Shown: positions 1-64,000 of the stretch, one piece after another
Layout: each line of letters begins with the position of its first letter
How positions within the stretch are numbered: position 1 is the stretch's first letter
IMG/VR virus record: IMGVR_UViG_3300029305_003710
Coordinates: 1-64,000 of that record
Reading direction: 5' to 3' (one strand)
Length of the DNA stretch: 64,000 nt
Origin: a virus
Taxonomy: Duplodnaviria; Caudoviricetes
Position numbers and translations under genes: made by a program
Notes under the pieces: generated by a model
Told to the model about the DNA's origin: nothing
The model's input: only the letters and a program-made list of their open reading frames with translations
Database searches by the model: none

Positions 1-89
1 AGACCTCCTTTTCCTCTGTCAAAGGAAAAATCTGTCAAAATCAAGGCAGGTTTTGGCGCAAAATGATGGTAAAATAATAATTAAAAAGT

Positions 90-134
90 GTCCCCAGGAA
101 AGGAGTCTGGGGACGGGGAGGTAAATGCACCTCC
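90..134 (+). promoter_or_regulatory. Two tandem hairpins upstream of the replication operon
   Basis: gtccccag (90-97) / ctggggac (107-114) and ggaggt (117-122) / acctcc (129-134); direct repeat tctgtcaaa at 15-23 and 31-39. Confidence 0.4.
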
Positions 135-174
135 AGTATAGCAAGTTAAAACTAAAAAGTCAAGGAGGAAAATT

Positions 175-489
175 ATGGCTTATAAAGTTAAAAATACTGA
201 TTGGATAAAAGTTGAGGGATGGATGATAAAACTTGGTCTTGATACTATGGAGGAGTTACTTTTGTATGCGTATATTTACACTTGGTCGTGTAGCTCAAAA
301 GGTTATGCGTGGATTTTATATGATTGTTTAGCCGAATGGCTTAATGTAGGGGAAGAGGAGGTAGCGATGTTGATAAATGGACTTATATGTAAAGGGCTTG
401 TAAAAGTTAAAACGATAAATGATAAAAAGTTTGGAAGGGAGCAGGTACTAGTGGCGACCAATCCGTTCAAAGGAGGCGAAGATGAGTAA
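175..489 (+). CDS. Small putative winged-helix protein
   Basis: ORF with SD aggagg; resembles the N-terminal HTH of phage replication proteins. Confidence 0.6.
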   Translation: MAYKVKNTDWIKVEGWMIKLGLDTMEELLLYAYIYTWSCSSKGYAWILYDCLAEWLNVGEEEVAMLINGLICKGLVKVKTINDKKFGREQVLVATNPFKGGEDE

Positions 490-1495
490 AAAAGAGAAAG
501 AAAGCTCCCCAAAACAGCTTGTAATGTTAGAGGGAAATAAGGACTTCAGTTTTAGGAGCCAATATATTCGAGAAGCTCAAGAGGTTGGCTTAGATTGGTT
601 TACCTTGGATATGTTCGTATATCACGAATTGCGTTTTATGGAAGATAATGGGCCATCGAAAGAAGGATTCAGTTTCACTGGATATAGCTGGTATGTTGAG
701 AAACTACTCGGAGTAACGGAAAAGTCTATCCTGGATTCGTTCACGAGATTGCAGAAAAAGGGTCTGGTAGTTCATGTATGCTGTGATAAGAGGATTTTTC
801 GTAATAAAACTAAATTGTGGATTAGTGTTGTAAAATTGTCCGGTGCTAAAAGTATGCGGGATGCTTTGGATGCTGTGAAGAAAATGCAATCTGTTGTGGA
901 TACGATTCGGGTTGCTGGAAGAGGTGGAAATCTAAATATCAAGATGTTGTCAAAAGACCCCACTAATGGACGCTTTGTGGTAGTAGATAATCCTGACAAC
1001 AAACAAAGTTCGAGCAAAAACGAGCAAAGTTCGAGTGAAAACGAATATAGTTCGAGTGGAAACGAACAATGTTCGTTTGGAAACGAACTTTCTGTTGAAC
1101 CCTCACCTCTTGAACCTATTGAGGTGGAGCGTGAGTCCTATGTACCTATTAAGTGCCCTTTAAGTTCCAAAGAAGAATCTTCGCCGACTTCACGAGGTGA
1201 AGTCTGTGATTTCGAAAAAGAATTTGAAGAAGTATGGAAGTTATATCCCAATAAAAAGGGCAAAGCTGTAGCATTAAAGGCTTATGTAAAAGCGAGGAAG
1301 TCTGGCGTAGATAGAGAGACTATTGTTAAAGGCATTGAAGCTTATAAGGCAGAAATTTCCCTTAAACAGACTCCGACAAAGTTCGTCAAACACGGTTCTA
1401 CCTGGTTTAATCAGCAAGGTTGGGAGGACGAGTATGAAAATGGAGCTAATAACTTTCGCGCGCCGCAAAATGATGGTTGGGCAGATGGTTTTTAG
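482..1495 (+). CDS. Phage replication initiator (N-terminal wHTH, C-terminal FEEVWKLYPNKKGK domain)
   Basis: C-terminal motif FEEVWKLYPNKKGKAVALKAY...FVKHGSTWFNQQGWED typical of lambda O / replisome-organizer-type initiators; internal iterons; helicase downstream. Confidence 0.85.
   Translation: MSKKEKESSPKQLVMLEGNKDFSFRSQYIREAQEVGLDWFTLDMFVYHELRFMEDNGPSKEGFSFTGYSWYVEKLLGVTEKSILDSFTRLQKKGLVVHVCCDKRIFRNKTKLWISVVKLSGAKSMRDALDAVKKMQSVVDTIRVAGRGGNLNIKMLSKDPTNGRFVVVDNPDNKQSSSKNEQSSSENEYSSSGNEQCSFGNELSVEPSPLEPIEVERESYVPIKCPLSSKEESSPTSRGEVCDFEKEFEEVWKLYPNKKGKAVALKAYVKARKSGVDRETIVKGIEAYKAEISLKQTPTKFVKHGSTWFNQQGWEDEYENGANNFRAPQNDGWADGF
998..1088 (+). repeat. Four and a half tandem 21-bp iterons (putative replication origin)
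   Basis: aacaaacaaagttcgagcaaa / aacgagcaaagttcgagtgaa / aacgaatatagttcgagtgga / aacgaacaatgttcgtttgga / aacgaac. Confidence 0.8.
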
Positions 1496-1545
1496 GCTTG
1501 TGAAATCGCATTAAATGACATAAAATGGTATAAAAGGAGGTAATA

Positions 1546-1863
1546 ATGTTCGAAGAGCAATCTTTCGACGAAACGGTAATGGGGCTACTGCTTAAAGACG
1601 ATGCCAAAAAGTATGACCCCCAGCACCCATTATGGTCATTTAATTGGTTATGGCTTACTCAGGGCCAGTTTAATGCGATAATACAAAACCAAACGAAGTG
1701 TTATCGGATAGATGACAAAATGTTCAATGCTCACGAGGTTCGTATTGCAAGGAAGTTTACTTATCAGGAATTGAGGAAGGAAAATCCGGATTGGAAAACC
1801 CCAGTATATCTTTTAGAGGCTTTACAAGCCGAGCGGGAGGCGAAAAAAATTGCCGAAGTATGA
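1546..1863 (+). CDS. Hypothetical protein
   Basis: ORF with SD aggagg, between initiator and helicase. Confidence 0.7.
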   Translation: MFEEQSFDETVMGLLLKDDAKKYDPQHPLWSFNWLWLTQGQFNAIIQNQTKCYRIDDKMFNAHEVRIARKFTYQELRKENPDWKTPVYLLEALQAEREAKKIAEV

Positions 1864-2824
1864 CCCTGTTGAGGATTTTCTATTCAGAGCTAGGAAATTA
1901 ACTCCCGAGCAGAAGGAACAGATAGTCCTTGACCTCTCCCACGCTAAATTGGATGAGCAGAAAGAGGCTCGTCAGTTAGGCGAAATTGTCCCGATTATGG
2001 AAGGTAGTAGTTTTCAAGAGGTTGAGGAACAATTTAAGAAGGGAGATACTGTTGAGGGTCTAAGCACAGGCTATTGGACATTAGACCGAATGACCGCAGG
2101 ATTAGTTTCAGGGGAGCTGATAGTCTTAACCGCTGAAAGTGGTATAGGTAAAACTTTGCTCTGTGTAAATATGGCGGCAAGACAATTAGCACTGGGATAT
2201 AGAATCTTGATAATTTCGCTTGAGAACACCGTCAAAAGCATTAGGCGGAGATTAAGAGGAGTGATGGGGCCAGATTACTTCGAATTATTGGTGGGGGATG
2301 ATAATATCTTTATTCAGAAATTCCCGCAGATACCGTCAACCTCAATTAAGTATGCGATTGAAAGTGCCAAGAAAAAAGGAGTGCAGGTTGTTTATATCGA
2401 CCATTTGCAGTATTTGCAAACAGGCATTGAAAATCCAGTAGAGGAAATTGGGCGAATCACGAAGGAATGTAAGACTTTAAGCCAGGAATATGAACTTCCA
2501 ATTATCCTAGTTTCCCAAGTAAGGAAATTGGAAAAAGGAGCGCAGATTGGAGCCGACGATTTATATGGTTCGGTTAAGATTAGACAAACCGCAGATATTA
2601 TTTTAATCGGGGATAAAGACCCGCAGGAGTTTACTCAGCACGTCAGGGTGACCGTTCATAAGCAGAGGGATAGGGTTCTGTGGAGATTATTTTCATCCGT
2701 TAAATTAGCTCAGATTGGTTTCGACCTAGAGGAGCCTCCGTATAATGAGGAAATGGATACTACAAATGATGTAATGGGCAAACCCCGTGGCAAGGGCACT
2801 ACAGCATTGACTTTCCGAGAATAA
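1850..2824 (+). CDS. DnaB-like replicative helicase
   Basis: Walker A TAESGIGKT, VYIDHLQ, IILVSQVRK, DLYGSVKIRQTADII. Confidence 0.9.
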   Translation: MPKYDPVEDFLFRARKLTPEQKEQIVLDLSHAKLDEQKEARQLGEIVPIMEGSSFQEVEEQFKKGDTVEGLSTGYWTLDRMTAGLVSGELIVLTAESGIGKTLLCVNMAARQLALGYRILIISLENTVKSIRRRLRGVMGPDYFELLVGDDNIFIQKFPQIPSTSIKYAIESAKKKGVQVVYIDHLQYLQTGIENPVEEIGRITKECKTLSQEYELPIILVSQVRKLEKGAQIGADDLYGSVKIRQTADIILIGDKDPQEFTQHVRVTVHKQRDRVLWRLFSSVKLAQIGFDLEEPPYNEEMDTTNDVMGKPRGKGTTALTFRE

Positions 2825-2846
2825 ACCGTATAATAATTTATATGGG

Positions 2847-4110
2847 GTGAGTTCCCGTCGCAATCCCCTCCGTTTAGGGAGGGGTTAGACGGAATTGTGA
2901 TACAGACATAGATAAAAATATCATAATGTGGTATAATAAGAATATGATTCGAGCAATCAAACGTAGAATTTATCCAACAGAAGAACAGGCCCAATTCTTT
3001 GAGCGTAATTTTGGCTGTGCTAGATTCGTTTATAATCAATTGCTCGAACACCAAATTAAGAACCACGAGCAAGGAGAAAGATTCGCTAATAAATATACTA
3101 TGGTGCATTGGCTAACGGCTCTCAAGACGGAGAACCCGTGGCTTAGAGAAGTAGATAGTCGTGCTTTGCAAGAAGCTATGTTCGCTTTAGAATCGGGATA
3201 CTTAGCGTTTTTCCGAAAAAATAACGCCTTCCCAAACTTTAAGAGCAAGAAATCCGCTAGACAATCCTACACTACTAATGCCAATCTTAAAGTTCTCGAT
3301 GGCTACATCCAAATTCCCAAAGCTAAGCTCGTGAGATACAAAGGCAAATCTCTCGGGAACATCTGCCCGAAAAAGATTACGATTTCTAAAACTGCTGGGC
3401 GGTATTATGCTTCGATTATGTACGACGACGGCAGACCAACCCCAGAAAAGGCTCCTATCCAAAAGAGTGTCGGTGTCGATATGGGGGTTAAAGACTATGC
3501 GGTTCTGTCCGACGGGAAGAAATATGTAAACCCGAAATTATTAAGTAAATCTGAAGAACGACTTAAAGTTTTGCAGCGAAGGCTCGCCAAAAAGCAGAAG
3601 GGGAGCAATCGTAGGTTGGTTGCGAAACTTAAAGTTGCTAGACAATACGAGAAAATTAGAAACCAGAGACAAGACTTCTTACATAAGTTGTCAAACGAGA
3701 TAACCAATCAGTACGACTATGTAGCGATAGAAGACCTGTCAGTGACGAATATGGTTAAAAACCATAAATTGGCAAAGGCAATCGAGGATTGTTCTTGGGG
3801 TGAGTTTGCTCGTCAACTCGAATATAAGTCAGAGTGGCGTGGCAAAACTCTCAAGAAAATCGGCAGATTTGAGCCGAGTTCTAAAACCTGTTCAAACTGT
3901 GGTTATGTCAAACATGATTTAACCCTAGCCGACAGGGAGTGGGACTGTCCAGAGTGTCATGCTCATCTCGATAGAGACGTAAATGCCGCTAAAAATATAC
4001 TGGTTTTCTCAAGCACGGCAGGAACTGTCGGAAGTGGACGAGGAGGAGCTAACAATGGTTAGTCCGATGAGTCGTCAAGAAGCCCCGTCTTTTAAGGCGG
4101 GGAGGTTCAC
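2847..4110 (+). mobile_element. Non-autonomous IS200/IS605-family element (tnpB only)
   Basis: Left hairpin CAAT-cccctcc-gttta-gggagggg (2861-2884); right end GAAG-ccccgtcttttaaggcgggg-aggt-TCAC (to 4110); no tnpA; left boundary inferred. Confidence 0.85.
2944..4062 (+). CDS. tnpB: RNA-guided endonuclease TnpB
   Basis: HTH FGCARFVYN; RuvC motifs GVDMG, IEDL, DRDVNAA intact; Zn finger CSNC...CPEC; ATG 6 nt after TATAAT (2932-2937). Confidence 0.95.
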   Translation: MIRAIKRRIYPTEEQAQFFERNFGCARFVYNQLLEHQIKNHEQGERFANKYTMVHWLTALKTENPWLREVDSRALQEAMFALESGYLAFFRKNNAFPNFKSKKSARQSYTTNANLKVLDGYIQIPKAKLVRYKGKSLGNICPKKITISKTAGRYYASIMYDDGRPTPEKAPIQKSVGVDMGVKDYAVLSDGKKYVNPKLLSKSEERLKVLQRRLAKKQKGSNRRLVAKLKVARQYEKIRNQRQDFLHKLSNEITNQYDYVAIEDLSVTNMVKNHKLAKAIEDCSWGEFARQLEYKSEWRGKTLKKIGRFEPSSKTCSNCGYVKHDLTLADREWDCPECHAHLDRDVNAAKNILVFSSTAGTVGSGRGGANNG

Positions 4111-4126
4111 TGCCGAAATTGAGCGT
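3990..4126 (+). ncRNA. TnpB omega RNA (reRNA) scaffold plus guide from flank (tgccgaaattgagcgt)
   Basis: Overlaps tnpB 3' end and IS right end ending TCAC; 5' boundary approximate. Confidence 0.7.
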
Positions 4127-4411
4127 TTTGATAATAATTATGAATATCTGACTAATTCGATTAAAGATTATGAGAGAATTATTGCTCGTCTTGAGGGAAA
4201 CATAAAAAACCCCAACTTCTCCGAGGAAAGAAGAAAAGGTTTTGAAGGATTACTCGAGGTAGCAAAACAAGAATTAGAGAATAGAAAACTAGAGCTTCAA
4301 GAGCTGTTGCAAACTGGGGAAATTACTTATAAAGAAGAAACCCCGGAAGAAAAGGAACAGTTTAAGCGTCTGTATAAGGAGTGGGAATCAGAATACAAGG
4401 AGGCAAAATGA
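4055..4411 (+). CDS. Coiled-coil hypothetical protein, interrupted by the IS and restarted from an ATG inside the IS right end
   Basis: SD aggagg (4041-4046), ATG 4055, open frame through the IS end into AEIERFDNNYEY. Confidence 0.55.
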   Translation: MVSPMSRQEAPSFKAGRFTAEIERFDNNYEYLTNSIKDYERIIARLEGNIKNPNFSEERRKGFEGLLEVAKQELENRKLELQELLQTGEITYKEETPEEKEQFKRLYKEWESEYKEAK

Positions 4412-4641
4412 CTAGGGAACAACGCATTAAAAAACTTGTCAAATTCTTAAAAGAGAACTACCCCAAGTCTCAAATCTTCAACGTTCCTTGTATGGCGGGG
4501 GATTATTAAGAATGTGTATATAAGGATGGAGATATCTGGATTATGTATGCCCCAGGATGGGGCTATCTCGACCTGTATGGCGTGACGGCAAAGGAGTTCA
4601 ATTCGTTCGTGAGGGAAGACCATATAAAAAATGCGTTCTAA
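4408..4641 (+). pseudogene. Small gene with in-frame TAA at 4507-4509
   Basis: SD aaggagg; MTREQRIKK...AGDY*ECVYKDGDIWIMYAPGWGYLDLYG continues protein-like after the stop. Confidence 0.6.
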
Positions 4642-4745
4642 GGTCTCTAAAACGCTCTGTAAGGCCTGTTTAGAGCATGAGACGATATAACTCGTCTTAG
4701 CGGGAATAGCTTGATATTTATCCGAAAACCATTTATAATTAGAGT

Positions 4746-5525
4746 ATGACTAATCAGAGAAAATGGACTTCCCAACTCTTCAAATATCTTGAGGAAAGTG
4801 GCTTTAATCCCATTGGCATTAATTTTAGGGATGATTATTTTATCTTTGACCATGGTGAAGATAAAGTCGTCCATTTTCATATTAACGAGCTAAAAGGCTG
4901 GAAATTCGGTATCTGGTGGAACATAGACGGGGAAGAGCAGTTCGACTTTTTTACTCAGTATGAAGCCAATATAGATAAATTTAAGCCGAGTGCCTCAACG
5001 TTTGTAATAGAAGATTGTTGCCTAGAGGATTGGAGTCTCAAGGATTGTCGTAGGATTTGTCAATTTATCAAAAAACACCCGTATGTAGCTTGGGACATAG
5101 ATTGTGGGTGTAAGCGGGACATCTGGGATTTAGCCGATGTCGAGCATCCCTTCTTTGGATTTTATCAGGAACGTTTGCGATATTGGTGGGCAGAGGTTTG
5201 TTATAGGCGGTTCAACAAGAAGTACCTTAAATTGGTCTCCGAGATAGCTGACGAATATCTTATCTCCCCTCAAATCATTGACGAGAACAAGAACGGTTGG
5301 GAAACATCACCTAGATACTTTATCAAGTGCAAAGGGATGAAGGAAGAGGACTTGAAGCCTGGGCATTACGGCATCGAGTTTGATACAGAATTATCCCCTT
5401 CTCTTAAGAAAAAAGCCTTAAAGTATGAAAAATCTCTTAAAAGAAAAATCAACCAACCTTGGCGAACTTATGACATTGACCCAGTAGGGCGGCTTTGCTT
5501 CACAGTGGTAAAGGAGAAAGAATAA
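4746..5525 (+). CDS. Hypothetical protein
   Basis: 259-aa ORF, TATAAT 6 nt before ATG. Confidence 0.75.
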   Translation: MTNQRKWTSQLFKYLEESGFNPIGINFRDDYFIFDHGEDKVVHFHINELKGWKFGIWWNIDGEEQFDFFTQYEANIDKFKPSASTFVIEDCCLEDWSLKDCRRICQFIKKHPYVAWDIDCGCKRDIWDLADVEHPFFGFYQERLRYWWAEVCYRRFNKKYLKLVSEIADEYLISPQIIDENKNGWETSPRYFIKCKGMKEEDLKPGHYGIEFDTELSPSLKKKALKYEKSLKRKINQPWRTYDIDPVGRLCFTVVKEKE

Positions 5526-6055
5526 TGCTCTGGATAATAATTTCCGTTTTACTTGCAATAGTTATAATATGTCGAATTTTTCCCGTAGAAAACGCTTTTG
5601 ATATATCTTTTGTAGCGATATCATGCGTAATGGCAGGGGTAATGGTGGCACTTGTTGTATATAACGTAGAAGTGGCGTTTGCTCCACAGACAAGCGGAAC
5701 GAAGATAGAATTCGTTGCCCCTCTTGTATCTGCGAAGGTAGGAGGCTCTTGGAAAATAGAAGGAGCTTTCTCTGGAGGCATATTCGCCAGCAGAGGTTAT
5801 ATTGAAGGGGGCTCGAAGGTTGGGTTTTTGTTCTATCAGCAAGAAGGAGAGGGTACCATCCTGAAGGAAATCCCTGCCGACCGCACGACGATTAAGTATT
5901 CCGACGAGCCTAGGATTGTCACTAATAGTTACTTTTGCGAAGACCCTGAGATTGGCTTGTGGGGCGTTGCTTATAGATGTTCGACCCCTGAACCGACCTA
6001 TACTTTATACGTCCCTGAAGGAAGTATCGTAGGGAATATCGATTTAAACTTATAA
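5525..6055 (+). CDS. Membrane protein (two N-terminal TM helices)
   Basis: Hydrophobic N-terminus; TAATG coupling. Confidence 0.7.
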   Translation: MLWIIISVLLAIVIICRIFPVENAFDISFVAISCVMAGVMVALVVYNVEVAFAPQTSGTKIEFVAPLVSAKVGGSWKIEGAFSGGIFASRGYIEGGSKVGFLFYQQEGEGTILKEIPADRTTIKYSDEPRIVTNSYFCEDPEIGLWGVAYRCSTPEPTYTLYVPEGSIVGNIDLNL

Positions 6056-6067
6056 AAAGGAGGAAGT

Positions 6068-6277
6068 ATGAGAATCTTTGGTAAAGTCTTTCCGTTTAAC
6101 ATTAGGAGAAAACCGAAAAAGTATGGGGTTTATTGGACTGTCGATTCTGACAATTGTATATGTTTGCGTCAATGGCTGAATAGTCGCGAAGATAAAGTTG
6201 CTTTTAGGAATAATCTTGTTTTCAATAACGAAGTAGAAGCTATACAAGAACGGGAAAGGAGAGCTTATGTTGCTTAA
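6068..6277 (+). CDS. Hypothetical protein
   Basis: SD aggagg. Confidence 0.6.
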   Translation: MRIFGKVFPFNIRRKPKKYGVYWTVDSDNCICLRQWLNSREDKVAFRNNLVFNNEVEAIQERERRAYVA

Positions 6278-6854
6278 AGACAAGAAAACGGGTGGAAACG
6301 TTAATGTTAAGATAACCTTTGAGACGGAATATACGGACGAAATTGAAGCTAAAACCTATAAGGGTAAGCCTTTGACACTTAAACTGCTTGCGGAATGTTT
6401 TGAGGATGTTCCTGAAGAGATTAAATCATGGGAAGAAGTCATGCAAATTAAGGAGCTCCCGAGCGGTCTTAAAATCGCAGACCAGGATTATTACGAGATT
6501 CTTCCGGGCGGAACGAAGAAGACCAAGTTTACTTGGGATGAAGCCATGGAGATTGAGAGGAAAACAAACGGCAAGTGGCGAGTCCCCTCCTCGAAAGAAC
6601 TCAAACGTCGGAATGCTTATGTGATTCTTAAAGAGGATACGAAGGGGTTTGTGCCGAACTGGACGGATAAAGACCAGCCGAAATATTATGCCGTATACAA
6701 CTATTACGACAATAGAGTAGATGTTAATATTGCGTGGAGCTATAAAGCTCATGGATGGGGACTCTACTTTGCTACAAAGGAAGACATCCGAGCATCTATC
6801 AAGAATCATAAGCAGCTTTGGCTCGACTATCTAGGTGTTGAGGAGGAAGAATGA
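6267..6854 (+). CDS. Hypothetical phage protein
   Basis: SD aggag; C-terminal FVPNW...KYYAVY...YFATKEDIRASI pattern common in phage proteins. Confidence 0.65.
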   Translation: MLLKDKKTGGNVNVKITFETEYTDEIEAKTYKGKPLTLKLLAECFEDVPEEIKSWEEVMQIKELPSGLKIADQDYYEILPGGTKKTKFTWDEAMEIERKTNGKWRVPSSKELKRRNAYVILKEDTKGFVPNWTDKDQPKYYAVYNYYDNRVDVNIAWSYKAHGWGLYFATKEDIRASIKNHKQLWLDYLGVEEEE

Positions 6855-7294
6855 GCAGAGAAATTGCGTTTAGAGCATATTATAAGCCTCTTAAAAAATA
6901 CTTGCCAATCGACAGTATTTTGTTTAAGATTGGAGCAGTTAAAGGCTCAGACCCGTTAGAAATTGTTAGTCTTGGGGAAGTTTCATCCTTTGCTCTTTAT
7001 GGAGTGGAACGACCAAATGTAGCCACGCCAGTCCCCCCCGAGAGCGTTATCATTGAGCAATATACTGGCTTAAAAGATAAGAACGGCAAAAAGATTTATG
7101 TTGGTGATATTCTGGAAACTTGTTGTGGAAAAGCGGAAGTGTATTTTGATGACGAACTTTTAACGTATAAGATAGTGGTAAGACATGGTGGGACAATGCC
7201 ACTTGTTGGCAAAAAATCAGCAAGACACTTCGACTATGAAGTTATCGGCAACGCGCGCGAAGATAGGGAGTTGTTAAATGATTGGAAGGAGTAA
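6851..7294 (+). CDS. YopX-family protein
   Basis: REIAFRAY...IEQYTGLKDKNGKKIYVGDIL...EVIGN. Confidence 0.9.
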   Translation: MSREIAFRAYYKPLKKYLPIDSILFKIGAVKGSDPLEIVSLGEVSSFALYGVERPNVATPVPPESVIIEQYTGLKDKNGKKIYVGDILETCCGKAEVYFDDELLTYKIVVRHGGTMPLVGKKSARHFDYEVIGNAREDRELLNDWKE

Positions 7295-7296
7295 GT

Positions 7297-7512
7297 ATGA
7301 GTAAATATGTTTTAAAACCAAAATACTATGACTCTATCGTACAGGACAACCTTTTCGTTGCTGAGATTACTCTTTCTGAAGGCCCAGACAGAGATAACGA
7401 AACTCGCGGTAGGATTATTATGGAAACTGGACTAGGCTCTACATTTTTCACGAGTTTTGATGAGTTTTACGATAGATATGAGGTGATAGGAAAGGCAAGT
7501 AAGTATGATTAA
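7297..7512 (+). CDS. Hypothetical protein
   Basis: SD aaggag, ATG 7297. Confidence 0.6.
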   Translation: MSKYVLKPKYYDSIVQDNLFVAEITLSEGPDRDNETRGRIIMETGLGSTFFTSFDEFYDRYEVIGKASKYD

Positions 7513-7879
7513 AATTTGGGTAGATGATGAAAGACCAATGCCAGAGGGGTATGATTATTGTGCTACTTCGGTATTTGACGCTATTCGAGTAATAACGGAG
7601 GCTATGAGAGAGGCGAGGGAAGGCGGATATGAAGCAGAATGCTCCGTGGGAGCGATTTTATTAGACCTCGACCACGACTCGGGCTACGGGTTAGGGGGAG
7701 ATTTTATCGAGATATTAAAGTATTACTCTCTCCCAGATTTTAGGTGGAGTTTTGGGACTAAAGAAACTCGAGGTTATAATCCCCCGCTTTATGTTAGGTT
7801 TCATTCCGCCAACCCTGTCGGAGTTAAAAATATGCGGGTAATCGTGGAGAGTTGCCCGTGGATGGAGGAGATAGAATGA
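7505..7879 (+). CDS. Cyclic-phosphate-processing receiver-like domain protein
   Basis: IWVDDERPMP...LDLDHDSG...HSANPVGVKNM. Confidence 0.8.
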   Translation: MIKIWVDDERPMPEGYDYCATSVFDAIRVITEAMREAREGGYEAECSVGAILLDLDHDSGYGLGGDFIEILKYYSLPDFRWSFGTKETRGYNPPLYVRFHSANPVGVKNMRVIVESCPWMEEIE

Positions 7880-8205
7880 AAGTGATAAGGGTAGTATTGG
7901 ATGGCTCCGAAGAGTTGAATTGTATGGGTATGAAGCAGTTTTATGAAATGCTTTCTTCGGATGCGCAAAAAATCGTGACCGATATGACTCAACCTATCAA
8001 CCCGATATGGTTCAACCGCGGATACCGTATAAAAATCGTATGCGGCGGCAAAGAAATAGACTATAGAAAGCTTCTTGATAGCGGAAGGGTGCGTTGGTCA
8101 CAAAACTTCGAAAGAATGATATTCGGCGGTGCCTTGACTGACGTTCTCCCTAGTAATTGGTTGTACCGCCCACCGTATGCCAACACCAATTTGGAGGAGG
8201 GATGA
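7876..8205 (+). CDS. Hypothetical protein
   Basis: SD ggagg, ATGA overlap. Confidence 0.65.
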   Translation: MKVIRVVLDGSEELNCMGMKQFYEMLSSDAQKIVTDMTQPINPIWFNRGYRIKIVCGGKEIDYRKLLDSGRVRWSQNFERMIFGGALTDVLPSNWLYRPPYANTNLEEG

Positions 8206-8256
8206 TGTCATATAATGCATCAGAACGAAAAAACAAAAACAGTCTAAGGATGCAAC

Positions 8257-8412
8257 ATGAGCAAACTCAAACATTATAAGACCGAAGCCGAAGCCCAAGC
8301 TTATATTGATGGATATCTTGACGGAATAAGCGAAGCTAGCTATGTTTTAAGGAGAGTTGAACGCGAGTTTGAGGAATATGCCGAACCAAAACTATTTATG
8401 GAAGACCTATGA
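8257..8412 (+). CDS. Small hypothetical protein (51 aa)
   Basis: MSKLKHYKTEAEAQAYIDGYLDG; SD aagga; read by eye. Confidence 0.55.
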   Translation: MSKLKHYKTEAEAQAYIDGYLDGISEASYVLRRVEREFEEYAEPKLFMEDL

Positions 8413-8660
8413 CTTACCGTAAGCGACCAGAAAAATACCTCGCAAAATGGGAGCGAAAGAAGCGTAGAAAGTTTAGACGGATTGAAAAAGCGTTTATGAG
8501 GTCACAAGAGAGTTGGCGATGGTGGAACATGAGGAAGTACGACACCTCCACAGGACAAGGTCTTGAAGCCTTTTTCGCCGACATTTGGCAACGACGACGC
8601 TCGCAAAAAAGAATCACCAAAAGATATTATGCTAACCGAAAATACGAAAGGAACAAATGA
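8409..8660 (+). CDS. Basic hypothetical protein
   Basis: ATGA overlap with previous gene. Confidence 0.55.
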   Translation: MTYRKRPEKYLAKWERKKRRKFRRIEKAFMRSQESWRWWNMRKYDTSTGQGLEAFFADIWQRRRSQKRITKRYYANRKYERNK

Positions 8661-8714
8661 TATTTACGAGTAATAACCTAGACGTTATCCTAGTCAAGAA
8701 TAAAAAGACAGAGG

Positions 8715-8927
8715 TTGAGCGATAATGCATTGTTTATGGATGGAGAAGGCATGAGCGAAGCAGATGCGAGCATACCAGTAAAGGACGTACTCAAATATGT
8801 AAAAGCGACAAACCGCTACCCCTCGCAACTCGTGTTTAAGGCTTATAGCAAGCAACAGAAAATAATGTTTGATAAAAATATCGGACGGTATATGCCCAAT
8901 GTCGTCTCGGTAGTGGAGGAAGTATGA
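8715..8927 (+). CDS. Hypothetical protein, possibly a frameshifted continuation of an ORF starting at 8657
   Basis: TTG start without SD; upstream MIFTSNNLDVILVKNK frame would join it by a one-base change in an A run. Confidence 0.45.
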   Translation: MSDNALFMDGEGMSEADASIPVKDVLKYVKATNRYPSQLVFKAYSKQQKIMFDKNIGRYMPNVVSVVEEV

Positions 8928-9229
8928 GTATTGAGCTAATTTATAAGTTAATAGCTTGTCATTTTATAGGAGACTATCTTTTCCAGCAGGATTTTATTGC
9001 CAGTACGAAAGGACAGAACTGGTATCATCTTTTAATTCATTGCGTGCTTTACTCTGTACCGTTCTATCTGTGCTTTGGCGGGTCTATCTGGCTTTTCATC
9101 ATCACGGCCCTCCATTTCCCTATTGACGTACTCAAGGCACGGTACAAGAAAATCAATTACGTTACCGACCAAATTTTACACTTCGTTTTGTTAGCGGCGT
9201 ACGCTCTTCTAGGAGGGCTTATAAAATGA
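8924..9229 (+). CDS. DUF3307-like membrane protein
   Basis: HFIGDYLFQ...LLIHCVLY...HFPID...DQILH. Confidence 0.85.
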   Translation: MSIELIYKLIACHFIGDYLFQQDFIASTKGQNWYHLLIHCVLYSVPFYLCFGGSIWLFIITALHFPIDVLKARYKKINYVTDQILHFVLLAAYALLGGLIK

Positions 9230-9426
9230 TAGAGAAATTGTATTGTCTCAGATGCGATGAGTGTGGAGAAGTAATTAACTACTGGCAGACTTCTTCCATC
9301 GAGAAAGCTATTAGAAAAGAAAAAATCAACGGCGAAGTGAAAATAACCAAACGAGTCAACGGAATGTATCATTTAGTTTGTCAGGATTGCGTAAAAAGCT
9401 TAATGAAGAATAAAAACAATGGCTAA
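9226..9426 (+). CDS. Small Zn-binding protein
   Basis: CDEC...CQDC. Confidence 0.6.
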   Translation: MIEKLYCLRCDECGEVINYWQTSSIEKAIRKEKINGEVKITKRVNGMYHLVCQDCVKSLMKNKNNG

Positions 9427-9447
9427 AGAATCAGGAGGTTAACCTGA

Positions 9448-9603
9448 ATGGAGATTAGATGGATTGGAATAAAAGATTGTCCTAATTGTGGAGAAAATGA
9501 TTGGTACGAGTTTGAACGTTCTCATGGAGTTCCTTATTATCGGTGCAGAAATTGTGGAAAAGTATATCCAACGGTTGAGCTTGATATTTGTATGTGGCGT
9601 TAG
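9448..9603 (+). CDS. Zn-ribbon protein (Lar-like)
   Basis: MEIRWIGIKDCPNCG...YYRCRNCG; SD aggagg; read by eye. Confidence 0.6.
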   Translation: MEIRWIGIKDCPNCGENDWYEFERSHGVPYYRCRNCGKVYPTVELDICMWR

Positions 9604-9615
9604 TATAATTAAAAT

Positions 9616-9933
9616 ATGAAGATTATTGATAATATTTTGGATAAATATTATAGCCGAAAACTTATCGAAATAACCTTGTCTCATATTCGTACACATTTTA
9701 GTCAAGCTGTTTCTATTAATTATGACAAAGTTCTTGGGGAGTGGACTTTAGACGTTCTTTTGGAAGGGGAGGAAGATTTTACTCTATCCTATATTGCGTT
9801 TCGTAGACAAAATGCAGTAATCGTTCTAAATCGTCTTTTAGCAACGGGCTGGACGAATCTTGATAAAGATTTTTTGAACAGAAAAAAACGAATCGAACGG
9901 GCCAAAAAGGAGGAGCATGCAGAGTTCATTTAA
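9616..9933 (+). CDS. Hypothetical protein
   Basis: TATAAT 6 nt before ATG. Confidence 0.65.
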   Translation: MKIIDNILDKYYSRKLIEITLSHIRTHFSQAVSINYDKVLGEWTLDVLLEGEEDFTLSYIAFRRQNAVIVLNRLLATGWTNLDKDFLNRKKRIERAKKEEHAEFI

Positions 9934-10585
9934 CGAAATGTATCATCACATTGAAGCTCCGACAATTAGCAAGCATTTGGGCATAAGAAAACGTGAACTT
10001 TATATCCCGACTCATCAGGATAATAAAATCGAATATTATAGTAAGCCTCTTTTTTGGTATCTTTCCACTCTTCAATGGCAGTATAAACGCAAACTTAACG
10101 GAGAGAATCTTCGGGTTAAGTGGGATGGCAACAGGGTAGTTTGGAATGGCAAAACAAACGCCTACCAAGCTTCAAAGAAGTTGACCAATTATATGAAAGA
10201 AACCTTTGTAGAAGAAATTTTCGAAGAAAGGTTCGGGCGGGATAAAACCGTGCTTTTGTTTGGTGAGCATATGGGGGAAAAGGTCCAAGGGAATGAGCTA
10301 GGGCTAGAAAAGCCAGAATTCGTTTTGTTCGATGTAAAAATTGGTGAATTTTGGCTTGAACCTGAGGATGTAGAAGAAGTCGCAAAATATTTTTGGCTTC
10401 GTACTTATAAGGATTTTGGAGATACAGGACAAGATACGCTTATAAATCTAATCTCTCGTACGGCTATTGGGGATTTTAAGGAATGGGAGAGAATTGTTGC
10501 TACTCCGAAGATAAGATGCTTACAGCCAAACGGAGAAAGAGTAATTTGCAAGATTAAAAATAAGGATTACGCAATCCATGGATAA
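9917..10585 (+). CDS. RNA ligase-like nucleotidyltransferase
   Basis: Motif I RKLNGENLR, LFGEHMG, FVLFDV, ERVICKIK. Confidence 0.8.
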   Translation: MQSSFNEMYHHIEAPTISKHLGIRKRELYIPTHQDNKIEYYSKPLFWYLSTLQWQYKRKLNGENLRVKWDGNRVVWNGKTNAYQASKKLTNYMKETFVEEIFEERFGRDKTVLLFGEHMGEKVQGNELGLEKPEFVLFDVKIGEFWLEPEDVEEVAKYFWLRTYKDFGDTGQDTLINLISRTAIGDFKEWERIVATPKIRCLQPNGERVICKIKNKDYAIHG

Positions 10586-10790
10586 CGGAAGAATCGGGTA
10601 TATTAAGGTTATAGAATCCTCCAACGCTGTGCTTATTCGAGCAGAGGATATTTTAGATGGATTAAAAGTCAAGAGGGTAGAGATGCCGGTTGTCAAAGAT
10701 AGAATCTTCAAAACTAAAATTGTACTCGAGATTAATCCCTCGCGCGAAAAGGAAATTTGGTTAGAGCATGGATTTGGAAGAACTGAGTAA
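10578..10790 (+). CDS. Hypothetical protein
   Basis: Overlapping coupling with ligase gene. Confidence 0.55.
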   Translation: MDNGRIGYIKVIESSNAVLIRAEDILDGLKVKRVEMPVVKDRIFKTKIVLEINPSREKEIWLEHGFGRTE

Positions 10791-10911
10791 GATAGCAAGA
10801 TGGTATTGTAACCATGAAATAACCGCTTGTGATGGCGAGGCTCAAGAGGCAACGATATGAACGCTATCGACCTCAGAACTCCACGGGTTTTAGCCGTGGG
10901 GGTATTGTCAG
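10791..10911 (+). mobile_element. Orphan IS200/IS605 right end / omega-RNA-like remnant
   Basis: GAAC-tccacgggttttagccgtgggg-gtattg-TCAG; no tnpA or tnpB nearby. Confidence 0.6.
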
Positions 10912-10939
10912 GAAAGACCTCGTATGATATAATCAAAGT

Positions 10940-11063
10940 ATGACTACACAATCTTGGCAACATCAGAATTGCTTTTACCCCATCAGTAGGGAGTGATTTT
11001 GTGTAGTCGTGTTCAGTAAAACCACAAGTAGCAAAATTAACTCCCCGTCAAAAGGGAGTTTTT
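10940..11063 (+). ncRNA. Candidate structured RNA (or 18-aa leaderless peptide) ending in a terminator
   Basis: TATAAT 10928-10933; stem atgactacacaa / ttgtgtagtcgt; terminator aactccc/gggagtt-ttt (11039-11063). Confidence 0.45.
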
Positions 11064-11065
11064 AA

Positions 11066-11139
11066 GTGGGAATAGTTTAATGGAAAAACTACTGCCTCCA
11101 AAACAGTCGTTCTCTGTTCGATTCGGAGTTCCCACGCCA
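11066..11139 (+). tRNA. tRNA-Trp(CCA)
   Basis: Acceptor gtgggaa/ttcccac, loop ctccaaa, TTCGA, encoded CCA. Confidence 0.9.
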
Positions 11140-11144
11140 AACAC

Positions 11145-11231
11145 GCTAGTATAGGAAAGCGGTCAAATCCAACAGACTGTAAATCTGTCGCCCTCGGGCT
11201 TCGGTTGGTTCAAATCCACCTGCCAGCACCA
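11145..11231 (+). tRNA. tRNA-Tyr(GTA)
   Basis: acaga-ctgtaaa-tctgt, long variable arm, CCA. Confidence 0.9.
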
Positions 11232-11232
11232 T

Positions 11233-11307
11233 CTGGGGTTGGGAAAGCGGCAATCTGCCTCGCTTGGAACGAGGAGAAGGTCAGTTCGACTCTGACACCC
11301 CAGACCA
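11233..11307 (+). tRNA. tRNA-Pro(TGG)
   Basis: cctcg-cttggaa-cgagg, CCA. Confidence 0.92.
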
Positions 11308-11310
11308 GAA

Positions 11311-11395
11311 TCCAGAGTGACGGAATTGGTAAACGTAGTACCCTGTTAAGGTGCCGCCAATAGGTTTGTCGGTTCGAACCCGACCTCTGGAGCCA
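11311..11395 (+). tRNA. tRNA-Asn(GTT) with atypical 13-nt variable arm
   Basis: gtacc-ctgttaa-ggtgc; U1-A72, G73, CCA; 85 nt. Confidence 0.85.
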
Positions 11396-11398
11396 TAA

Positions 11399-11472
11399 GG
11401 CTGATTGAGGGAGCAGTTACCTACATCTCTGCAAAAGATGTTAGACTGGGGCAGCACCAGTATCAGCCTCCA
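11399..11472 (+). tRNA. tRNA-Cys(GCA) with non-canonical T loop
   Basis: catct-ctgcaaa-agatg; U73; T loop GGCAGCA. Confidence 0.8.
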
Positions 11473-11476
11473 AAAT

Positions 11477-11553
11477 GGTCATGTAGCTCAGTTCGGTAGA
11501 GCAGAGGCCTGAAGAGTCTTGTGTCGCTAGTTCAAATCTAGCCGTGACCACCA
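11477..11553 (+). tRNA. tRNA-Phe(GAA)
   Basis: gaggc-ctgaaga-gtctt, CCA. Confidence 0.92.
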
Positions 11554-11554
11554 A

Positions 11555-11631
11555 TGGAAAGTAGGCGAATTGGTAAAGCCACCACTCTCTGAAAGTGGAG
11601 TTTGAAGGTTCGAGACCTTCCTTTCCAACCA
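11555..11631 (+). tRNA. tRNA-Gln(CTG)
   Basis: ccact-ctctgaa-agtgg, U1-A72, CCA. Confidence 0.9.
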
Positions 11632-11639
11632 AGTAATTA

Positions 11640-11714
11640 GTGGGTTTCGTATAACGGCTAATATGCCATTCTTCCAAAGCGGAGATGGAGTTTCGACTAC
11701 TCTAACCCGCACCA
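11640..11714 (+). tRNA. tRNA-Gly(TCC)
   Basis: Loop cttccaa, imperfect anticodon stem, CCA. Confidence 0.8.
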
Positions 11715-11715
11715 T

Positions 11716-11792
11716 TTTCGGGTAGATGAATTGGTAGAATCACTCGGCTTTGACCCGAGAGTTTGGCGGTTCGAGTCCGCCCCCGAAAGCCA
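11716..11792 (+). tRNA. tRNA-Gln(TTG)
   Basis: ctcgg-ctttgac-ccgag, U1-A72, G73, CCA. Confidence 0.92.
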
Positions 11793-11794
11793 AA

Positions 11795-11953
11795 TGGTGT
11801 GCGTAGGAAATCAGCAAATCCGCCTGTTATTAAGGACAGCGCTTGTCGTTCATCCCAAGATGAGTTATAATGAAGGTGCGGGCAAATGTAAAATTCTTCC
11901 CAATGCAACTGGTTTGACCGATGACGAGGGACTGGGAGACCTCGGCTCGCACA
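11795..11953 (+). ncRNA. Unclassified ~160-nt structured RNA between tRNA-Gln and the mini-tmRNA
   Basis: Closed by tgtgcg / cgcaca; internal hairpins; co-transcribed position in the tRNA array. Confidence 0.5.
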
Positions 11954-11954
11954 A

Positions 11955-12064
11955 GGGGCAGAAATTAGCTTAGAGCATCTCCGAAGTATATAGGCGAAAA
12001 TTGCTAAATACTAAAGCCTAGAGTAAGAAATGCGACTCGGCGGCGGTAGCCGACTGCTCCACCA
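11955..12064 (+). ncRNA. Miniature tmRNA-like RNA (Ala tRNA-like domain, 110 nt)
   Basis: Acceptor ggggcag/ctgctcc with G3-U70, A73, CCA; 13-nt D loop ending GA; helix gcat/atgc; GAC variable loop; T arm tcggc/gccga; no anticodon arm or pseudoknots. Confidence 0.75.
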
Positions 12065-12074
12065 AGGAGTAAAA

Positions 12075-12290
12075 ATGTTAATTTATTTGGACAACGAACA
12101 AGCAAAAACCCTCACAGATATTCTCGAAGGCACAATTCGTCTGGATGAGATGACGGACTGGGCAGACTATGCAGATGACCACCTCGGACGGATAGTCAGA
12201 ATAGAAAAACCCGACCTCGTAGCAGCCTCCAAATCTAGGGTCAAGCTTTGTAAAGACCTCATTAAGAAGGTGGAACCTATGATACAATAA
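12075..12290 (+). CDS. Hypothetical protein
   Basis: SD aaggag, ATG 12075. Confidence 0.65.
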   Translation: MLIYLDNEQAKTLTDILEGTIRLDEMTDWADYADDHLGRIVRIEKPDLVAASKSRVKLCKDLIKKVEPMIQ

Positions 12291-12405
12291 GAGTGCGTAA
12301 ATTATATTTTATATCAACCAGCACTCGTTTAGAGTGATAAGCCCTCTCGATAATCCAAGCAAAAACGTAATTGAAACGGGGGCTTTTTTGGTGTATTATT
12401 GAGAT

Positions 12406-12597
12406 ATGAGCGATTCGATAAGCCTATTGCTTCTATTCGGAGGTTGTCTTTCTATCGGAGGGATGTTGGGGTTCGTTGCCAAACTTTTAAAAGGCAAGTT
12501 TCCTAAAATGAAATGGGTTATTGTCATTTTCTGTGTTCTTCTAGAAGGGGTCATAACTTTTGGGCTAGGCTATCTTGCTGGAGAAACTATTAAATAA
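12406..12597 (+). CDS. Small two-TM membrane protein
   Basis: Hydrophobic; TATTAT 6 nt before ATG. Confidence 0.6.
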
Positions 12598-12611
12598 AGG
12601 AGAGAAGAATT

Positions 12612-13184
12612 ATAGAAAAGGAAATCTGGAAAGATATACCTGGCTATGGGGGGAAGTATCAGGCGAGTTCGTTGGGAGGGGTCAGGAGCGTGGACAGGAT
12701 AGTTCAGCAGAAAAATCGGTGGGGACAGCTTGTCAGTAGGCGATTGCGGGGGAGAGATTTGGTTGTGCGCAAAGGGGCTAGAGGGTACTTGCGAGCTACT
12801 GTTGGAAAAGGGGAAACTCGTAATGTTCATAGGCTGGTTGCTGAAACATTCCTTCCTAATCCAAGAGGCAAGCCTCAAGTCAACCATATCAACGGGGATA
12901 AAACCGATAATCGAATCGAGAACCTTGAATGGGTCACGGCAAAAGAAAATTCGCACCACTCCAGGGAAAAATTGTTGCATATCAGCAATGGGGCAAGGTA
13001 TCCTGTGCAATGTATAGAAACGGGGAAAGTTTATGATTATATCGTGGATGCAGCGAAAGACACTGGCGCCAATGCTATGGTTATTGGAAGGATTGTGAAT
13101 GGGAGACCTAAAGCTCGGACTTCTGGCGGCTTTCATTGGAGAGCGGTGAAGCCTAAAGATAAGTTGCTTATTGACGGTCAGTGA
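12612..13184 (+). CDS. Free-standing HNH homing endonuclease (NUMOD4-HNH-NUMOD1), non-ATG start
   Basis: [19 protein letters not shown] (NUMOD4), HRLVAETF...[28 protein letters not shown]. Confidence 0.85.
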
Positions 13185-13242
13185 GATTTAATGGTGCCGC
13201 TTTCGTCTTGTTCGATTTACCAAAATAGCATATAATTAAAGT

Positions 13243-13337
13243 GTGCTGTTAATGGTTCGGCACGACTAGACACTATGTAGCGTGAAAACCTTAATTAGGA
13301 GGAACGCTAAAAATGACCCCTCTTCGGAGGGGTCATT
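13243..13337 (+). ncRNA. Candidate small RNA (two hairpins plus terminator)
   Basis: TATAAT 13231-13236; gtgctg/cggcac; tagcgt/acgcta; terminator aatgacccc/ggggtcatt; no ORF. Confidence 0.45.
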
Positions 13338-13403
13338 GCTTTATTCGAAAAACTTTGTTATAATAAAGGAGCTTATTACATAACACAATCAAGGGGGTGT
13401 AGT

Positions 13404-13946
13404 ATGAGAAATCGCTACACTCAACGTCCCGACCACTGGGATTACACTAGCCAACAGTTGGTTCGTTTTGCTCGTCTTAGGCAAGGCGATTGTTTGCATT
13501 GTTCTGCTAATCGCGGAGATAATCAGAGGGGTCATCTAGCCAAATGGGGGAAGAAGGTCGCCAAAAAGCACGAATACGCCACTGGCAAACGTCGGAATGA
13601 TAATCAGTTCAAGTGGGCGAGAATGCATCATGGGTTTAATGTTTGCGATTATTATGATGCTCACTATGACGAAAAATACAAGCCTAAACCTAGAAGGAAA
13701 GAGAAAATGGAACTCACCAACGGGGACGCAAGATACTTGCTTGACGAGTATATAAAATATCTAAAGAAGAATCGTAACGTAATCGCCGATACAGCGGCTA
13801 GGAACTTAAATCGTTATTCATGGGCCGGGGCAAGTACCTCTCTTGCGGAACTTGGAATGGGGAGCAAAGATGTCCCCGAATTTTCCGTCTATATTACCTT
13901 CACGAGAAAGAAACCTTTTTACAGATATTTCCCTCCTGAATCATGA
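13404..13946 (+). CDS. Hypothetical protein
   Basis: 180-aa ORF with SD-like aagggg. Confidence 0.6.
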   Translation: MRNRYTQRPDHWDYTSQQLVRFARLRQGDCLHCSANRGDNQRGHLAKWGKKVAKKHEYATGKRRNDNQFKWARMHHGFNVCDYYDAHYDEKYKPKPRRKEKMELTNGDARYLLDEYIKYLKKNRNVIADTAARNLNRYSWAGASTSLAELGMGSKDVPEFSVYITFTRKKPFYRYFPPES

Positions 13947-13978
13947 TATGTTATGCTAGGGGTGGAGAAAATAAAAAT

Positions 13979-14335
13979 ATGAAACTAATTTTGCATGGAC
14001 AAATTCCTGCCCTAAAAAATTCGAAAAAGGTCACGAAGACAGGACATATCTATACCGAGAAACGAGTCAAAGACTGGATGGAGGCTGCTGCTTCTGAATT
14101 AAAAGAACAATGGCATCAACCACAGATAGAAAAGTTAGACAATCTCACGGTCTGTATATATAACGGGGACAAAAGAAAACACGACCTTAGTAATCAATTA
14201 GATACTATTTTGGATGTTTTGAAGTTGATAGTCGTGAAAGATGACAACCAATTCTGTATTCCAGAGGTTCAGTTGCATTACGCTGGAGTGGATAGTGACC
14301 CACGGGCAGAAATTTGGGTTGACTTTGAATCTTAA
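13979..14335 (+). CDS. RusA-like Holliday junction resolvase
   Basis: IPALKNSK...KRKHDLSNQLDTILDVL...VKDDNQ...PRAEIWV. Confidence 0.8.
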   Translation: MKLILHGQIPALKNSKKVTKTGHIYTEKRVKDWMEAAASELKEQWHQPQIEKLDNLTVCIYNGDKRKHDLSNQLDTILDVLKLIVVKDDNQFCIPEVQLHYAGVDSDPRAEIWVDFES

Positions 14336-14459
14336 CTGGCGTATAATAATTCTTGCAGAGGTCATCTGCAACCCCTTTCAGGGTTATTTTTATTCAAAAA
14401 GCCCCCTCTATGGGGACTTTTTGTTTGACACGATTCTTTTTTTCGCATATACTAAGGAT

Positions 14460-14603
14460 ATGAATATGTCAAAAATAAAAACGCTCGAACAAAAATTGGA
14501 TGCCATCATAGACTATCTTGGTATTGACCTTTACAAAAAAGAAGGTTTTGAAGTGGTTGAGCGAGGAGAATTAGGATTCCGTGAAAAGAAAAGAGGAGTT
14601 TGA
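14460..14603 (+). CDS. Small hypothetical protein
   Basis: TATACT 6 nt before ATG; KLDAIIDYLGI. Confidence 0.55.
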   Translation: MNMSKIKTLEQKLDAIIDYLGIDLYKKEGFEVVERGELGFREKKRGV

Positions 14604-15423
14604 TTATGTTAAAGAAGCTAAAGTGCTTTTGTTCGACGAGGAGGTTTCCCCTAATCTTGGGTGGTTCTATGGGCAATGGCAGACCACTCCTATTAAGATT
14701 GAACGCCCGCCTATTCTTTTAGCAATTAGTTGGAAGTGGCTAGGGGATAAGGGTAAGGCTCAAGGTAAAACTTTATTCGACTTTCCCCAAAAAGACCGTT
14801 ATGATGATGAAGGGATTGTCAAATATCTCTGGAAACTTCTCGACGAAGCCCGAATAGTAGTAGCACATAATGGGCGTCGATTCGACTGCAAAATGGCTAA
14901 TTCGTTCTTTCTGAGACATAACATGATACCTCCTAGCCCGTATAAGACCATAGATACCTTACAAATGGCTAGGGGGAATTTTAAATTCGACAATAATAAG
15001 CTTGATTATCTCGGGAACTTATTGATGGGTGAAGGCAAAACAGAGGTTACTTATAAGGACTGTTGGTACAAAATGCTTGAAGGGAATGATAAAGAAGCCA
15101 AACATGCCGCAAAGCTAATGAATCGTTATTGCAAAAATGACTCCGACCTACTTGAGAAAATTTACCTCAAACTTCGGCCATTCACCCATAATCACCCAAA
15201 TATGGCTTTAGCCTCGGGACATATGAACTGCTGTCCAAGATGTGGAGCGAATAAAGGCTTTAGAATTAGGTCTTATCGTTATACGGGTGCTCAAGTTACC
15301 GCTGTCCAGTATTCCTGTGATAATTGTCATTCCTATGTTACAAGGCCTTTGGACAAAGAGGAGCGGAAAGCTCTTGGCGAACAGGATAAACTCAAGGCGG
15401 TCTTTCGTAATTCTGCCCCGTAG
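14581..15423 (+). CDS. RNase H-like 3'-5' exonuclease domain protein with C-terminal Zn ribbon
   Basis: LLFDEE, VAHNGRRFD, NKLDYL, YCKND, CPRC...CDNC. Confidence 0.85.
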   Translation: MKRKEEFDYVKEAKVLLFDEEVSPNLGWFYGQWQTTPIKIERPPILLAISWKWLGDKGKAQGKTLFDFPQKDRYDDEGIVKYLWKLLDEARIVVAHNGRRFDCKMANSFFLRHNMIPPSPYKTIDTLQMARGNFKFDNNKLDYLGNLLMGEGKTEVTYKDCWYKMLEGNDKEAKHAAKLMNRYCKNDSDLLEKIYLKLRPFTHNHPNMALASGHMNCCPRCGANKGFRIRSYRYTGAQVTAVQYSCDNCHSYVTRPLDKEERKALGEQDKLKAVFRNSAP

Positions 15424-15535
15424 TGATACAATAGAACTGAAAAAGGTCAAGTTATGGAAGAGCAAGACGAACAAGACAAACTTCTTCAACTTCTTAAAGA
15501 AGAACAAAAGAATGCTCTAAGAACAAAGGAGTATT

Positions 15536-15563
15536 AAAGCCCCTTCTTTGAGGGGTCTTTTTT
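15536..15563 (+). terminator. Intrinsic terminator
   Basis: aaagcccc...ggggtcttttttt. Confidence 0.7.
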
Positions 15564-15578
15564 GTTATACTAGACTCA

Positions 15579-15839
15579 ATGAAAGTTCTGCTTAAGCGGG
15601 GCAGGCTCAATATTTTAATTCAAGACGAAAAAATTATCGTCTTTGATTCTCTTCAGGCCACGCTATATGCCCCTTATTTTAGCCCGAATAATCATCTCTT
15701 CAATCAAATGAAGGAGTTTTTGTTGACCTCGGAACCTAGTGAATATCGTTCTTGGGTAGATATTTTAGAGCTTGCTCGGGCTTGTCGAGTAAGCGGACAT
15801 GGGACTTTGCGAGGACGGTTGACAGAATTTGAGTCATAG
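15579..15839 (+). CDS. Hypothetical protein
   Basis: TATACT 7 nt before ATG. Confidence 0.6.
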   Translation: MKVLLKRGRLNILIQDEKIIVFDSLQATLYAPYFSPNNHLFNQMKEFLLTSEPSEYRSWVDILELARACRVSGHGTLRGRLTEFES

Positions 15840-15853
15840 GCTATCATCTAAAT

Positions 15854-16279
15854 ATGATATTAGCCCAAATTGCTAATACTCTCTATGATTCGGTCAATTT
15901 AGACAGACTTCTTCCTTATGAACGAGGACTTCTTAAAGTTGAACGATTTGATAGCTTGACTGGATTTATAGATAAGTGCGCCGCTAGGGGGAGATACGTT
16001 CTAATTAAGAATACTGTTGTTTTAGACCCTGGGGATATAGAACGTCTTTCCGAGGAGTCTTCTATGCATTCTTATGATGTGATTGGCTTTGGGAAAGAGA
16101 TATTTTTTGAGGATAGCTTCTTTTCGCTTACTGGGAACGCCATCAAGGAATGCGAAGGAGATTGGAGTAGGTTAAAAGATTTGGGTTACTCGTTGATAAA
16201 GATAGATAAGGAAAACAAAAATGCAAAAAATTATAATGTTGAAGGGGCTACCAGCATCTTTCAAAAGTTCGTGGGCTAA
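15854..16279 (+). CDS. Hypothetical protein
   Basis: 141-aa ORF. Confidence 0.6.
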   Translation: MILAQIANTLYDSVNLDRLLPYERGLLKVERFDSLTGFIDKCAARGRYVLIKNTVVLDPGDIERLSEESSMHSYDVIGFGKEIFFEDSFFSLTGNAIKECEGDWSRLKDLGYSLIKIDKENKNAKNYNVEGATSIFQKFVG

Positions 16280-17108
16280 AGAACAAGTTGCAAAGGGGGG
16301 TTATCTAAGAGTCAGCATGGATGATATTAGGGCATCTGTGTTTGGTGGTTGGTCTCCTAAGAAAGAAAAAGCTTGCCTTCGGTTGAGAGACAATATGGTC
16401 AGGTTTGGAATCGCTGAAGGTAAAAATGTAATCGTGGATGCGACTAATCTGAACCCGAAGCATAAGTATAGACTAAAAAGACTCGCAGAAGAACTAGGAG
16501 TAAAGTTTGAAATAAACGATTCCTTTCTAGAGAGAACCCCTGAGGAATGTATAGAGTCCGACCTTCATCGTGGAGAGGCTGCGGTGGGGGCTAAGGTAAT
16601 TTGGGAATTATTTTATCGTTGGGTTGCCCCCAATCCTTTAGAAAAATTACAAAAAGATTTCGATAAACCTAGGGCTGTATTATGCGATATCGATGGATGT
16701 CTTGCGATAAAAACAGGAGATAGAAGCTATTATGATATGTCTAGAGTCGGCGAGGATAGCGTTAACCCATTTGTAGGGTGCATAATCGACGCCTTAAGGG
16801 AATACGGACTAGAAGAAGGAGGGAAAAAATATCCGTATATTATACTCATATCAGGCCGAGGAGAGGAGGCGAGAGAGGCGACGGAAAAATGGCTTGCCCA
16901 GAACTGTATTGAATATGATAGTTTGATAATGCGGGATTTTGAGGATAATCGTTCAGACGAAATAGTAAAAAAGGAATTGTTCCAAAAACAAATAGAACCC
17001 TATTATGCTATACTAGGGGTAATAGATGACCGCCCAAAAGTCTGTCGTATGTGGCGAAGTCTGGGGCTGATGACTCTTCAAGCTGGCTTTCCAGAAGTGG
17101 AGTTTTAA
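16221..17108 (+). CDS. Polynucleotide kinase / 3'-phosphatase (T4 PseT-like)
   Basis: P-loop GLPASFKS, VDATN; HAD CDIDG, ISGR, IDDRPKVCRMWRSLG. Confidence 0.92.
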   Translation: MQKIIMLKGLPASFKSSWAKEQVAKGGYLRVSMDDIRASVFGGWSPKKEKACLRLRDNMVRFGIAEGKNVIVDATNLNPKHKYRLKRLAEELGVKFEINDSFLERTPEECIESDLHRGEAAVGAKVIWELFYRWVAPNPLEKLQKDFDKPRAVLCDIDGCLAIKTGDRSYYDMSRVGEDSVNPFVGCIIDALREYGLEEGGKKYPYIILISGRGEEAREATEKWLAQNCIEYDSLIMRDFEDNRSDEIVKKELFQKQIEPYYAILGVIDDRPKVCRMWRSLGLMTLQAGFPEVEF

Positions 17109-17111
17109 AAA

Positions 17112-17333
17112 ATGAAAATAGGAGACCAAATTATGAAAGAAACTTTTGGGATTAGTCTACCGACAGCGACTTTTATCACTTTTCTCGTTCTGAAGCTGAC
17201 TAATGCAATTGACTGGAGCTGGTGGTGGATAACTGCCCCTCTATGGATTCCAACGGCTATCGTATTAACGCTTGTATTAATTATTCTAGTGGTCGCATTC
17301 ATTGGAGCGTTGCTAGGAGCAGATGATGAGTAA
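17112..17333 (+). CDS. Small membrane protein
   Basis: FLVLKLTNAIDWSWWWITAPLWIP, common phage TM family. Confidence 0.75.
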   Translation: MKIGDQIMKETFGISLPTATFITFLVLKLTNAIDWSWWWITAPLWIPTAIVLTLVLIILVVAFIGALLGADDE

Positions 17334-17805
17334 AACTTGTCCAAGATATATAGTAGCTCTTCTAAAAGATTTGAGCTCCGAGCTGGAAAGAGTTCAATGG
17401 AACGTTTACCAAGAAGAGTATGAGTCCCCTTTTTATAATACGGGGAATTCTTTTAAAAATGATACCTTTGAGGTTCATGCTTACTATTGGGGAGACGACG
17501 AAGATTTTATCAACCGACCAAATTTTAAATGTGGGGATTTAGAAATTTCTTGGTACAAACATCTAGGCAGAGGAGATACGATAAATAAACGTATTTCTCG
17601 GAGGAAGATGGAAAAAATCTACCTCAAATGCTTAATAAGTATCTTGAAATGGGAAGAAGAACAAGATTGCGACCCCTACCGTACTCCAGTGGATGAAAAA
17701 GAAGACCTCAAGTATCTCAAAGGCTACCGCTCTTACGGACTTAATCCGATTAAACGTCTAAAAGTTTGGTGGAGAACTAGGCACGACCCTCCCGAAAGCT
17801 GGTAG
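17323..17805 (+). CDS. Hypothetical phage protein
   Basis: FEVHAYYWGDD...PNFK...ISWYKHLGRG. Confidence 0.7.
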   Translation: MMSKTCPRYIVALLKDLSSELERVQWNVYQEEYESPFYNTGNSFKNDTFEVHAYYWGDDEDFINRPNFKCGDLEISWYKHLGRGDTINKRISRRKMEKIYLKCLISILKWEEEQDCDPYRTPVDEKEDLKYLKGYRSYGLNPIKRLKVWWRTRHDPPESW

Positions 17806-17821
17806 TGTAGAATAGAGGAAA

Positions 17822-18517
17822 ATGCAAACAAACACCCTAGACATCGTTTATACGGTCAAACAAAATAAAAATAATGACGAGCTTCGTTACTCTCTCCGCA
17901 CTTTAGAAAACTTGCCCCATAGGAGCGTGTTTATTTTTGGGTATGTCCCCGACTGGGCTCAAAACGTCATCGCTCGACCCATGGCGCAAAAAGGCAACGA
18001 TAAATGGGAGAAGACCGCCGATTCTTTATGGAGTGTTGCTAACGAAAAAGACCTTTCGGAAGATTTCGTTCTATTCAACGATGATTTTTTTGTGATGAGC
18101 CCTGTACAAAGGCTTCCATATTATTTTGACAGAACCCTAGAACAGAGGATTGGTGATTTTCGAAAGAAAGGAATGCTAAATAGCTACACCACGAGGTTAT
18201 TTAATGCCTCAGAAGCTCTTAAATCAAGAGGCAAGACTACAAAAAATTATGAGCTTCATCTCCCCATGGTTATCAACAAAGAGAAGTATAAAAAGTTGTG
18301 GGAGCTCTATCCTGGGATTGGAGCGAAGCGTAGTCTGTATGGGAATGAATACATGGTAGAAGGAATCCAAAGACCGGATTGCAAGATATATCAAACTTAC
18401 GACCACCCTAACTTAGGGATTGATTTTCTTTCAACTACGGACGGGTCTTTTAGTTCAGGTAGGGCCGGACAAGAAATTAGGAGAAAGTTTAATAAGAAGT
18501 GTATTTATGAACAATAA
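17822..18517 (+). CDS. Stealth-like / glycosyltransferase-fold protein
   Basis: ELRYSLRTLENLPHRSVFIFG, FVLFNDDFF, YELHLP. Confidence 0.6.
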   Translation: MQTNTLDIVYTVKQNKNNDELRYSLRTLENLPHRSVFIFGYVPDWAQNVIARPMAQKGNDKWEKTADSLWSVANEKDLSEDFVLFNDDFFVMSPVQRLPYYFDRTLEQRIGDFRKKGMLNSYTTRLFNASEALKSRGKTTKNYELHLPMVINKEKYKKLWELYPGIGAKRSLYGNEYMVEGIQRPDCKIYQTYDHPNLGIDFLSTTDGSFSSGRAGQEIRRKFNKKCIYEQ

Positions 18518-18574
18518 GTTGAATGGAAAAGAAGGAATCAGTGGACAATATAATAAAAAAGGAACTTTTTTAAT

Positions 18575-18763
18575 ATGAACGAGGACGAACTCCTTTATTA
18601 CAAAGGATATATTGACGCAGATGGCAAGCTTACTCTCTTAGGGGCAAGAAAGTTTGTTCAATGGCTGTTCGATTCTGACCCAGAAAATCGTAAGGATTGG
18701 GCAAATTACTTGCGGTTACTTAATGACCCCAATCTAACGGAGGATAAAGATGGAGAATGCTGA
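18575..18763 (+). CDS. Hypothetical protein
   Basis: 62-aa ORF. Confidence 0.55.
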   Translation: MNEDELLYYKGYIDADGKLTLLGARKFVQWLFDSDPENRKDWANYLRLLNDPNLTEDKDGEC

Positions 18764-18905
18764 TATAGAAAAGACTCCGGCCTTCTTTAAGCGAACCCTC
18801 AATCGCAAAATGCGACGCAAATTTAAGAATCGTGCTCAGACGGAGGGTAGAAGCAAAAAGTTTTATACGACCAAAAGGAGAAAAAACCGTGGAAAATTAT
18901 TTTAA
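18750..18905 (+). CDS. Small basic protein
   Basis: MENADIEKTPAFFKRTLNRKMRRKF; read by eye. Confidence 0.45.
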   Translation: MENADIEKTPAFFKRTLNRKMRRKFKNRAQTEGRSKKFYTTKRRKNRGKLF

Positions 18906-19239
18906 AAAAGCCAAAGTTTTAGTTAACAGGATTCTAAAGAACCTAGGGGATTCGACTCTTGAATGGACTCTCCAAGTTAGCGAAAACACCGCTAACCCTG
19001 GTAAGATAACTTATGCCTGTATGATTCATGTCTCCGACCGACTAGAGCCTTTGGTTTGGACTTGCGATTCTTGGGAGGAACTTTTAGAAAAACTCGAAAA
19101 GGCCTCTAAAGAATTGAATAAGGATATGGTGCAAGTCGCTTATTTTGAGGGCGAAATCAAACGTTGTGAAAGGTTAAAAAAATACTATGAGGAAAAGATT
19201 GCTGAAATTGCTTCTGGCAGTGATAAGGCTGAATCCTGA
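18889..19239 (+). CDS. Hypothetical protein
   Basis: GTG start with SD aggag. Confidence 0.6.
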   Translation: MENYFKKAKVLVNRILKNLGDSTLEWTLQVSENTANPGKITYACMIHVSDRLEPLVWTCDSWEELLEKLEKASKELNKDMVQVAYFEGEIKRCERLKKYYEEKIAEIASGSDKAES

Positions 19240-19336
19240 CGACAGCCTGATTAAGGATAGGATTGAAGCTCAAACATGGCTAGCAAACCACACTCATTTG
19301 TATTATAATGAAAATGAAAATTAATGGAGGTATCTC

Positions 19337-19720
19337 ATGGGATTAAATGTCGTAAGTTTGGTCGGAAGACTTGTTGCTGACCCTCAAGAACGCAAAGCAG
19401 ATAAATACACGATTGCGAACTTCTCAATCGCTATCGACAGGGAATTTAGTAAGGATAGGGTTACGGATTTCTTAGATTGCCAAGCTTGGGGGAAAACCGC
19501 GGAATTCGTCAATCAGTATCTCAAAAAGGGCTCTTTAATAGCCGTAAGTGGTAGAATCCAAAAAGATGTATGGAAAGATAAGGGAACCGGTCAAAATCGC
19601 TCTAGAGTTATTATTATAGCCGATAAGGTAAATAGTCTCGGCGGCGGGGAGAAAAAGGACGCTGTAAAGGATGAAAATCTTGATGATGAGCAGATAGACT
19701 TGAGCCTCGTGCCTTTTTGA
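19337..19720 (+). CDS. ssb: Single-stranded DNA-binding protein
   Basis: LNVVSLVGRLVADP, DFLDCQAWGKTAE, KGSLIAVSGRI, acidic tail DLSLVPF. Confidence 0.95.
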   Translation: MGLNVVSLVGRLVADPQERKADKYTIANFSIAIDREFSKDRVTDFLDCQAWGKTAEFVNQYLKKGSLIAVSGRIQKDVWKDKGTGQNRSRVIIIADKVNSLGGGEKKDAVKDENLDDEQIDLSLVPF

Positions 19721-19740
19721 TATAATAAGACTGTGTGAGG

Positions 19741-19768
19741 AAAGCCTCCGTTATAAAGGAGGCTTTTT
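19741..19768 (+). terminator. Intrinsic terminator
   Basis: aaagcctcc/ggaggctttt. Confidence 0.75.
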
Positions 19769-19801
19769 AATATATAATTAAATAAATTGTTAAGGAGAAA
19801 A

Positions 19802-20314
19802 ATGGCCGAAGAGGATTATAAAAAGATAAAAGCCAAATGTAAGGAGCTAAATCGTCCTTGGATTAACGAACCTCCTAGCTACACCCACTTTAGGATTTGG
19901 GATATAAAACATAAAACTTGGTGTGGTTGGCAAGATGAAAATACTCTGCCTTACTACGGATTTGACCCTTTCTGCGGCGAAGTCGTAACAATGCAAAAAT
20001 GGCCTCTCGACTGGCATGAGTACGAGTGGTTGAGGGTCGACCAATCGACCGGAATTGCTGACCGTAACGGTGTGGAGATATACCAAAGAGATATTGTGGC
20101 GTTTGATTATCATAGAGGACATGGAGAAGAGCTCTTTGAAGTGATATTCGATACGCAGGAGGCGAGATTTTCCCTTAAACCTTTAGGGATTAGTCGAGAT
20201 AGGAAGGAGACTTGGGAAGAAGAGAAGCGTCTTCGAGTAGATTTCTTTGACTATAATGACCCAACTGAAGAATTCGAAGTAATAGGAGCAAAGGGACTGG
20301 CGACCGATTTTTAA
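19802..20314 (+). CDS. YopX-family protein
   Basis: FRIWD...QSTGIADRNGVEIYQRDIV...FEVIG. Confidence 0.85.
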   Translation: MAEEDYKKIKAKCKELNRPWINEPPSYTHFRIWDIKHKTWCGWQDENTLPYYGFDPFCGEVVTMQKWPLDWHEYEWLRVDQSTGIADRNGVEIYQRDIVAFDYHRGHGEELFEVIFDTQEARFSLKPLGISRDRKETWEEEKRLRVDFFDYNDPTEEFEVIGAKGLATDF

Positions 20315-20335
20315 CTTGTGATATACTAGCCTTTA

Positions 20336-20422
20336 GTTATATCGTTCCCCTCAAAACGCTATAACAGAAACACTCTTTGGAGTAAACAGAAACAGCAAAA
20401 AAATGAAAGGGGAAAACAACCA
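20336..20422 (+). promoter_or_regulatory. Candidate preQ1-like translational riboswitch leader
   Basis: Stem gttata/tataac with loop ttcccct complementary to SD aggggaa (20408-20414); upstream of a preQ transporter. Confidence 0.45.
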
Positions 20423-21061
20423 ATGAAAAAGAATCTTGCCGATGTGAAGATGTCCCGAATAGCTATCTACTCTATTGTCTCCTACGCAATTATCGCAGTA
20501 GCTAGCGACATTTTCGCCAACAAAATGCTCAATCTTGGTGGGTTGACTCTGGCTGGAGGAATTCTTCTAGTCCCATTGTCCTTTTCCATTAGAGATTTGA
20601 TGCATCGGTGTGTCGGATACGATAACGCCAAAAAGATTGTTTGGGCGACAGCCTTTGTTAATCTGGTAGTGGCGGCTTTGCTCGTTCTGCTGGATATTCT
20701 CCCGGCTCTTAGCGGAGAGACTCAGACAATGTGGCATACCCTCATGGGGTCAAGCTGGCGAATCATTGTCGCGTCCTTTATCGCTCAGTTAGTAGCAGAC
20801 CTTTCCGATACCCATGTGTTTGAATGGTTCACTAGGAAATTTGGCGATAACAAGACTTGGATAAGGGTTGCGGGGTCGAACGTGGTCTCCACATTCTTTG
20901 ACTCGGTACTCTTTTCCTTCCTCGCTTTCTTCGGAGTTCTGCCGACAGAAGTTATCTGGGCGAGCGTTCTGAGTTCCTTTGTGGTTAAATTTATCGTATC
21001 AGAGCTTGCCACCCCTATTGCGTACCTTACAAACAAAGTCGAGTATAAGACTGAAAAATAA
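20423..21061 (+). CDS. yhhQ: Queuosine precursor transporter (VUT/YhhQ family)
   Basis: SDIFANK, LSFSIRDL, RIIVASFIAQLVADLSD, SNVVSTFFDSVLFSFLAF. Confidence 0.9.
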   Translation: MKKNLADVKMSRIAIYSIVSYAIIAVASDIFANKMLNLGGLTLAGGILLVPLSFSIRDLMHRCVGYDNAKKIVWATAFVNLVVAALLVLLDILPALSGETQTMWHTLMGSSWRIIVASFIAQLVADLSDTHVFEWFTRKFGDNKTWIRVAGSNVVSTFFDSVLFSFLAFFGVLPTEVIWASVLSSFVVKFIVSELATPIAYLTNKVEYKTEK

Positions 21062-21108
21062 TTTTATACCTCGCCGTTTGAGGGGCGGCGGGGTTATTTA
21101 AGGAGAAT

Positions 21109-21333
21109 ATGAATTTTATCGAACTATCTGGCATTATTGCCTCCCTACTAGTATTTGTATCGTTCTTGCCAACGGATATTAAGTTGATTCGGTGGCTTAA
21201 TTTAGTAGGTAGTATCTTCTTTGTCATTTATGGCTTTTCGATTGGAGCTATATGGACAGGCGTAACTAATGGAGGGTTATTCTTCGTCCAGCTTTATCAT
21301 TTAATTAAACTATATTCTAAGAAGGAGAAATAA
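21109..21333 (+). CDS. YgjV-like small membrane protein
   Basis: LLVFVSFL...IRWLNLVGSIFFVIYG. Confidence 0.75.
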   Translation: MNFIELSGIIASLLVFVSFLPTDIKLIRWLNLVGSIFFVIYGFSIGAIWTGVTNGGLFFVQLYHLIKLYSKKEK

Positions 21334-21699
21334 GTGGGAAAATACAATTCTTTAACAGATGAACAACAAGCGGAATACTTGAAGAACACCTATGGAGTAA
21401 CGGAGATTACTCTATATGAGACCATTCAGCATTGGTGTCCTCTTGGAGACCAACTCGGCACTACTAGGTATGAGATGATAATCGAACCAGGAAAGCAACT
21501 TGCCGAACTATGTGAATTGCATAAAAAGTTTACTGATATGGTAGGAACAACTTATTCTTTAGAAAGCGGATTAGGGCAGATTCTAAATATTCTAAAAGAG
21601 GCATACCCAGATTCGAAGTATATTAGAGTGACAGCTTCTTGCCCAACTAATAAACACATGGCCTGCGATGCCACAGCCGAATACTTTGGAGAGGAATAA
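21334..21699 (+). CDS. QueF-like T-fold protein
   Basis: HWCPLGDQ, SLES...KYIRVTA; context next to queC and dpdA-like genes. Confidence 0.6.
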   Translation: MGKYNSLTDEQQAEYLKNTYGVTEITLYETIQHWCPLGDQLGTTRYEMIIEPGKQLAELCELHKKFTDMVGTTYSLESGLGQILNILKEAYPDSKYIRVTASCPTNKHMACDATAEYFGEE

Positions 21700-22505
21700 T
21701 GCTCCTCTATTTTGCAGGATATTCAACCGATAAGGACATTTTCCAAGTTCCAGGGGCGGAAAACTTCCTTGAATCCTACCTCCTATTCAAGAATAAAGAC
21801 TACAAGAAATTCCACGAGGAAAGACACCTGCTTGGCAAAAGGCTATTCCTTGATTCTGGAGCTTTCTCCGCCTTCACTAGAGGAGAGAAGATTGATATTA
21901 ATAAATACGCCGAGTTTCTCAAGCAAAATGAAGAGTATATTACTACTTATGCGACTCTGGACGTGATTGGAGATTGGAAAGGTACGGAAAGGAATACTAA
22001 ATACCTTGAATCTAAAGGTTTGCACCCTCTTCCTACTTTTCATAATGGCTCTCCTTACGAAGTTTTAGAGAAAATGGTAGATGAATACGAAGGCGGATAT
22101 ATTGCTTTAGGGGGGTTAGTCCCTCTTTCCACGGACAGGAAGACTATGCAGGCTCACTTAGATAAATGCTTCTCGATTATTAAGACTCGGTGCAAAGTGC
22201 ATGCATTTGGAGTGAATGGGGTCTGGGCGTGGCTCAGATACCCTTTTTATTCGGCAGACGCTACTAGTTGGCTCATGGGAGCAAAATTTAGGCACTTAGT
22301 TAATTGGAACCCTAAAACTCAAAAAATGGAGCAAGTAACTAAACGTACCAAAAAACTTACTACCGATATACCTTTGGTTTATAACGGACATTATGCCGAG
22401 ATTAACAAACATAACGCCGCTGAATATGTTAAGGCAGCTAACTTCGCAACAAAACTGTGGGAATCTCGTGGTATTAAATGGGAATACCCGCCATTGAAAG
22501 GATAA
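21699..22505 (+). CDS. DpdA/TGT-like 7-deazaguanine transglycosylase
   Basis: LFLDSGAFSAFT, ATLDVIGD, PTFH, IALGGLV, VHAFG, YSADATSW. Confidence 0.8.
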   Translation: MLLYFAGYSTDKDIFQVPGAENFLESYLLFKNKDYKKFHEERHLLGKRLFLDSGAFSAFTRGEKIDINKYAEFLKQNEEYITTYATLDVIGDWKGTERNTKYLESKGLHPLPTFHNGSPYEVLEKMVDEYEGGYIALGGLVPLSTDRKTMQAHLDKCFSIIKTRCKVHAFGVNGVWAWLRYPFYSADATSWLMGAKFRHLVNWNPKTQKMEQVTKRTKKLTTDIPLVYNGHYAEINKHNAAEYVKAANFATKLWESRGIKWEYPPLKG

Positions 22506-22506
22506 A

Positions 22507-23190
22507 ATGCAAGAAAAAGCTAAAGAATATTTTGAATTTAACCCAGACAAGTTAAAAAAGATTAGTATTGATAATCTTCGTCCGAATACTTGGAATCCAA
22601 AAGACCCCAATGCTCCAGAATTTGATAAGATTAAGGAATCCATTAGGATTAATGGTTTAACACAACCAGTTTTTGTCAGGCAGAATAAAAATGACGAATC
22701 GGACTACGAAATTCTAGACGGAGAGAACCGCTATCGGGCTGCAAAAGAATTAGGGTTCACCGAAATTTACATTTATGACGAGGGAGAAGTTCCAGACGAA
22801 CTAGCAAAAAGTTTTACTATTTTTCACCAACTACAAAATCCGTTTGACGAGCTTCAGCTTGCCCCTATTGTATTAGAGCTTAGCTCTTTGAGCTTTGAAC
22901 TCCCTTACGAGGATAAGGAGATTGAGAAATTCAAGGACTTGACTCAGTTCAGTTTTGAAGATTATTCCACGGATGGGCCGGAACAGAAAGAAGATTTGGA
23001 CGACCAATTTAAGACTCTTACGATTAGAATGACCGCAGAACAATTCGAGGACGTTCAGAACGCAATTAAGACCGTCTCCGAGGGGGATAATGTTTCGGAG
23101 GGGAGGAGTCTTCAATTACTATGCGTTAATGGGTTAAATGGCTATCCCTTCGACGGGACAGGAGATATTAACTTGGAGGACGAAGAATGA
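22507..23190 (+). CDS. ParB-like nuclease domain protein
   Basis: LRPNTWNP, GLTQPVFV, YEILDGENRYRAAKELG. Confidence 0.9.
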   Translation: MQEKAKEYFEFNPDKLKKISIDNLRPNTWNPKDPNAPEFDKIKESIRINGLTQPVFVRQNKNDESDYEILDGENRYRAAKELGFTEIYIYDEGEVPDELAKSFTIFHQLQNPFDELQLAPIVLELSSLSFELPYEDKEIEKFKDLTQFSFEDYSTDGPEQKEDLDDQFKTLTIRMTAEQFEDVQNAIKTVSEGDNVSEGRSLQLLCVNGLNGYPFDGTGDINLEDEE

Positions 23191-24914
23191 AAGCAATAGT
23201 TAGTTTAAGTGGCGGTAGAGACTCGGGTACTTTACTGGCTAAGGTAGTTAAAGAGTTAGGAGCGGAAAATGTTTACGCTATTTCTTTTGAATACGGGAGT
23301 AAGCATCCTGCCGAACTTGAGTGTGCTAAAAGGTTAGCCAAGTATTATGGAATTAAAGAGCATAAGATTATCACTATCGACCCAAGTATTTTTCAAGGTT
23401 CAACCTGTACTCTATTAAAAGGCGGAAACGAAGTCCAGAAGGATATGACTTACGATGAGATTATTGAAAGAGACGGAGAAGGACAAGTGGATACTTATGT
23501 TCCAGCCAGAAACTTTCTTTTCTCGGCATATACTTGTGCTTATGCGGAATCTAAGGCTCAGGAAACTGGAGATGAAGTAACTTATTATTTAGGGCAACAC
23601 GCCGATGACGCTGCGGGTGCAGCATATTCCGACGCAGTAGCGAAAGGGTCGATGATTTTGATGGCGGATGGAACGGAAAAGAAAATTGAAGATGTTGAAG
23701 TTGGGGATTTGATTTGGGCTTTTAATACTAAAACAAGAAAGCTGGAAAAGAGCCAAGTCTTTGATAAAATCTTTCAAGGGGTTCGTCCTGTTTACGCTAC
23801 GGGTGGAGCGAAGGTATCGGCGAATCATATTATGTGGCGAGCGGGAACTCCTAATAAAAAGTTTTGTCCATTCAGCGATATGAAACGCAAAGATGCTACT
23901 TATAAAGCCTTCCGTTTCGACTTCGCTCCGCAAAAAATTGAAGATGAAAATAATTTTATTAAAGGATATTTGTGGGGATTGATAGAAGGGGATGGGTGGC
24001 AAGGCAAGAGCCATAAAGGGAGTCGTATCGAATTAAATGTCTGTCAGAAGGACGAGAGTGTTCTGAAAGAGGCATCTAGTTTGTTCGAAAAAGTTTATCG
24101 TTTGAAGCGGGAGATTCGAACTAGACAACGTAAAGATAATGATATGTATGTTTTATCTTTTGGCGTAGATAATAGTGAATTGTTATTGGCGGATATTGAT
24201 GAGTTGCTTGATAATAGAGATTTTAGATTAGGATATCTCAACGGGATGATTATCGCAGAGGGGTGCTATAATGGGTCTTATTGTGGTCGAGCTATTGAGT
24301 TTTGCCAGTCTGAAAAAGCGAACCCTGAAAAGGTAAAGTATATTGATGAGTGTATGAAGGTGGCTGGTTATTATCATCATCGTTATGTTGGGAAAAAAGA
24401 TTTTTGTGTAAATTGGAAAATTCCTCGCGCGTTTTGTGTATGTCTTAAATATGGGGCGGGTAAATTGGATTCTTTACATAAGAAAATGTGCAAACAAGTA
24501 AAGGTGGAGTCGTTAGCCCCCGCTATAAAGATTGATGGTATTGTAAGTGCAGAATACTTAGGAGAGCAAGAGTGTTATGATTTGACTACCTCGGCGGGCT
24601 CGTATTTTGCGGATGGTTTATTGGTTCATAACTGTAGCCCAGCCTTCACGGAAACAATGGCAAAAGCCACGGAAATTAGTTCGGAAGGACGAGTGCATAC
24701 GGTTAGCCCGTTTATTAACCTGCATAAGTCAGATATTATTGAGCTAGCGATTAAACTCGGTTTGCCTCTGGGATATACTTTAAGTTGCTATGACCCGATT
24801 GAAAAAGACGGTTATATAGAAGAGTGCGGGAGGTGCGCTACCTGCCTAGATGTTAAAAAGGCAATGGAAAAGAATGGTCTGGAATATAAGCCCACTCGCG
24901 TAAAAATCGCATAA
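23187..24914 (+). CDS. queC: 7-cyano-7-deazaguanine synthase QueC with intein
   Basis: LSGGRDS, FEYGSKH, YVPARN, YSD|CSPAF after splicing, SCY, CGRCATC. Confidence 0.92.
   Translation: MKAIVSLSGGRDSGTLLAKVVKELGAENVYAISFEYGSKHPAELECAKRLAKYYGIKEHKIITIDPSIFQGSTCTLLKGGNEVQKDMTYDEIIERDGEGQVDTYVPARNFLFSAYTCAYAESKAQETGDEVTYYLGQHADDAAGAAYSDAVAKGSMILMADGTEKKIEDVEVGDLIWAFNTKTRKLEKSQVFDKIFQGVRPVYATGGAKVSANHIMWRAGTPNKKFCPFSDMKRKDATYKAFRFDFAPQKIEDENNFIKGYLWGLIEGDGWQGKSHKGSRIELNVCQKDESVLKEASSLFEKVYRLKREIRTRQRKDNDMYVLSFGVDNSELLLADIDELLDNRDFRLGYLNGMIIAEGCYNGSYCGRAIEFCQSEKANPEKVKYIDECMKVAGYYHHRYVGKKDFCVNWKIPRAFCVCLKYGAGKLDSLHKKMCKQVKVESLAPAIKIDGIVSAEYLGEQECYDLTTSAGSYFADGLLVHNCSPAFTETMAKATEISSEGRVHTVSPFINLHKSDIIELAIKLGLPLGYTLSCYDPIEKDGYIEECGRCATCLDVKKAMEKNGLEYKPTRVKIA
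23634..24632 (+). mobile_element. Intein (333 aa, Ala1...His-Asn, +1 Cys) with LAGLIDADG endonuclease
   Basis: AVAKGSMILMADG block A; YLWGLIEGDG and YLNGMIIAEG; CYDLTT...LLVHN. Confidence 0.9.
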
Positions 24915-24995
24915 AAATAGTAGAAATTTTGCTAAAATTTCTGGGAAATAACCTTAGTATCGGGGTTATTTTTTGGTGATTTTCATAAAAAAGTA

Positions 24996-25024
24996 TTGAC
25001 TTTTCTAAGCAAGTGTGGTATAAT
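24996..25024 (+). promoter_or_regulatory. Sigma70-type promoter
   Basis: TTGACT - 17 bp - TATAAT with extended TG. Confidence 0.8.
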
Positions 25025-25031
25025 ATAGGTA

Positions 25032-25331
25032 ATGGGGTTGAGATATAACCTCGATAAAAGAAAGGAATCTATGAGACTTGCTTCATTATATATCGACACC
25101 GACGGCAATATAAATGCTCATATCGTTGTCGATAACTACAAAATGATAAAAGCCCGCTATCATAAGGTCAATCCGCACCGCCCTACGTATCCGAATGTAA
25201 CTTTTAAAGGAGAGGATTATGCAAGCGATTCTATGACCTTCTACGGTTACAGGAAGCGTCCTCGCTATCAAAGTTGGCAAAAAATACATACTTTGGTGCA
25301 AGAAGCCCTTAACGAAATGGAGGAGGAGTAA
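25032..25331 (+). CDS. Hypothetical protein
   Basis: ATG 7 nt after TATAAT. Confidence 0.6.
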   Translation: MGLRYNLDKRKESMRLASLYIDTDGNINAHIVVDNYKMIKARYHKVNPHRPTYPNVTFKGEDYASDSMTFYGYRKRPRYQSWQKIHTLVQEALNEMEEE

Positions 25332-25332
25332 T

Positions 25333-25689
25333 ATGCAGTATTATGCAGAAATCCCTCCTGTTGCCACTATGACTGGTCGCAAAATGGAAAGTACTTGGTG
25401 GGGCGACTTCAGGGTGGCGGCTGAGCTTGGTGGATTAAAAGGTATCAAAGATACTTATAAACGGGGTTTAGCTCTTGCCAAGAGTGATAAAGTTTACGGA
25501 ACCGAGTTTAGCCTAGTGCTGAACTGGTTGTGCTGGTTTTACGCTGGAGATAAAGTAGTTTTAGACGACAACTCGCCAGATACCCAAAAGGCTAAATTGT
25601 TTAAAGAGCTTTGGGAAGAGTTTGATAATTGGGTGATGGAGAACTGGAAGGGCGAAGACTTATCCTATTACATTTCGGAGACTGACTAA
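25333..25689 (+). CDS. Hypothetical phage protein
   Basis: STWWGDFRVAAELGG...TEFSLVLNW. Confidence 0.7.
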   Translation: MQYYAEIPPVATMTGRKMESTWWGDFRVAAELGGLKGIKDTYKRGLALAKSDKVYGTEFSLVLNWLCWFYAGDKVVLDDNSPDTQKAKLFKELWEEFDNWVMENWKGEDLSYYISETD

Positions 25690-25690
25690 A

Positions 25691-26143
25691 ATGAAAATTG
25701 TAGAAGCCGAACCTTTTGTTAAAACCCTAATGAACGATTATCTTCCTGATTGGGAGTTTAGATGGGATAGAGCCACTCGTAGATTTGGCTGTTGCCATCA
25801 AAACCTTAAAAGGATTACTCTTTCTAAAACCTTAACGGAACTCAACGAGTGGAACGATGTAAAAGACACTCTGCTCCATGAGATTGCCCACGCTTTAGCG
25901 GGAAATGGTCACGGTCATGATGGGGTTTGGAAAGCTAAATGTATTGAAATTGGGGCAAAACCTGAACGTTGTTATGATGAGTCGATTAAATGCCCGCCTC
26001 GAAAATGGAAGGGGACTTGCCCTGAATGTGGGAGAGTAATTTATAGAAGCCGTTGTCGAAATATAAGTTGTGGCAAATGTAGCAAAAATTATAATCCTAA
26101 ATATAAGTTCGTCTGGGAAGAAAATAAGGAAGGAAAAAGTTAA
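25691..26143 (+). CDS. SprT-like zinc metalloprotease
   Basis: RRFGCC, LLHEIAHA, HGHDGVWK, CPEC. Confidence 0.9.
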   Translation: MKIVEAEPFVKTLMNDYLPDWEFRWDRATRRFGCCHQNLKRITLSKTLTELNEWNDVKDTLLHEIAHALAGNGHGHDGVWKAKCIEIGAKPERCYDESIKCPPRKWKGTCPECGRVIYRSRCRNISCGKCSKNYNPKYKFVWEENKEGKS

Positions 26144-26144
26144 A

Positions 26145-26303
26145 ATGGAAAAACGCTTACTCGAAATCTACCGTCGTATTAGGGTAGAGGAAGTTAAATT
26201 AAAAGAGATTCCTAAAAGCAGACCGAAGGAATATCATTATCAATCCGGTTTGGTTGACGGATTAAAATTAGCCCGAGATTTAATTGAAGGGTATGGAGAA
26301 TAA
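26145..26303 (+). CDS. Small hypothetical protein
   Basis: ATG 26145. Confidence 0.5.
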   Translation: MEKRLLEIYRRIRVEEVKLKEIPKSRPKEYHYQSGLVDGLKLARDLIEGYGE

Positions 26304-26304
26304 T

Positions 26305-26634
26305 ATGATTTACGAAGAGGTAGCCGAGCAGATTTATGACGACCTACAACACAACCGAATTACTACCTATGAGGAGTATAAGGAGAGGTTAGATAAGGAA
26401 AAAGGTGGGGCGGTGATAAACGAAATACTACACAACAGGTGGAGTTTTGGCTTCTGCGATATGTGCGGGGAATACATTAACTATGATGATGATGTCTGGT
26501 ATAATGTTTGCTTAGCAGAACCCGAAGAACGAGAAGTGCTAGAAGAAACGCTACCTGTCTATCAAAAGAAAGTCGGACACGAGATACAAGATGTTTGTTC
26601 TCTGTGTTGGCATAAGTTATTGGGAAAGAAATGA
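26305..26634 (+). CDS. Hypothetical Zn-binding protein
   Basis: CDMC...CSLC. Confidence 0.6.
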   Translation: MIYEEVAEQIYDDLQHNRITTYEEYKERLDKEKGGAVINEILHNRWSFGFCDMCGEYINYDDDVWYNVCLAEPEEREVLEETLPVYQKKVGHEIQDVCSLCWHKLLGKK

Positions 26635-26816
26635 AAGTTGTTTTAGAGTTTGAGGGGACAGATTTAGAAAGTTTGAAGAACTTTGAGCGCGCCCTTTGTG
26701 CGAAAGATGAGAACTTTGAACTGATTGACAGCATACTTTGGGAGTTGGATTACGGCGAGGGGGAGAGCATCCACCGAACCCCGTTCGGGGACATAACAAT
26801 TAGACAGCAAACGTAA
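26631..26816 (+). CDS. Hypothetical protein
   Basis: ATGA overlap. Confidence 0.55.
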   Translation: MKVVLEFEGTDLESLKNFERALCAKDENFELIDSILWELDYGEGESIHRTPFGDITIRQQT

Positions 26817-26834
26817 AAGGAGAAAATATAGATT

Positions 26835-27074
26835 ATGAGATACGCAATTACAATACAAAATGGGGACGATTTTAATTCCGTCAATACCCTGATAGTAGAG
26901 GACAGGCTGGCAGAGGGGGAAGTGTCAGAGAAAAGTTGGCGGGACGGAGGCGAGGAACTGATAGATATTATACGAGAGTGCGGTTATCCCGAGCGAGAAG
27001 CCAAGAATATTGTAGAACACAGACTATACTTTATCGTTAACTGCGATGACATAGATTATTATCCGCTATCTTGA
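26835..27074 (+). CDS. Hypothetical protein
   Basis: 79-aa ORF. Confidence 0.55.
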   Translation: MRYAITIQNGDDFNSVNTLIVEDRLAEGEVSEKSWRDGGEELIDIIRECGYPEREAKNIVEHRLYFIVNCDDIDYYPLS

Positions 27075-27207
27075 AAAACAGGGGGAGGTTTGGTATATTT
27101 AAGGAAACTAACAAGGAGGCATTATCGGTAGGTATTATAATAGTCAACATTTTGGGGGGAAATTTTCGTTCGGGGTTCAAGATTCGACTGACCCAGAGAT
27201 TTTTGGT

Positions 27208-27633
27208 ATGGAAGAAGACCCAACCTCTATTCATTATTATTTAGATGGTTCAGATGAGAATAAGGCGTATTGCAAGAAAGTGCTTGATGAACAATATGAT
27301 ATAGTAGGCTTCCCAAAGGAAAAGCGGGTCTATCATATTAATAATGAAAAGGAACTTGACCCTGTTTATAATGAGAACTCAAAACATATTTATAAAATAG
27401 TCAAACGAGCTGAAACCAACGAGATTATTGGCTACGGCGGTGAGAAAAACTGGTGGAAAGCATTTGCTCCGAAGGAACTACTTAATTTGACTGATGAGGA
27501 ATTTGATAAGGAATATAAAGTTATTCCTGAATCGAATGAAAAGGTTTTGGCTGCTGCGAGAATTATCTTAGGAATTAAGATTCTTTCAGAATTAGAGCTA
27601 GATGGATATTGCGACTTGGATGCCGAATTGTAA
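27208..27633 (+). CDS. Hypothetical protein
   Basis: 141-aa ORF. Confidence 0.6.
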   Translation: MEEDPTSIHYYLDGSDENKAYCKKVLDEQYDIVGFPKEKRVYHINNEKELDPVYNENSKHIYKIVKRAETNEIIGYGGEKNWWKAFAPKELLNLTDEEFDKEYKVIPESNEKVLAAARIILGIKILSELELDGYCDLDAEL

Positions 27634-27800
27634 AATGCTCTAGAAGGCCTCTAAATTGCGTTCTAAGACGCCTTCAGTGTCGGAGACGATAACTGGAGCG
27701 TCTTTTTTGAAAAATCGCTCAGAATGCGAAATAAGCCCTTTTTAGAGCAATTAGGAAAAATATACTTGATTAAGTTCGTTTTTTGTTATATAATTAGGTT

Positions 27801-28937
27801 ATGATTAGGAAAGTAACAAGTCAAGTATTCAATGATACTAAGAGATTAATAGCTTCATATTCTAGTTTTAGCAGTGTAGCTAGAGTTACAGGGTTGAGTG
27901 CATCGACGGTGGGGTTAATTAATCAATGTTCTTTGTATGAAGACTATCTAGCCCTGGTGAAGGATAGAAATGAAAAAGCCGATAATAAATTAAAAGCGAT
28001 GAACCTTCGGATGTTGAGTGGAGAACCTTTGTTTTGGAAGATTCATTCCGAATGTAGAGGATTCTCCGTCCCGAGTATTAGCATATGGAGCGGTATCTCT
28101 AAAGAAGAAATCAGAAAAATGCGTCGGGCATCAAGTTACGCAGAATATCTAAGAAGCAACGATAATTATACACGGCAAAAGCCTGAAAGAACAACGGTTT
28201 CTGAGAAAGATTTTAAGGAAATTAGATTCTTTCTCCAAGATGGTTATTCAGATAAAGAAATTATCGAATTATTTGGGTGTGCAGAGAGCGTATTGGATGA
28301 GGTTAAAAAGTACTCGACTTGGGAAGAATATCAAAACGCCAAACAAAAGCATCATAATAAGTGTGTTTGGATTAATGATGGCCTCAAACAGATAATTGAA
28401 GATGGTATTAATCAAGGTCTTTCGAATTCGCAGATAGCGGCAGAAACAGGAGTTGGCTTTGCTTCGGTAACTAGAATCAGAAAAGGCACACATAGAGGAA
28501 ACCCAAATCTTATTACTGAAAAAACTTATAATGCCCTGAAAAAAAATCCGTCCATAATTACAAGAAAAACTCTTGCGGAGAAAATATCTCAAAGCAAAAA
28601 TTATAAAGAGTTTAGCTTGATGTATTACGCTGGCAAGAAAAAGGTTAGTTGGGAGACAGAAGAGGAAATCCCAGAAACAGAAATTCAAGAGAAGATTGAA
28701 GAGGTTTCTAAAGAAAGTATAGAACCAGTTAAGATAGAGGAGAAACCTATGAAGCCAATGAGAGAAGTTGAGGATAAGATAAAGATAGAAGATACGTTTC
28801 CTTCCCGAACCTCAGTTTCTTCAAAAGATATAAGCACGAATCAACTGCTTAAATACAAATATCGCGGGATTTTTATATTGACTGGAGAGCTTATTACGGG
28901 ATTAATTGGGTTAGGACTTATTGCTCTCCTAAAATAA
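27801..28937 (+). CDS. Multi-HTH protein with C-terminal membrane anchor
   Basis: Repeated HTH-like segments (SSVARVTGLSASTV; SNSQIAAETGVGFASVTRI); hydrophobic C-terminus. Confidence 0.65.
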   Translation: MIRKVTSQVFNDTKRLIASYSSFSSVARVTGLSASTVGLINQCSLYEDYLALVKDRNEKADNKLKAMNLRMLSGEPLFWKIHSECRGFSVPSISIWSGISKEEIRKMRRASSYAEYLRSNDNYTRQKPERTTVSEKDFKEIRFFLQDGYSDKEIIELFGCAESVLDEVKKYSTWEEYQNAKQKHHNKCVWINDGLKQIIEDGINQGLSNSQIAAETGVGFASVTRIRKGTHRGNPNLITEKTYNALKKNPSIITRKTLAEKISQSKNYKEFSLMYYAGKKKVSWETEEEIPETEIQEKIEEVSKESIEPVKIEEKPMKPMREVEDKIKIEDTFPSRTSVSSKDISTNQLLKYKYRGIFILTGELITGLIGLGLIALLK

Positions 28938-29088
28938 AGAGATATCATACTAGACTAGCTCGGGAAAATGTGTTACAATATTCAAGAAAGGATTTTATGA
29001 AAGACAAAGAAGAAAAAAATACTATCAAAACCGATAGAATGTATATGCCAAGAATCACTACCAACGACTGCTAAAGAAAGAAGATTAT

Positions 29089-29700
29089 ATGGCAATTTTG
29101 GTCGCGGAGAATTGTGAAGGGATTACTCTTCCAGACCCGTTTTATTTTGGTTTCGCCGAAGACAACAAATCTCTGCTCGTAGGGTTTAGGCTAGACAAAA
29201 AAGCCAAGTATGAACGTAGCACTGGTGCTCCTTATTCCTTTGTGAGACTTCTGAAAAGGTTAGCTGACGAGCCAGACGTTGTCCGAATCGTCTATGGAGA
29301 AAATATTTATATCATACCGTTTGAGGGCGATGAGCAGAATCTCCTAAAAGGCGTAGCCTTTGAGGATGATATACTCTATATGGCCTTCGGGAACACAGAA
29401 CGGCTTAAACAACTTCTCTTAGACGAGGAAGGTCTTGACCCCGACAAGGTTGAGGGCTTCTCGGTCGCTATCGACCAAATTGGGTGCAAATGCTCACCCC
29501 AAATTATTAATAGCGGAGAGATTGCGAGCGAAGACTGCCAAAAAAACGCAGACAGAGAAATCGAGGCTTTAACAACCATCGCACAGATTCTTGCCACTCA
29601 CTACTCGCTTATAGACCGTCCTAGAGGTGGTTGGGAAGCATTAGGTGGTAATCCTTACGACAAGATTATTAAAGAATATGAGGAATTACTCCGTGGATAA
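29089..29700 (+). CDS. Hypothetical protein
   Basis: 203-aa ORF. Confidence 0.65.
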   Translation: MAILVAENCEGITLPDPFYFGFAEDNKSLLVGFRLDKKAKYERSTGAPYSFVRLLKRLADEPDVVRIVYGENIYIIPFEGDEQNLLKGVAFEDDILYMAFGNTERLKQLLLDEEGLDPDKVEGFSVAIDQIGCKCSPQIINSGEIASEDCQKNADREIEALTTIAQILATHYSLIDRPRGGWEALGGNPYDKIIKEYEELLRG

Positions 29701-30049
29701 CTTAGAATTTTATATCCCGCTTTATAATCAAGGGAAACTAGAATTTTATAATATTTTCAGGCATTCGGGAGTAAGGTGGGGACTTTCTATGTATCGGACA
29801 GGGAAATTTGATAAGGTATACCCTGATGGAGAAGGAGATAGGTGTCTGTATGTTTTTGGTGACTTCTGGGCTCGCACGGAATATGAAATGATAATTTCTG
29901 AATGGGGAGGAGACGCCTCAAGAAAAGTAGATATGTTTGAGCTCTGTATCAAGCCTAATGAAAAACTCTTATTTGAAATGATTGAGTCTGTTCCCTTGGA
30001 AGAGTGTGAGAAGTTTTTGACAGAATGGTATCGTAAGCGACGAAAGTAG
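29678..30049 (+). CDS. Hypothetical phage protein
   Basis: YVFGDFWARTEYEMIISEW...KVDMFE. Confidence 0.65.
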   Translation: MRNYSVDNLEFYIPLYNQGKLEFYNIFRHSGVRWGLSMYRTGKFDKVYPDGEGDRCLYVFGDFWARTEYEMIISEWGGDASRKVDMFELCIKPNEKLLFEMIESVPLEECEKFLTEWYRKRRK

Positions 30050-30114
30050 GGCGATAAATAGCAAGAAGCGACCTGTACTGGGGTCGTTTTTTGTGAGTTT
30101 GATATAAAAGAGGT

Positions 30115-30603
30115 ATGACTTATGAAGAAAGAGAAGCTGAAAGGCAAAAGATATTAGAAAAAAAGGCGAGAGGAGAAAAATTAACCCTAGATGAAACCCG
30201 TCTCGCTAACATGAACATGATAAAACCAGGTGAGGTTAGAAATCCTAAAGGGCGTGGGAAAGGAGTTAAAAGCTGGTCAACTCACTTCAAAAGGTTGATG
30301 GGAGATGAAAAACTACTCAAAAGTATTATCTCTAATAAGCCGAGTGCATGGGAAGGGATTGTCGATGAAATTCCTGCGGATGTTATTGCGGCGGGGCTGA
30401 TTGCCGTCGTTACAAGGGATGTGGCTAAAGCCGTCGCTGAAGGTAAGTCGATTGATAAGAACACCCTACGGGCAATAGATATTCTGAATAAATTAGGTTG
30501 GGGGGAGAAGAATATCCTTTCCGTTGATGAAGAACAAGGCTTCTTCGAGAAACCAGTTATCAATTTCATAGTGAAGCCGCCTAGGAAAGAGCCGGAATCC
30601 TGA
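30115..30603 (+). CDS. terS: Terminase small subunit
   Basis: KPGEVRNPKGRGKG motif; directly upstream of terL. Confidence 0.75.
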   Translation: MTYEEREAERQKILEKKARGEKLTLDETRLANMNMIKPGEVRNPKGRGKGVKSWSTHFKRLMGDEKLLKSIISNKPSAWEGIVDEIPADVIAAGLIAVVTRDVAKAVAEGKSIDKNTLRAIDILNKLGWGEKNILSVDEEQGFFEKPVINFIVKPPRKEPES

Positions 30604-30604
30604 T

Positions 30605-33001
30605 ATGGAGATTAGCGAAAAGCAAAAACAAGCGTATGAGCTTGCATTGAATCCGCAAATTACAGAACTCCTTTTAGGGGGAAGCGCAGGCGGAAGTAAG
30701 AGCTGGACAGTTTGTCAGATAGGCGTTTTGATAGCGAAGATGTATCCTGGTGTAAGAATCTTTGTCGGTAGGAAAACTCTTAAAAGTCTAAAACAATCTA
30801 CTATAGCTACGTTAGTGAATAAGGTTCATCCTGCATTGGGGCTTACTTATGATGATTATCGGCTAAGATTCTCCGATATGGAATTAGAATATAAGAATGG
30901 GTCTAAGATTATTTTTGGAGAATTGGACTATATCCCTTCGGATGAAGATTATTCGCGTTGGGGGTCGATGGAGTGCGATTTTGGGATAATTGAAGAGGCT
31001 GGCGAGATAGCGAAACAGGGGTTTAGTGTTATTAAATCTAGAACAGGACGTGGCATATTGGCTAAAGAATATGGGATTCCGGGGTTTGTGATTTTGACTT
31101 GTAATCCAAGTCAGAACTTTCTCAAAACCGAGTTTTATGACCCTTATGAAAAACTTGGCGGTGGAGGATTCCAAAAGTGGGAGATAGGCGAGATTACGCT
31201 GGATGAAGGCAAAGTAACTGAGAGAAAGGTTCCTGCATATAGGGCTTTTTTGAGAATGGGGGCATATGATAATCCCTTTCTCCCGAAAAGTTATATAGAT
31301 AACCTGAAGGTTTTGCCCGACCGTGAAAGAAAGAGGTTACTGGAGGGGAATTGGAATTATGCCGATGATGATAATATGTTATTTAAGTCTGGACTACTTG
31401 ATAAAGCAACAATCTATGAGTCACCCGTAGGAGAGAAGTTTAACTCCTATATTGGGTGTTTCGATGAAACGACGGAGGTCTTGACCGATGAAGGCTTTAA
31501 GAAGTTTAGAGATTTGAAGGGTAATGAACGCGTTTTAGCAAGAAGACCCAACGGGGTGTCTGAATATATCCCCTATGATAATTACATTGAGTATGACTAT
31601 GCAGGTGAAATGTATGAGATTGAACGACAAGGGGCAAGTGTTTTTGTAACACCTAACCATAAAATGTTGTGTGCCCCCGCTAAAGGGGAGACGGAGCTTC
31701 GAGAAATCCAAGAGATAACTGATAAGGAGTGGCGCATTATTCGTCAGCATGAGTTCCGTCAAGGATTATTTCAAGATGAGTTTCCATTTGAACTGGGCTA
31801 TAATAAAAAAGATTTCTTTGCCTTTTTGGGGTGGTTCATCTCGGAGGGATGTGTTTGTGGGCTAGCGAGCGTGAATATCACACAACGCGATGTAAAGAAA
31901 AAGGACGCGATTCGCGCTCTGTTGACTAAAATGAGGATTAGATTTTCTGAAAGTGAGCAAAACTTTAACATAAGCAATAGGAAGCTGGCGTCCTGGCTTC
32001 TCGAACATGTCAAAAAATACGCCCACAATAAAGAAATCCCCCGCCTCGTGACTTACTGTAGTAATTGGAGTTATGTAGAGGCCTTTCTCGACGCGTATTG
32101 CGATGGTGACGGGATGAGAAGAAAAGGGCAACGACTTTGTTATGTGTCGTCGTCTAAAAAGATTATGGATAGTTTACAGATTATTCTGTCGCACTTTAAT
32201 CGGCAAGGCCGTATATCGTTGAAAGAGAAGGCGGGGTCTGAAACTATTATCGAGGGAAGAAAAGTGGTTAGATTGCATGATGTTTATATATTATATGAAC
32301 GTTGGCAGGATAGTGATGTTTGGGTAAAAAATTATAAGGCGGAGCAAAAAGATTTTAACGGGAAGGTGTATTGCGTAGCAAATCGTTATCATACAATTTT
32401 TGTGCGCCGGAACGGAGTGTGTTACTGGATTGGGAACTGCGATGTAGCCGACAAGGGAAAAGACTTGACTTGCTTTACCTTGATAAAAGATGGGGTAGTG
32501 GTTACTCAAAAGATTGCGGGAGCAAGTATTGATAATAATTTTAATCAACCTATTGGCAGGATTTTAGCCGATGAGTTAGTGGAGTTCGCTCAAAAGAATG
32601 GTTTTACCTCGAAAGAAGCTCGAAATATCGCTATTGAATGCAATGGGGTAGGTAGCTCCATCCGAGATATGATGAAATTGAGAGGGTGGTATTTTACGGA
32701 ATATACCGCTACTCATAAAAGTAGAAGTGAAAATTACTATCAGTTAATGTTAGATATGGACTCAGGGGATATTAAATTGTATCATGAAATGCTAGGGTTA
32801 GAGGATTTGAAAAAAGAGCTTTCGGCACACACTTACGAGATGAATCTCCAAGTACCTGATATATGCAAAAAGGAGAAGATTAAACAAGCTTTAGGTCATT
32901 CCCCAGATAGGTCGGACTCTCTTACGATTGCTAATTGGTGTCGGCATCAAAATACAGACAAACGTGGGGAACATTACAACTCTTCCAGAATAATTTTTTA
33001 A
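30605..33001 (+). CDS. terL: Terminase large subunit with intein
   Basis: GGSAGGSKS, IEEAGE, TCNPS, DNPFL, IG|CDVA, IECNGVG, SPDRSDSL. Confidence 0.95.
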   Translation: MEISEKQKQAYELALNPQITELLLGGSAGGSKSWTVCQIGVLIAKMYPGVRIFVGRKTLKSLKQSTIATLVNKVHPALGLTYDDYRLRFSDMELEYKNGSKIIFGELDYIPSDEDYSRWGSMECDFGIIEEAGEIAKQGFSVIKSRTGRGILAKEYGIPGFVILTCNPSQNFLKTEFYDPYEKLGGGGFQKWEIGEITLDEGKVTERKVPAYRAFLRMGAYDNPFLPKSYIDNLKVLPDRERKRLLEGNWNYADDDNMLFKSGLLDKATIYESPVGEKFNSYIGCFDETTEVLTDEGFKKFRDLKGNERVLARRPNGVSEYIPYDNYIEYDYAGEMYEIERQGASVFVTPNHKMLCAPAKGETELREIQEITDKEWRIIRQHEFRQGLFQDEFPFELGYNKKDFFAFLGWFISEGCVCGLASVNITQRDVKKKDAIRALLTKMRIRFSESEQNFNISNRKLASWLLEHVKKYAHNKEIPRLVTYCSNWSYVEAFLDAYCDGDGMRRKGQRLCYVSSSKKIMDSLQIILSHFNRQGRISLKEKAGSETIIEGRKVVRLHDVYILYERWQDSDVWVKNYKAEQKDFNGKVYCVANRYHTIFVRRNGVCYWIGNCDVADKGKDLTCFTLIKDGVVVTQKIAGASIDNNFNQPIGRILADELVEFAQKNGFTSKEARNIAIECNGVGSSIRDMMKLRGWYFTEYTATHKSRSENYYQLMLDMDSGDIKLYHEMLGLEDLKKELSAHTYEMNLQVPDICKKEKIKQALGHSPDRSDSLTIANWCRHQNTDKRGEHYNSSRIIF
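31457..32437 (+). mobile_element. Intein (327 aa, Cys1...Gly-Asn, +1 Cys) with LAGLIDADG endonuclease
   Basis: CFDETTEVLTDEG; VTPNHKM; FLGWFISEG, FLDAYCDGDG; VYCV...WIGN. Confidence 0.92.
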
Positions 33002-33028
33002 AAGAAACCCCCAGAAAGGGGGTCTTTT
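33001..33028. terminator. Bidirectional terminator between convergent genes
   Basis: aaagaaacccc-cagaaa-gggggtctttt. Confidence 0.7.
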
Positions 33029-33491
33029 ATAAAGTACCGTTAAATACAAACTCTCTAGCGTTTCCGTAGTAGGACTTATCTAAGGTTTGGGTATGCTCCC
33101 AACCGTATTTTTTTATCAGTCCTTCAAACATGGGAACTTTGTATTCGGCGATGGTGATAAGCGGTTTAGTAGTCCCAAGAAAGATAAAACCTTCAGAAAG
33201 AAGTCTAGTAGCTAAATGCCTCCCGCGGGCTTCTTCCTTAACAAACAGAGTACAGACCTTTTGTTCGGATTTCTTTAAGATGCAAAGCCCTTCCACGGTC
33301 ATTCCTTCGTAGCAAGCAAGGATTTCTCGTTCTCCAGTAAAGAGTTCAGGAATATACTTAGTATAGAAATGTTTGAAGTGATTGGGATAGTCTTTGGTAA
33401 TCCAATCGGTCAGGGCATAAGTTTGGAAGAAAAGGTCGTTTAAAGAGAGAAAATCTCTTTTCTGGAGCAATTCTTTAGCGGAAACTATCAT
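33027..33491 (-). CDS. GNAT-family acetyltransferase
   Basis: KVCTLFVKEEARGRHLATRLL...KPLITI. Confidence 0.85.
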   Translation of the reverse strand: MIVSAKELLQKRDFLSLNDLFFQTYALTDWITKDYPNHFKHFYTKYIPELFTGEREILACYEGMTVEGLCILKKSEQKVCTLFVKEEARGRHLATRLLSEGFIFLGTTKPLITIAEYKVPMFEGLIKKYGWEHTQTLDKSYYGNAREFVFNGTL

Positions 33492-33576
33492 GCTATCGCC
33501 TCCTATTAATGTACAATTTTCTTAATTATAATGCGAAAGGCTTGAAAAATCAAGGATTTTGTTATATAATAAGGTT

Positions 33577-33930
33577 ATGAGTAAACAATTTCATCAAATG
33601 GGGTTGCAATCCATCTATTTCAATTTTATGAAGAATGGAACTAAAAGGATTGAGCTCCGACTAAACGATTCAAAGCGTCAACAGATTAATATTGGCGACG
33701 AAATACATTTTGTTTGCGGGACTCAATTTCTTCTCGCCAAAGTTAAAGGCAAAATTTATTTTGATACTTTTAAAGACTTGTTCGACTTCCTAGGGCACGA
33801 TATGACTTTAGTGGCTAGTAAGGACACTTCGGAAGAGGAGATGCTTCGAGTGATGGAGAAATTCTACCCACTTGAAAAACAACATCAACTAGGTGTAGTC
33901 GGATTGGTCATTGAGCCAAAGCTTGATTAA
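33577..33930 (+). CDS. ASCH/PUA domain protein
   Basis: MKNGTKRIELRLNDSKRQQINIGDEIHF. Confidence 0.88.
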   Translation: MSKQFHQMGLQSIYFNFMKNGTKRIELRLNDSKRQQINIGDEIHFVCGTQFLLAKVKGKIYFDTFKDLFDFLGHDMTLVASKDTSEEEMLRVMEKFYPLEKQHQLGVVGLVIEPKLD

Positions 33931-33969
33931 CCCGATAAAATATAAGAAAATAGTACCGAAAGGATTATC

Positions 33970-34194
33970 ATGGCAAAAAAAGAAGATATCATCACTCAAC
34001 TTATTGACGAAACCAAGGAACGTCTCAAAGACGAGAAAATGGTTGGTCTGGTAGCAGGGGCTATTGTAGGCTATATGCTCCGCGACAAACTTGAAAATAA
34101 TTCTGAACTCCGTAACACAATCCTAGGGGCTGTTGGCGGCGAAACTGTCGCTCGCCTGCTCGGAGACGGGAGAACTTCTGATGACGGCAAATAA
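33970..34194 (+). CDS. Small membrane-associated protein
   Basis: LVAGAIVGYML, ILGAVGG. Confidence 0.6.
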   Translation: MAKKEDIITQLIDETKERLKDEKMVGLVAGAIVGYMLRDKLENNSELRNTILGAVGGETVARLLGDGRTSDDGK

Positions 34195-34486
34195 ACAAGA
34201 AGAGCAACGCAAAAGCATGGAAACCCTTGCTGACTTAATTGGCATGGGAGTTAAAGAAGTCTACAAAATGTTCCTGCGCAACGTGGTAGTACAAGGTTTA
34301 ATCTTGTTGGTGATTGCCCTTCTACTAGTCGGAGCTGGCGTACTTATCGCCATGGGTATAGTTGTGCCAATCTGGACTTGGGTATTATGCGGAATCGCTC
34401 TTATCCCGCTAATCTGGGGCGTCTTACTTATTTCCAATCCCGCTTATCATGCTCTTGAGGACATTATTGACAGGATTAAAAAATAA
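34181..34486 (+). CDS. Membrane protein
   Basis: Two TM segments. Confidence 0.6.
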   Translation: MTANKQEEQRKSMETLADLIGMGVKEVYKMFLRNVVVQGLILLVIALLLVGAGVLIAMGIVVPIWTWVLCGIALIPLIWGVLLISNPAYHALEDIIDRIKK

Positions 34487-34758
34487 TGCTCCCTTTCGAG
34501 AACCCTAGCAGAGTTTTTAAAAAGGCTAGGATTAAGCTTGAAAATTTGCTGTTAGCTCCGACCATCAAAAAAGCGAGATTCCAAGGGGAATCCTTAGAAT
34601 ATTACGTTGTTGACCGAAACGGGTATTGGACTTACATACCACCCCAGTATGTGAATAAGCATGGTAAATTCCAGAGATGGAAGTTCATTTATCCCTGGGT
34701 TCTCTGCGCACTCTTTCTGGTAGGAATAGTTTTAATCTTAAAGGTAGTTTGTTTATGA
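34486..34758 (+). CDS. Membrane-anchored hypothetical protein
   Basis: TAATG coupling; C-terminal TM. Confidence 0.6.
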   Translation: MLPFENPSRVFKKARIKLENLLLAPTIKKARFQGESLEYYVVDRNGYWTYIPPQYVNKHGKFQRWKFIYPWVLCALFLVGIVLILKVVCL

Positions 34759-35081
34759 AACGAATCGACAAAAAATTTCCAATCCTCTACGAAAAACGGC
34801 CTCTTGTCGATGGGGCTACCGGTGAGATTATAAGATTCCGTGAGCCTTTCTTTAATGACGACGATTACTATTATGTCGTTAAAACAGAATTGGACGCATA
34901 CAGACATGAGACTATACCCCAAAAGGAGGCAAGAACTTTTAGAGATAAGCAGGGCAATCTTCGTCTTGCTCCAAGGCATCGAGATAATGATATAGAGAAG
35001 CACGCTCTGTTTGTCCTAGGGATTCTATGCCTGATTTTAGGGCTTGCTGGGATTGTCACACTTATCTTGAGGAGTAGATAA
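34755..35081 (+). CDS. Membrane-anchored hypothetical protein
   Basis: ATGA overlap; C-terminal TM. Confidence 0.6.
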   Translation: MKRIDKKFPILYEKRPLVDGATGEIIRFREPFFNDDDYYYVVKTELDAYRHETIPQKEARTFRDKQGNLRLAPRHRDNDIEKHALFVLGILCLILGLAGIVTLILRSR

Positions 35082-35173
35082 TGATAACCCCCACAAAATT
35101 CTTTAGGAAGTATTGGTAAAAGCTTCTAACCATAGTCCTTGTAGCTATAACTTTAGGTTTTGTTATCTGGTAA
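35081..35173 (+). pseudogene. Small TM peptide gene with in-frame TAA (35117-35119)
   Basis: MITPTKFFRKYW*KLLTIVLVAITLGFVIW*. Confidence 0.45.
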
Positions 35174-35348
35174 GCCCCCCTTATCTATCAAGGGTTTAGG
35201 GATATAATTTGGGTTAGGCTACAACTTTTTAGAGAAGCAACGACTAGAACATATCCCTCCTCCAAGCCCCCCATTCGTTAAAGATTGGGGGCTTTTTTGT
35301 GGGGTGATATACTAGAAAGACACTAACATTAACGGGAGCAAAAGTTAA

Positions 35349-36536
35349 ATGAAAATCCTCTATCACAGCGAGTATGACGGCGAAGAGTTTGACCGTGAAC
35401 GGTATCTGAACTCTCTCCGTAAGTATGGAGAAATCGACGAAGAATTAGCGGACAAGGTTATCAAGGAAAAGATTGAAGCCTTCCCGATTAGACACTACTC
35501 CGTATTGGTAAAAGAAGCAATCCCTTTATTCAAGGGAGAAGACGCTGCGAGAAACTACTACGACGACCACCACGAAGGGAATGTGGGGTTTGAGAGGCTA
35601 CGCAGGATAACAGGTAAAACACAATAGTTTATGCCTGTCAACTAGCGTAAACTTGATATGATATAATATATCAAGGTTTTCATAGCCAGACTCCACTAGG
35701 GGTCAGAAGTAAAAAATAACTATGGAGGCAACGAGAGATGAGCAATCAAACCTCGTGTTTTAGAAAAATCAAAACCTTAAAATATCTGTATGAAATCAAC
35801 GAGGACGGCACAATCTTACGAAATGTGAAGTCCAAAAAGCACCTCAAAATCAAACTCGATAAACACCATTCACCGCAAGGGTATTATAGGGTTTGGGTAA
35901 AAGGCAAACCCTATATGATACATCGGTTAGTGGCAGAGTGCTGGCTAGGAGATAAGCCAGAAAAAGCAGAAATCAACCACATCGACCGCAACTCGCACAA
36001 CAACCACTACTCGAACTTACGGTATGTATCGCACTCCGAGCAGATGAGAAACCGCAAACTCTCCCCAAGGATTATCGAGCAAGCGAAACGGAACTGTCTG
36101 AAGTGGACAATGGAAAATGTAGCAAAGCCCGTGAGGATTGAAAGCGAAGAAGGACAAATGCACTTCCTCTCGATGAGCCAAGCGTCGGCTTATATTGCGG
36201 GAAAGACAGGCAAGACGAAAGAGCATATCAGGGCGAAAATGAAAAAGAGGCGTAAACAGATATACGATTATAAGATTAGTTATCTAAAATGTAGAGACTA
36301 GACACGCTGACCCTACGGGGTAAGGAATAGTCCAAGACCGACACTTGTATTTAGTCGGGACATTAGAAAGGTGGTCGGATGGCAAACGCGCCGAGGAACG
36401 CGAACGCGTGAAGCACAATGTTGACGGGGTTTATACCAAAGCCGAGAAGTCTGACCGAGAGATTGAAAAACAAGCCCATATCTCGGATAATCAGGACGAA
36501 TATCATAAGACCGCGGTCTCGCTTGACTTTTCTTGA
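35349..36536 (+). CDS. Stand-alone glycyl-radical domain protein (NrdD C-terminus-like), spliced: exons 35349-35615 and 36348-36536, 151 aa
   Basis: Joined exons read FERLRRITG|YLVGTLERWSDGKRAEERERVKH, the NrdD glycyl-radical motif. Confidence 0.9.
35616..36347 (+). mobile_element. Group I intron (732 nt) with HNH ORF
   Basis: Exon ends in U; P1 acaggu/gccugu (35633-35638); P3 uagcgu/acgcug; P7 gacua (36296-36300)/uaguc (36328-36332); terminal G 36347. Confidence 0.9.
35738..36301 (+). CDS. Intron-encoded HNH homing endonuclease
   Basis: IHRLVAECW...INHIDRNSHNNHYSNLRY. Confidence 0.92.
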   Translation: MSNQTSCFRKIKTLKYLYEINEDGTILRNVKSKKHLKIKLDKHHSPQGYYRVWVKGKPYMIHRLVAECWLGDKPEKAEINHIDRNSHNNHYSNLRYVSHSEQMRNRKLSPRIIEQAKRNCLKWTMENVAKPVRIESEEGQMHFLSMSQASAYIAGKTGKTKEHIRAKMKKRRKQIYDYKISYLKCRD

Positions 36537-36647
36537 AAAATAATATAAAATAAAGAAGACAAGTGTCTTTTCCGTTTTAGCACTTGTTAAACCTCACTTG
36601 CCTGGAGGGGGTCTGCATATTCCCCCTCCTCTTTGAGAAAGGGAAGA

Positions 36648-36812
36648 ATGTTTGATTTAATTAGAGAAGGCTTATTGGAACATACTTACGATTCCGTAGA
36701 AGAATATAATGCGGAAGTCCTAAGAATTAGTTGTTCCTTACAAGAAGAATTAGGTCGAGCCGAACGATTTTATCTCTCTGAAGAAGGGAGAAAGGAAATT
36801 TTCGATGAGTGA
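36648..36812 (+). CDS. Small hypothetical protein
   Basis: MFDLIREGLLEHTYDSVEEY; read by eye. Confidence 0.55.
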   Translation: MFDLIREGLLEHTYDSVEEYNAEVLRISCSLQEELGRAERFYLSEEGRKEIFDE

Positions 36813-37122
36813 ATTAGCGGGGTATAAAGGAGGTCGTTTACATCGACCAGTTCCCTTGGAGAGAATCCTTGGGAAATTCAAAAGTGAAATTATCAATTTT
36901 GCTGCCGACCAATGGACAGAATATTCGACCGAATGGCTAGCCTCTCAAGTAGTAGAAATCTGGTGGGAAGACCTCCCCAAAAATGTGTCCGTTAAAGAAG
37001 TGGAGCAGATTGTTGCTCGATGGGACAAAGAAATCAGAGACTTGATTGATGAGTCTTTTGAACCTTCCCCTAGGGAGGAGGCGTTGAAAGAAATCCAACA
37101 AGAAACTCTAAGAGGGCTTTAG
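36805..37122 (+). CDS. Hypothetical protein
   Basis: 105-aa ORF. Confidence 0.6.
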   Translation: MSELAGYKGGRLHRPVPLERILGKFKSEIINFAADQWTEYSTEWLASQVVEIWWEDLPKNVSVKEVEQIVARWDKEIRDLIDESFEPSPREEALKEIQQETLRGL

Positions 37123-37274
37123 CAGAATTTACCACTTGATTGATTCCGTGAAACGAAGTAAAATAATAAATAGGAAGACTTAGGCTCATACTTTCCACTA
37201 AGTCTTCTGTCATGCGGATAACCTCGACTTCGCCCACCCGAGTCGGGGTATTTTGTTGTGCTACAATCAGATTA

Positions 37275-37853
37275 ATGTATAAACGTCCTAAATGTAAAAT
37301 CTGTGGCTCGAATACTCACTACACGTATGCGTGCTATAAAAAGCCTAAAAAACCTATCGTAAAACGCAAAATAAAGCCCTTTCCAGCGACTTTAAGCTCA
37401 AAGACGATAAAAATATCGTCTGCGAAGAAAAACGAGCAATCGAAACGTAAAAAATTGATTAAAGACCTAGATAAATACACAAGCTTGATTTGTAGATGGA
37501 GCAAAGCGGATTCTAACGGTAACGTCCGATGCTACACCTGTGGAAGGTTGATGCCAGTCTGGGAAGCCCAATGTGGACATTATATCTCTAGAAAATTTCA
37601 GCATACTAGGTGGCTTCAAACTAATGTACGCCCTCAAGGACGTTGCTGTAATATCTATAAATCGGGGAATTATCAAGTTTATGAGCCTAAAATCAAAGCG
37701 GAACTCGGAGAAGATGAGGTTCTCAAACTCTGGGACAAAGCTTACGATAAGCGAAAAATCCCAACTTATGAATTAGAGGAAATGTTAGTTAAGATTAAAC
37801 AAGATTATAAGGAGTTGATTAATGCCCGTAAAGAAAAAGGCTGGAAGTGTTAA
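37275..37853 (+). CDS. NinG/Rap-like recombination endonuclease
   Basis: CYTCG...AQCGHYISR...NVRPQGRCCNIYKSGN. Confidence 0.85.
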   Translation: MYKRPKCKICGSNTHYTYACYKKPKKPIVKRKIKPFPATLSSKTIKISSAKKNEQSKRKKLIKDLDKYTSLICRWSKADSNGNVRCYTCGRLMPVWEAQCGHYISRKFQHTRWLQTNVRPQGRCCNIYKSGNYQVYEPKIKAELGEDEVLKLWDKAYDKRKIPTYELEEMLVKIKQDYKELINARKEKGWKC

Positions 37854-38028
37854 AAAATCCGCCGAAGAGGAATATAGAAAATATACTTGTCTAGAGTGCG
37901 GAGCTAGGTTAACGAGCCAAGAAACTCGGCTCTTTTTAGAAGGACTGTATTGTATAGACCCGAACGGGGATTCAAGACAACTTTGTCTCTCGTGCAAAAG
38001 TTACTTTTCTAGGGAAAATACTATATAA
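37822..38028 (+). CDS. Small Zn-finger protein
   Basis: CLEC...CLSC. Confidence 0.5.
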   Translation: MPVKKKAGSVKKSAEEEYRKYTCLECGARLTSQETRLFLEGLYCIDPNGDSRQLCLSCKSYFSRENTI

Positions 38029-38083
38029 TTAGAATATATCACCCAAAAGGAAAGAATAGCAGGAAAATAAAATTGGACTAGAT

Positions 38084-38797
38084 ATGTATGTTTACCGAAA
38101 GCAAAAATTATCTTCAAATATCAGGGAGATAATGAATTGTATATCTGAAAAAAAAGCTGAGCCAAAAGCTAAACGCCTTTTTGAAGAGACCGAAGTTCTA
38201 TATCTTAGAAAAGCTAATCAGATTCATAAATATTTTGTAGATAAATTCGCTGATGGGAATGACGACTGCAAGCCAATCTATATCGAACTAGACGACCTTA
38301 AAGAACTAAAAGCAATTTGCGAACAAATTATTAAAGAAAGCTCATTGGCGGTAAACATTCTCAAGGGAGGATGGGGTAGTATTTTTCAAAAGAAGGATAA
38401 AAAGGTGAAACTTGGAAAACCTGATTATGAAGAAAAGACTTTCCGCCCACTTGAAGAAAAATGCTTATCTGAACTAAAAGCAGGAGATTGTTATTTTGCA
38501 AACGAGGGCAACACCCTTCGCTATATCGAAGAAATCGAAGACAAGGGTGATGAAGTTCGGATAGCTTATCAGGAGCTTTATCTGGGGAAAGAAATCGAAG
38601 ATAAAAGCTTGGCGGAGAAGCTTCTCCCAACTCAAGAAGGATTTTTCTTCGGGAGCACAGATTACGATGAATGGTATCTTGCCGACCTTAAATCCTATAT
38701 TGAGCAAGTAGATGAAATTATCAAAGACCATCAAGCCTTGATTGGCAGCGGAGTGAAGGACTGGGACATCGATTATTATTATCAAGCGAGCTGGTAG
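38084..38797 (+). CDS. Conserved hypothetical phage protein
   Basis: YLRKANQIHKYFVD...DDC; LLPTQEGFFFGSTDYDEWY; YYYQASW. Confidence 0.8.
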   Translation: MYVYRKQKLSSNIREIMNCISEKKAEPKAKRLFEETEVLYLRKANQIHKYFVDKFADGNDDCKPIYIELDDLKELKAICEQIIKESSLAVNILKGGWGSIFQKKDKKVKLGKPDYEEKTFRPLEEKCLSELKAGDCYFANEGNTLRYIEEIEDKGDEVRIAYQELYLGKEIEDKSLAEKLLPTQEGFFFGSTDYDEWYLADLKSYIEQVDEIIKDHQALIGSGVKDWDIDYYYQASW

Positions 38798-39145
38798 ATG
38801 GACTTTTCTGTTCTGAGGGAGGGGGCGTATCTCTGTTCTTATTCGGTTAATGGGGATTCCAACGAGCCGCCGTTTATCGCTAAACTGAAGAAAACTAAAT
38901 CAGGATTTAAGTTAGATGTAGGGGAGGGCGGGATTGAGGTTATCAAACCAATAGCCTGTATCGAGGATTTCTTAAAAAGGGGTTACAAAGTCGTCAAAAG
39001 GAATGGTAAGGTAGGTTCGAAGGATGTCTTGAGGGTTTGGAGCGAGACTAATTTTACGGTCTATCCCAATCGCGCTGGGATTCCACTTTATTGTAAATTA
39101 GCTGAGCAACTGGTAAGAAAGGATAAAGGTAAAAGTCTATCTTGA
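38798..39145 (+). CDS. Hypothetical protein
   Basis: 115-aa ORF. Confidence 0.6.
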   Translation: MDFSVLREGAYLCSYSVNGDSNEPPFIAKLKKTKSGFKLDVGEGGIEVIKPIACIEDFLKRGYKVVKRNGKVGSKDVLRVWSETNFTVYPNRAGIPLYCKLAEQLVRKDKGKSLS

Positions 39146-39169
39146 ATACCGTCTTGGCTTATGGTACAT

Positions 39170-39350
39170 TAGGAGTGGAGTTAAGAGCGGTGGAAAACAC
39201 CGAAGCATAGATAAACCGCCGACTCAAGACCTTGAGGCTATGCTCAGTGGTCAAAGTCTTCCTTTCATGGGGAGCAAAAAGGTTCCTATCGCTAGTCCAT
39301 GGTAAAGATAGGTCAGTCCACCCGCTACGGGTGGATTTCAGTCCTGAAGG
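39170..39350 (+). ncRNA. Candidate structured RNA upstream of GIY-YIG gene
   Basis: Hairpins ggtg-gaaaa-cacc, agcatag/ctatgct enclosing ctcaag/cttgag, tccacccg/cgggtgga. Confidence 0.4.
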
Positions 39351-39359
39351 AAGATATAA

Positions 39360-40061
39360 GTGCAAGACAGAAATCTTTTTAGTATTATCCATTGCGAGAA
39401 TAGCACTCCTGAAGCTAAGGCCTTAAAACCTAAAGGTCGTCCCAAACGGCAAAAGGGATTTATAACTCCTAAAAAGGGAATCTTTTATCTGTATTTTCTG
39501 AAATGCCAACATAGATGGGATTATGTTGGGGTAACAAAAAATTGGCGGGGGCGAATAAAAGAGCATATCAAAGGAGAAGGAGCGAAATTCACACGTCGTC
39601 ACTCCCCTATAAAGGTGATAGGGGTATGGAGACTTGGAGAACTCAATTATAGCGAAGCCGAGGAAATTGAGGACAATTTTACTCTAGAGATGATGGCGAA
39701 ACATAAAGGAAGGGTACGAGGCGGGCATTTTTTGGAAGAAAAATTAAAACCGGAAGAACTCCTTAAATGCTATGTCGTCCAAGAGGGGTGTATTGCCAAA
39801 TATGAACGAATAAATGTCCCGATGGATATGATTGGGAGTTGTCATTCTATCGCATCAAAACAAAAAACAAAAGCAAAGCGGGCAAAAATATCTAGACGTT
39901 GTAAAGATAAGCAGGTCGCAAAAATGCTAGGGTTAAAAGGAATGTCTTTTGATGAGGCGGTGGATACCCTATACGATTATTGGGTGTCGGAGGGGGAGTT
40001 GACAAAAACGAGAGATTGTGCCGAGAAAAAGATTTTACAAAAAGGATGGTATATCCCGTAA
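39360..40061 (+). CDS. GIY-YIG nuclease domain protein
   Basis: FYLYFLKC...YVGVTKNWRGRIKEH...GAKFTRRH...EEIE...VRGG. Confidence 0.88.
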   Translation: MQDRNLFSIIHCENSTPEAKALKPKGRPKRQKGFITPKKGIFYLYFLKCQHRWDYVGVTKNWRGRIKEHIKGEGAKFTRRHSPIKVIGVWRLGELNYSEAEEIEDNFTLEMMAKHKGRVRGGHFLEEKLKPEELLKCYVVQEGCIAKYERINVPMDMIGSCHSIASKQKTKAKRAKISRRCKDKQVAKMLGLKGMSFDEAVDTLYDYWVSEGELTKTRDCAEKKILQKGWYIP

Positions 40062-40824
40062 TAAGTTTTTTCTTTAGGGACAGATTTGGTCTGAAGGCAT
40101 AATATAAGGATGGAGGTAAAAGGGGTATATTGTCTTCGGATAGGCTTCGCCTTATCCGTGGTCGTTGGCACGACCAAATTAGTTTGTAGTTTAGAAGGTG
40201 AATTGTTTAGGAAGATGTTTTCGATTGGTCGCAAGATGGAGTGGACAAGCTGGTTGAAGAAATAGACCCCCTTACCCCCATAAGCATAAGGCAAATAAAA
40301 CAACTTAAACTTGTGGAGATAAAGGAGGTCTAATGGCAATCTGGAGAGTTGTCTCGGCAGTGTCATAGTGGGTTCTATCCCTTCGGCTCGATGTATCTCA
40401 ATCGCCAGCCTCATTTTAATTAGAGTCAAATGTTTCGTTGAACTCTTGAACCCAAACAAAACCGCTCGCCCAAACATTCCCTCGTATATATAGCCATAAT
40501 GGTCTTCCCATTATGCGAAAGAACCTTCGCTTGGTTAGGCTACTTGTCTAAACTCTTGTTCCCATCTATAAATAGAAGTTTCTGTCTAGCTTTTGCCATT
40601 CGAGCATTCCAGACTTACACTGGTCTCGGTAGATTCCGTGTCTTGTCACCCAAGAGCAAAAACGATTTTATCCTTGGGAGAATAATTACGTTTATGTTCG
40701 ACTACTCCCTGCACACTTTACAAGAATTAGCTCTTTGTGATATACTAGTTCTTGTAGTGTGTTTTTGTAGTTAGCTCTATTATAACACATTTGTGTTGTA
40801 AGGCTGTGGTACACTATGTTCTAG

Positions 40825-40844
40825 CCTCCCTTCGGGGAGGTTTT
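40825..40844 (+). terminator. Intrinsic terminator
   Basis: cctccc-ttcg-gggagg-tttt. Confidence 0.75.
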
Positions 40845-40913
40845 ATGCTATAATAAGAGTAGATTATTTTTCTTATAAACAGAGCCCCTAGAGGGTCTAA
40901 TACTAGGAAACCT

Positions 40914-42281
40914 ATGAACTTCAAAAACAGAATTATCACTGCCCTTGGTGGCGTGCCTAAAGAGACCAACAGTGTCCGTGGCAACGACTTCCTTCGCTTT
41001 GGAGCTAGAGAACGGCTCGTCGATGACTGGAAGGAAGTCAAAATGGACGACGAAGATGTTTATAAAGGCTATCCGTATGCGGCAATACAAAAACGTGCAA
41101 ACAAAGTAGCAACCCTTGCAAGGGAAAATCTCTATACTTGGGCAAAACCCGAAGTGGTAGACGAATTCCAAAAACATGACCAAGACCCTCTTCACCCTTA
41201 TCTCAAATTAATTGAGGACTCGGAGGATTTCTCATTTAAACAGTTTTGGAAAACTATTTGTATTTATTTAGACTTAGCAGGTGCTTTTTATCTAGGCGCT
41301 GTTAGGAATGGTAGGTTCAGCAAAGACCCTAACTATCCAAGCATCTTTGGTGATATTACCAAATTTGTTCTACTTAACCCTTATGAAATCAAACGTGTTC
41401 TCGATTCCGATGGGAAGGTTGCGGGCTATTTAGAAACCAAAAAAGACGGCAGGCAACGTGAGTGGCCTACTCACATGATTATCGCTATGCGGGAGCTTAA
41501 TCCTTTTAACTGGGATAGGGTGTGGAGTATGACCGACGCCGCTAAAGAAGAAACTTATACCCTTAAACAATCGGGAAACTTTACTCGTGAGACCTTGAAT
41601 GGGAATCTTAATGCTCCTGGTATTCTTACTACTGACGTAATCCTAGAGGACAATCAGTTTGCTGATTTTGTATCTAGGGTTAAGAATCATACCAAAGGCG
41701 AACCTGTATTTGGCAACGGCACTGGGGCTATCAAATGGGAATCTATGCAACAAGACCTTGATAGAGCTGCTCTCATGGACATCAACGAAATTAATCGCAC
41801 AGCTCTATTCGCCGTATCAGGGACTTCTAAAACCGCTTTAGGGATTGAACAATCTGGCACTACTCGTGAGACTGCTAGAGTTCAGACCGAACAATTCATC
41901 TCCGACACCGTCCAACCTAGGCTAGAAGATATTATCGACTTCTTGAACCTAGATTACAAACGATTCTACGCTAGAGAATATAAAACTACCGGCTATTGGA
42001 TTGATATTAAATCCGCCGCGTCTCGTGATTACACTACGGAAACCCAAGCAACCCAAATGCGACAAGCACAATCGAGTCTGGCGTTTGAACTAATGCAAAA
42101 AGGCTATACTACACAATCCTCCTACGATTATGCGGAAGGCAAGATTGAACTTTCTGGCCTTGAGCTTGAAAAGGGTTGGATAAACCTCAAATCGCTGAGG
42201 AGTCTAGTATCCCTCCCAAAAATACCCCCTCAGACGCTCCAGAATCGCCTACAAGCGACGATAATGAAAAAGATGATATGA
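40914..42281 (+). CDS. Portal protein
   Basis: Portal-like architecture (YAAIQKRANKVA, YLDLAGAFY, LLNPYEI, NGNLNAPGIL, TVQPRLEDIIDFLN); first gene of head module. Confidence 0.88.
   Translation: MNFKNRIITALGGVPKETNSVRGNDFLRFGARERLVDDWKEVKMDDEDVYKGYPYAAIQKRANKVATLARENLYTWAKPEVVDEFQKHDQDPLHPYLKLIEDSEDFSFKQFWKTICIYLDLAGAFYLGAVRNGRFSKDPNYPSIFGDITKFVLLNPYEIKRVLDSDGKVAGYLETKKDGRQREWPTHMIIAMRELNPFNWDRVWSMTDAAKEETYTLKQSGNFTRETLNGNLNAPGILTTDVILEDNQFADFVSRVKNHTKGEPVFGNGTGAIKWESMQQDLDRAALMDINEINRTALFAVSGTSKTALGIEQSGTTRETARVQTEQFISDTVQPRLEDIIDFLNLDYKRFYAREYKTTGYWIDIKSAASRDYTTETQATQMRQAQSSLAFELMQKGYTTQSSYDYAEGKIELSGLELEKGWINLKSLRSLVSLPKIPPQTLQNRLQATIMKKMI
42170..42200 (+). promoter_or_regulatory. Putative -1 frameshift signal
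   Basis: A AAG GGT heptamer (42170-42176) then cctca/tgagg hairpin (42185-42200). Confidence 0.6.
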
Positions 42282-44458
42282 CTCCCATCTCGGAAGAAAA
42301 CTCGGCTAAAATAAGCCAAAATCAGGCACCAGAATCGCAGGGGTGGGTGGGGATTAAAACGAGCCCTATTGGAGTGAGAGAACGGCTCTCCGAGATTTTG
42401 AAAAAAGATTTATACAATGGGGATTTACAAGGAGAAACGAGCAACATTCCTGCTGAGGAGAATCCTCATTTTACGGCAGTTTACGGATTAACAGCCCAAG
42501 GCATGAAGGGGATAAGAGAATATCTAAATGAGAAAATCCAGACTCTTTCTAGTGTGAAAATTAAAAATATAGATGTTTTCGAACCGGATAGAGACTATAA
42601 AGTTATAGTCGCCCGTTTGGAAAAAACCGCTGATATTAGCAATCTACACCAAGAGCTTTTGGAAAGGGGGCATTACGACCAAGAGTTTCCAGAGTATAAA
42701 CCCCATATCACTTTATGCTATGTTAATAAAAACGCTAATGCTGATAAGTTTTTAGAGGCTTTTCGAGACCTGAAAGGGCAGACAATCAAAATTATCGGGT
42801 ATGATTTGTCATATCCAGAGGATACACAAGAAAATACTACCCTTATCTTTAGGGAAGGCTTAATCCCTCATCAAGAACTGCTAGAAAACTCAAAAAAAGC
42901 TGAAACCTCTGAAGAAGTAACTTTGGATTCCCGACTTCAGGAATCCAAACATAACCATCAAGAATGCGACTGTGGTAAAGTTGAAGTTTTGATAAACGAA
43001 CTTGGGGAAGACGGCAAAACTCTCGAAGAATCTTATAAAAAATTTCTAACTGATATTGAATCAGTTCAAAAGGAAACTTACAAAGCCTGCGTCTCGAAAC
43101 TTACAGTAAATGCTTTTACCGAAGAAGATATCATCGGGGAGCGTAAAAAACGCAACCTGACTAATAAGTTGAAGAGTATCATTCAAAACTACTGGTGGAT
43201 TCTCACTCCCTTGCTGGCTAACTCTCTGATGAAAGACCGAAACGAAGAATTTGGCGAGAACGTAAAGTTTGTTTTTACTAATGAACTCCAAAACAAGGTC
43301 GAAAATAATGCCTCAAGGGTTGCCGAGGGACACATGGAAACCATCTTGAACGATGTCCTCACGGCTTCCAACCGAGCCTACACCGAGATTACAGAACGAA
43401 AGGCTGCCGAACTGATTATCGAGGCTTACAAGGCCAATCAGCCTAAATATGTAAAGTATTTTGAAGAGCAACCAAGTATGACCGAGGCTCTACAAGCCAT
43501 CAGGAATACCGATATTTTGGACGAAAACCGCAAGATTTATGAACGAGCCAACGAACTCGCCATGCAAGGCTACAAGCGGGAAGATATTATCAAAGACATT
43601 CGAGCTAGGTATAATCAACTAAGCGAAAAACGAGCAGAAGTTATCGCAAGAAACGAAACCTCAAGGGCGTATTCTCATTCTCAATATGAGGCTGATACGC
43701 AATTCCTCAACTCAATTGGACAGCTAGACACGGCCTATAAGGAGCTTTACTCCCTCCGACCGGAGAACGAAAAGGACAAAATCTGCCCTATCTGTGAGGC
43801 GATTATCAACCAAGGGCCAATTCCCTTTACTCAGAACTTTGTCTCGTTAGGGGAAACAATCACAACGGAGCGGGACGGGAAAGTTTATAACTTTCTCTGC
43901 AACTACGAGAATATCGAGGGAGGGACAATTCATGTGAATTGCTTTTGTAGGTATAGACTAATCTTAAACGGAAAGACTTTGAATGAAGTACCTGATAATG
44001 GGCTTGATATTGATGGCCCTAATGATGGGAGGATTGATAATAATAGCTTTGATAGCGAAGCCAAAACATTGAACGACACCTACGACGCTACCGGACGCAA
44101 ACATGACGAAAAAGGCAGATTTACAGAGAAGATAGGGCAAGTTAAAGAGAAAGATGGGGCTTATCATGTCGTCACGGGGCACACAGAGGGAATGTTCCCG
44201 ATTGAAGAAACTCGTATCTTTGACGAGAAAAAAGACGCAGAAATATTTAGTGGTACTTTAAGGGCTGGGGCTAAATCTAAAACAGAAGCTTCAGTAGAAA
44301 TCAGAGGGAGAGGAAGAGAATATTGGATTTCCTATGAGTTTACTGATTCCGCTATACCAGAAACCGGAGAATATAAAACTTACTCCGAAGCTGCTTTGGC
44401 GAAAGAAGGGTTCGAACTTGGAAGACAACTATCTTTAAGGAGAGGACGTAAAAAGTGA
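42176..44458 (+). CDS. 2H phosphoesterase (Acb1-like) fused to MuF/head-morphogenesis domain
   Basis: PHFTAVY and YKPHITLCY (two HxT motifs); RAEVIARNETSRAY...CPIC...IHVNCFCRY. Confidence 0.85.
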   Translation: MDKPQIAEESSIPPKNTPSDAPESPTSDDNEKDDMTPISEENSAKISQNQAPESQGWVGIKTSPIGVRERLSEILKKDLYNGDLQGETSNIPAEENPHFTAVYGLTAQGMKGIREYLNEKIQTLSSVKIKNIDVFEPDRDYKVIVARLEKTADISNLHQELLERGHYDQEFPEYKPHITLCYVNKNANADKFLEAFRDLKGQTIKIIGYDLSYPEDTQENTTLIFREGLIPHQELLENSKKAETSEEVTLDSRLQESKHNHQECDCGKVEVLINELGEDGKTLEESYKKFLTDIESVQKETYKACVSKLTVNAFTEEDIIGERKKRNLTNKLKSIIQNYWWILTPLLANSLMKDRNEEFGENVKFVFTNELQNKVENNASRVAEGHMETILNDVLTASNRAYTEITERKAAELIIEAYKANQPKYVKYFEEQPSMTEALQAIRNTDILDENRKIYERANELAMQGYKREDIIKDIRARYNQLSEKRAEVIARNETSRAYSHSQYEADTQFLNSIGQLDTAYKELYSLRPENEKDKICPICEAIINQGPIPFTQNFVSLGETITTERDGKVYNFLCNYENIEGGTIHVNCFCRYRLILNGKTLNEVPDNGLDIDGPNDGRIDNNSFDSEAKTLNDTYDATGRKHDEKGRFTEKIGQVKEKDGAYHVVTGHTEGMFPIEETRIFDEKKDAEIFSGTLRAGAKSKTEASVEIRGRGREYWISYEFTDSAIPETGEYKTYSEAALAKEGFELGRQLSLRRGRKK

Positions 44459-44760
44459 ATATCTATTTGTATTCGATTTCCTGCGAAGGTTGTTCTGGCA
44501 ATCACGCCTTGAGCAAAATCCAACAAGCCTGCAAACAACAAGATGTAGATTTCCAAGAACGCCGAACTATCTTCTGGGACAGATGGGAGAAAGAAGCCGA
44601 TGAGATTATGAAACTCAACCCAGGGCTTGAACTTCCTTTCTACTACTTCGAGGAGACTGGAGACACTCTGCCTGGGTCGAGTCTCCTACTCCTAGACACT
44701 ATTGAACGCTGGGTTAAAAAGAACAAGGAGCTGTATGCCAGTCAGAAAAGTCAAACTTAA
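44455..44760 (+). CDS. Thioredoxin/glutaredoxin-like protein
   Basis: YLYSISCEGC, ELPFYY. Confidence 0.55.
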   Translation: MNIYLYSISCEGCSGNHALSKIQQACKQQDVDFQERRTIFWDRWEKEADEIMKLNPGLELPFYYFEETGDTLPGSSLLLLDTIERWVKKNKELYASQKSQT

Positions 44761-44872
44761 AGATGGAACAGTAGGTTATTAGTGGGGAACTACTGGGAAA
44801 ATCTACAAACGTAAAAAGGACGCGGAAAAACAGGGGTTAGCGATATTATTAAGCCAAAGGAAAAAACGTAAA
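44735..44872 (+). pseudogene. Small basic gene with in-frame TAG (44780-44782), in frame with the next ORF
   Basis: SD aaggag; MPVRKVKLKDGTVGY*WGTTGKIYKRKKDAEKQGLAI. Confidence 0.65.
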
Positions 44873-45604
44873 ATGAAAATCTCTAGACAAACTTATAATG
44901 AACTAAAAGAACGACTCAATAAGTTAGAAAAGCTCGTCAACGGCGGTGAGGGAAGTGGAAACTTCGGACACGCAGGGAGACCAGGGGAAAGAGGTGGTTC
45001 TGCTCCAGAAGGGAGTGGGGGAGATATAAAGACTAATCTCCGTGAGGGGTATGGAAGATTTTCGCAGGCTAAACTCGATGAGGATGATTTTTCGCTTCCT
45101 GCGAGAGAAGATAAGGGAAAGATATTAAGTAGAGTTGATGGGGAAGCAGTAAGGGATGTTATTTTCGTAAAAGCAGTAGCATCTCAATTAGGAGAACAAG
45201 AGTGGCGGGGAAAATTAGATGGCATTAAAGACCCGACGACAAAAGAGTATGCTGAGACACAAAGGCAATTAGCAAGAGATATGGTATTTGTTGCCGAGGC
45301 TATTTTGGATGGGGTCACTACAAGCGCGGGGATAGATTATTTGCAGGGAAGTCGTAAAGACGCGGACGCGAAGATGGCTCGATTGTCATTAGATATGAGG
45401 GGATATGATACGGCTTTAACGAAGTTAGGGGAGGCTGTTTATAAAGGAGCGAATGAGCAGCAGTCTAAAATGTTGCGAGAAAATGATAAAGTATTGCAAG
45501 CGTCTTACGATAAATTGGAAAAAGCTTATAGAAAATACACCGATGCGTCGGGGAATGCGGAAAAAGAAGTCGATATCTCTGACTTAATCAAACCCCGTAG
45601 ATAA
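44873..45604 (+). CDS. Head-associated protein with GGEGSGNFGHAGRPG motif
   Basis: NGGEGSGNFGHAGRPGERGGS, a motif I recall from MuF-associated phage proteins. Confidence 0.7.
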   Translation: MKISRQTYNELKERLNKLEKLVNGGEGSGNFGHAGRPGERGGSAPEGSGGDIKTNLREGYGRFSQAKLDEDDFSLPAREDKGKILSRVDGEAVRDVIFVKAVASQLGEQEWRGKLDGIKDPTTKEYAETQRQLARDMVFVAEAILDGVTTSAGIDYLQGSRKDADAKMARLSLDMRGYDTALTKLGEAVYKGANEQQSKMLRENDKVLQASYDKLEKAYRKYTDASGNAEKEVDISDLIKPRR

Positions 45605-45628
45605 TTCCAAGCTGTGTTATAATACACT

Positions 45629-45652
45629 CCTCCCTTCGGGGGAGGTTTTTTA
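45629..45652 (+). terminator. Intrinsic terminator
   Basis: cctccc-ttcg-ggggagg-tttttt. Confidence 0.75.
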
Positions 45653-45728
45653 TATCAGAGGTAAAAACTCCCTATTTGGTAAAATAGAAATAGATATTAT
45701 ACCTTTTTAATGTTAGGCAAAGGATTCA

Positions 45729-48104
45729 ATGAAAACAATAAATAATCATGCCATACGGACGGTTCTAGCGGAGCAAGGCTCTAAATTCCAGAATCGTCAT
45801 CCGTATAAAATTGCGATTGAAGGAGTAGAAGGTGGAGTTGCCTCAAAGTCAGATATTGAGCGTCTTGAGGAGGAGATTCGTCTTCTAGAGGTAGATTTGA
45901 CGTTTAAGGGGGAAGTAGAAACCGAAGCTGATTTGCCGTCGGATGCTACGATTGGAGATGTTTATCTTGTCAATGAGAACGGCTCTCTTTATGTATATAC
46001 AGGAGAGGCTTGGCGACCTATGAGCGAAGGAGGATTCGACCCTCTGTATATTATTTTTCACGAGACAACAACCTCTACGGTGACTAGGGCTGAATTTTTA
46101 GAGGCATATACTGCAAAACGACCAATTATTATTGTAACGAACTACAACTATTGTGGAGCAATTTGGTATCCGACTTACAACCTTAGTACTGTAGTGCCTA
46201 GTGGTGCGTTTTCTTTGAATGTCCCTACTACGGCCGTTACCCAATATTCCCTTGCTACTGGCGTGCGGGGGCCGTTAACAGTTATTCGTGCCCTTAAAAT
46301 GAATATTCCTGCTGAAGATAATGGCTTCTTGACCATTGATGATGTTTATGGAACAGATTTTTATCTTAATGAAATTGATAATCTAGAATCGACTCTGGTT
46401 GACCATCCTCTTTCTGCTAATCAGGGCCGAGTCCTCAACGAAAAGATTGAACAGCGAGTTAAAGAAAATGCAGGCGCTCCAACTGCATCTACTGAAGGCG
46501 TTATAGGCTCTCTTCTAGAGGATACGACGAATGGTGAATTGTATCAGTTGAAGTCAATCGACACCTCTGTCACTCCGAATATATATAATTGGGAAAAGGT
46601 TGGGAGTGGGGGAACACAATCTGATTATGATGTTAACGATTCTTCAGACCCCGCATATATTAAGAATCGTCCTTTTTATGACCTTTCAATAGAGCTTCCT
46701 GAAGCTTTGGGCGGAGGTGAGATTTTTAGTGGCACTCCCTATTGTTTCTTAAGTACTAAAACAGGAGGAAATGCTTTTCCTGAAGGAAGCGATAAATGGA
46801 ACGATGCAATAGTCCAATCTTTAATGAATCAAGGCTATCTTGTTCAGGCTGACTCTGGAGCTAGCCTTACACGAAGTTTTCTTGTTGCGGTTGGTCTTGA
46901 CCCTAATTATTATGGAAGAAGCTCTCTTGTTCTGCTCTTCTCTGACTCTGTAGATTTTTCGGTTATTTCGGGTGGAAGTACGATTTTGATAAATGCTGGC
47001 TCGATAGACGATGTGACATGGAGCTGGAATGAACAAACGCTTACTCTTACAGACGCGGGTAATCACTTTTACGCTAACCTTACAGGAAGCGACAGATATG
47101 GTTCAACTACCAGATTTGAACTTAGCATCTGGCCTCAATTTAAAGTAATTACTATACGTCAAGAGTCTGGCTATATAGGAGAATCAATCCGTTCTTATAG
47201 TTTTGGAGGGACTTTAAATGGAACTCTTAAAACTATTGAGCCTAAATACTTGCCTGATGCTACTTCCTCTAAAAAAGGAGGCGTAACGTTAAGTCAGATT
47301 GGGAATTCTATCGCTACTGGGTCATATCTAAGAAAGTACGAATCTAGCGGTTTAACAGCGATAGATTTAAGAGCTGCTCCTGTTGTTGATTGGAACTCAG
47401 ATAATATAGCCTCCCCTCAGACGATTCTTAACAAACCTTTTGGTTCAATTGCCGCAGGATATACTTATCCTGGCTCAGGAACTCAATCACTTTATTCCTA
47501 CTCTCCTGACTGGCACGTTCTAGAATTTGAGTTTACTTCGACCTCTGATTCTTATGCAGATAAGTTTGGAGTCACGCAAGCCCTTCTGAATACTGCTGGG
47601 GGAACTTTGCACGGCACAGGGTATTGTATCGTCACTGGCACCGATACGTATGCAACATCTTGGAATAATTTTCTTGACGCCGTAGCTGATTTGGTTGACA
47701 GGGGAGGAGCTCCAAGTGTAGCCTTCACATATAGATGTGTTGATATGGAAGGAGAGCCACCCTATACTGGGTCTAAGACCTTTACAGGGATAACTAACAA
47801 TAATGGTATTTACACCGCTCAAGGGGAAGCGACATACTATTCTGATTTTGAAAGGTATTTCATCACGAACTTCTCGTTCTGGAAAGAGACCGTCAATAAC
47901 GCAGAGGTATGGTGTTATCACCTCTCCTTCTCGATTAGCGACCCATGGGGAAGTGTTGGGCCTGAAGTACAAGGTGGTGGGGCTATCACTGCTGTTGCTA
48001 CGACTACCGCGGTGATGACCCAACAGTTAGACGCGAGCTATATCCCATTAGACCCGAACGTCTTTACTATCAACGCTCAAGGCCAGATAACTTTACGCTC
48101 ATAA
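45729..48104 (+). CDS. Fibre / receptor-binding-like virion protein (791 aa)
   Basis: FKGEVETEADLP...GDVYLV module, PLSANQGRVLNEK, DYDVNDSSDPAYIKNRP, LPDATSSKKGGV. Confidence 0.75.
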   Translation: MKTINNHAIRTVLAEQGSKFQNRHPYKIAIEGVEGGVASKSDIERLEEEIRLLEVDLTFKGEVETEADLPSDATIGDVYLVNENGSLYVYTGEAWRPMSEGGFDPLYIIFHETTTSTVTRAEFLEAYTAKRPIIIVTNYNYCGAIWYPTYNLSTVVPSGAFSLNVPTTAVTQYSLATGVRGPLTVIRALKMNIPAEDNGFLTIDDVYGTDFYLNEIDNLESTLVDHPLSANQGRVLNEKIEQRVKENAGAPTASTEGVIGSLLEDTTNGELYQLKSIDTSVTPNIYNWEKVGSGGTQSDYDVNDSSDPAYIKNRPFYDLSIELPEALGGGEIFSGTPYCFLSTKTGGNAFPEGSDKWNDAIVQSLMNQGYLVQADSGASLTRSFLVAVGLDPNYYGRSSLVLLFSDSVDFSVISGGSTILINAGSIDDVTWSWNEQTLTLTDAGNHFYANLTGSDRYGSTTRFELSIWPQFKVITIRQESGYIGESIRSYSFGGTLNGTLKTIEPKYLPDATSSKKGGVTLSQIGNSIATGSYLRKYESSGLTAIDLRAAPVVDWNSDNIASPQTILNKPFGSIAAGYTYPGSGTQSLYSYSPDWHVLEFEFTSTSDSYADKFGVTQALLNTAGGTLHGTGYCIVTGTDTYATSWNNFLDAVADLVDRGGAPSVAFTYRCVDMEGEPPYTGSKTFTGITNNNGIYTAQGEATYYSDFERYFITNFSFWKETVNNAEVWCYHLSFSISDPWGSVGPEVQGGGAITAVATTTAVMTQQLDASYIPLDPNVFTINAQGQITLRS

Positions 48105-48317
48105 ACCCTTGGCTCTATTTGCCCTTTGGAATATAATTATCTATGTTCTGGAGTCGGAAGACCTGCAAATAACCCCTTGCTAAAGCAGGGGGTTATTGGT
48201 ATAATAGAGTCGCATATCCGAACAGATACGCCACCGTAGTATAACTAATAACCCTTCCCAAGCGGAGGGGTTGTTGGTATAATGGAATCACATTGACAAT
48301 TAAAAGAAAGGAAAGTT

Positions 48318-48689
48318 ATGGCAGACAATAAAGCGAAAGCCCTAAAAGACGCCGAAGCCAATTCCAATATTAAAATTAAAGTTTACTATTCTGGTGAAAC
48401 GCCAGCAGAATGTGGCGTGAAGGAATGGGAACACAATCTTGAGCCCATTGGCGGGAAAAACATCCCGTGGCTATTTAAGTACTACCCAGATAAAAATCAA
48501 AAAAGTTGTGCACAGTTCGTTAATTCGTTGGCTGTGTATCGTAGTATTTCAATAGGTCTGGCAGAAATTTTGGACGCTGTTATAGTTAACGTCAAGCAAA
48601 GAGACGCGTTAGCTAGGCTGGTAGACCACTTATTATGGGGAGAACTTGGTAGCGATAATGCCAATGAAGGCGATGGCATTTCTCTGTGA
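48318..48689 (+). CDS. Hypothetical protein
   Basis: SD aaagga; follows TATAAT 48278-48283. Confidence 0.65.
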   Translation: MADNKAKALKDAEANSNIKIKVYYSGETPAECGVKEWEHNLEPIGGKNIPWLFKYYPDKNQKSCAQFVNSLAVYRSISIGLAEILDAVIVNVKQRDALARLVDHLLWGELGSDNANEGDGISL

Positions 48690-48695
48690 TATAAT

Positions 48696-48835
48696 GTGAC
48701 CACAGCTGAGAGGCTAAGTAGGCTGACGTATGACGTCGTAAGGGAAGCTAGACGCTCTAGCCATCCGAAAATAGCCTCGGCCACCGCCACCACTGAACCG
48801 GGAGTTCCTGGTCGGGTTAAGTGTGGTGGTTTTTT
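48696..48835 (+). ncRNA. Candidate small RNA
   Basis: TATAAT 48690-48695; gctag/ctagc hairpin; long accaccac/gtggtggt stem then U run. Confidence 0.45.
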
Positions 48836-48850
48836 GTGCTATAATCGAAC

Positions 48851-48982
48851 CGCGAGGGAGAGCGCCGGCTTCTAGCGTCTGGGTTTCCGAACGGAAGTAA
48901 GGCGAACGAGCTGTTTTCGCCGAGAATCTCCTTTGTCGCTAGCCCCCTCGCGTCCATTTAGCTGCCTTTCTGGGCGGTTTTT
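48851..48982 (+). ncRNA. Candidate multi-stem small RNA plus terminator
   Basis: TATAAT 48840-48845; cgcgaggg/ccctcgcg, ctagcg/cgctag, ttccg/cggaa, ggcgaa/ttcgcc. Confidence 0.6.
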
Positions 48983-49094
48983 TGGTGTAATAAGGACATA
49001 TCGTTTCGAAGATGAAAGCCTAGCTCTAAAGGCCGATTGCTATAATAGGTGTAGATATTATTAATTATTCTTTTTGCAAAGGAAAAAATTTATT

Positions 49095-50522
49095 ATGTAC
49101 GCTAATAGACACCCTTATAGGGTCACGGCAGTAAATAGCGTTTCTAAGACTGCTAATAGACACCCGATTAAGGTTCTTATCGAAGGAGGGGTTGTCACCC
49201 CCGAAGAGTTCGAGGAACTCGAAAAGAAGGTTGACGCTTTAGCGACTGACCTTTCTTACAAAGGCGGAGTGCCGACTTATGATGATTTACCAGCCGACCC
49301 CGAGCAGGGCGATGTTTATACCGTAGAAGACACCGGTGTTCTTTATGTTTGGGACGGGATTCAATGGGTAGCACTCAACGATTCTAAAAAAGCCATAACA
49401 GGTAGTTCTGACCCTACTTCTTCTACCGAAGGGGAACTCGGTCAACTTTACCTCAATACTACGAGCGGAGAGTTGTTCTATTGTTCTGCGACCGGGGGCA
49501 CTTACACCTGGACTTCTCTCGACTCGCCCATCCAGTCTATCTCGGTCAACGGAACTGCGGTTACCCCAGACGCGAATAAAAACGTTAATTTGACGATACC
49601 AGATGGGATTAAAACCCTGACGACGGCGGATTACAACTACCCGATGGATAATCCGACGAGTGTGGCTTGGTGGCTTTTGGACACAGGTATTTATAAAATA
49701 CCGTGTGGTTTGAGAATGACTAAATTCAGTGGACAACCGTCATTTCAACAGACTGACGCAGACGTCGCAATGCTGTGGGTTTTTAATGCTGAAAATAATG
49801 AGACGCAATACTCAAAAAAGTATATATACTCTAGCGGTCGGTATGGCGTGTTTTGTTATGAGGCGAGCACAGATGGCACTCAAGAGTCTTGGCCGCAGTC
49901 CACTGACGACTGGGCTTTATTAACTCAAAAGAATGTTACGAGTTCTTTGAACACAGGCTCTACCACTAAAGGCTATGTTCTTGATGCCCGTCAAGGTAAA
50001 GTCCTTGCTGACCGTATCGGCAATCTCTCAACTCTCACTACTACCGCTAAAACCTCTGCCGTAGCCGCGATAAATGAACTTGATTCAGAACTTGATAACG
50101 CAAAACCTCTCTCCGGCTCTACCGCCCCCACCACTTCTACGGTAGGAACTCTAGGTCAAACCTATGTCGATACCTCTACTGGAGATATTTACTACCTCTC
50201 TGAGATTGATGAAACTACTTCTCCTACGACTTACACTTGGGAGAAGCTATCTGATGCAGCGACGAAGGGCTATGTCGATAACGCTATTATTAACGGCGGC
50301 ACCACTCAACCTACGACCTCTACAGTCGGCGCTGTCGGTACTCAGTATAACTGTGTAAATAATGGTGAGCCAGAAATTTATATCTGTACTGCCGTAGATA
50401 CTTCAACCACTCCAAACACTTATACTTGGAAGAAAGTTGGTCTAACTCTTCAGCTTAGCACTACTGACCCAGGTGAAGGTTCTCCGCTTGCAGACAATAC
50501 ATTACTCGGTATTTACGAATAG
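49095..50522 (+). CDS. Fibre-like virion protein with PTxST-G repeats
   Basis: YKGGVPTYDDLP module; three PTTSTVG...TYTW repeats; VLDARQGKVL; TTAKTSAVAAINEL. Confidence 0.75.
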   Translation: MYANRHPYRVTAVNSVSKTANRHPIKVLIEGGVVTPEEFEELEKKVDALATDLSYKGGVPTYDDLPADPEQGDVYTVEDTGVLYVWDGIQWVALNDSKKAITGSSDPTSSTEGELGQLYLNTTSGELFYCSATGGTYTWTSLDSPIQSISVNGTAVTPDANKNVNLTIPDGIKTLTTADYNYPMDNPTSVAWWLLDTGIYKIPCGLRMTKFSGQPSFQQTDADVAMLWVFNAENNETQYSKKYIYSSGRYGVFCYEASTDGTQESWPQSTDDWALLTQKNVTSSLNTGSTTKGYVLDARQGKVLADRIGNLSTLTTTAKTSAVAAINELDSELDNAKPLSGSTAPTTSTVGTLGQTYVDTSTGDIYYLSEIDETTSPTTYTWEKLSDAATKGYVDNAIINGGTTQPTTSTVGAVGTQYNCVNNGEPEIYICTAVDTSTTPNTYTWKKVGLTLQLSTTDPGEGSPLADNTLLGIYE

Positions 50523-50531
50523 GGGGTCTAA

Positions 50532-52328
50532 ATGGCTAGTGGAACTCTTACTCTAACTACTCAATCTGTTGATTATGGTGGTGGTCGTGGTGGTATGACC
50601 ATGTACAACACTATCAACTGGTCAACCAGTGGCAACACTCTTACTCTCTCCAACGGGGGTAGGAGTGGAGGAGATTATTGGACGCTCTATAATGCATCTG
50701 GTTCAGCTGATTATATGGCTGTTCTCAAAATCCAAGTTAATTATGGCTCTGGTTGGACAACTATTTCTGAACAATCAGCTTATATCGGAACTGTTGCTCA
50801 AGGTGGCTTAAGAATTGGGGCTAAATCAGACGAATTTCTAAATAATTTGGGAAGCTATACTTTGACAGGAAACTGTTCAATTCGAGCTTTGTACTATGCT
50901 ACAAGAGAACCAGCTCCAACTTCTGATTACCCATACGCTTTTCCAAGTGAAAGCTATTCTGAAGCAAGCCAGACACCAGTTGTAGTCGATGTCGTGGTAG
51001 CTCCAGATACACCAACGATTACAAATGTTATTCCTTCCAATCATTCAGTAACGTTTGACTATGGAACAACATCTTTTGGAATTCCATCAACTGGTAATGT
51101 TTGGCTTAGTTGTTTATCACAATATGCTGTAAGTTCTGTGTTTACTATCACAAGCAAAACTACAACGGGTATGTCAACAGAAACGATTACGAAATACTCA
51201 GATGGTTTTCTAAAAAAAGATATAGTAGGAAATACAATCTACTTCCTTGGCGCAACAGCAGATAACGGTTCAGCAACTGCCGCGACATCTCCGATTCAGT
51301 TCGTAACTCTTCCAAATGAAACTGCGGTGAGTATTGTTTCAATAAGCGATACAAGCATCCTTATTCGCTTTACAGCTCCAGCTAATGGTGGAGCCCGAAA
51401 ACAATATTTTGAATATAGTATAGATGGTGGAAAAACTTGGGAAACTTATGCACAATCTTCTTCGACGAAAGAAGTTGGTTGGAATGAAGAAATTTCTAAT
51501 CTGACATCCAATACTGAATATACGATTTTGACAAGAACAAGAACGACAGCTGGCGTTACTCCCGGAGCTACATTAACTGTCACAACATCAACACCGTCAA
51601 ATCCTGTTATTTCTGAATTTGAAGCTAGTAATGGTAGTGTAAGTAGCACTGCTGGTAAGTTTGATTATTCACTTGAAGCATTTTCTGGCTATCCAGTTCC
51701 AGCTACAAAAACCATCACTGCGACAGACTCAAATGGTACGATTGTTTACACAAATGTCGAGACTAAATCTGGCTATTTTGATGAACATATATGGATTTCA
51801 GATAATGTGGTTTACAATGAACAATACTCATTAACTTGTAGAGTAGAAAATTCTACAGGTTATGACGAAGAAACTATAATAGGTTCAACATGCTATGCTC
51901 CTTTAGAAGTTGTATATAATCCATCAACTAAAAAAGTTATTATTACTTGTGACCCAGGAGCAGGCTATTGCGGTATTAAAATTAAGTATAAACTAGACGA
52001 TGGTTCTGCAATAGAATGTATTGCTATTCCTTCTGGCACAACTACATCTCAATCATTTGAGCTTGATGTCTCTCAATTAGCAGGAGGCTCTCACACCCTT
52101 CATTTTGTATATACAAAATATGATTCTTCTGACCCATACGTACCTTTTATCAATGCTCCTGCCTTCACATTCAACATTGGAGTTAGACTTTACGGCTCAA
52201 AGAATACTAATGATTTAGCTGAAAAGCTTATCAAAGTCTATGCTCCAGTTAATGAATTATCAAAATCTCTGAAAGTTTACGGGTCTAAGAATACGAATAA
52301 CTTAGCAAAACTCATCCATGAGAAATAG
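50532..52328 (+). CDS. Fibronectin-III / Ig-like domain virion protein
   Basis: FTAPANGG...YFEYSIDGG...ISNLTSNTEYTILTRT. Confidence 0.75.
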   Translation: MASGTLTLTTQSVDYGGGRGGMTMYNTINWSTSGNTLTLSNGGRSGGDYWTLYNASGSADYMAVLKIQVNYGSGWTTISEQSAYIGTVAQGGLRIGAKSDEFLNNLGSYTLTGNCSIRALYYATREPAPTSDYPYAFPSESYSEASQTPVVVDVVVAPDTPTITNVIPSNHSVTFDYGTTSFGIPSTGNVWLSCLSQYAVSSVFTITSKTTTGMSTETITKYSDGFLKKDIVGNTIYFLGATADNGSATAATSPIQFVTLPNETAVSIVSISDTSILIRFTAPANGGARKQYFEYSIDGGKTWETYAQSSSTKEVGWNEEISNLTSNTEYTILTRTRTTAGVTPGATLTVTTSTPSNPVISEFEASNGSVSSTAGKFDYSLEAFSGYPVPATKTITATDSNGTIVYTNVETKSGYFDEHIWISDNVVYNEQYSLTCRVENSTGYDEETIIGSTCYAPLEVVYNPSTKKVIITCDPGAGYCGIKIKYKLDDGSAIECIAIPSGTTTSQSFELDVSQLAGGSHTLHFVYTKYDSSDPYVPFINAPAFTFNIGVRLYGSKNTNDLAEKLIKVYAPVNELSKSLKVYGSKNTNNLAKLIHEK

Positions 52329-52332
52329 CTCT

Positions 52333-52361
52333 AGCCCTTCCCCAAACGGAGGGGCTTTTTG
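52333..52361 (+). terminator. Intrinsic terminator
   Basis: agccct...aggggcttttt. Confidence 0.7.
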
Positions 52362-52419
52362 TTGGAAACCCCTCATTTTATATAATAGAGATAGAACAAA
52401 TATATCTTAAGGAATTAAA

Positions 52420-52794
52420 GTGTCAGACACAGTATTAACTGCCCTCATCGCTGCGGGCGTTCCTGCTATCGTGACTATCGTGTCGGCAATTCTCCAACAT
52501 CGGTCTAAAAGGTTGACCGAGGCAATGAAAAAGAATTGCGACCACATGGACGAGAGATTTGATGAGTTACGCCGAGAAATGAAGAATGGGCAACAGAAGG
52601 ATGAACAAGCTATTACACGATTAGAGCTGATGATGCTGATGACCCAAGACCCTGAAAATGTTTTAGAGATTGAAAAACTCGCTCGCAAGTATTTTGACCC
52701 CAATGGGCTAAACGGCGACTCGTATATGAGCAAAATATATAGTGATTACGCCAAAGAGTATAATGCCGACCATACTTTTGTAACCCATCTATAA
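52420..52794 (+). CDS. Holin-like / membrane-anchored protein
   Basis: N-terminal TM then coiled coil. Confidence 0.5.
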   Translation: MSDTVLTALIAAGVPAIVTIVSAILQHRSKRLTEAMKKNCDHMDERFDELRREMKNGQQKDEQAITRLELMMLMTQDPENVLEIEKLARKYFDPNGLNGDSYMSKIYSDYAKEYNADHTFVTHL

Positions 52795-52804
52795 AGGAGA
52801 AATT

Positions 52805-53077
52805 ATGACCCCAGAAATCAAACGCTTATTAAAATTATCAAGCATTCCAAACTTTAAGCTATCTGCTAAAGAACAAGCTACTTTAGAGGCTTGGAAGGCT
52901 ACTCAAAAGCCAATCAAGCCCCGCCGAAAAATGCGTTCTGAGCCCTCTAAATCGCGTTCTAAGGCCACTTCAGACCTGGAGACGATAGAAGTATCGTCCG
53001 AAGCAGAAAAAGGCAAAATTGGAAAAATTCAGAACGTTGTCAGGACTGAAGATTTAATTTTGAACTCGGAGTCTTAA
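52805..53077 (+). CDS. Hypothetical protein
   Basis: SD aaggag. Confidence 0.6.
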   Translation: MTPEIKRLLKLSSIPNFKLSAKEQATLEAWKATQKPIKPRRKMRSEPSKSRSKATSDLETIEVSSEAEKGKIGKIQNVVRTEDLILNSES

Positions 53078-53078
53078 T

Positions 53079-53318
53079 ATGGACGACGGGAGGTTATTAT
53101 CTATCAGGTGCCCTGGGCAGATTTACGACAAAAAGAAAAACGAACTAGTTAAGTGTAACCGCTTGTGTGTAAAGGTGTTTCCTGGGTCTTCTGGGGAATC
53201 TGTTTGCCCAAAGTGTAAATTGAAGTTTAGATTTTATGTAGATTCTCAAGCAAGGTCTAATCTGGCTGTCAGAGCAAAGCCTGTTCCACCTCAAGAAAAG
53301 AGCGATTTGCTAAACTAG
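53079..53318 (+). CDS. Com-like zinc-finger protein
   Basis: IRCP...KCNRL...VCPKCK. Confidence 0.6.
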   Translation: MDDGRLLSIRCPGQIYDKKKNELVKCNRLCVKVFPGSSGESVCPKCKLKFRFYVDSQARSNLAVRAKPVPPQEKSDLLN

Positions 53319-53388
53319 AAATAGATACACAGAGCGGATTAACCGCCAGTTGTCAAAAAGAACACTTAAAAATGAGAGGTTCTAAAGA

Positions 53389-55593
53389 GTGAACATTTAC
53401 AAAAATACAATAGAAGTCGCTCGGAACTCTTTTAACGATGAGGGTGAGGGGATTGTCTCCTTCCCTAACGGTCTAGTTATCTCGGACTCTGAAGTTCAGA
53501 GAAACGGAACTAGATACGATATTGATTCTCTTGACATCTCGAAATACGCCGGTCAGCTTACTGCCGACCATGAAGATAAGTTGCAAAACATTATCGGACG
53601 TGTTGAAGGGGTGAAAAAGAACAATGGTCGTGTTACCGTTGACCGTATCGTTTATGCCGTCAAGCAAAATCCGCTAGCTAGATTAGCTTACGATTTGTTG
53701 GTCGGTGGGTTCTCGAAGGCTTTTAGTACGGAAACGATGGGAATCTCTAATACTGCGGACGGAACTCTAGCTAATCATGAGTTGGTCGGACTGTCGCAGG
53801 TAGTTGTTCCTAACAATTACTCCGCGTGCATTAACTCCCTCAAGAAAAGCCTTAATCAGGCTAAAGCTGATGGACTAGATGTAAGTGGAATCGAAACAAT
53901 CCTAAATGGAGAAAACCAAATGGATGAAGAAGTAAAAACTCCATCTGAAGAGGTTAAAGAAGTCGAAGCTCCCGCAACTGAAGAAGTTAAAGAGGCTGAG
54001 CCTGTCGAGGAAGCAACTAAACCCGTTGAAGAGGTTGAAAATGCTTCCGAGGAGAAAACTGAAAACTCTGCTGAAGAGGAAGCTCCTGCTGAATCTGAAG
54101 AGCCTGAAACCAAAGAAGCAGACAAACCTGCTGACGAGGTGGAAGAGGTTGAAAAAGAGCTTGAAGCTGACAACTCCGCTGAAGAGATTGAAGAAAACGA
54201 AGTCGAAACGACCGACAATGAAATCTCTAACGAAGAAGTCAAAGAACTCTTCGACAAAATCGACAACTTAACCAAATTAGTTGAAGAAAGAACTGGGTTC
54301 GATGAACCCGACGGCGAGATTAAGGTTGAAAAAATCGTCGAAGAAGACCTTAGAAACTCGGCGGATGAAACTGAAGAAAATTTAACAAAGGAAGAAAATT
54401 CAATGACTAAAGATGAATTTGCCAACGCTTTCGCTGAAGCTATGAAAAACTACTTCGGTGACGCTAAAGCCCCTGAGTTCAAGAAAGAAGAGAACTCTGC
54501 GGATTATTCCAAACTTGATTCCAAAGAAATCTTTGGCAAACAAGTCAACGCTGCCTGGGACGCTTTCCGTGGTGGCAACATCGAGGCCCGCAAGACCCTC
54601 AATGAACTTAACAAAGTAAACTACAACGCTCTCAAAGAAGCTGGCATTGTTAAGAACGCCATGACCATCGAGTCCATGGGCAACTTTGTCCTTCCGCCTG
54701 AGATGTATCGTGAGATTATCGGGCATCGTAACGATTACTCCGCTATTCTCGACGCTACCGACTGGCAAGATACTGACCGCCTAGAGTTTGCGTTCCTCCG
54801 CCGCAACGGTGATATTTCCATGAAGAATGTCGCTCTCTGCGATGATGGTGAAAATGGCAACCTCAAACCAATCTCCGAATACTCTGCGGAACCGGTCACC
54901 GAGAAACTTGAAGAATTGGCTGCTGTTACGGTTGTTTGTACCGCTGCTACCCGTTTCTTCGCCGCTGACCTTCTTGGCGATGTCGCTGCTGGTTATCGTA
55001 ACGATTATGACCGCAAACGTGCTCAACTCGTAATCGCGAAACTCGAACAAGCTGTTATTGAGACCGGAAATGAAGTTTCTTATGACGCTACTTCCGATAC
55101 TGGAGCTATGGTTGCGTGGCTTGACGCCATGAGCAAAATTTCCGATACCACGACTGAGGGGACTCTTGTGTTTAATAGCAAGACCTTTGCTAAACTCAAG
55201 GCTCACGCTCTTGAGGCTGGTGTTAATGGTCCGCTCTCCGAAATCTTTACGACCGGCGATATTCCTCGTATCTTTGGTATGCGTTATATCGTTGTTCCAA
55301 ATGATTTGATGCCAACCATTGAATCTGACGATTCTGTCGCCTTCGAGGTTCAAGGCGTTAATGTGCCTATCACTCACGCTGTCTTCTATGGCGACCTTCG
55401 TGAGTTTACTGGCCGCACTTCTGGTGGTTTACAGTATGACCTCTCTACCGATGCTTCTTACGAAGTTGACGGTATAGTCAAATCCGCCTACCAAAGAAAC
55501 GAACTTGTCCTTCGTGGCTCGTTCTTCCGCGGTGGTGCTATCAAGGATAACAGCCGTATCGCTGGTATTCTTCAAACCCCTGCTGAATCCTAA
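53389..55593 (+). CDS. Prohead protease - acidic scaffold - major capsid protein (HK97 fold) polyprotein
   Basis: N-terminal protease (QRNGTRY, LTADHE, FSTETM, ELVGLSQVVVPNN), E-rich linker, capsid part GNFVLPPEM...EELAAVTVV...FYGDL. Confidence 0.88.
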   Translation: MNIYKNTIEVARNSFNDEGEGIVSFPNGLVISDSEVQRNGTRYDIDSLDISKYAGQLTADHEDKLQNIIGRVEGVKKNNGRVTVDRIVYAVKQNPLARLAYDLLVGGFSKAFSTETMGISNTADGTLANHELVGLSQVVVPNNYSACINSLKKSLNQAKADGLDVSGIETILNGENQMDEEVKTPSEEVKEVEAPATEEVKEAEPVEEATKPVEEVENASEEKTENSAEEEAPAESEEPETKEADKPADEVEEVEKELEADNSAEEIEENEVETTDNEISNEEVKELFDKIDNLTKLVEERTGFDEPDGEIKVEKIVEEDLRNSADETEENLTKEENSMTKDEFANAFAEAMKNYFGDAKAPEFKKEENSADYSKLDSKEIFGKQVNAAWDAFRGGNIEARKTLNELNKVNYNALKEAGIVKNAMTIESMGNFVLPPEMYREIIGHRNDYSAILDATDWQDTDRLEFAFLRRNGDISMKNVALCDDGENGNLKPISEYSAEPVTEKLEELAAVTVVCTAATRFFAADLLGDVAAGYRNDYDRKRAQLVIAKLEQAVIETGNEVSYDATSDTGAMVAWLDAMSKISDTTTEGTLVFNSKTFAKLKAHALEAGVNGPLSEIFTTGDIPRIFGMRYIVVPNDLMPTIESDDSVAFEVQGVNVPITHAVFYGDLREFTGRTSGGLQYDLSTDASYEVDGIVKSAYQRNELVLRGSFFRGGAIKDNSRIAGILQTPAES

Positions 55594-55627
55594 TTAAACA
55601 AAAACTTTAATAATCGGGAGTGATAAA

Positions 55628-56338
55628 GTGGACTTAACCCTTTATATCGAACTGACGGGTAACACCGTTCTAGAAAGCCAACGAACTAGGTATGAAGCGA
55701 TTATCGCTCGTGCCACTGCACAGCTAGAAAGTTTGCTGGGTTGGTCTTTCACTCCCGAAGCTCTTTACCAAGAAAAGGGCAAGACGCAGAATGGCTGTGT
55801 CTGCCCAGATACACCACAATCTGACTTACTCCCTGCTGATGAGGTTAAAGGGATTATCAAAGTCTTCCCCTACAACTGGAAAGATAAATTCCTGATGACC
55901 GACCCTTATACAGATGTATATAGTGCTAAATTAGTTAGGGTGTTAGATAACCGAGAATTTGTCACCTATAAGACTTTCGACCTAATTACTAAACAATATA
56001 TGGCTAACGGAATCGGGAAGTATATTGAGAAGTGCAAAACTTGTTATTGTGATTGCGATTGTAAGGATTGTGTCCAATTAGCTGTTGACGGCGAGTGGCT
56101 TAAAAAGAACGACGAATCTGGCTCTGAACAAGGATTGCCACTCGATTTGTTGTATCTCTTATGCGATATGGTAGACTACTATGCCGACCCTACTCATGAC
56201 ATTAAGTCTGAATCCGTAGATGGACATTCATGGTCTAAAGGTGATGTCAAAGCCCCTCACGAAACTGAAATGGCTCTGGCTATCCTCAAAAAGTATGCTG
56301 GGCCTTACGGGAGTATAGTTAGGATTCCGACGATATGA
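55628..56338 (+). CDS. Head-tail adaptor
   Basis: ATAQLESLLG, IKSESVDGHSWS, LKKY. Confidence 0.75.
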   Translation: MDLTLYIELTGNTVLESQRTRYEAIIARATAQLESLLGWSFTPEALYQEKGKTQNGCVCPDTPQSDLLPADEVKGIIKVFPYNWKDKFLMTDPYTDVYSAKLVRVLDNREFVTYKTFDLITKQYMANGIGKYIEKCKTCYCDCDCKDCVQLAVDGEWLKKNDESGSEQGLPLDLLYLLCDMVDYYADPTHDIKSESVDGHSWSKGDVKAPHETEMALAILKKYAGPYGSIVRIPTI

Positions 56339-56715
56339 ACCGACTGCTAAATTATCAAGACACCGTGAGACTGATACAAACCACTCAAAACGGTTGGGGA
56401 GATAATTCAATCGGTGTAGACATATTCGTCCCAGCCTTATTCCATGAGGGAACATCTCAATCTCAATCAAGTTATGTAGAAAGAATTGCTTGCGACGCCC
56501 ATGTCTACCTCGACCCCTCCAATGAGTTTATTCAAGCCAATGCTTTTAGGCTAGAGGGTATGTATATCGTGGCTAACTTATACGGGGGGATTGAAAGCGA
56601 AAGCTGGTATAAGATTTCCCGTGTAGTGGTTGGGCAACGAAAACTCCTCACCAACGAAATCAACAACGTCCACTGTTTTCTAACCAAGTGCGACGCTTTG
56701 GAGGAAGAGCCATGA
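56335..56715 (+). CDS. Head-closure protein
   Basis: Position and size; QNGWGD. Confidence 0.6.
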   Translation: MNRLLNYQDTVRLIQTTQNGWGDNSIGVDIFVPALFHEGTSQSQSSYVERIACDAHVYLDPSNEFIQANAFRLEGMYIVANLYGGIESESWYKISRVVVGQRKLLTNEINNVHCFLTKCDALEEEP

Positions 56716-57074
56716 GTGTAACGATTGAGAACCATACGGCTTACATCAAGTCTAGTATTGAAAATAATGTGGATTTAGCCATCCGCTTAATGCTTGAGGA
56801 CATCCACCGAGAATCTAACCCGATTACCCCTAAACGTCCTGCTCCAGTTGGCGGGACACTCCGCACGATGGTCTTAAAAGGGCTAGATGGCCCGCATAAA
56901 GGTTATATCGTCTGGAACGCTCCCTATGCGGAATATCAGGAACGTGGCTACACAACTGGGCCTGTGACTCATTACTCGACTCCAGGGACTCATGCTCACT
57001 TCGCTGAAGAATCCGTTAAAAAAGTAGTAAATCGAAGTAGAGATTACTTCGTCCAAGCAGGAGTTATCAGATGA
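56712..57074 (+). CDS. Neck / tail-completion protein (HK97 gp10-like)
   Basis: GGTLR, NAPYAEYQERG, PGTHAHF. Confidence 0.75.
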   Translation: MSVTIENHTAYIKSSIENNVDLAIRLMLEDIHRESNPITPKRPAPVGGTLRTMVLKGLDGPHKGYIVWNAPYAEYQERGYTTGPVTHYSTPGTHAHFAEESVKKVVNRSRDYFVQAGVIR

Positions 57075-57475
57075 GCGTGGCACAATCCTTCGTCAAATTA
57101 CTCGAATCAAAAGGTTATGGTGTATTTGGGCAGAACATCTTTCTGTATCGTGTCCCTAACTCTTTAAAAACACAAACCGAGCTGTTTTACATTATCCCTA
57201 GCGGGGGCTCTATAACAAGAACTTATCCCACTGGCGCTAAAGTAAAACTCTATCAGTTTTTAATCTACTTCCGCTCCAATAAGGCAGAAAGGGTCGATAA
57301 AGTCCTTTCTAGCATGGAAGAAGAATTAAACTGCTCTGGGTGTGTGAAATTAGAGGATTACGAGCTGGTCAGTATAAACACAAGTCAACTTCCGGCTGAC
57401 CAAGACCTCGATTCGGAAAACCGCATGGTTGGACTTTTGCAGGTTCAACTAGAGGTATATAAGGCTTGTAATTAA
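57071..57475 (+). CDS. Tail terminator-like protein
   Basis: Position upstream of major tail gene. Confidence 0.65.
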   Translation: MSVAQSFVKLLESKGYGVFGQNIFLYRVPNSLKTQTELFYIIPSGGSITRTYPTGAKVKLYQFLIYFRSNKAERVDKVLSSMEEELNCSGCVKLEDYELVSINTSQLPADQDLDSENRMVGLLQVQLEVYKACN

Positions 57476-57499
57476 AAACTTAAACAAGGAAAAACTATA

Positions 57500-58018
57500 A
57501 TGGCAAAAGTTGTAAGAGGCCCTTGGACTTTGAAGTGGGGCGAAAATACGATTACTGACGTAACCGAAATCGCCTTTAACTACGACCCAGCGACCAATGA
57601 TTACGAAACCGTGCAGGGCGATACCTACCAATTTGAGGGGAACATTGCAAGTAGCGTAGACCTGACCTTGCTTGCGACGGACGTGGACGCTCTCCGTGTT
57701 CTCTTCCCGCAATACTATGTTGCGACTGGTGGAACTCTCTCTACTGGCGAGACTGTTACGGCCGTAGATGGCGCTATCGACATCGTGGCCGCTTCTTGTG
57801 AATCGACCGATACGGTCTATCCGCTTGATGTCATCTCTTGTAATGGTGAAGTCACCCGCATTCCTAATGCGAAGACTGCTCTTTCGGGAATTGATATCGA
57901 TGGGACTGGGGCTAAAACGGTTACGGTTAGTTTCCGCAAAATGCCTGGTGCTTCCGGCACGACCTATGGTGCTGTTCAAATGTTCGCAGAAAACGGCATC
58001 ACTCCCGCAGAATCCTAA
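57500..58018 (+). CDS. Major tail protein
   Basis: Strong SD, 172 aa, followed by terminator and chaperones. Confidence 0.8.
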   Translation: MAKVVRGPWTLKWGENTITDVTEIAFNYDPATNDYETVQGDTYQFEGNIASSVDLTLLATDVDALRVLFPQYYVATGGTLSTGETVTAVDGAIDIVAASCESTDTVYPLDVISCNGEVTRIPNAKTALSGIDIDGTGAKTVTVSFRKMPGASGTTYGAVQMFAENGITPAES

Positions 58019-58034
58019 ACTCTGCTACGAGGAC

Positions 58035-58060
58035 AAAAGAGACCCTAAGGGGTCTCTTTT
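58035..58060. terminator. Intrinsic terminator
   Basis: aaaagagaccc-taag-gggtctctttt. Confidence 0.8.
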
Positions 58061-58132
58061 GGTACGACAGAGAAAACTCCTCATTTTATATAATAGTAGT
58101 AGAAACAAACAAATCTTAAACAGGAGTACCCT

Positions 58133-58453
58133 ATGAGTACCAGAATCAACTTAAATGATAATGTCGAAGCTAGCTACCCCTTCACCATTGGTGGGGTCGA
58201 TTTTGACTTGAAATATCCTACCCTTGAGGAACTAGAACCAATCCAAGCCATCAACGCAGAGCGGGAAAAAGCCCTAGCCGAGAAGGACGCAGAAAAAGTA
58301 GCAGAACTTGACGACAAACTTGAGAACACTTTTTACGGGTTTATTCAACCTGTTGACGGAGTGTCCGACATTCGAGATATTCTCAAGAAACAGTCCTTCC
58401 AAGTAGTCAAAGCTTTCAATAAGATGGTAACTACTCAACTGTCGGTTGACTAA
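58133..58453 (+). CDS. Tail assembly chaperone
   Basis: Between major tail and tape measure genes. Confidence 0.7.
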   Translation: MSTRINLNDNVEASYPFTIGGVDFDLKYPTLEELEPIQAINAEREKALAEKDAEKVAELDDKLENTFYGFIQPVDGVSDIRDILKKQSFQVVKAFNKMVTTQLSVD

Positions 58454-58731
58454 TGGCTATTGTTAAAGCCAAGCCAATCCCAGGCAAAACACAAACAGGA
58501 CAATCAAAAAGGGAGGTATATGCGGAGGTGGCGTATTACTATCCACAATACACTCTACAAGAGGTGGCTAAACTTCCCGCAAGGGACGTAACGCTTTTGC
58601 TGAGAACTGCCAGACGCTTACAGGCGGTAGAGATGTATAACCTCGTACAGATAGCGACTGCTCCTCATACGAAGAAAGGGCAGGGGGTCAAAAAGTTATC
58701 AGACCACTATAAGAAAGAATCCCAGCGATGA
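58453..58731 (+). CDS. Second tail assembly chaperone
   Basis: TAATG coupling; YYYPQYTLQEVAKLP. Confidence 0.65.
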   Translation: MAIVKAKPIPGKTQTGQSKREVYAEVAYYYPQYTLQEVAKLPARDVTLLLRTARRLQAVEMYNLVQIATAPHTKKGQGVKKLSDHYKKESQR

Positions 58732-61700
58732 ATTTTGACGGCGGAACCGTAAGATATAACATTGAAGTAGACACGAGTAAATTTACCCGTGATTTGGACG
58801 CTCTTGATAAAGAGTTTGAGCGTTTGTCCACTAAATACGACGCCCTTTTTGAGAAGGGCATTATTGATGAAAAAGACATCAAGAAAATCGAAGAACTTAA
58901 ACAGGAACTCGCCCTTTTAGGTAAGGTTATCGAGGAAGCCGAAGAAGGCTCTGACGAATACGAATACGCTCTCCAACAAGCTAACAAGGCGATGGATGAA
59001 TTTGCCTCTACTTTAGGAGAAACTAGGGTCGCCGCCAAAGAAACCGTAGAGCCAATGGAGAGCCTTGGGAGTGCTATCTCTAGCCTTGCGGGGAAAGCTG
59101 GGCTATCTGCCCTCAAAGGGCTAGCGACTGGGGCTACGACTGCTCTAGTGGGGTTAGCCAAAAAAGGTATCAGTGCTACAAACTTCCTAGAAACTTCACA
59201 GACGGCGATGAGCGGTCTTTTGGGCTCAATGGAATTGGGGAGGCAGGCTATGGGGGTTGCCGCCGACTTCTGGTCTAACAATCCGTTTAACCGTTTTGAC
59301 GTTACAGACGCTACTAAACAACTTGTTCAATATGGTAGGCAAGTCGGACAACTCGGCGATGATTTGAAAATCCTCGGCAACGTGTCGCTATCTACTGGTG
59401 TGAGTATAGATGAGCTTGCTGTTAGATATGGTAGAGTAGCCTCCTCTGGTAGGGCGATGACGGAAGACATTGAGATTATGTCTAACCGTGGCGTGCCAAT
59501 TTATCGAGAACTCGCCAAAGTATTGAACACTACTCAACAGGGCGTGCGTGATTTTGCCTCTCAAGGCAAGATAGATTTTGAGACCTTTAGAAAGGCTATG
59601 GAAGGGGCGGTTGACCCTGAAGCCATGGAGAAATACGAGCAGACGCTTGACCGTGCCAAAGACAAGTTGAGCGGTTCTATCACTACCCTAGCAGGGGCAC
59701 TCGCTGGCTACAAGATTGAAAATAGTCAAGTCGTTATCGCTAATGAAGGCTTGTATCGTTCGTGGATTAACCTACTCCGAGCTATCGCTGGGGATTCTAG
59801 CGAGGGGACAGGTCTAAGAAACCCCAAACTCCTTGAGGGCTTACAAAAGATAGGCGAAGCTATCGCCAAGGTGATTGACAAAATCGCTGACAACATTGAG
59901 CCTGTCTTTAATGTATTAGGCCAGATAGTCAACTTTATTGGCGACAACTCTGCTTTGATTATCCCTATCGCTGGAGTGGCTCTAAATGTTATATCGGGAT
60001 TAGCCAGCAAAGTCCCTCTGTTAGGGAGCGTGTTTGGAAGCTTCGGCAAAAACGTTTCCGGCATATTAGATATTGTCAAAAAGCTGTTGAAGTTTAAGCC
60101 TAGTGTATTAGGGTTTATCGCTGTGGTCGGGACGGCTCTAGTGTCCTTAATGTCCACAGACGACGAGTTTAAGCAATCGGTTGCGGAACTCTTTACTTCG
60201 CTAGGAAGTATCATTAAAGATTTACTCCCCGTCTTTCAAACTCTAGTCTCTGCTTTTCTGACGCTTGCTAAAAGCAGTGTGGTCACTGGTGCTTTGAAAA
60301 TTATTGTCAATCTTGTCTCGCAACTCGCTTCCTTACTCGCAAGCGTGCCGTCTGAAGTTTTAATCAGTATCGTAACCGCTATTCTAGCTATCAAGGCTTC
60401 GAGTATTAGTCCTTGGCTGTTGTGGATTGCCGCTATCGGAGTGATAATCGACATTCTAAAAGACCTTGCCCCCAACTTCTACGAGGCGGCTCATAACGCA
60501 ATTATTGGATTAGTAAACGGGTTTAATGAAGGAGTAAGAACCGTTGTAGAAACGGCTAAAAATCTTGCCAAATCTGTCGTAAACGCCTTTAAGAGTGCTT
60601 TGGGGATTCACTCTCCTTCCACTGTGATGTATGGGGTAGGACAGAATGTAGGGATAGGTTTAGCTGACGGCATTACAGATTCCTCCTCCGTCGTTCAAAA
60701 AGCGATGGACAATCTCGCCAAAGATGTACTTTCTAAAGCAAATCAAGTTATAACTAATCGTAAAGATTTTGGTTTAATTGATGCTAACGGAATGTATAAA
60801 GATTGGAAGAAAGTTGCCAATCTCTTTACCATTGGAAGCGAACAGTATGAACAAGCCATCGAGAAGATGGAGGAAGCCCGCAAACAAGTCAACCTTGAGA
60901 TTATCAGCCTACAAAATGAGTATAACTCCAAGCTAGATGAATCCATCAAAAAGATTAAGAGCTTTTATAATCTATTCGACGAGGTGTCTACTAAAGGTGG
61001 CAAGAACGCTCAACAGATTATCAAAAACCTAGATAAACAAGTTGCCCAAACCGCTGAATGGGCGGAAGCTCAAAAGATTATCTCGGGGCTTGACCTTGAC
61101 CCACAATTCATCGAAGAACTCAAAGAGATGGGGGTGGATTCCGTCTCCGAACTCTCCTCGATTGCTAACATGACAACTTCCGAGCTAGAGCAGATGAACA
61201 CTCTCTGGCTCAAGAAACAAACCATCGCCACTGAAACCGCCACTTCTCAACTAGCCGACTACAAACAAGATGTCCTCGACCAAGTGGCTGAGCTCGCTGA
61301 CGGAATTGACGGAGAAACCGTTTCGCTCACTGAAGAGGGTGGAAGATTAGTTTCCTCTATTAGTGAGGGAATCACTGGTGCTTTGCCTACCCTCGCGGGT
61401 TCTCTAGCCCAGATGAGCGACTATATCGCTGACGCTACTAAAAGCATGACTTCTAGTACGAGCGGATACACAGGCGGGTACGACACAGACACAGGTGGCG
61501 GGAACGAAACTGAAAACCTCTCTAACTTACTGGGTCTAGGGAACATTGAAGAAACCGCTAAAAAGTGGGTCTCCGAGAAACTCCATGTCCTTATTGGGAT
61601 TATTGGAGGCGGGTTAGCCCTTAAACTCTTACCAGGGATTGCTTCTAAAATCAAATCTGCTGGTGGGATTTCCAAACTTTTATCTGGTTTATTCGGAGCA

Positions 61701-64000
61701 GGTAAAAGTGCTAAAGCTATCTCTACTGCTCTTGATGTAGGCTCTCATATTGACTTATCAGGAATCAACAATCTTACAAGTGGGCTTTCTAAAACCAGTA
61801 AGGGTATGAGTAAACTTGATAAAGTCTACCTAGCTATCGCCAAAGGTGCAGTCATAATTGGGCTTATTGCTCTCGATATTATAGCTATCTCTTACTCGAT
61901 TAAGAAGATGAACGAAAACCTTGAAGGGATTTCTTGGGAAGACTTTGGTTCTAAACTTGATATGATGGCTGCTGCGATTGCAGTCATGGCGGTACTTGAC
62001 GGCATTATCGGTATCAAACCTATCGCCGCTGCTGTGGCAATCGGTGGAGCGGTTATGCTCGAGCTTGCTGCGGATATTGTGGCTGTATCGAATGCTATTA
62101 TGGAGATGGACAAAGCCATCCCAAATAATGTGGATAGAATTAAACCAAAAATCGGTCTTCTTGCTGAAACTATATTGTCATTCGAGGCTTTAACCGCTTT
62201 AGCGGGGGTTTTAGCGGCGTTTGAAAGTCTAGGAATCCTAGTTGTAGTCGGGATTGCCAAAGAAATTGAAGAAGTAGCCGTGGCTCTATTCAAAGTTGAT
62301 AAGTTTATCCCTAGCGATATTGACCGTGTGGGCAAAAAAGTCCAGTTCTTGGCTGACACAATTAGGTTTATCAACCGCGTGAATCTAGGCGAAGTTATAA
62401 ATGCTATCGTAACCTCATGGAGTGTTAACCCCGTTAAAAAGGTTGCGGATATGTATGCCGAAGTAGCATTTTACCTTGGACAGATTAACGGTATTAACAT
62501 AAACTATCAGCACACCGCCGATAATATTGTGTTTATCAAAGACACGATTGCTTACTTGCAAACCCAGACCGATGCAATCACAGGAGCATTAAACGCCCTA
62601 AGAGAAGAAGCGGAAGCCGACACAACCGAACAAGCTGGCAGAATCCTCATTATTTACGGGCAGGTAGTGGATTCTCTTAATAAGATTGCTTCCCTCGACG
62701 TAAAACAATCCGATATTGTCAAGGGCGTAACCAAGATTTCCGAATGCGTCGAAACAGTTGGGACTACTTTAAATAAGATTAGGTATGCCCATCTCGGCAA
62801 CGCTGAAGAAAATGTTGAAGCCGTCAAGAACATTCTTGAAGATTTCGGCTCGCTACTCCCGACCTTTGAAGAACTCCTCAAAGAGGAAAACAAAGTCCAA
62901 GTCGACAAACTAAACTCCGTAGTTGACGATATGAATAAAGTCTTCTCCCATATGAAGGACAAGTTGATGGGTATGGGCAGTTTTACGAACCGCGAAAAAC
63001 ACGTTGCCGCTGCCAAAGGGATTATCGAATCTTTTGAAGGGATTGCTCTCACTGCAAAAAGCCTAGCGGACGACAAACATAAGTTTAGCCTCTCTGCTAC
63101 CAACGCCGTTGTCGATGATATTTCCTCTGTCTTTGCGAAGATTAAGGAGAAGATTAAAGTTGACGACAACATCAAGAAAAAGGGCATTACAGTCGGGCAT
63201 TACCAATCTCTCATTAACAAATTTACGGAGATTACACAAGAATTTCAAAAATGGGCGTCCTTTATCCCAGACGACGGTTTAAAGTCCTATGAAGCTAAAG
63301 TTGGAGATATGACCGACCTCTTGTGGGAGCTAGGGCAGATAAACACTTCTGATGCTGACAACCTTTCCACGAAAGAGTGGGTAGTTGGCATGGCTACTAG
63401 CATTGCCAAAAAGTTCCTAGAGCTTACCACTGCTCTCGACCAAATCGGGGACAAGAACTACGAACAAATTGTCGGCAATATGACCTCCGTAGTCACTCAA
63501 CTAGTTAGCGGAATTACCACTGGGGCTTCTGACAAACTAGTTGAGGTGGAAGATATTGGGGCACAACTTGGCAATCGTTTAAGAGATGGTCTGCTCTCTG
63601 TTCAAGATTCTCTAGTAGGAGTGGGGGCACAATTACAATCTGCTCTCTGGCAAGGTATTCAAGACAAATTTGCCGATGAATATCAACAAGGCGTTTATCT
63701 AGCCTACTCCTTGAGAGATGGGATTGTATCTGTTCTAGGGACTTTCCAAACCGTCGGTGGGCAAGTCCAGTCTAACTTCTGGCAAGGCGTTCAATCAAGA
63801 TTCCAAGACGAGTATTACCAAGGTAGAGCTATGGGCGAGAGATTCCGCCAAGGACTATATGACATAGATTATGGAAATGCCGGTTGGTGGGCTGTACAAG
63901 GCTTTATAAACGGGGCTTGGGGGAGAGCTGGAAATGGTGATGGCGTTTATCATACGGGTTGGTGGATTGCTAACAACTTCCTACAAGGCTTGAAAGACAG
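58728..64000 (+). CDS. Tape measure protein (partial, runs off the window)
   Basis: ATG 58728; FWSNNPFNRFDVTDATKQL, LSNRGVP-like MSNRGVPIY, SALGIHSPSTVM; no stop seen; long antisense shadow ORFs. Confidence 0.9.
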   Translation, partial: MNFDGGTVRYNIEVDTSKFTRDLDALDKEFERLSTKYDALFEKGIIDEKDIKKIEELKQELALLGKVIEEAEEGSDEYEYALQQANKAMDEFASTLGETRVAAKETVEPMESLGSAISSLAGKAGLSALKGLATGATTALVGLAKKGISATNFLETSQTAMSGLLGSMELGRQAMGVAADFWSNNPFNRFDVTDATKQLVQYGRQVGQLGDDLKILGNVSLSTGVSIDELAVRYGRVASSGRAMTEDIEIMSNRGVPIYRELAKVLNTTQQGVRDFASQGKIDFETFRKAMEGAVDPEAMEKYEQTLDRAKDKLSGSITTLAGALAGYKIENSQVVIANEGLYRSWINLLRAIAGDSSEGTGLRNPKLLEGLQKIGEAIAKVIDKIADNIEPVFNVLGQIVNFIGDNSALIIPIAGVALNVISGLASKVPLLGSVFGSFGKNVSGILDIVKKLLKFKPSVLGFIAVVGTALVSLMSTDDEFKQSVAELFTSLGSIIKDLLPVFQTLVSAFLTLAKSSVVTGALKIIVNLVSQLASLLASVPSEVLISIVTAILAIKASSISPWLLWIAAIGVIIDILKDLAPNFYEAAHNAIIGLVNGFNEGVRTVVETAKNLAKSVVNAFKSALGIHSPSTVMYGVGQNVGIGLADGITDSSSVVQKAMDNLAKDVLSKANQVITNRKDFGLIDANGMYKDWKKVANLFTIGSEQYEQAIEKMEEARKQVNLEIISLQNEYNSKLDESIKKIKSFYNLFDEVSTKGGKNAQQIIKNLDKQVAQTAEWAEAQKIISGLDLDPQFIEELKEMGVDSVSELSSIANMTTSELEQMNTLWLKKQTIATETATSQLADYKQDVLDQVAELADGIDGETVSLTEEGGRLVSSISEGITGALPTLAGSLAQMSDYIADATKSMTSSTSGYTGGYDTDTGGGNETENLSNLLGLGNIEETAKKWVSEKLHVLIGIIGGGLALKLLPGIASKIKSAGGISKLLSGLFGAGKSAKAISTALDVGSHIDLSGINNLTSGLSKTSKGMSKLDKVYLAIAKGAVIIGLIALDIIAISYSIKKMNENLEGISWEDFGSKLDMMAAAIAVMAVLDGIIGIKPIAAAVAIGGAVMLELAADIVAVSNAIMEMDKAIPNNVDRIKPKIGLLAETILSFEALTALAGVLAAFESLGILVVVGIAKEIEEVAVALFKVDKFIPSDIDRVGKKVQFLADTIRFINRVNLGEVINAIVTSWSVNPVKKVADMYAEVAFYLGQINGININYQHTADNIVFIKDTIAYLQTQTDAITGALNALREEAEADTTEQAGRILIIYGQVVDSLNKIASLDVKQSDIVKGVTKISECVETVGTTLNKIRYAHLGNAEENVEAVKNILEDFGSLLPTFEELLKEENKVQVDKLNSVVDDMNKVFSHMKDKLMGMGSFTNREKHVAAAKGIIESFEGIALTAKSLADDKHKFSLSATNAVVDDISSVFAKIKEKIKVDDNIKKKGITVGHYQSLINKFTEITQEFQKWASFIPDDGLKSYEAKVGDMTDLLWELGQINTSDADNLSTKEWVVGMATSIAKKFLELTTALDQIGDKNYEQIVGNMTSVVTQLVSGITTGASDKLVEVEDIGAQLGNRLRDGLLSVQDSLVGVGAQLQSALWQGIQDKFADEYQQGVYLAYSLRDGIVSVLGTFQTVGGQVQSNFWQGVQSRFQDEYYQGRAMGERFRQGLYDIDYGNAGWWAVQGFINGAWGRAGNGDGVYHTGWWIANNFLQGLKD

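What the first reader, a model, noticed from the sequence alone, without database searches (positions are those of the whole stretch)
11955..12064. 110-nt miniature tmRNA: complete Ala tRNA-like domain with almost no mRNA domain
Seen: acceptor ggggcag/ctgctcc with G3-U70, discriminator A and encoded CCA; 13-nt D loop ending in GA; helix gcat (11975-11978)/atgc (12030-12033); 3-nt GAC variable loop; T arm. Only ~50 nt lie inside, forming one hairpin taggc/gccta whose region reads AKIAKY* (11994-12014) or ENC* (11996-12007). Known: these are the hallmarks of the tmRNA tRNA-like domain recognised by AlaRS and SmpB; bacterial tmRNAs are about 300-400 nt with pseudoknots, and domain-only forms are known mainly from some mitochondria. 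Inference: a minimal ribosome-rescue RNA that frees stalled ribosomes with little or no degradation tag, or an SmpB decoy that blocks host trans-translation. Best candidate here for an undescribed system.
Basis: partly seen in the sequence, partly recalled or inferred. Interest (0 to 1): 0.9.

Follow-up and report, generated by a model that had tools for sequence, protein, structure and literature searches.

The report
Phage mini tmRNA-like alanine tRNA mimic
A conserved 110-base RNA gene beside a phage's tRNA genes has the alanine-accepting top half of a tRNA but no anticodon arm, like the tRNA-like end of the bacterial ribosome-rescue RNA (tmRNA); it probably lets the phage interfere with, or replace, the host's rescue of stalled ribosomes.

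Summary

I found eight distinct homologues of 108-112 nt. All lie in uncultivated phage contigs, and six of the eight sit in or next to tRNA arrays. On seven of them, 95% of cells pair and 19 of 25 pairs show compensatory changes. Acceptor pairs 1-4, including the G3·U70 wobble, A73 and the encoded CCA, never vary.

The fold has:
- a 7-bp acceptor stem and a 5-bp T arm
- a stemless D-loop
- a GAC connector
- a long arm: an 8-bp helix 2, an invariant GAA/GAGUA internal loop, then a 5-bp hairpin with a 20-nt loop

This is tmRNA tRNA-like-domain (TLD) architecture. However, ARAGORN and the Rfam tRNA, tmRNA and mt-tmRNA models do not detect it. Only the 3' 31 nt weakly match alpha_tmRNA.

The proposed tag ORFs are not conserved. 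One member has no stop codon at all.

A precedent exists, so the idea is not new: mycobacteriophage DS6A carries a TLD-only tmRNA, and such molecules inhibit E. coli tmRNA.

Best reading (0.5): an alanyl-accepting, tag-less TLD mimic that acts on SmpB and stalled ribosomes. This is a new, divergent variant of a known kind.

The scan also noted the adjacent upstream RNA on this same window; no other DNA held a look-alike.

The parts
11843..11871 (+). Promoter-like site (TTGTCG, 17 nt, TATAAT). It would start a transcript about 75 nt upstream of the RNA.
   Evidence: 10 of 12 matches. Homologous TATAAT-type promoters precede the RNA or its upstream element in L139, L170, L173 and G001. This is a consensus match only; function is inferred.
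11877..11952 (+). Co-transcribed upstream structured RNA element, which serves here as the 5' leader. It has an 8-bp outer stem and a hairpin with the loop GACUGGGAG. It is not an obligatory partner of the mini RNA.
   Evidence: Conserved, with compensatory changes seen by eye, in L139 (about 1057-1137) and L170 (about 6840-6925). It is absent from the L137, L151, L171 and G001 loci. There is no Rfam match.
11955..12064 (+). The whole mini tmRNA-like RNA, 110 nt.
   Evidence: The covariance model built from its relatives scores it at 131.8 bits. Seven other members score 80-126 bits.
11955..11961 (+). Acceptor stem, 5' strand (GGGGCAG). G1-G4 are invariant.
   Evidence: pairs 1-4 are identical in 7 of 7 sequences, including G3·U70; pairs 5-7 covary.
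11962..11974 (+). D-loop analogue. It has no D stem, contains the invariant blocks TTAG and TAGA, and ends in GA next to helix 2.
   Evidence: invariant columns.
11975..11982 (+). Helix 2, 5' strand (8 positions).
   Evidence: 7 of its 8 pairs show changes on both sides.
11983..11985 (+). Invariant GAA, lying opposite the invariant GAGUA. Together they look like a loop-E / bulged-G (S-turn) internal loop.
   Evidence: Invariant in all aligned members. The motif assignment rests on my recalled consensus (AGUA opposite GAA) and is not tested.
11991..11995 (+). Apical hairpin, 5' strand.
   Evidence: all 5 pairs covary, and 100% of cells pair.
11996..12015 (+). 20-nt apical loop. It carries an A-rich run and the invariant GCU (12003-12005).
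   Evidence: GCU is invariant, but the sequence after it is variable.
12016..12020 (+). Apical hairpin, 3' strand.
12021..12025 (+). Invariant GAGUA.
   Evidence: The third base of that triplet (12026) pairs with 11982 and covaries with it.
12026..12033 (+). Helix 2, 3' strand.
12034..12036 (+). GAC connector between helix 2 and the T stem.
   Evidence: GAC in 7 of 8 members and CAC in L139. GAC is conserved at the equivalent place in tmRNAs (PMC1168896).
12037..12053 (+). T arm: a 5-bp stem and the 7-nt loop GGCGGTA.
   Evidence: 4 of 5 pairs covary. Positions 2-3 of the loop (GC) are invariant. The arm matches the alpha_tmRNA model consensus.
12054..12060 (+). Acceptor stem, 3' strand (CTGCTCC), with U70.
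12061..12064 (+). Discriminator A73 and the encoded CCA end. The Shine-Dalgarno sequence of the next ORF (12075-12290) follows at once.
   Evidence: ACCA is invariant in all members.

Best explanation
Window 11955-12064 encodes a stable tRNA-like RNA of about 110 nt. A clade of uncultivated tailed phages carries it, mostly in or beside their tRNA arrays.

Proposed mechanism:
1. It is transcribed from a sigma-70-type promoter or together with the tRNAs (inferred).
2. RNase P cuts at G1, and the 3' end is trimmed to the encoded CCA (inferred from its position 2-5 nt after tRNAs).
3. The host alanyl-tRNA synthetase charges it, because G1-C72, G2-C71, G3·U70, G4-C69 and A73 are invariant (inferred).
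4. It has no anticodon arm. Instead it has the architecture of a tmRNA tRNA-like domain: a stemless D-loop, a GAC connector, a helix-2 arm and a T loop with G at its second position, as in alphaproteobacterial and mitochondrial tmRNAs.
5. I therefore propose that it binds SmpB and EF-Tu and enters ribosomes stalled on broken mRNAs. It carries no conserved tag reading frame.

The net effect would be one of two things. It could compete with host tmRNA and so block tagging and trans-translation. Or it could give tag-less rescue, with release completed by other factors.

The structure, its conservation and the identity elements are shown here. Charging, SmpB binding and the effect on trans-translation are inferred.
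For: - **Anatomy and covariation.** Searches support all four helices. On 7 sequences, 19 of 25 pairs change on both sides and 95.4% of cells pair, against 35-49% with slid partners.
- **Alanine identity.** The weak G3·U70 wobble and pairs 1, 2 and 4 are invariant in every member, while pairs 5-7 covary freely.
- **Genomic setting.** The RNA lies 2-5 nt after tRNAs in L137, L151, L170 and L171. In L173 it lies 13 nt before a genuine tRNA-Ala(UGC), so it is not the phage's own tRNA-Ala.
- **Match to tmRNA.** The 3' part aligns to alpha_tmRNA model positions 89-120. GAC before the T stem, and G in place of U in the T loop, are documented tmRNA features (PMC1168896).
- **Precedent.** DS6A's 83-nt TLD-only tmRNA is at L148:28478-28560. 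A similar molecule strongly inhibits tmRNA, perhaps by titrating SmpB (PMC4131195, PMC11915505).
- **Context.** The phage encodes an RNA ligase, a PNKP and a Ro-like DUF2828 protein. HicA-family RNase genes sit beside the RNA in G001 and L170. E. coli HicA induces cleavage of mRNAs and tmRNA (PMC11594946).
Against: - ARAGORN does not call it.
- The Rfam tRNA, tmRNA (RF00023) and mt-tmRNA (RF02544) models give no hit. The alpha_tmRNA match is 16.5 bits against a gathering score of 50. By contrast, DS6A's TLD scores 43 bits on RF00023.
- The D-loop lacks the GG...UUCGAC block of bacterial tmRNAs.
- The T loop differs among members.
- The host, and therefore its SmpB and tmRNA, are unknown.
- The phage encodes no SmpB.
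- The invariant GAA/GAGUA internal loop and the invariant GCU in the apical loop are not needed by a simple SmpB decoy. They hint at another partner.
Confidence: 0.5

Rival explanations
1. It is a true miniature tmRNA. After alanine transfer, the ribosome resumes on the invariant GCU in the apical loop and translates a 3-7-codon tag. It terminates at an in-frame stop, which frees the ribosome with a short tag that is not a degradation signal.
For: - GCU is invariant.
- It is preceded by an A-rich run with A at position -4, as in tmRNA resume sites.
- Seven of eight members have a stop within 8 codons in that frame.
- In five of those, the stop falls in the conserved GAGUAR block.
Against: - L170 has a 1-nt insertion in the loop and no stop before the 3' end in the GCU frame.
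- The would-be tags are unrelated: AKY, AKI, ATRKSLE, ALIKILE, ASKKSLE, ATTLSSE and ATNQS.
- The +1 frame also has stops in 6 of 8 members.
- The bases of the 'stop' belong to the invariant internal loop. The third base pairs with the opposite strand and covaries with it.
- There are no pseudoknots.
- Only 3-15 nt separate the stop from helix 2, so the tRNA-like domain would have to be unwound.
Confidence: 0.12
2. It is an alanine-accepting tRNA mimic with a role outside trans-translation. Possibilities include a decoy or sponge for a host tRNA- or tmRNA-directed defence nuclease or sensor, a sponge for AlaRS or EF-Tu, a donor for non-ribosomal alanyl transfer, or a scaffold for a phage protein that binds the GAA/GAGUA loop.
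For: - It fails every curated tmRNA and tRNA model.
- It has invariant motifs that TLD function does not explain: the internal loop and the GCU in the apical loop.
- The phage is rich in RNA-repair and tRNA-mimic features (note e1-5847591).
- Defence systems with SmpB-like domains have been predicted (PMC11090510).
Against: The whole architecture is that of a tmRNA TLD: an Ala acceptor, a stemless D-loop, a GAC connector and a helix-2 arm. No specific alternative partner was identified. The adjacent 71-aa ORF is missing from G001.
Confidence: 0.25
3. It is an RNA partner of phage-encoded HicA. It could be an antitoxin or a protected substrate mimic. Or it could be a HicA-resistant replacement for host tmRNA that the phage's own RNase destroys.
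For: In G001 the HicA ORF (PF07927, 46 bits) overlaps the first 8 nt of the RNA, and no HicB was found. L170 has a HicA gene in the same tRNA region, 1.4 kb upstream. E. coli HicA induces cleavage of tmRNA (PMC11594946).
Against: Only 2 of 8 loci show HicA. The window's phage has none. Only one HicB family was searched.
Confidence: 0.06
4. It is not a functional gene: a decayed tRNA-Ala, an intron-bearing tRNA, or an attP-type fragment of a host tmRNA gene.
For: Phages often carry the 3' ends of ssrA at attachment sites. More than 120 viral contigs hold alpha-type acceptor pieces.
Against: - Both acceptor strands are present.
- All helices show compensatory changes in eight lineages.
- Length is constant at 108-112 nt.
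- Identical copies occur in independent assemblies.
- A genuine tRNA-Ala lies next to it in L173.
- None of the other alpha-type hits has a 5' strand in standard order at 60-200 nt.
Confidence: 0.03

Closest known systems
TLD-only ('standard, no CDS') tmRNA of mycobacteriophage DS6A (Mao et al. 2009; tmRNA Website; PMC4131195, PMC11915505)
   Same: - Phage-encoded.
- GGGG start with G3·U70, a stemless D-loop, a helix-2 stub closed by about 20 nt, a T arm and no tag frame.
- The phage also carries an RNA ligase (RtcB-like in DS6A).
   Different: - DS6A's RNA is 83 nt. It keeps the canonical D-loop and T-loop sequences and scores 43 bits on Rfam tmRNA.
- The RNA here is 108-112 nt. It has a longer arm with an invariant GAA/GAGUA loop and a second hairpin, and a non-canonical T loop. 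It encodes CCA, where DS6A ends in CUA. No tmRNA model finds it.
Mitochondrial tmRNAs of jakobids and oomycetes (Rfam RF02544); CDS-less plastid forms
   Same: - A tRNA-like domain without a tag frame.
- G replaces U in the T loop (PMC1168896).
- They are thought still to help with broken mRNAs alongside SmpB (PMC11915505).
   Different: These are organellar and usually circularly permuted two-piece genes. RF02544 gives no hit here.
Alphaproteobacterial two-piece tmRNA (Rfam RF01849), including copies in pelagiphages and phage Melnitz (PMC9004378)
   Same: The T arm and acceptor 3' strand of the window copy match the model consensus, including the GGCGGUA T loop.
   Different: Those genes are permuted, 300-400 nt long, have pseudoknots and encode a proteolysis tag. 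Here the gene is in standard order with no tag. The other family members have different T loops (KGCRR(N)UW).
Phage T4 species 1 and 2 stable RNAs (rnaC, rnaD)
   Same: Small stable RNAs of 119-139 nt encoded at the end of a phage tRNA cluster. Their function is unknown, and rnaC has tRNA-like 3' parts.
   Different: They have no GGGG/CUCC alanine-type acceptor stem and no encoded CUCCACCA end. No sequence similarity was seen by eye.

Membership tests
tmRNA (tRNA-like domain) | A 7-bp acceptor stem with G3·U70, discriminator A73 and a CCA end (the AlaRS identity set) | tested here: met
   Pairs 1-4, including G·U, are invariant in 7 of 7 aligned members, and also in L173.
tmRNA (tRNA-like domain) | A stemless D-loop analogue, a helix 2 in place of the anticodon arm, and a GAC connector before the T stem | tested here: met
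   GAC in 7 of 8 members. GAC conservation in tmRNAs is described in PMC1168896.
tmRNA (tRNA-like domain) | A 5-bp T stem with a T loop of the tmRNA type | tested here: inconclusive
   The stem is met, with 4 of 5 pairs covarying. The loop is not the common UUCRANY. It resembles the alphaproteobacterial/mitochondrial variant with G at position 2 (PMC1168896), and it varies within the family.
tmRNA (any form) | A match to the curated models (RF00023, RF01849, RF02544) at gathering score, or a call by ARAGORN | tested here: not met
   The best match is 16.5 bits against 50, over 31 nt only. RF04321 was part of the library scanned and gave no hit.
tmRNA (full function) | An mRNA-like domain with a resume codon and a conserved in-frame stop that encodes a tag | tested here: not met
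   GCU is invariant, but the tags are unrelated and L170 has no stop.
tmRNA (full function) | Pseudoknots (PK1-PK4) | tested here: not met
   Only one covarying hairpin lies inside helix 2.
tmRNA (any form) | Alanylation by AlaRS, and binding of SmpB and EF-Tu | not testable with these tools
   This needs biochemistry. The host, and so its SmpB, are unknown. The phage has no SmpB gene.
tRNA (RF00005) | A cloverleaf with a D stem and an anticodon stem-loop | tested here: not met
   Not called by ARAGORN or Rfam. No D stem or 7-nt anticodon loop can be drawn.
Phage T4 rnaC/rnaD stable RNAs | Sequence or structural likeness beyond their position at the end of a tRNA array | tested here: not met
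   They lack the alanine-type acceptor, and no similarity was seen. This was inspection only; no formal alignment was run.

The most novel reading that the evidence does not exclude
The RNA is a self-sufficient miniature ribosome-rescue RNA, the smallest natural one known. It would be charged with alanine. Its long helix-2 arm, with the invariant S-turn-like loop and the GCU-bearing apical loop, would reach the empty decoding centre and mRNA channel, with or without SmpB. It would then free stalled ribosomes with a very short tag or none. Phages would deploy it, in some lineages together with a HicA RNase, to replace a host tmRNA that they or host defences destroy.
Probability: 0.12. Interest if true: 0.9.

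Novelty: new variant of a known kind. Interest (0 to 1): 0.62.

Why it matters
TLD-only tmRNAs in phages have rested on one example, DS6A, and on experiments with an analogous molecule in E. coli.

This family shows that an unrelated group of uncultivated phages has kept a much more divergent alanine-type tRNA-like domain under clear purifying selection. Standard annotation tools (ARAGORN, Rfam) miss it.

It adds to the evidence that the tmRNA-SmpB pathway is contested between phages and hosts. Here the RNA sits alongside phage tRNA arrays, RNA ligases, a PNKP, a Ro-like protein and HicA-type RNases.

It is a compact, well-defined 110-nt RNA with a covariation-supported fold. That makes two questions directly testable:
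- What is the minimal RNA that AlaRS, SmpB and stalled ribosomes will accept?
- Can a tag-less tRNA-like domain rescue trans-translation, or can it only poison it?

Tried and rejected
**Collection scans**
- The alpha-type T-arm pattern returned at least 120 viral contigs. All the others are ordinary permuted tmRNA acceptor pieces or att sites.
- A pattern with the C..G loop-closing pair, and two D-loop patterns, gave only chance hits.
- The first metagenome pattern found nothing.
- The relaxed pattern found L151, plus 13 chance hits. By inspection of the flanking sequence these look like recA genes of AT-rich Clostridia; they were not translated.
- The last loop pattern found only G001.

**Searches of deposited phage genomes**
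- BLAST of three members against 50,697 phage records found no homologue.

**Relatives fetched through proteins**
- The DNA polymerase exonuclease subunit gave no related viral loci.
- Contigs for P0002 and P0011 had no DNA available.
- L172 has the ligase but no mini RNA.

**Ideas tested and dropped**
- The upstream 160 nt as the coding piece of a two-piece tmRNA (note e1-5847577). Its ANV... frame loses its stop in L139, and the element is absent from four other loci.
- The apical NGC as an alanine anticodon, or GCU as a serine anticodon in a 7-nt loop. No closing stem exists, the flanking bases are inconsistent, and the arm is too long.
- The 71-aa downstream ORF as an obligate partner. It is absent from G001 and has no Pfam or PHROG match.
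- Host identification. TerL relatives are only about 35% identical, from Bacteroides and Polaribacter phages. The 'Acetobacter sp.' MAG label on L173 sits on a 41% GC contig and its genome is not held.

**Other**

Full report
**What is there**

The window belongs to an 84,152-bp IMG/VR virus record rated complete. It has about 41% G+C, and almost all its genes are on the + strand.

An array of eight tRNA genes lies at 11066-11792, each with an encoded CCA. The candidate follows 162 nt later, at 11955-12064.

- GGGGCAG pairs with CTGCTCC, giving G3·U70.
- A73 and CCA are encoded.
- A 13-nt segment cannot form a D stem and ends in GA.
- A helix starts at 11975 and pairs with 12033.
- A GAC connector follows.
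- A 5-bp T stem carries a 7-nt loop.
- A 5-bp hairpin lies inside.

ARAGORN does not call it. No Rfam family reaches its gathering score. A permissive Rfam scan of 11790-12120 gives one relevant hit. The last 31 nt of the RNA (12034-12064: GAC, T arm, acceptor 3' strand, ACCA) align to positions 89-120 of the alphaproteobacterial tmRNA model, including its unusual GGCGGUA T loop. The match as listed runs on to 12120. It scores only 16.5 bits against a gathering score of 50. The minimum-free-energy fold of the single sequence is unremarkable (z -1.43).

**Is it more than chance?**

Yes. Homologues of the 71-aa ORF that starts 11 nt after the CCA led to contigs carrying the same RNA:
- identical copies in five independent JGI and ENA assemblies (L140-L144)
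- diverged copies in L137/L138 and L139

A motif scan added L151.

A covariance model built from four members then found further copies:
- in the related complete phage G001 (86 bits)
- in L170 and L171, two contigs fetched through homologues of the neighbouring RNA ligase (106 and 116 bits)
- in L173, a 108-kb NCBI contig (80 bits)

The eight distinct members are 108-112 nt long.

On seven of them:
- 95.4% of pair cells are standard pairs.
- 19 of 25 pairs show changes on both sides.
- None of 500 shuffles reaches the observed values for cells paired, pairs changed on both sides or covariation score.
- Sliding the partners by 1-3 columns drops pairing to 35-49% (earlier stages).

RNAalifold predicts the same 25 pairs on its own. 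A misassembled fragment of a longer tmRNA is therefore excluded.

**Anatomy from the comparison**

- **Acceptor stem, 7 bp.** Pairs 1-4 are invariant, including the weak G3·U70 wobble. Pairs 5-7 change freely with compensation. This is the pattern expected if the AlaRS identity set is under selection, rather than mere pairing.
- **D-loop analogue, 12-13 nt in seven members (11 nt in L173).** It carries the invariant blocks TTAG and TAGA in the seven aligned members.
- **Helix 2.**
- **Internal loop.** An invariant GAA (11983-11985) faces an invariant GAGUA (12021-12025). From memory, AGUA opposite GAA is the loop-E / bulged-G consensus. That assignment is a lead, not a test.
- **Apical hairpin, 5 bp, all pairs covarying.** Its 20-nt loop has an A-rich run and an invariant GCU (12003-12005).
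- **GAC connector.** Present in 7 of 8 members.
- **T stem, 5 bp, 4 pairs covarying.**
- **T loop.** It reads K-G-C-R-R-(N)-U-W across the family, with GC invariant.

GAC before the T stem, and G in place of the usual U in the T loop, are both described for tmRNAs. The latter is described for Caulobacter and the Reclinomonas mitochondrion (PMC1168896).

**Genomic setting**

- In L137, L151, L170 and L171 the RNA starts 2-5 nt after a tRNA.
- In L173 it is the first gene behind a consensus promoter. A genuine tRNA-Ala(UGC) follows 13 nt later, so it is not a substitute for a phage tRNA-Ala.
- In the window, a promoter-like site at 11843-11871 would give a transcript whose first 75 nt form another conserved structured element (see 'Noticed in passing').
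- The window's phage also encodes an RNA ligase (9917-10585), a PNKP (16221-17108) and, beyond the window, a Ro-like DUF2828 protein.
- In G001 a HicA-family ORF (PF07927, 46 bits) overlaps the first 8 nt of the RNA, and no HicB of family PF15919 was found.
- L170 has a HicA gene 1.4 kb upstream, in the same tRNA region.
- The window's phage has no HicA and no SmpB.

**Does it encode a tag?**

Probably not.
- From the invariant GCU the frames read AKY, AKI, ATRKSLE, ALIKILE, ASKKSLE, ATTLSSE and ATNQS.
- L170 has a 1-nt insertion in the loop, and the frame runs to the 3' end without a stop.
- The +1 frame has stops in 6 of 8 members as well.
- The recurrent UAA/UAG lies in the invariant GAGUA block. 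Its third base pairs with the opposite strand and covaries with it. RNA structure explains its conservation.

**What it most likely does**

The RNA has the features a tmRNA tRNA-like domain needs in order to be processed, charged with alanine and taken to a ribosome. It has none of the features needed for decoding, and no conserved template.

The closest precedent is the TLD-only tmRNA of mycobacteriophage DS6A. I located it at L148:28478-28560. It is 83 nt and scores 43 bits on Rfam tmRNA, with 312 model positions deleted. The tmRNA database papers state that such a molecule, chargeable or not, strongly inhibits tmRNA, perhaps by titrating SmpB (PMC4131195; PMC11915505, citing Mao et al. 2009). 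They also note that CDS-less mitochondrial forms persist together with SmpB.

I therefore rate the readings as follows:
- A tag-less TLD mimic acting on SmpB and stalled ribosomes: 0.5. I cannot say whether it acts as a competitor or as a tag-less rescuer.
- A different role for an alanine-accepting mimic: 0.25.
- A genuine short-tag mini tmRNA: 0.12.
- A HicA-linked role: 0.06.
- A non-functional relic: 0.03.

**Membership versus likeness**

By architecture it works like a tmRNA TLD. By the curated sequence and structure models it is not a recognisable member of any tmRNA family. The biochemical hallmarks could not be tested. I file it as a new, divergent variant of the known 'TLD-only tmRNA' kind, not as a proven tmRNA.

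**Limits**

- The host is unknown. The promoters and strong Shine-Dalgarno sites only suggest a sigma-70, SD-using bacterium. The 'Acetobacter sp.' label of L173 sits on a 41% G+C contig.
- No expression data could be obtained.
- The family was found only in uncultivated contigs, and not in 50,697 deposited phage genomes.

Noticed in passing
window 11877-11952 (+); L139 about 1057-1137; L170 about 6840-6925: A second conserved structured RNA lies just upstream, behind its own TATAAT promoter. It has an 8-bp outer stem and a 5-bp hairpin, both with compensatory changes between the window and L139. The hairpin loop GACUGGGAG is invariant and could pair with an invariant CUUCC. There is no Rfam match. 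In L139 a terminator and a new promoter separate it from the mini RNA.
   Followed up: partly
L167 1317-1508 (G001, 7373-7564 in the record); L170 5584-5886: HicA-toxin-family ORFs sit in phage genomes beside the mini RNA. In G001 the stop codon lies inside the RNA's first 8 nt, and no HicB of family PF15919 is found in the phage.
   Followed up: partly
L139 855-1320: Three closely spaced TGnTATAAT promoters are each followed by 100-200 nt without an ORF, and one is followed by a terminator. This suggests a cluster of small RNA genes upstream of the mini RNA.
   Followed up: no
L134 1575-1860 (G001, after its four tRNAs): About 280 nt of non-coding sequence with a promoter and a terminator. 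It ends in a 26-nt hairpin, GGGCUGA...UUGGUCC-ACCA (1800-1825), that would have a G3·U70-type pair and a CCA end.
   Followed up: no
window 30605-33001 (+): In this 798-aa ORF, residues 1-270 match the terminase large subunit. Residues 285-612 match proteins annotated as thymidylate synthase or methylase in other phages. It may be a fusion or an insertion.
   Followed up: no
G000 contig 75929-76663 (-), beyond the window: A 474-aa ORF matches DUF2828, a Ro-like TROVE/vWA family, at 83 bits.
   Followed up: partly
L170 1612-2730 and 10210-11364: Two IS605 OrfB / Cas12f-like (TnpB) genes lie inside the related phage contig, flanking the tRNA and mini-RNA region.
   Followed up: no
L173 (NCBI GCA_023665325.1, contig JAMPED010000004.1): A 108-kb contig of 41% G+C, with phage-like genes, a tRNA operon and the mini RNA, is deposited in a MAG labelled Acetobacter sp. 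It is probably a phage genome binned with the MAG.
   Followed up: no

Follow-up and report, generated by a model that had tools for sequence, protein, structure and literature searches.

One head protein of an uncultured 84 kb phage fuses a portal, a 2H phosphodiesterase and a MuF domain in a single chain, 1181 residues long once its reading frame is restored. The stretch that we analysed (the window) comprises 64,000 nucleotides, positions 1 to 64,000 of IMG/VR record IMGVR_UViG_3300029305_003710, and in this record the 2H-MuF frame represents only the C-terminal 760 residues of the fusion. The initial annotation had begun an Acb1-like 2H-MuF protein at 42340; neither that start nor the open reading frame start at 42278 was borne out, as the true protein begins with the portal. 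The features of the gene are as follows.

40914 to 42176, plus strand: portal domain, residues 1-421 of 1181 (Pfam Phage_portal, E 5.8e-16)
42168 to 42179, plus strand: site of the one-base deletion, GAAAAGGGTTGG, which splits the fusion gene in the record (from comparison with P0212)
42176 to 42337, plus strand: acidic, Pro/Ser-rich linker, residues 422-475 (homology to the linker of fused relatives, TPSDAPESP)
42338 to 42829, plus strand: 2H phosphoesterase domain, residues 476-639 (Pfam, structure model and hhalign)
42338, plus strand: QGWVG, start of the 2H domain
42467 to 42475, plus strand: catalytic HFT motif of the 2H domain
42704 to 42712, plus strand: catalytic HIT motif of the 2H domain, within EFPEYKPHITLCY
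42830 to 42973, plus strand: 2H-to-MuF linker (alignment with relatives; pLDDT is low where the 2H model ends and where the MuF model begins)
42974 to 43984, plus strand: MuF-like head-morphogenesis domain, a long helical part and the core RAxxIARNE...CPIC...HVNCFC
43646 to 43657, 43784 to 43795 and 43931 to 43948, plus strand: the MuF hallmarks ARNE, CPIC and HVNCFC, respectively
44102 to 44122, plus strand: HDEKGRF motif, 57 residues past the MuF end
44123 to 44458, plus strand: C-terminal module of 111 residues, with the stop codon

A single head gene split by one base

Reading the portal open reading frame (40914-42176) on from one base back at T42176 carries it through ...ELEKG|LDKPQ... 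and yields the 1181 residues. This restored reading shows no mismatches to P0212, a single open reading frame from a second assembly of the same phage, which matches the Pfam families Phage_portal, 2_5_RNA_ligase2, Acb1 and Phage_Mu_F. Because P0212 holds the identical 1181 residues in one frame, the split reflects a one-base deletion or an assembly error, and we consider an error in assembly, or else a very recent mutation, the most likely origin of the deletion at 42168-42179; a missing A, G or T would be equally compatible with the P0212 protein. Portal and 2H-MuF are not two separate genes, and no recoding signal is needed to join them. We also considered the ATG at 42278 as an independent start. 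It lacks a preceding Shine-Dalgarno sequence, which most genes of this phage have, and the frame upstream of it still encodes the conserved linker, indicating an internal methionine.

A programmed -1 ribosomal frameshift at A_AAG_GGT (42170-42176), which would set the ratio of plain portal to portal-2H-MuF, is extremely unlikely. Exactly at the frame change there is a heptamer of the formal X_XXY_YYZ type, and a -1 shift would produce ELEKGLDKPQ, as in the fused relatives. However, the uninterrupted P0212 protein contradicts such a mechanism, and portal and MuF are fused in frame in all of the approximately 60 relatives, so that the shifted arrangement is not conserved. The heptamer itself is a by-product of the Glu-Lys-Gly codons, and the 35 codons of the 0-frame tail past the junction have no homologue. 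A full-text literature search with the junction motif strings returned no paper.

The MuF assignment made by the initial annotation stood, for a divergent domain. Its Phage_Mu_F (PF04233) score of 21.7 bits is under the Pfam cut-off of 29.6, but the region matches PHROG head-morphogenesis families, its structure model (pLDDT 78.9) retrieved almost exclusively head-morphogenesis or minor-capsid proteins among the best 50 BFVD matches (best E 2.9e-6), and it lies at the portal, with ARNE...CPIC...HVNCFC in the same order as ARTE...CNCRC in SPP1 gp7. Alignment of the family with SPP1 gp7 by hhalign gave a probability of 4.8%, with only the RAxxIARxE core block aligned, and a comparison of the MuF model with the whole PDB by VIA-align found generic helical bundles only (TetR and others, Z<10), with no MuF-like entry among the matches listed. 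The HDEKGRF motif had likewise been described correctly, but it lies just beyond the end of 43980 given for the protein; its surroundings are disordered in the structure model. The C-terminal module that follows is shared only with P0003 and has no match in Pfam or PHROG, and the C-terminal 127 residues gave no lead in the ESM Atlas.

Neither the region, the whole protein nor the MuF part matched any of 50,697 phage records by Megablast or tblastn, so that no sequenced cultured relative is found there, and a related-locus search of IMG/VR based on this one protein yielded a single locus.

The 2H domain as an intact, optional cassette

The 2H phosphoesterase with HFT and HIT motifs that had been proposed is confirmed: both motifs are present, the fold is confidently predicted and the Pfam scores exceed the cut-off. 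With the isolated domain, for which the cut-off of both families is 27 bits, we obtained 37.7 bits for 2_5_RNA_ligase2 (PF13563; E 2.7e-9) and 31.9 bits for Acb1 (PF23474; E 1.3e-7); the corresponding scores within the whole protein were 34.2 and 28.7. A phmmer search recovered 682 relatives at E<=1e-3. The AlphaFold model of the domain (pLDDT 86.8) matches all solved 2H structures at Z 9-14, and the domain has both the two HxT/S motifs and the duplicated beta-alpha fold that define the 2H superfamily. H519, T521 and H598 do not vary among 51 multidomain relatives, and both HxT motifs occur in every relative carrying the cassette; the HxT/HxT catalytic tetrad is intact. The stretch IDVFEP...VIVARL... 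noted earlier is also encoded, in the plus-strand frame that starts at 42176/42278.

Comparison with relatives shows the 2H module to be an optional cassette, which occupies a slot between portal and MuF. In the five closest relatives the cassette is cleanly absent, and homology with these proteins resumes at REGLIPHQELL (42851). Other relatives carry different inserts or C-terminal ADP-ribosyltransferases. Among the 51 multidomain proteins with this 2H domain, 26 have a portal and 12 a Pfam-detectable MuF domain, and others carry ART, InPase, NUDIX, GNAT or Thoeris-inhibitor Tad6 domains. The position of HDEKGRF is occupied in relatives by GSGNFGHxGRPGEVGGS or NPYHDxLGRF, ahead of the C-terminal cargo.

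Since the domain is short and too divergent for a tree, we judged its kinship by profile-profile comparison. The profile of the clade aligned with that of T4-type Acb1 at a probability of 97.4% (E 1.5e-11), compared to 5.1% (E 0.0076) for a ThpR/LigT profile, which is shallow. LigT_PEase (PF02834) scored 13-17 bits, under its cut-off of 23.3, whereas the E. coli ThpR control reached 79 bits. By these profile measures, the clade is far nearer to T4-type Acb1 than to E. coli LigT, and the grouping with LigT-type RNA cyclic phosphodiesterases that the initial annotation had raised against its own reading did not occur when ThpR was the comparison. Its label of Acb1-like stands in that relative sense, but not as close membership: T4 Acb1 scores 202.7 bits on the Pfam Acb1 model, compared to approximately 30 for the domain here. 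The parallel with T4 Acb1 that it had drawn is real but narrow, with BLAST aligning only the FxxYxPHITLxY block (E 0.001) and the family profile aligning with T4 Acb1 over 52 columns (hhalign probability 89%). Just over the Pfam cut-off and outscored by the generic 2H model, the domain appears from its sequence to be a marginal, not a close, member of Acb1.

Other searches were less discriminating. A profile search of PDB sequences placed the archaeal LigT-like protein PH0099 (E 4.9e-7) level with BCSR5 Acb1 (E 5.3e-7), the domain matched PHROG 755, annotated as 'RNA ligase', at E 1.3e-12, and the nearest predicted structures in BFVD are annotated as phage phosphoesterases or 2'-5' RNA ligases, with annotated Acb1 proteins from rank 25 down. 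Acb1 stacks bases on the aromatic residues Y12, W74, F107 and W147, contacts adenine through E141 and has a C-terminal lid (PMC9117128). Two of these residues align to conserved Phe residues, W74 to the F of IDVFEP, which is near-invariant, and F107 to that of EFPEYKPH; the aligned core does not extend to Y12, E141, W147 or the lid.

Predicted delivery and function

The 2H domain is probably placed between portal and MuF so as to be packaged in the capsid. Made late with the head proteins, it would be carried inside the virion, given that the C-terminal extension of the portal and the MuF domain are expected to lie inside the capsid, and up to 12 copies per virion could be present if every portal subunit keeps the module. 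Its targets may be the cyclic di- or trinucleotides of CBASS-type systems, which it would cleave by metal-independent His-Thr acid-base catalysis via a 2',3'-cyclic phosphate, as in Acb1 and the poxvirus cGAMP phosphodiesterase (PDE). The site of action could be the next host, following release, or the producing cell itself. We consider it most likely, with middling confidence, that the packaged module hydrolyses host immune nucleotide signals of the CBASS type, at either of these two stages.

The portal normally stays in the capsid; the 2H domain is tethered to it, and its release would therefore need a cleavage step. Among the neighbouring head genes, PHROG and Pfam revealed neither a prohead protease nor a recognisable major capsid protein, and we found no protease or proven cleavage site for the portal-2H-MuF chain. 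The tether to the portal and the failure to find a protease or cleavage site favor the alternative that a signal-degrading 2H domain does its work in the cytoplasm of the producing cell alone, prior to assembly, with its presence in the capsid a mere by-product. Gene order places its expression alongside that of the late head genes, and on this reading it is made together with the structural proteins that trigger CBASS-type systems. Nevertheless, we think this restriction unlikely: MuF proteins such as SPP1 gp7 exit the capsid along with the DNA, relatives have Alt-like ADP-ribosyltransferases, a classic type of injected enzyme, in these slots, and the conserved tag ahead of the cargo modules suggests processing. 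Another reading, which we also doubt, is that the portal-MuF chain is a two-slot loader whose header tag (here HDEKGRF, in relatives GSGNFGHxGRPGEVGGS or NPYHDxLGRF) would be cut in the capsid, so that the ready-made PDE would enter the next host with the DNA and degrade immune nucleotides ahead of all phage gene expression, perhaps with a range of substrates other than that of T4 Acb1.

The same catalytic fold could instead serve RNA. The domain might be a LigT-type 2',3'-cyclic phosphodiesterase that opens the ends of ribotoxin-cut tRNAs or mRNAs for resealing by phage RNA ligases, with carriage in the head making it available early, and we give this a small but real chance of being right. 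The genome does encode an Rnl1-like ligase (PF09511, 30.3 bits) adjoining a metallophosphoesterase and a DUF2828 protein, as well as a PF09414 RNA-ligase-like open reading frame (9917-10585) beside a cluster of eight tRNAs; the top Pfam match of the domain is the generic 2H/LigT-superfamily model, and the PHROG 755 and PH0099 matches point the same way. However, the low LigT_PEase and ThpR/LigT profile scores argue against it, the RNA-repair block is located on the opposite strand at a distance of more than 30 kb and includes a phosphoesterase of its own, the closest relatives do without the cassette, and the 2H domains of polyvalent proteins are not associated with RNA ligases (Iyer et al. 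2017, PMC5512222). The same study raised a role as RNase or other phosphodiesterase for 2H domains fused to MuF or portal. An offensive enzyme of this kind, either a Usb1-like 3'-5' exoribonuclease or a 2'-5' oligonucleotide-degrading effector directed at host RNA or other nucleotides, would accord with the presence of Usb1 and plant CPDase among the better structural matches (Z 11-12.5), but seems very unlikely, as these superpose at an rmsd of 3.4-4.3 Å with 7-14% identity, whereas the viral cGAMP PDE and Acb1 give 2.6-2.8 Å and 19-20%, and Usb1 was not retrieved by sequence profile.

Should the prediction of a packaged signal-degrading module hold, a pre-made capsid enzyme would disarm CBASS-type immunity without waiting for early expression, and the timing of defence and counter-defence would have to be understood differently. 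If the two-slot loader were also real, it would provide the first demonstrated virion-delivered signal-degrading enzyme together with an undescribed cargo-processing signal. The gene offers a clean natural presence/absence comparison, with close relatives that have or lack the cassette in the same slot, and the confident model of the 2H domain is usable for expression tests.

Comparison with known systems

Acb1 (T4 gene 57B; Erwinia phage FBB1, 7T26/7T27; Burkholderia phage BCSR5, 9Q2G/9Q2Y) resembles the domain in its 2H fold and HxT/HxT tetrad, in having both motifs in the form HxTxxY and in the F/YPxYxPHITLxY block. The structural comparison that the initial annotation had proposed gave Z 11.2 and an rmsd of 2.8 Å over 130/137 residues with FBB1 Acb1. 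Identity is only 18-19%, however, and Acb1 is a free early protein of approximately 150 residues, whereas the 2H domain is some 20-30 residues longer and lies inside an 1181-residue structural protein. The best solved match is the penguinpox cGAMP PDE (9BKQ/9CIW; Foldseek E 1e-8, TM 0.62), which superposes on the 2H model with Z 14.4 and an rmsd of 2.6 Å over 157 residues at 20% identity. The avian poxvirus enzyme, a LigT-like PDE of viral origin, has been shown to degrade a cyclic dinucleotide of immune signalling (Nomburg et al. 2024, PMC11410667); it differs in being a free protein of a eukaryotic virus, and its sequence likeness is marginal (profile E 4e-4). LigT/ThpR proteins (E. coli ThpR, 5LDI; P. 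horikoshii PH0099, 1VDX) belong to the same superfamily and have its catalytic motifs, but E. coli LigT fits the 2H model less well (Z 10.6, rmsd 4.4 Å), and the LigT motifs take the form HxTLxF...HxTLxR, in contrast to the HxTxxY of Acb1 and the clade described here.

With SPP1 gp7, MuF polymorphic toxins and the actinobacteriophage 'portal and MuF-like fusion proteins', the MuF part shares its place directly after the portal, here fused to it, the RAxxIAR(T/N)E...CxxC...HxNCxC core, a fold matching MuF proteins in BFVD and the carriage of cargo domains. It differs in scoring under the Pfam cut-off and in having cargo N-terminal as well as C-terminal to MuF.

The closest parallel overall is with head proteins of the polyvalent type. 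Fusions of 2H domains to MuF or portal in such proteins, with a predicted role as packaged and injected enzymes against immune nucleotides, were described in 2017 and 2022 (PMC5512222; PMC9503650), as were ART, InPase, NUDIX and GNAT domains as alternative cargo in the same positions, and an ejection protein of virions is reported to block CBASS (bioRxiv 10.1101/2025.07.23.666291). Both the architecture and the anti-immune hypothesis are therefore already in print, and the gene, which adds no new concept to them, is a good but ordinary example. Like the polyvalent-type proteins of Iyer et al., it joins portal and/or MuF with a 2H domain in one chain in a head-gene context, and it differs from them in nothing essential: its MuF domain is very divergent, the cassette is placed in the middle, between portal and MuF, and a one-base deletion splits the gene as recorded here.

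The portal-2H-MuF gene

The phage has an 84,152-bp IMG/VR virus record, complete by CheckV; the window covers its first 64 kb. Nearly all genes in the window lie on the + strand, and no DNA or protein match to the phage was found among 50,697 deposited phage genomes. The relevant features are as follows:

11066-11792, cluster of eight tRNA genes
40914-42281, portal gene (Pfam Phage_portal, E 5.8e-16)
42176-44458, 2H-MuF ORF, after the portal gene with frames overlapping
From 42338, QGWVG in the 2H-MuF ORF
42467-42475, HFT motif of the 2H domain
42704-42712, HIT motif, within EFPEYKPHITLCY
43646-43948, MuF hallmarks ARNE, CPIC and HVNCFC in the 2H-MuF ORF
44102-44122, HDEKGRF, 57 residues past the MuF end

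A search of 5.8 billion proteins found 63 relatives, almost all of them 870-1260 residues long with a portal domain at the start. A one-base step back at T42176 changed ELEKG/WINLK to ELEKG/LDKPQ, exactly as in the fused relatives. An exact look-up returned P0212, a protein of 1181 residues encoded by an 84,134-bp contig of a different JGI assembly, and portal residues 1-421 joined to the 760 residues read from 42176 aligned to it with 0 mismatches. Most genes of the phage have a GGAGG-like Shine-Dalgarno sequence, and none precedes ATG 42278. On these grounds, we attribute the split of the portal-2H-MuF gene to the loss of one base within the tract GAAAAGGGTTGG (42168-42179), through either an error in assembly or a mutation of very recent date. 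Two separate genes (portal and 2H-MuF) were rejected on the same grounds. The deletion site coincides with a formal -1 slippery heptamer, A_AAG_GGT; required recoding there was rejected because the second assembly encodes the intact protein.

The MuF domain that the initial annotation had placed after the 2H domain is supported by fold matches and motif order, with a Phage_Mu_F score of 21.7 bits, under the Pfam cut-off of 29.6. A model of 42950-44197 (pLDDT 78.9; residues 9-345 ordered) matched head-morphogenesis or minor-capsid proteins in almost all cases in BFVD (best E 2.9e-6), and a PDB-wide search with it gave helical-bundle noise only. The order RAxxIARNE, CPIC, HVNCFC parallels that of SPP1 gp7, and the 2H-MuF ORF matched several head-morphogenesis families in PHROGs.

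Several other genes were also noted. ORF 44455-44760 (101 residues, GTG start, CEGC motif) overlaps the fusion-gene stop and occupies the same position in the sibling contig; it matched no family. A GIY-YIG endonuclease ORF (39360-40061; PF01541, E 5.8e-8) lies between a NinG-like gene and the portal gene; the relative L002 instead has an HNH/NUMOD4 endonuclease directly after its portal-MuF gene, and homing endonucleases seem mobile around this head module. ORF 9917-10585 (222 residues; Pfam RNA_ligase, PF09414, 28.9 bits) is directly upstream of the tRNA cluster. Outside the window, an RNA-repair-like block on the minus strand (L005; G000:C1:76196-79567 of the full record) encodes a protein of 517 residues in which NUMOD4/HNH homing-endonuclease domains at the N-terminus are joined to an Rnl1-type RNA ligase domain; a metallophosphoesterase and a DUF2828 protein are encoded beside it.

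Kinship of the 2H domain

The HFT and HIT motifs reported from the initial reading are both present. In Pfam, the isolated domain exceeded the cut-off of 27 with both 2_5_RNA_ligase2 and Acb1, and calibration with known proteins shows that it is intermediate between T4 Acb1 and E. coli ThpR. In PHROGs, the ORF matched a 2H family annotated as 'RNA ligase' (E 1.3e-12).

Pfam calibration (bits)
Protein; Acb1 (PF23474); 2_5_RNA_ligase2 (PF13563); LigT_PEase (PF02834)
T4 Acb1; 202.7; 13; not listed
This 2H domain; 31.9; 37.7; 17
E. coli ThpR; no hit; 52.9; 79

Among PDB sequences, BCSR5 Acb1 (E 5.3e-7) and a LigT-like protein from an archaeon (E 4.9e-7) tied as matches to the clade profile. Profile-profile comparison of the 2H clade gave a clearer result: 97.4% probability (E 1.5e-11) against 15 T4-type Acb1 proteins, over 85 columns that include both catalytic motifs, vs. 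5.1% (E 0.0076) against 12 enterobacterial ThpR proteins, arguing against a grouping with ThpR. The clade shares with T4-type Acb1 the HxTxxY form of both catalytic motifs, as well as an F/YPxYxPHITLxY block. Four base-stacking aromatics have been described in Acb1 (PMC9117128), two of which, W74 and F107, align to conserved Phe of the clade; the alignment does not reach Y12, E141, W147 or the lid.

An AlphaFold model of the domain, built from 60 mostly stand-alone relatives, had pLDDT 86.8 and pTM 0.82. It matched FBB1 Acb1, but the penguinpox cGAMP phosphodiesterase scored higher.

Structural matches to the 2H model
Protein; Foldseek E; VIA-align Z; rmsd/residues
Penguinpox cGAMP phosphodiesterase; 1e-8; 14.4; 2.6 A/157
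Plant CPDase; 6.6e-6; 12.5; 4.3 A/160
Usb1; 4.4e-5; 11.8; 3.7 A/161
FBB1 Acb1; 3.5e-4; 11.2; 2.8 A/130 of 137
E. coli LigT; 1.6e-4; 10.6; 4.4 A/160

The nearest predicted viral structures were large actinophage head proteins and 170-200-residue phage proteins with phosphoesterase or 2'-5' RNA ligase annotations; annotated Acb1 appeared from rank 25 only. The proposed Acb1-like identity holds in that the domain is nearer the Acb1 profile than ThpR. In our reading, it belongs to a phage 2H clade with Acb1 and viral cGAMP phosphodiesterases as its allies, without being a T4-type Acb1 itself.

Cassettes and header tags in relatives

The 2H module lies between portal and MuF in approximately 36 of the 63 relatives, and each of these has both HxT motifs. 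It is cleanly absent from the five closest (61-82% identical), in which the flanks are kept (SDAPESP...DD/EGLIPHQELL), and six others (P0016, P0017, P0022, P0023, P0026 and P0028; residues ~500-720) have this slot filled by another insert, 175-225 residues long, without a Pfam match in the three scanned (P0016, P0017 and P0028). Several relatives end in a C-terminal ADP-ribosyltransferase. Of 51 multidomain proteins that contain this 2H domain, 26 also include a portal domain, and MuF was detectable in 12; others carry ART, InPase, NUDIX, GNAT or the Tad6 Thoeris inhibitor. One large protein (alignment A3) combines the 2H domain with Tad6, a type I Thoeris inhibitor (E 5.7e-20), which would be an anti-defense pairing on one chain.

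The HDEKGRF motif reported after MuF is present, although it falls beyond the end first assigned to the protein (43980). At its position, relatives have GSGNFGHxGRPGEVGGS or NPYHDxLGRF followed by C-terminal cargo, and the GHxGRPG tag precedes the alternative slot insert in four of them (P0016, P0017, P0023 and P0028). A full-text search of published papers found no HDEKGRF- or GHxGRPG-type tag strings. Two genes downstream, ORF 44873-45604 (243 residues; no Pfam or PHROG family) has a short helix and then NGGEGSGNFGHAGRPGERGGS (~44951-45001), the same peptide that relatives have ahead of their cargo, both after MuF and in the portal-MuF slot; the peptide may mark another head-internal protein.

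Putative role and known systems

The 2H domain is most likely a head-carried cargo enzyme that would hydrolyze host nucleotide immune signals. Carried in the capsid, it would be released into the next host by cleavage from the portal; we only infer this release, because Pfam and PHROG scans of the neighboring head genes revealed no protease. A fair alternative is that the enzyme instead acts late, in the producing cell's cytoplasm. RNA-end healing also has some support, since the phage has ligases of its own: one is Rnl1-like and is encoded next to a metallophosphoesterase and a DUF2828 protein, and the other is the PF09414 ORF by the tRNA cluster; however, the Rnl1-like block has its own phosphoesterase, and the kinship of the 2H domain to LigT is weak.

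MuF- or portal-fused 2H domains have already been described by Iyer et al. in 2017 (PMC5512222) and 2022 (PMC9503650), who proposed that they are packaged and injected against nucleotide-based immunity, and CBASS blocking through a different mechanism has been reported for a virion ejection protein (bioRxiv 10.1101/2025.07.23.666291). The present portal-2H-MuF protein, with its putative function, is a further example of this published architecture and hypothesis.
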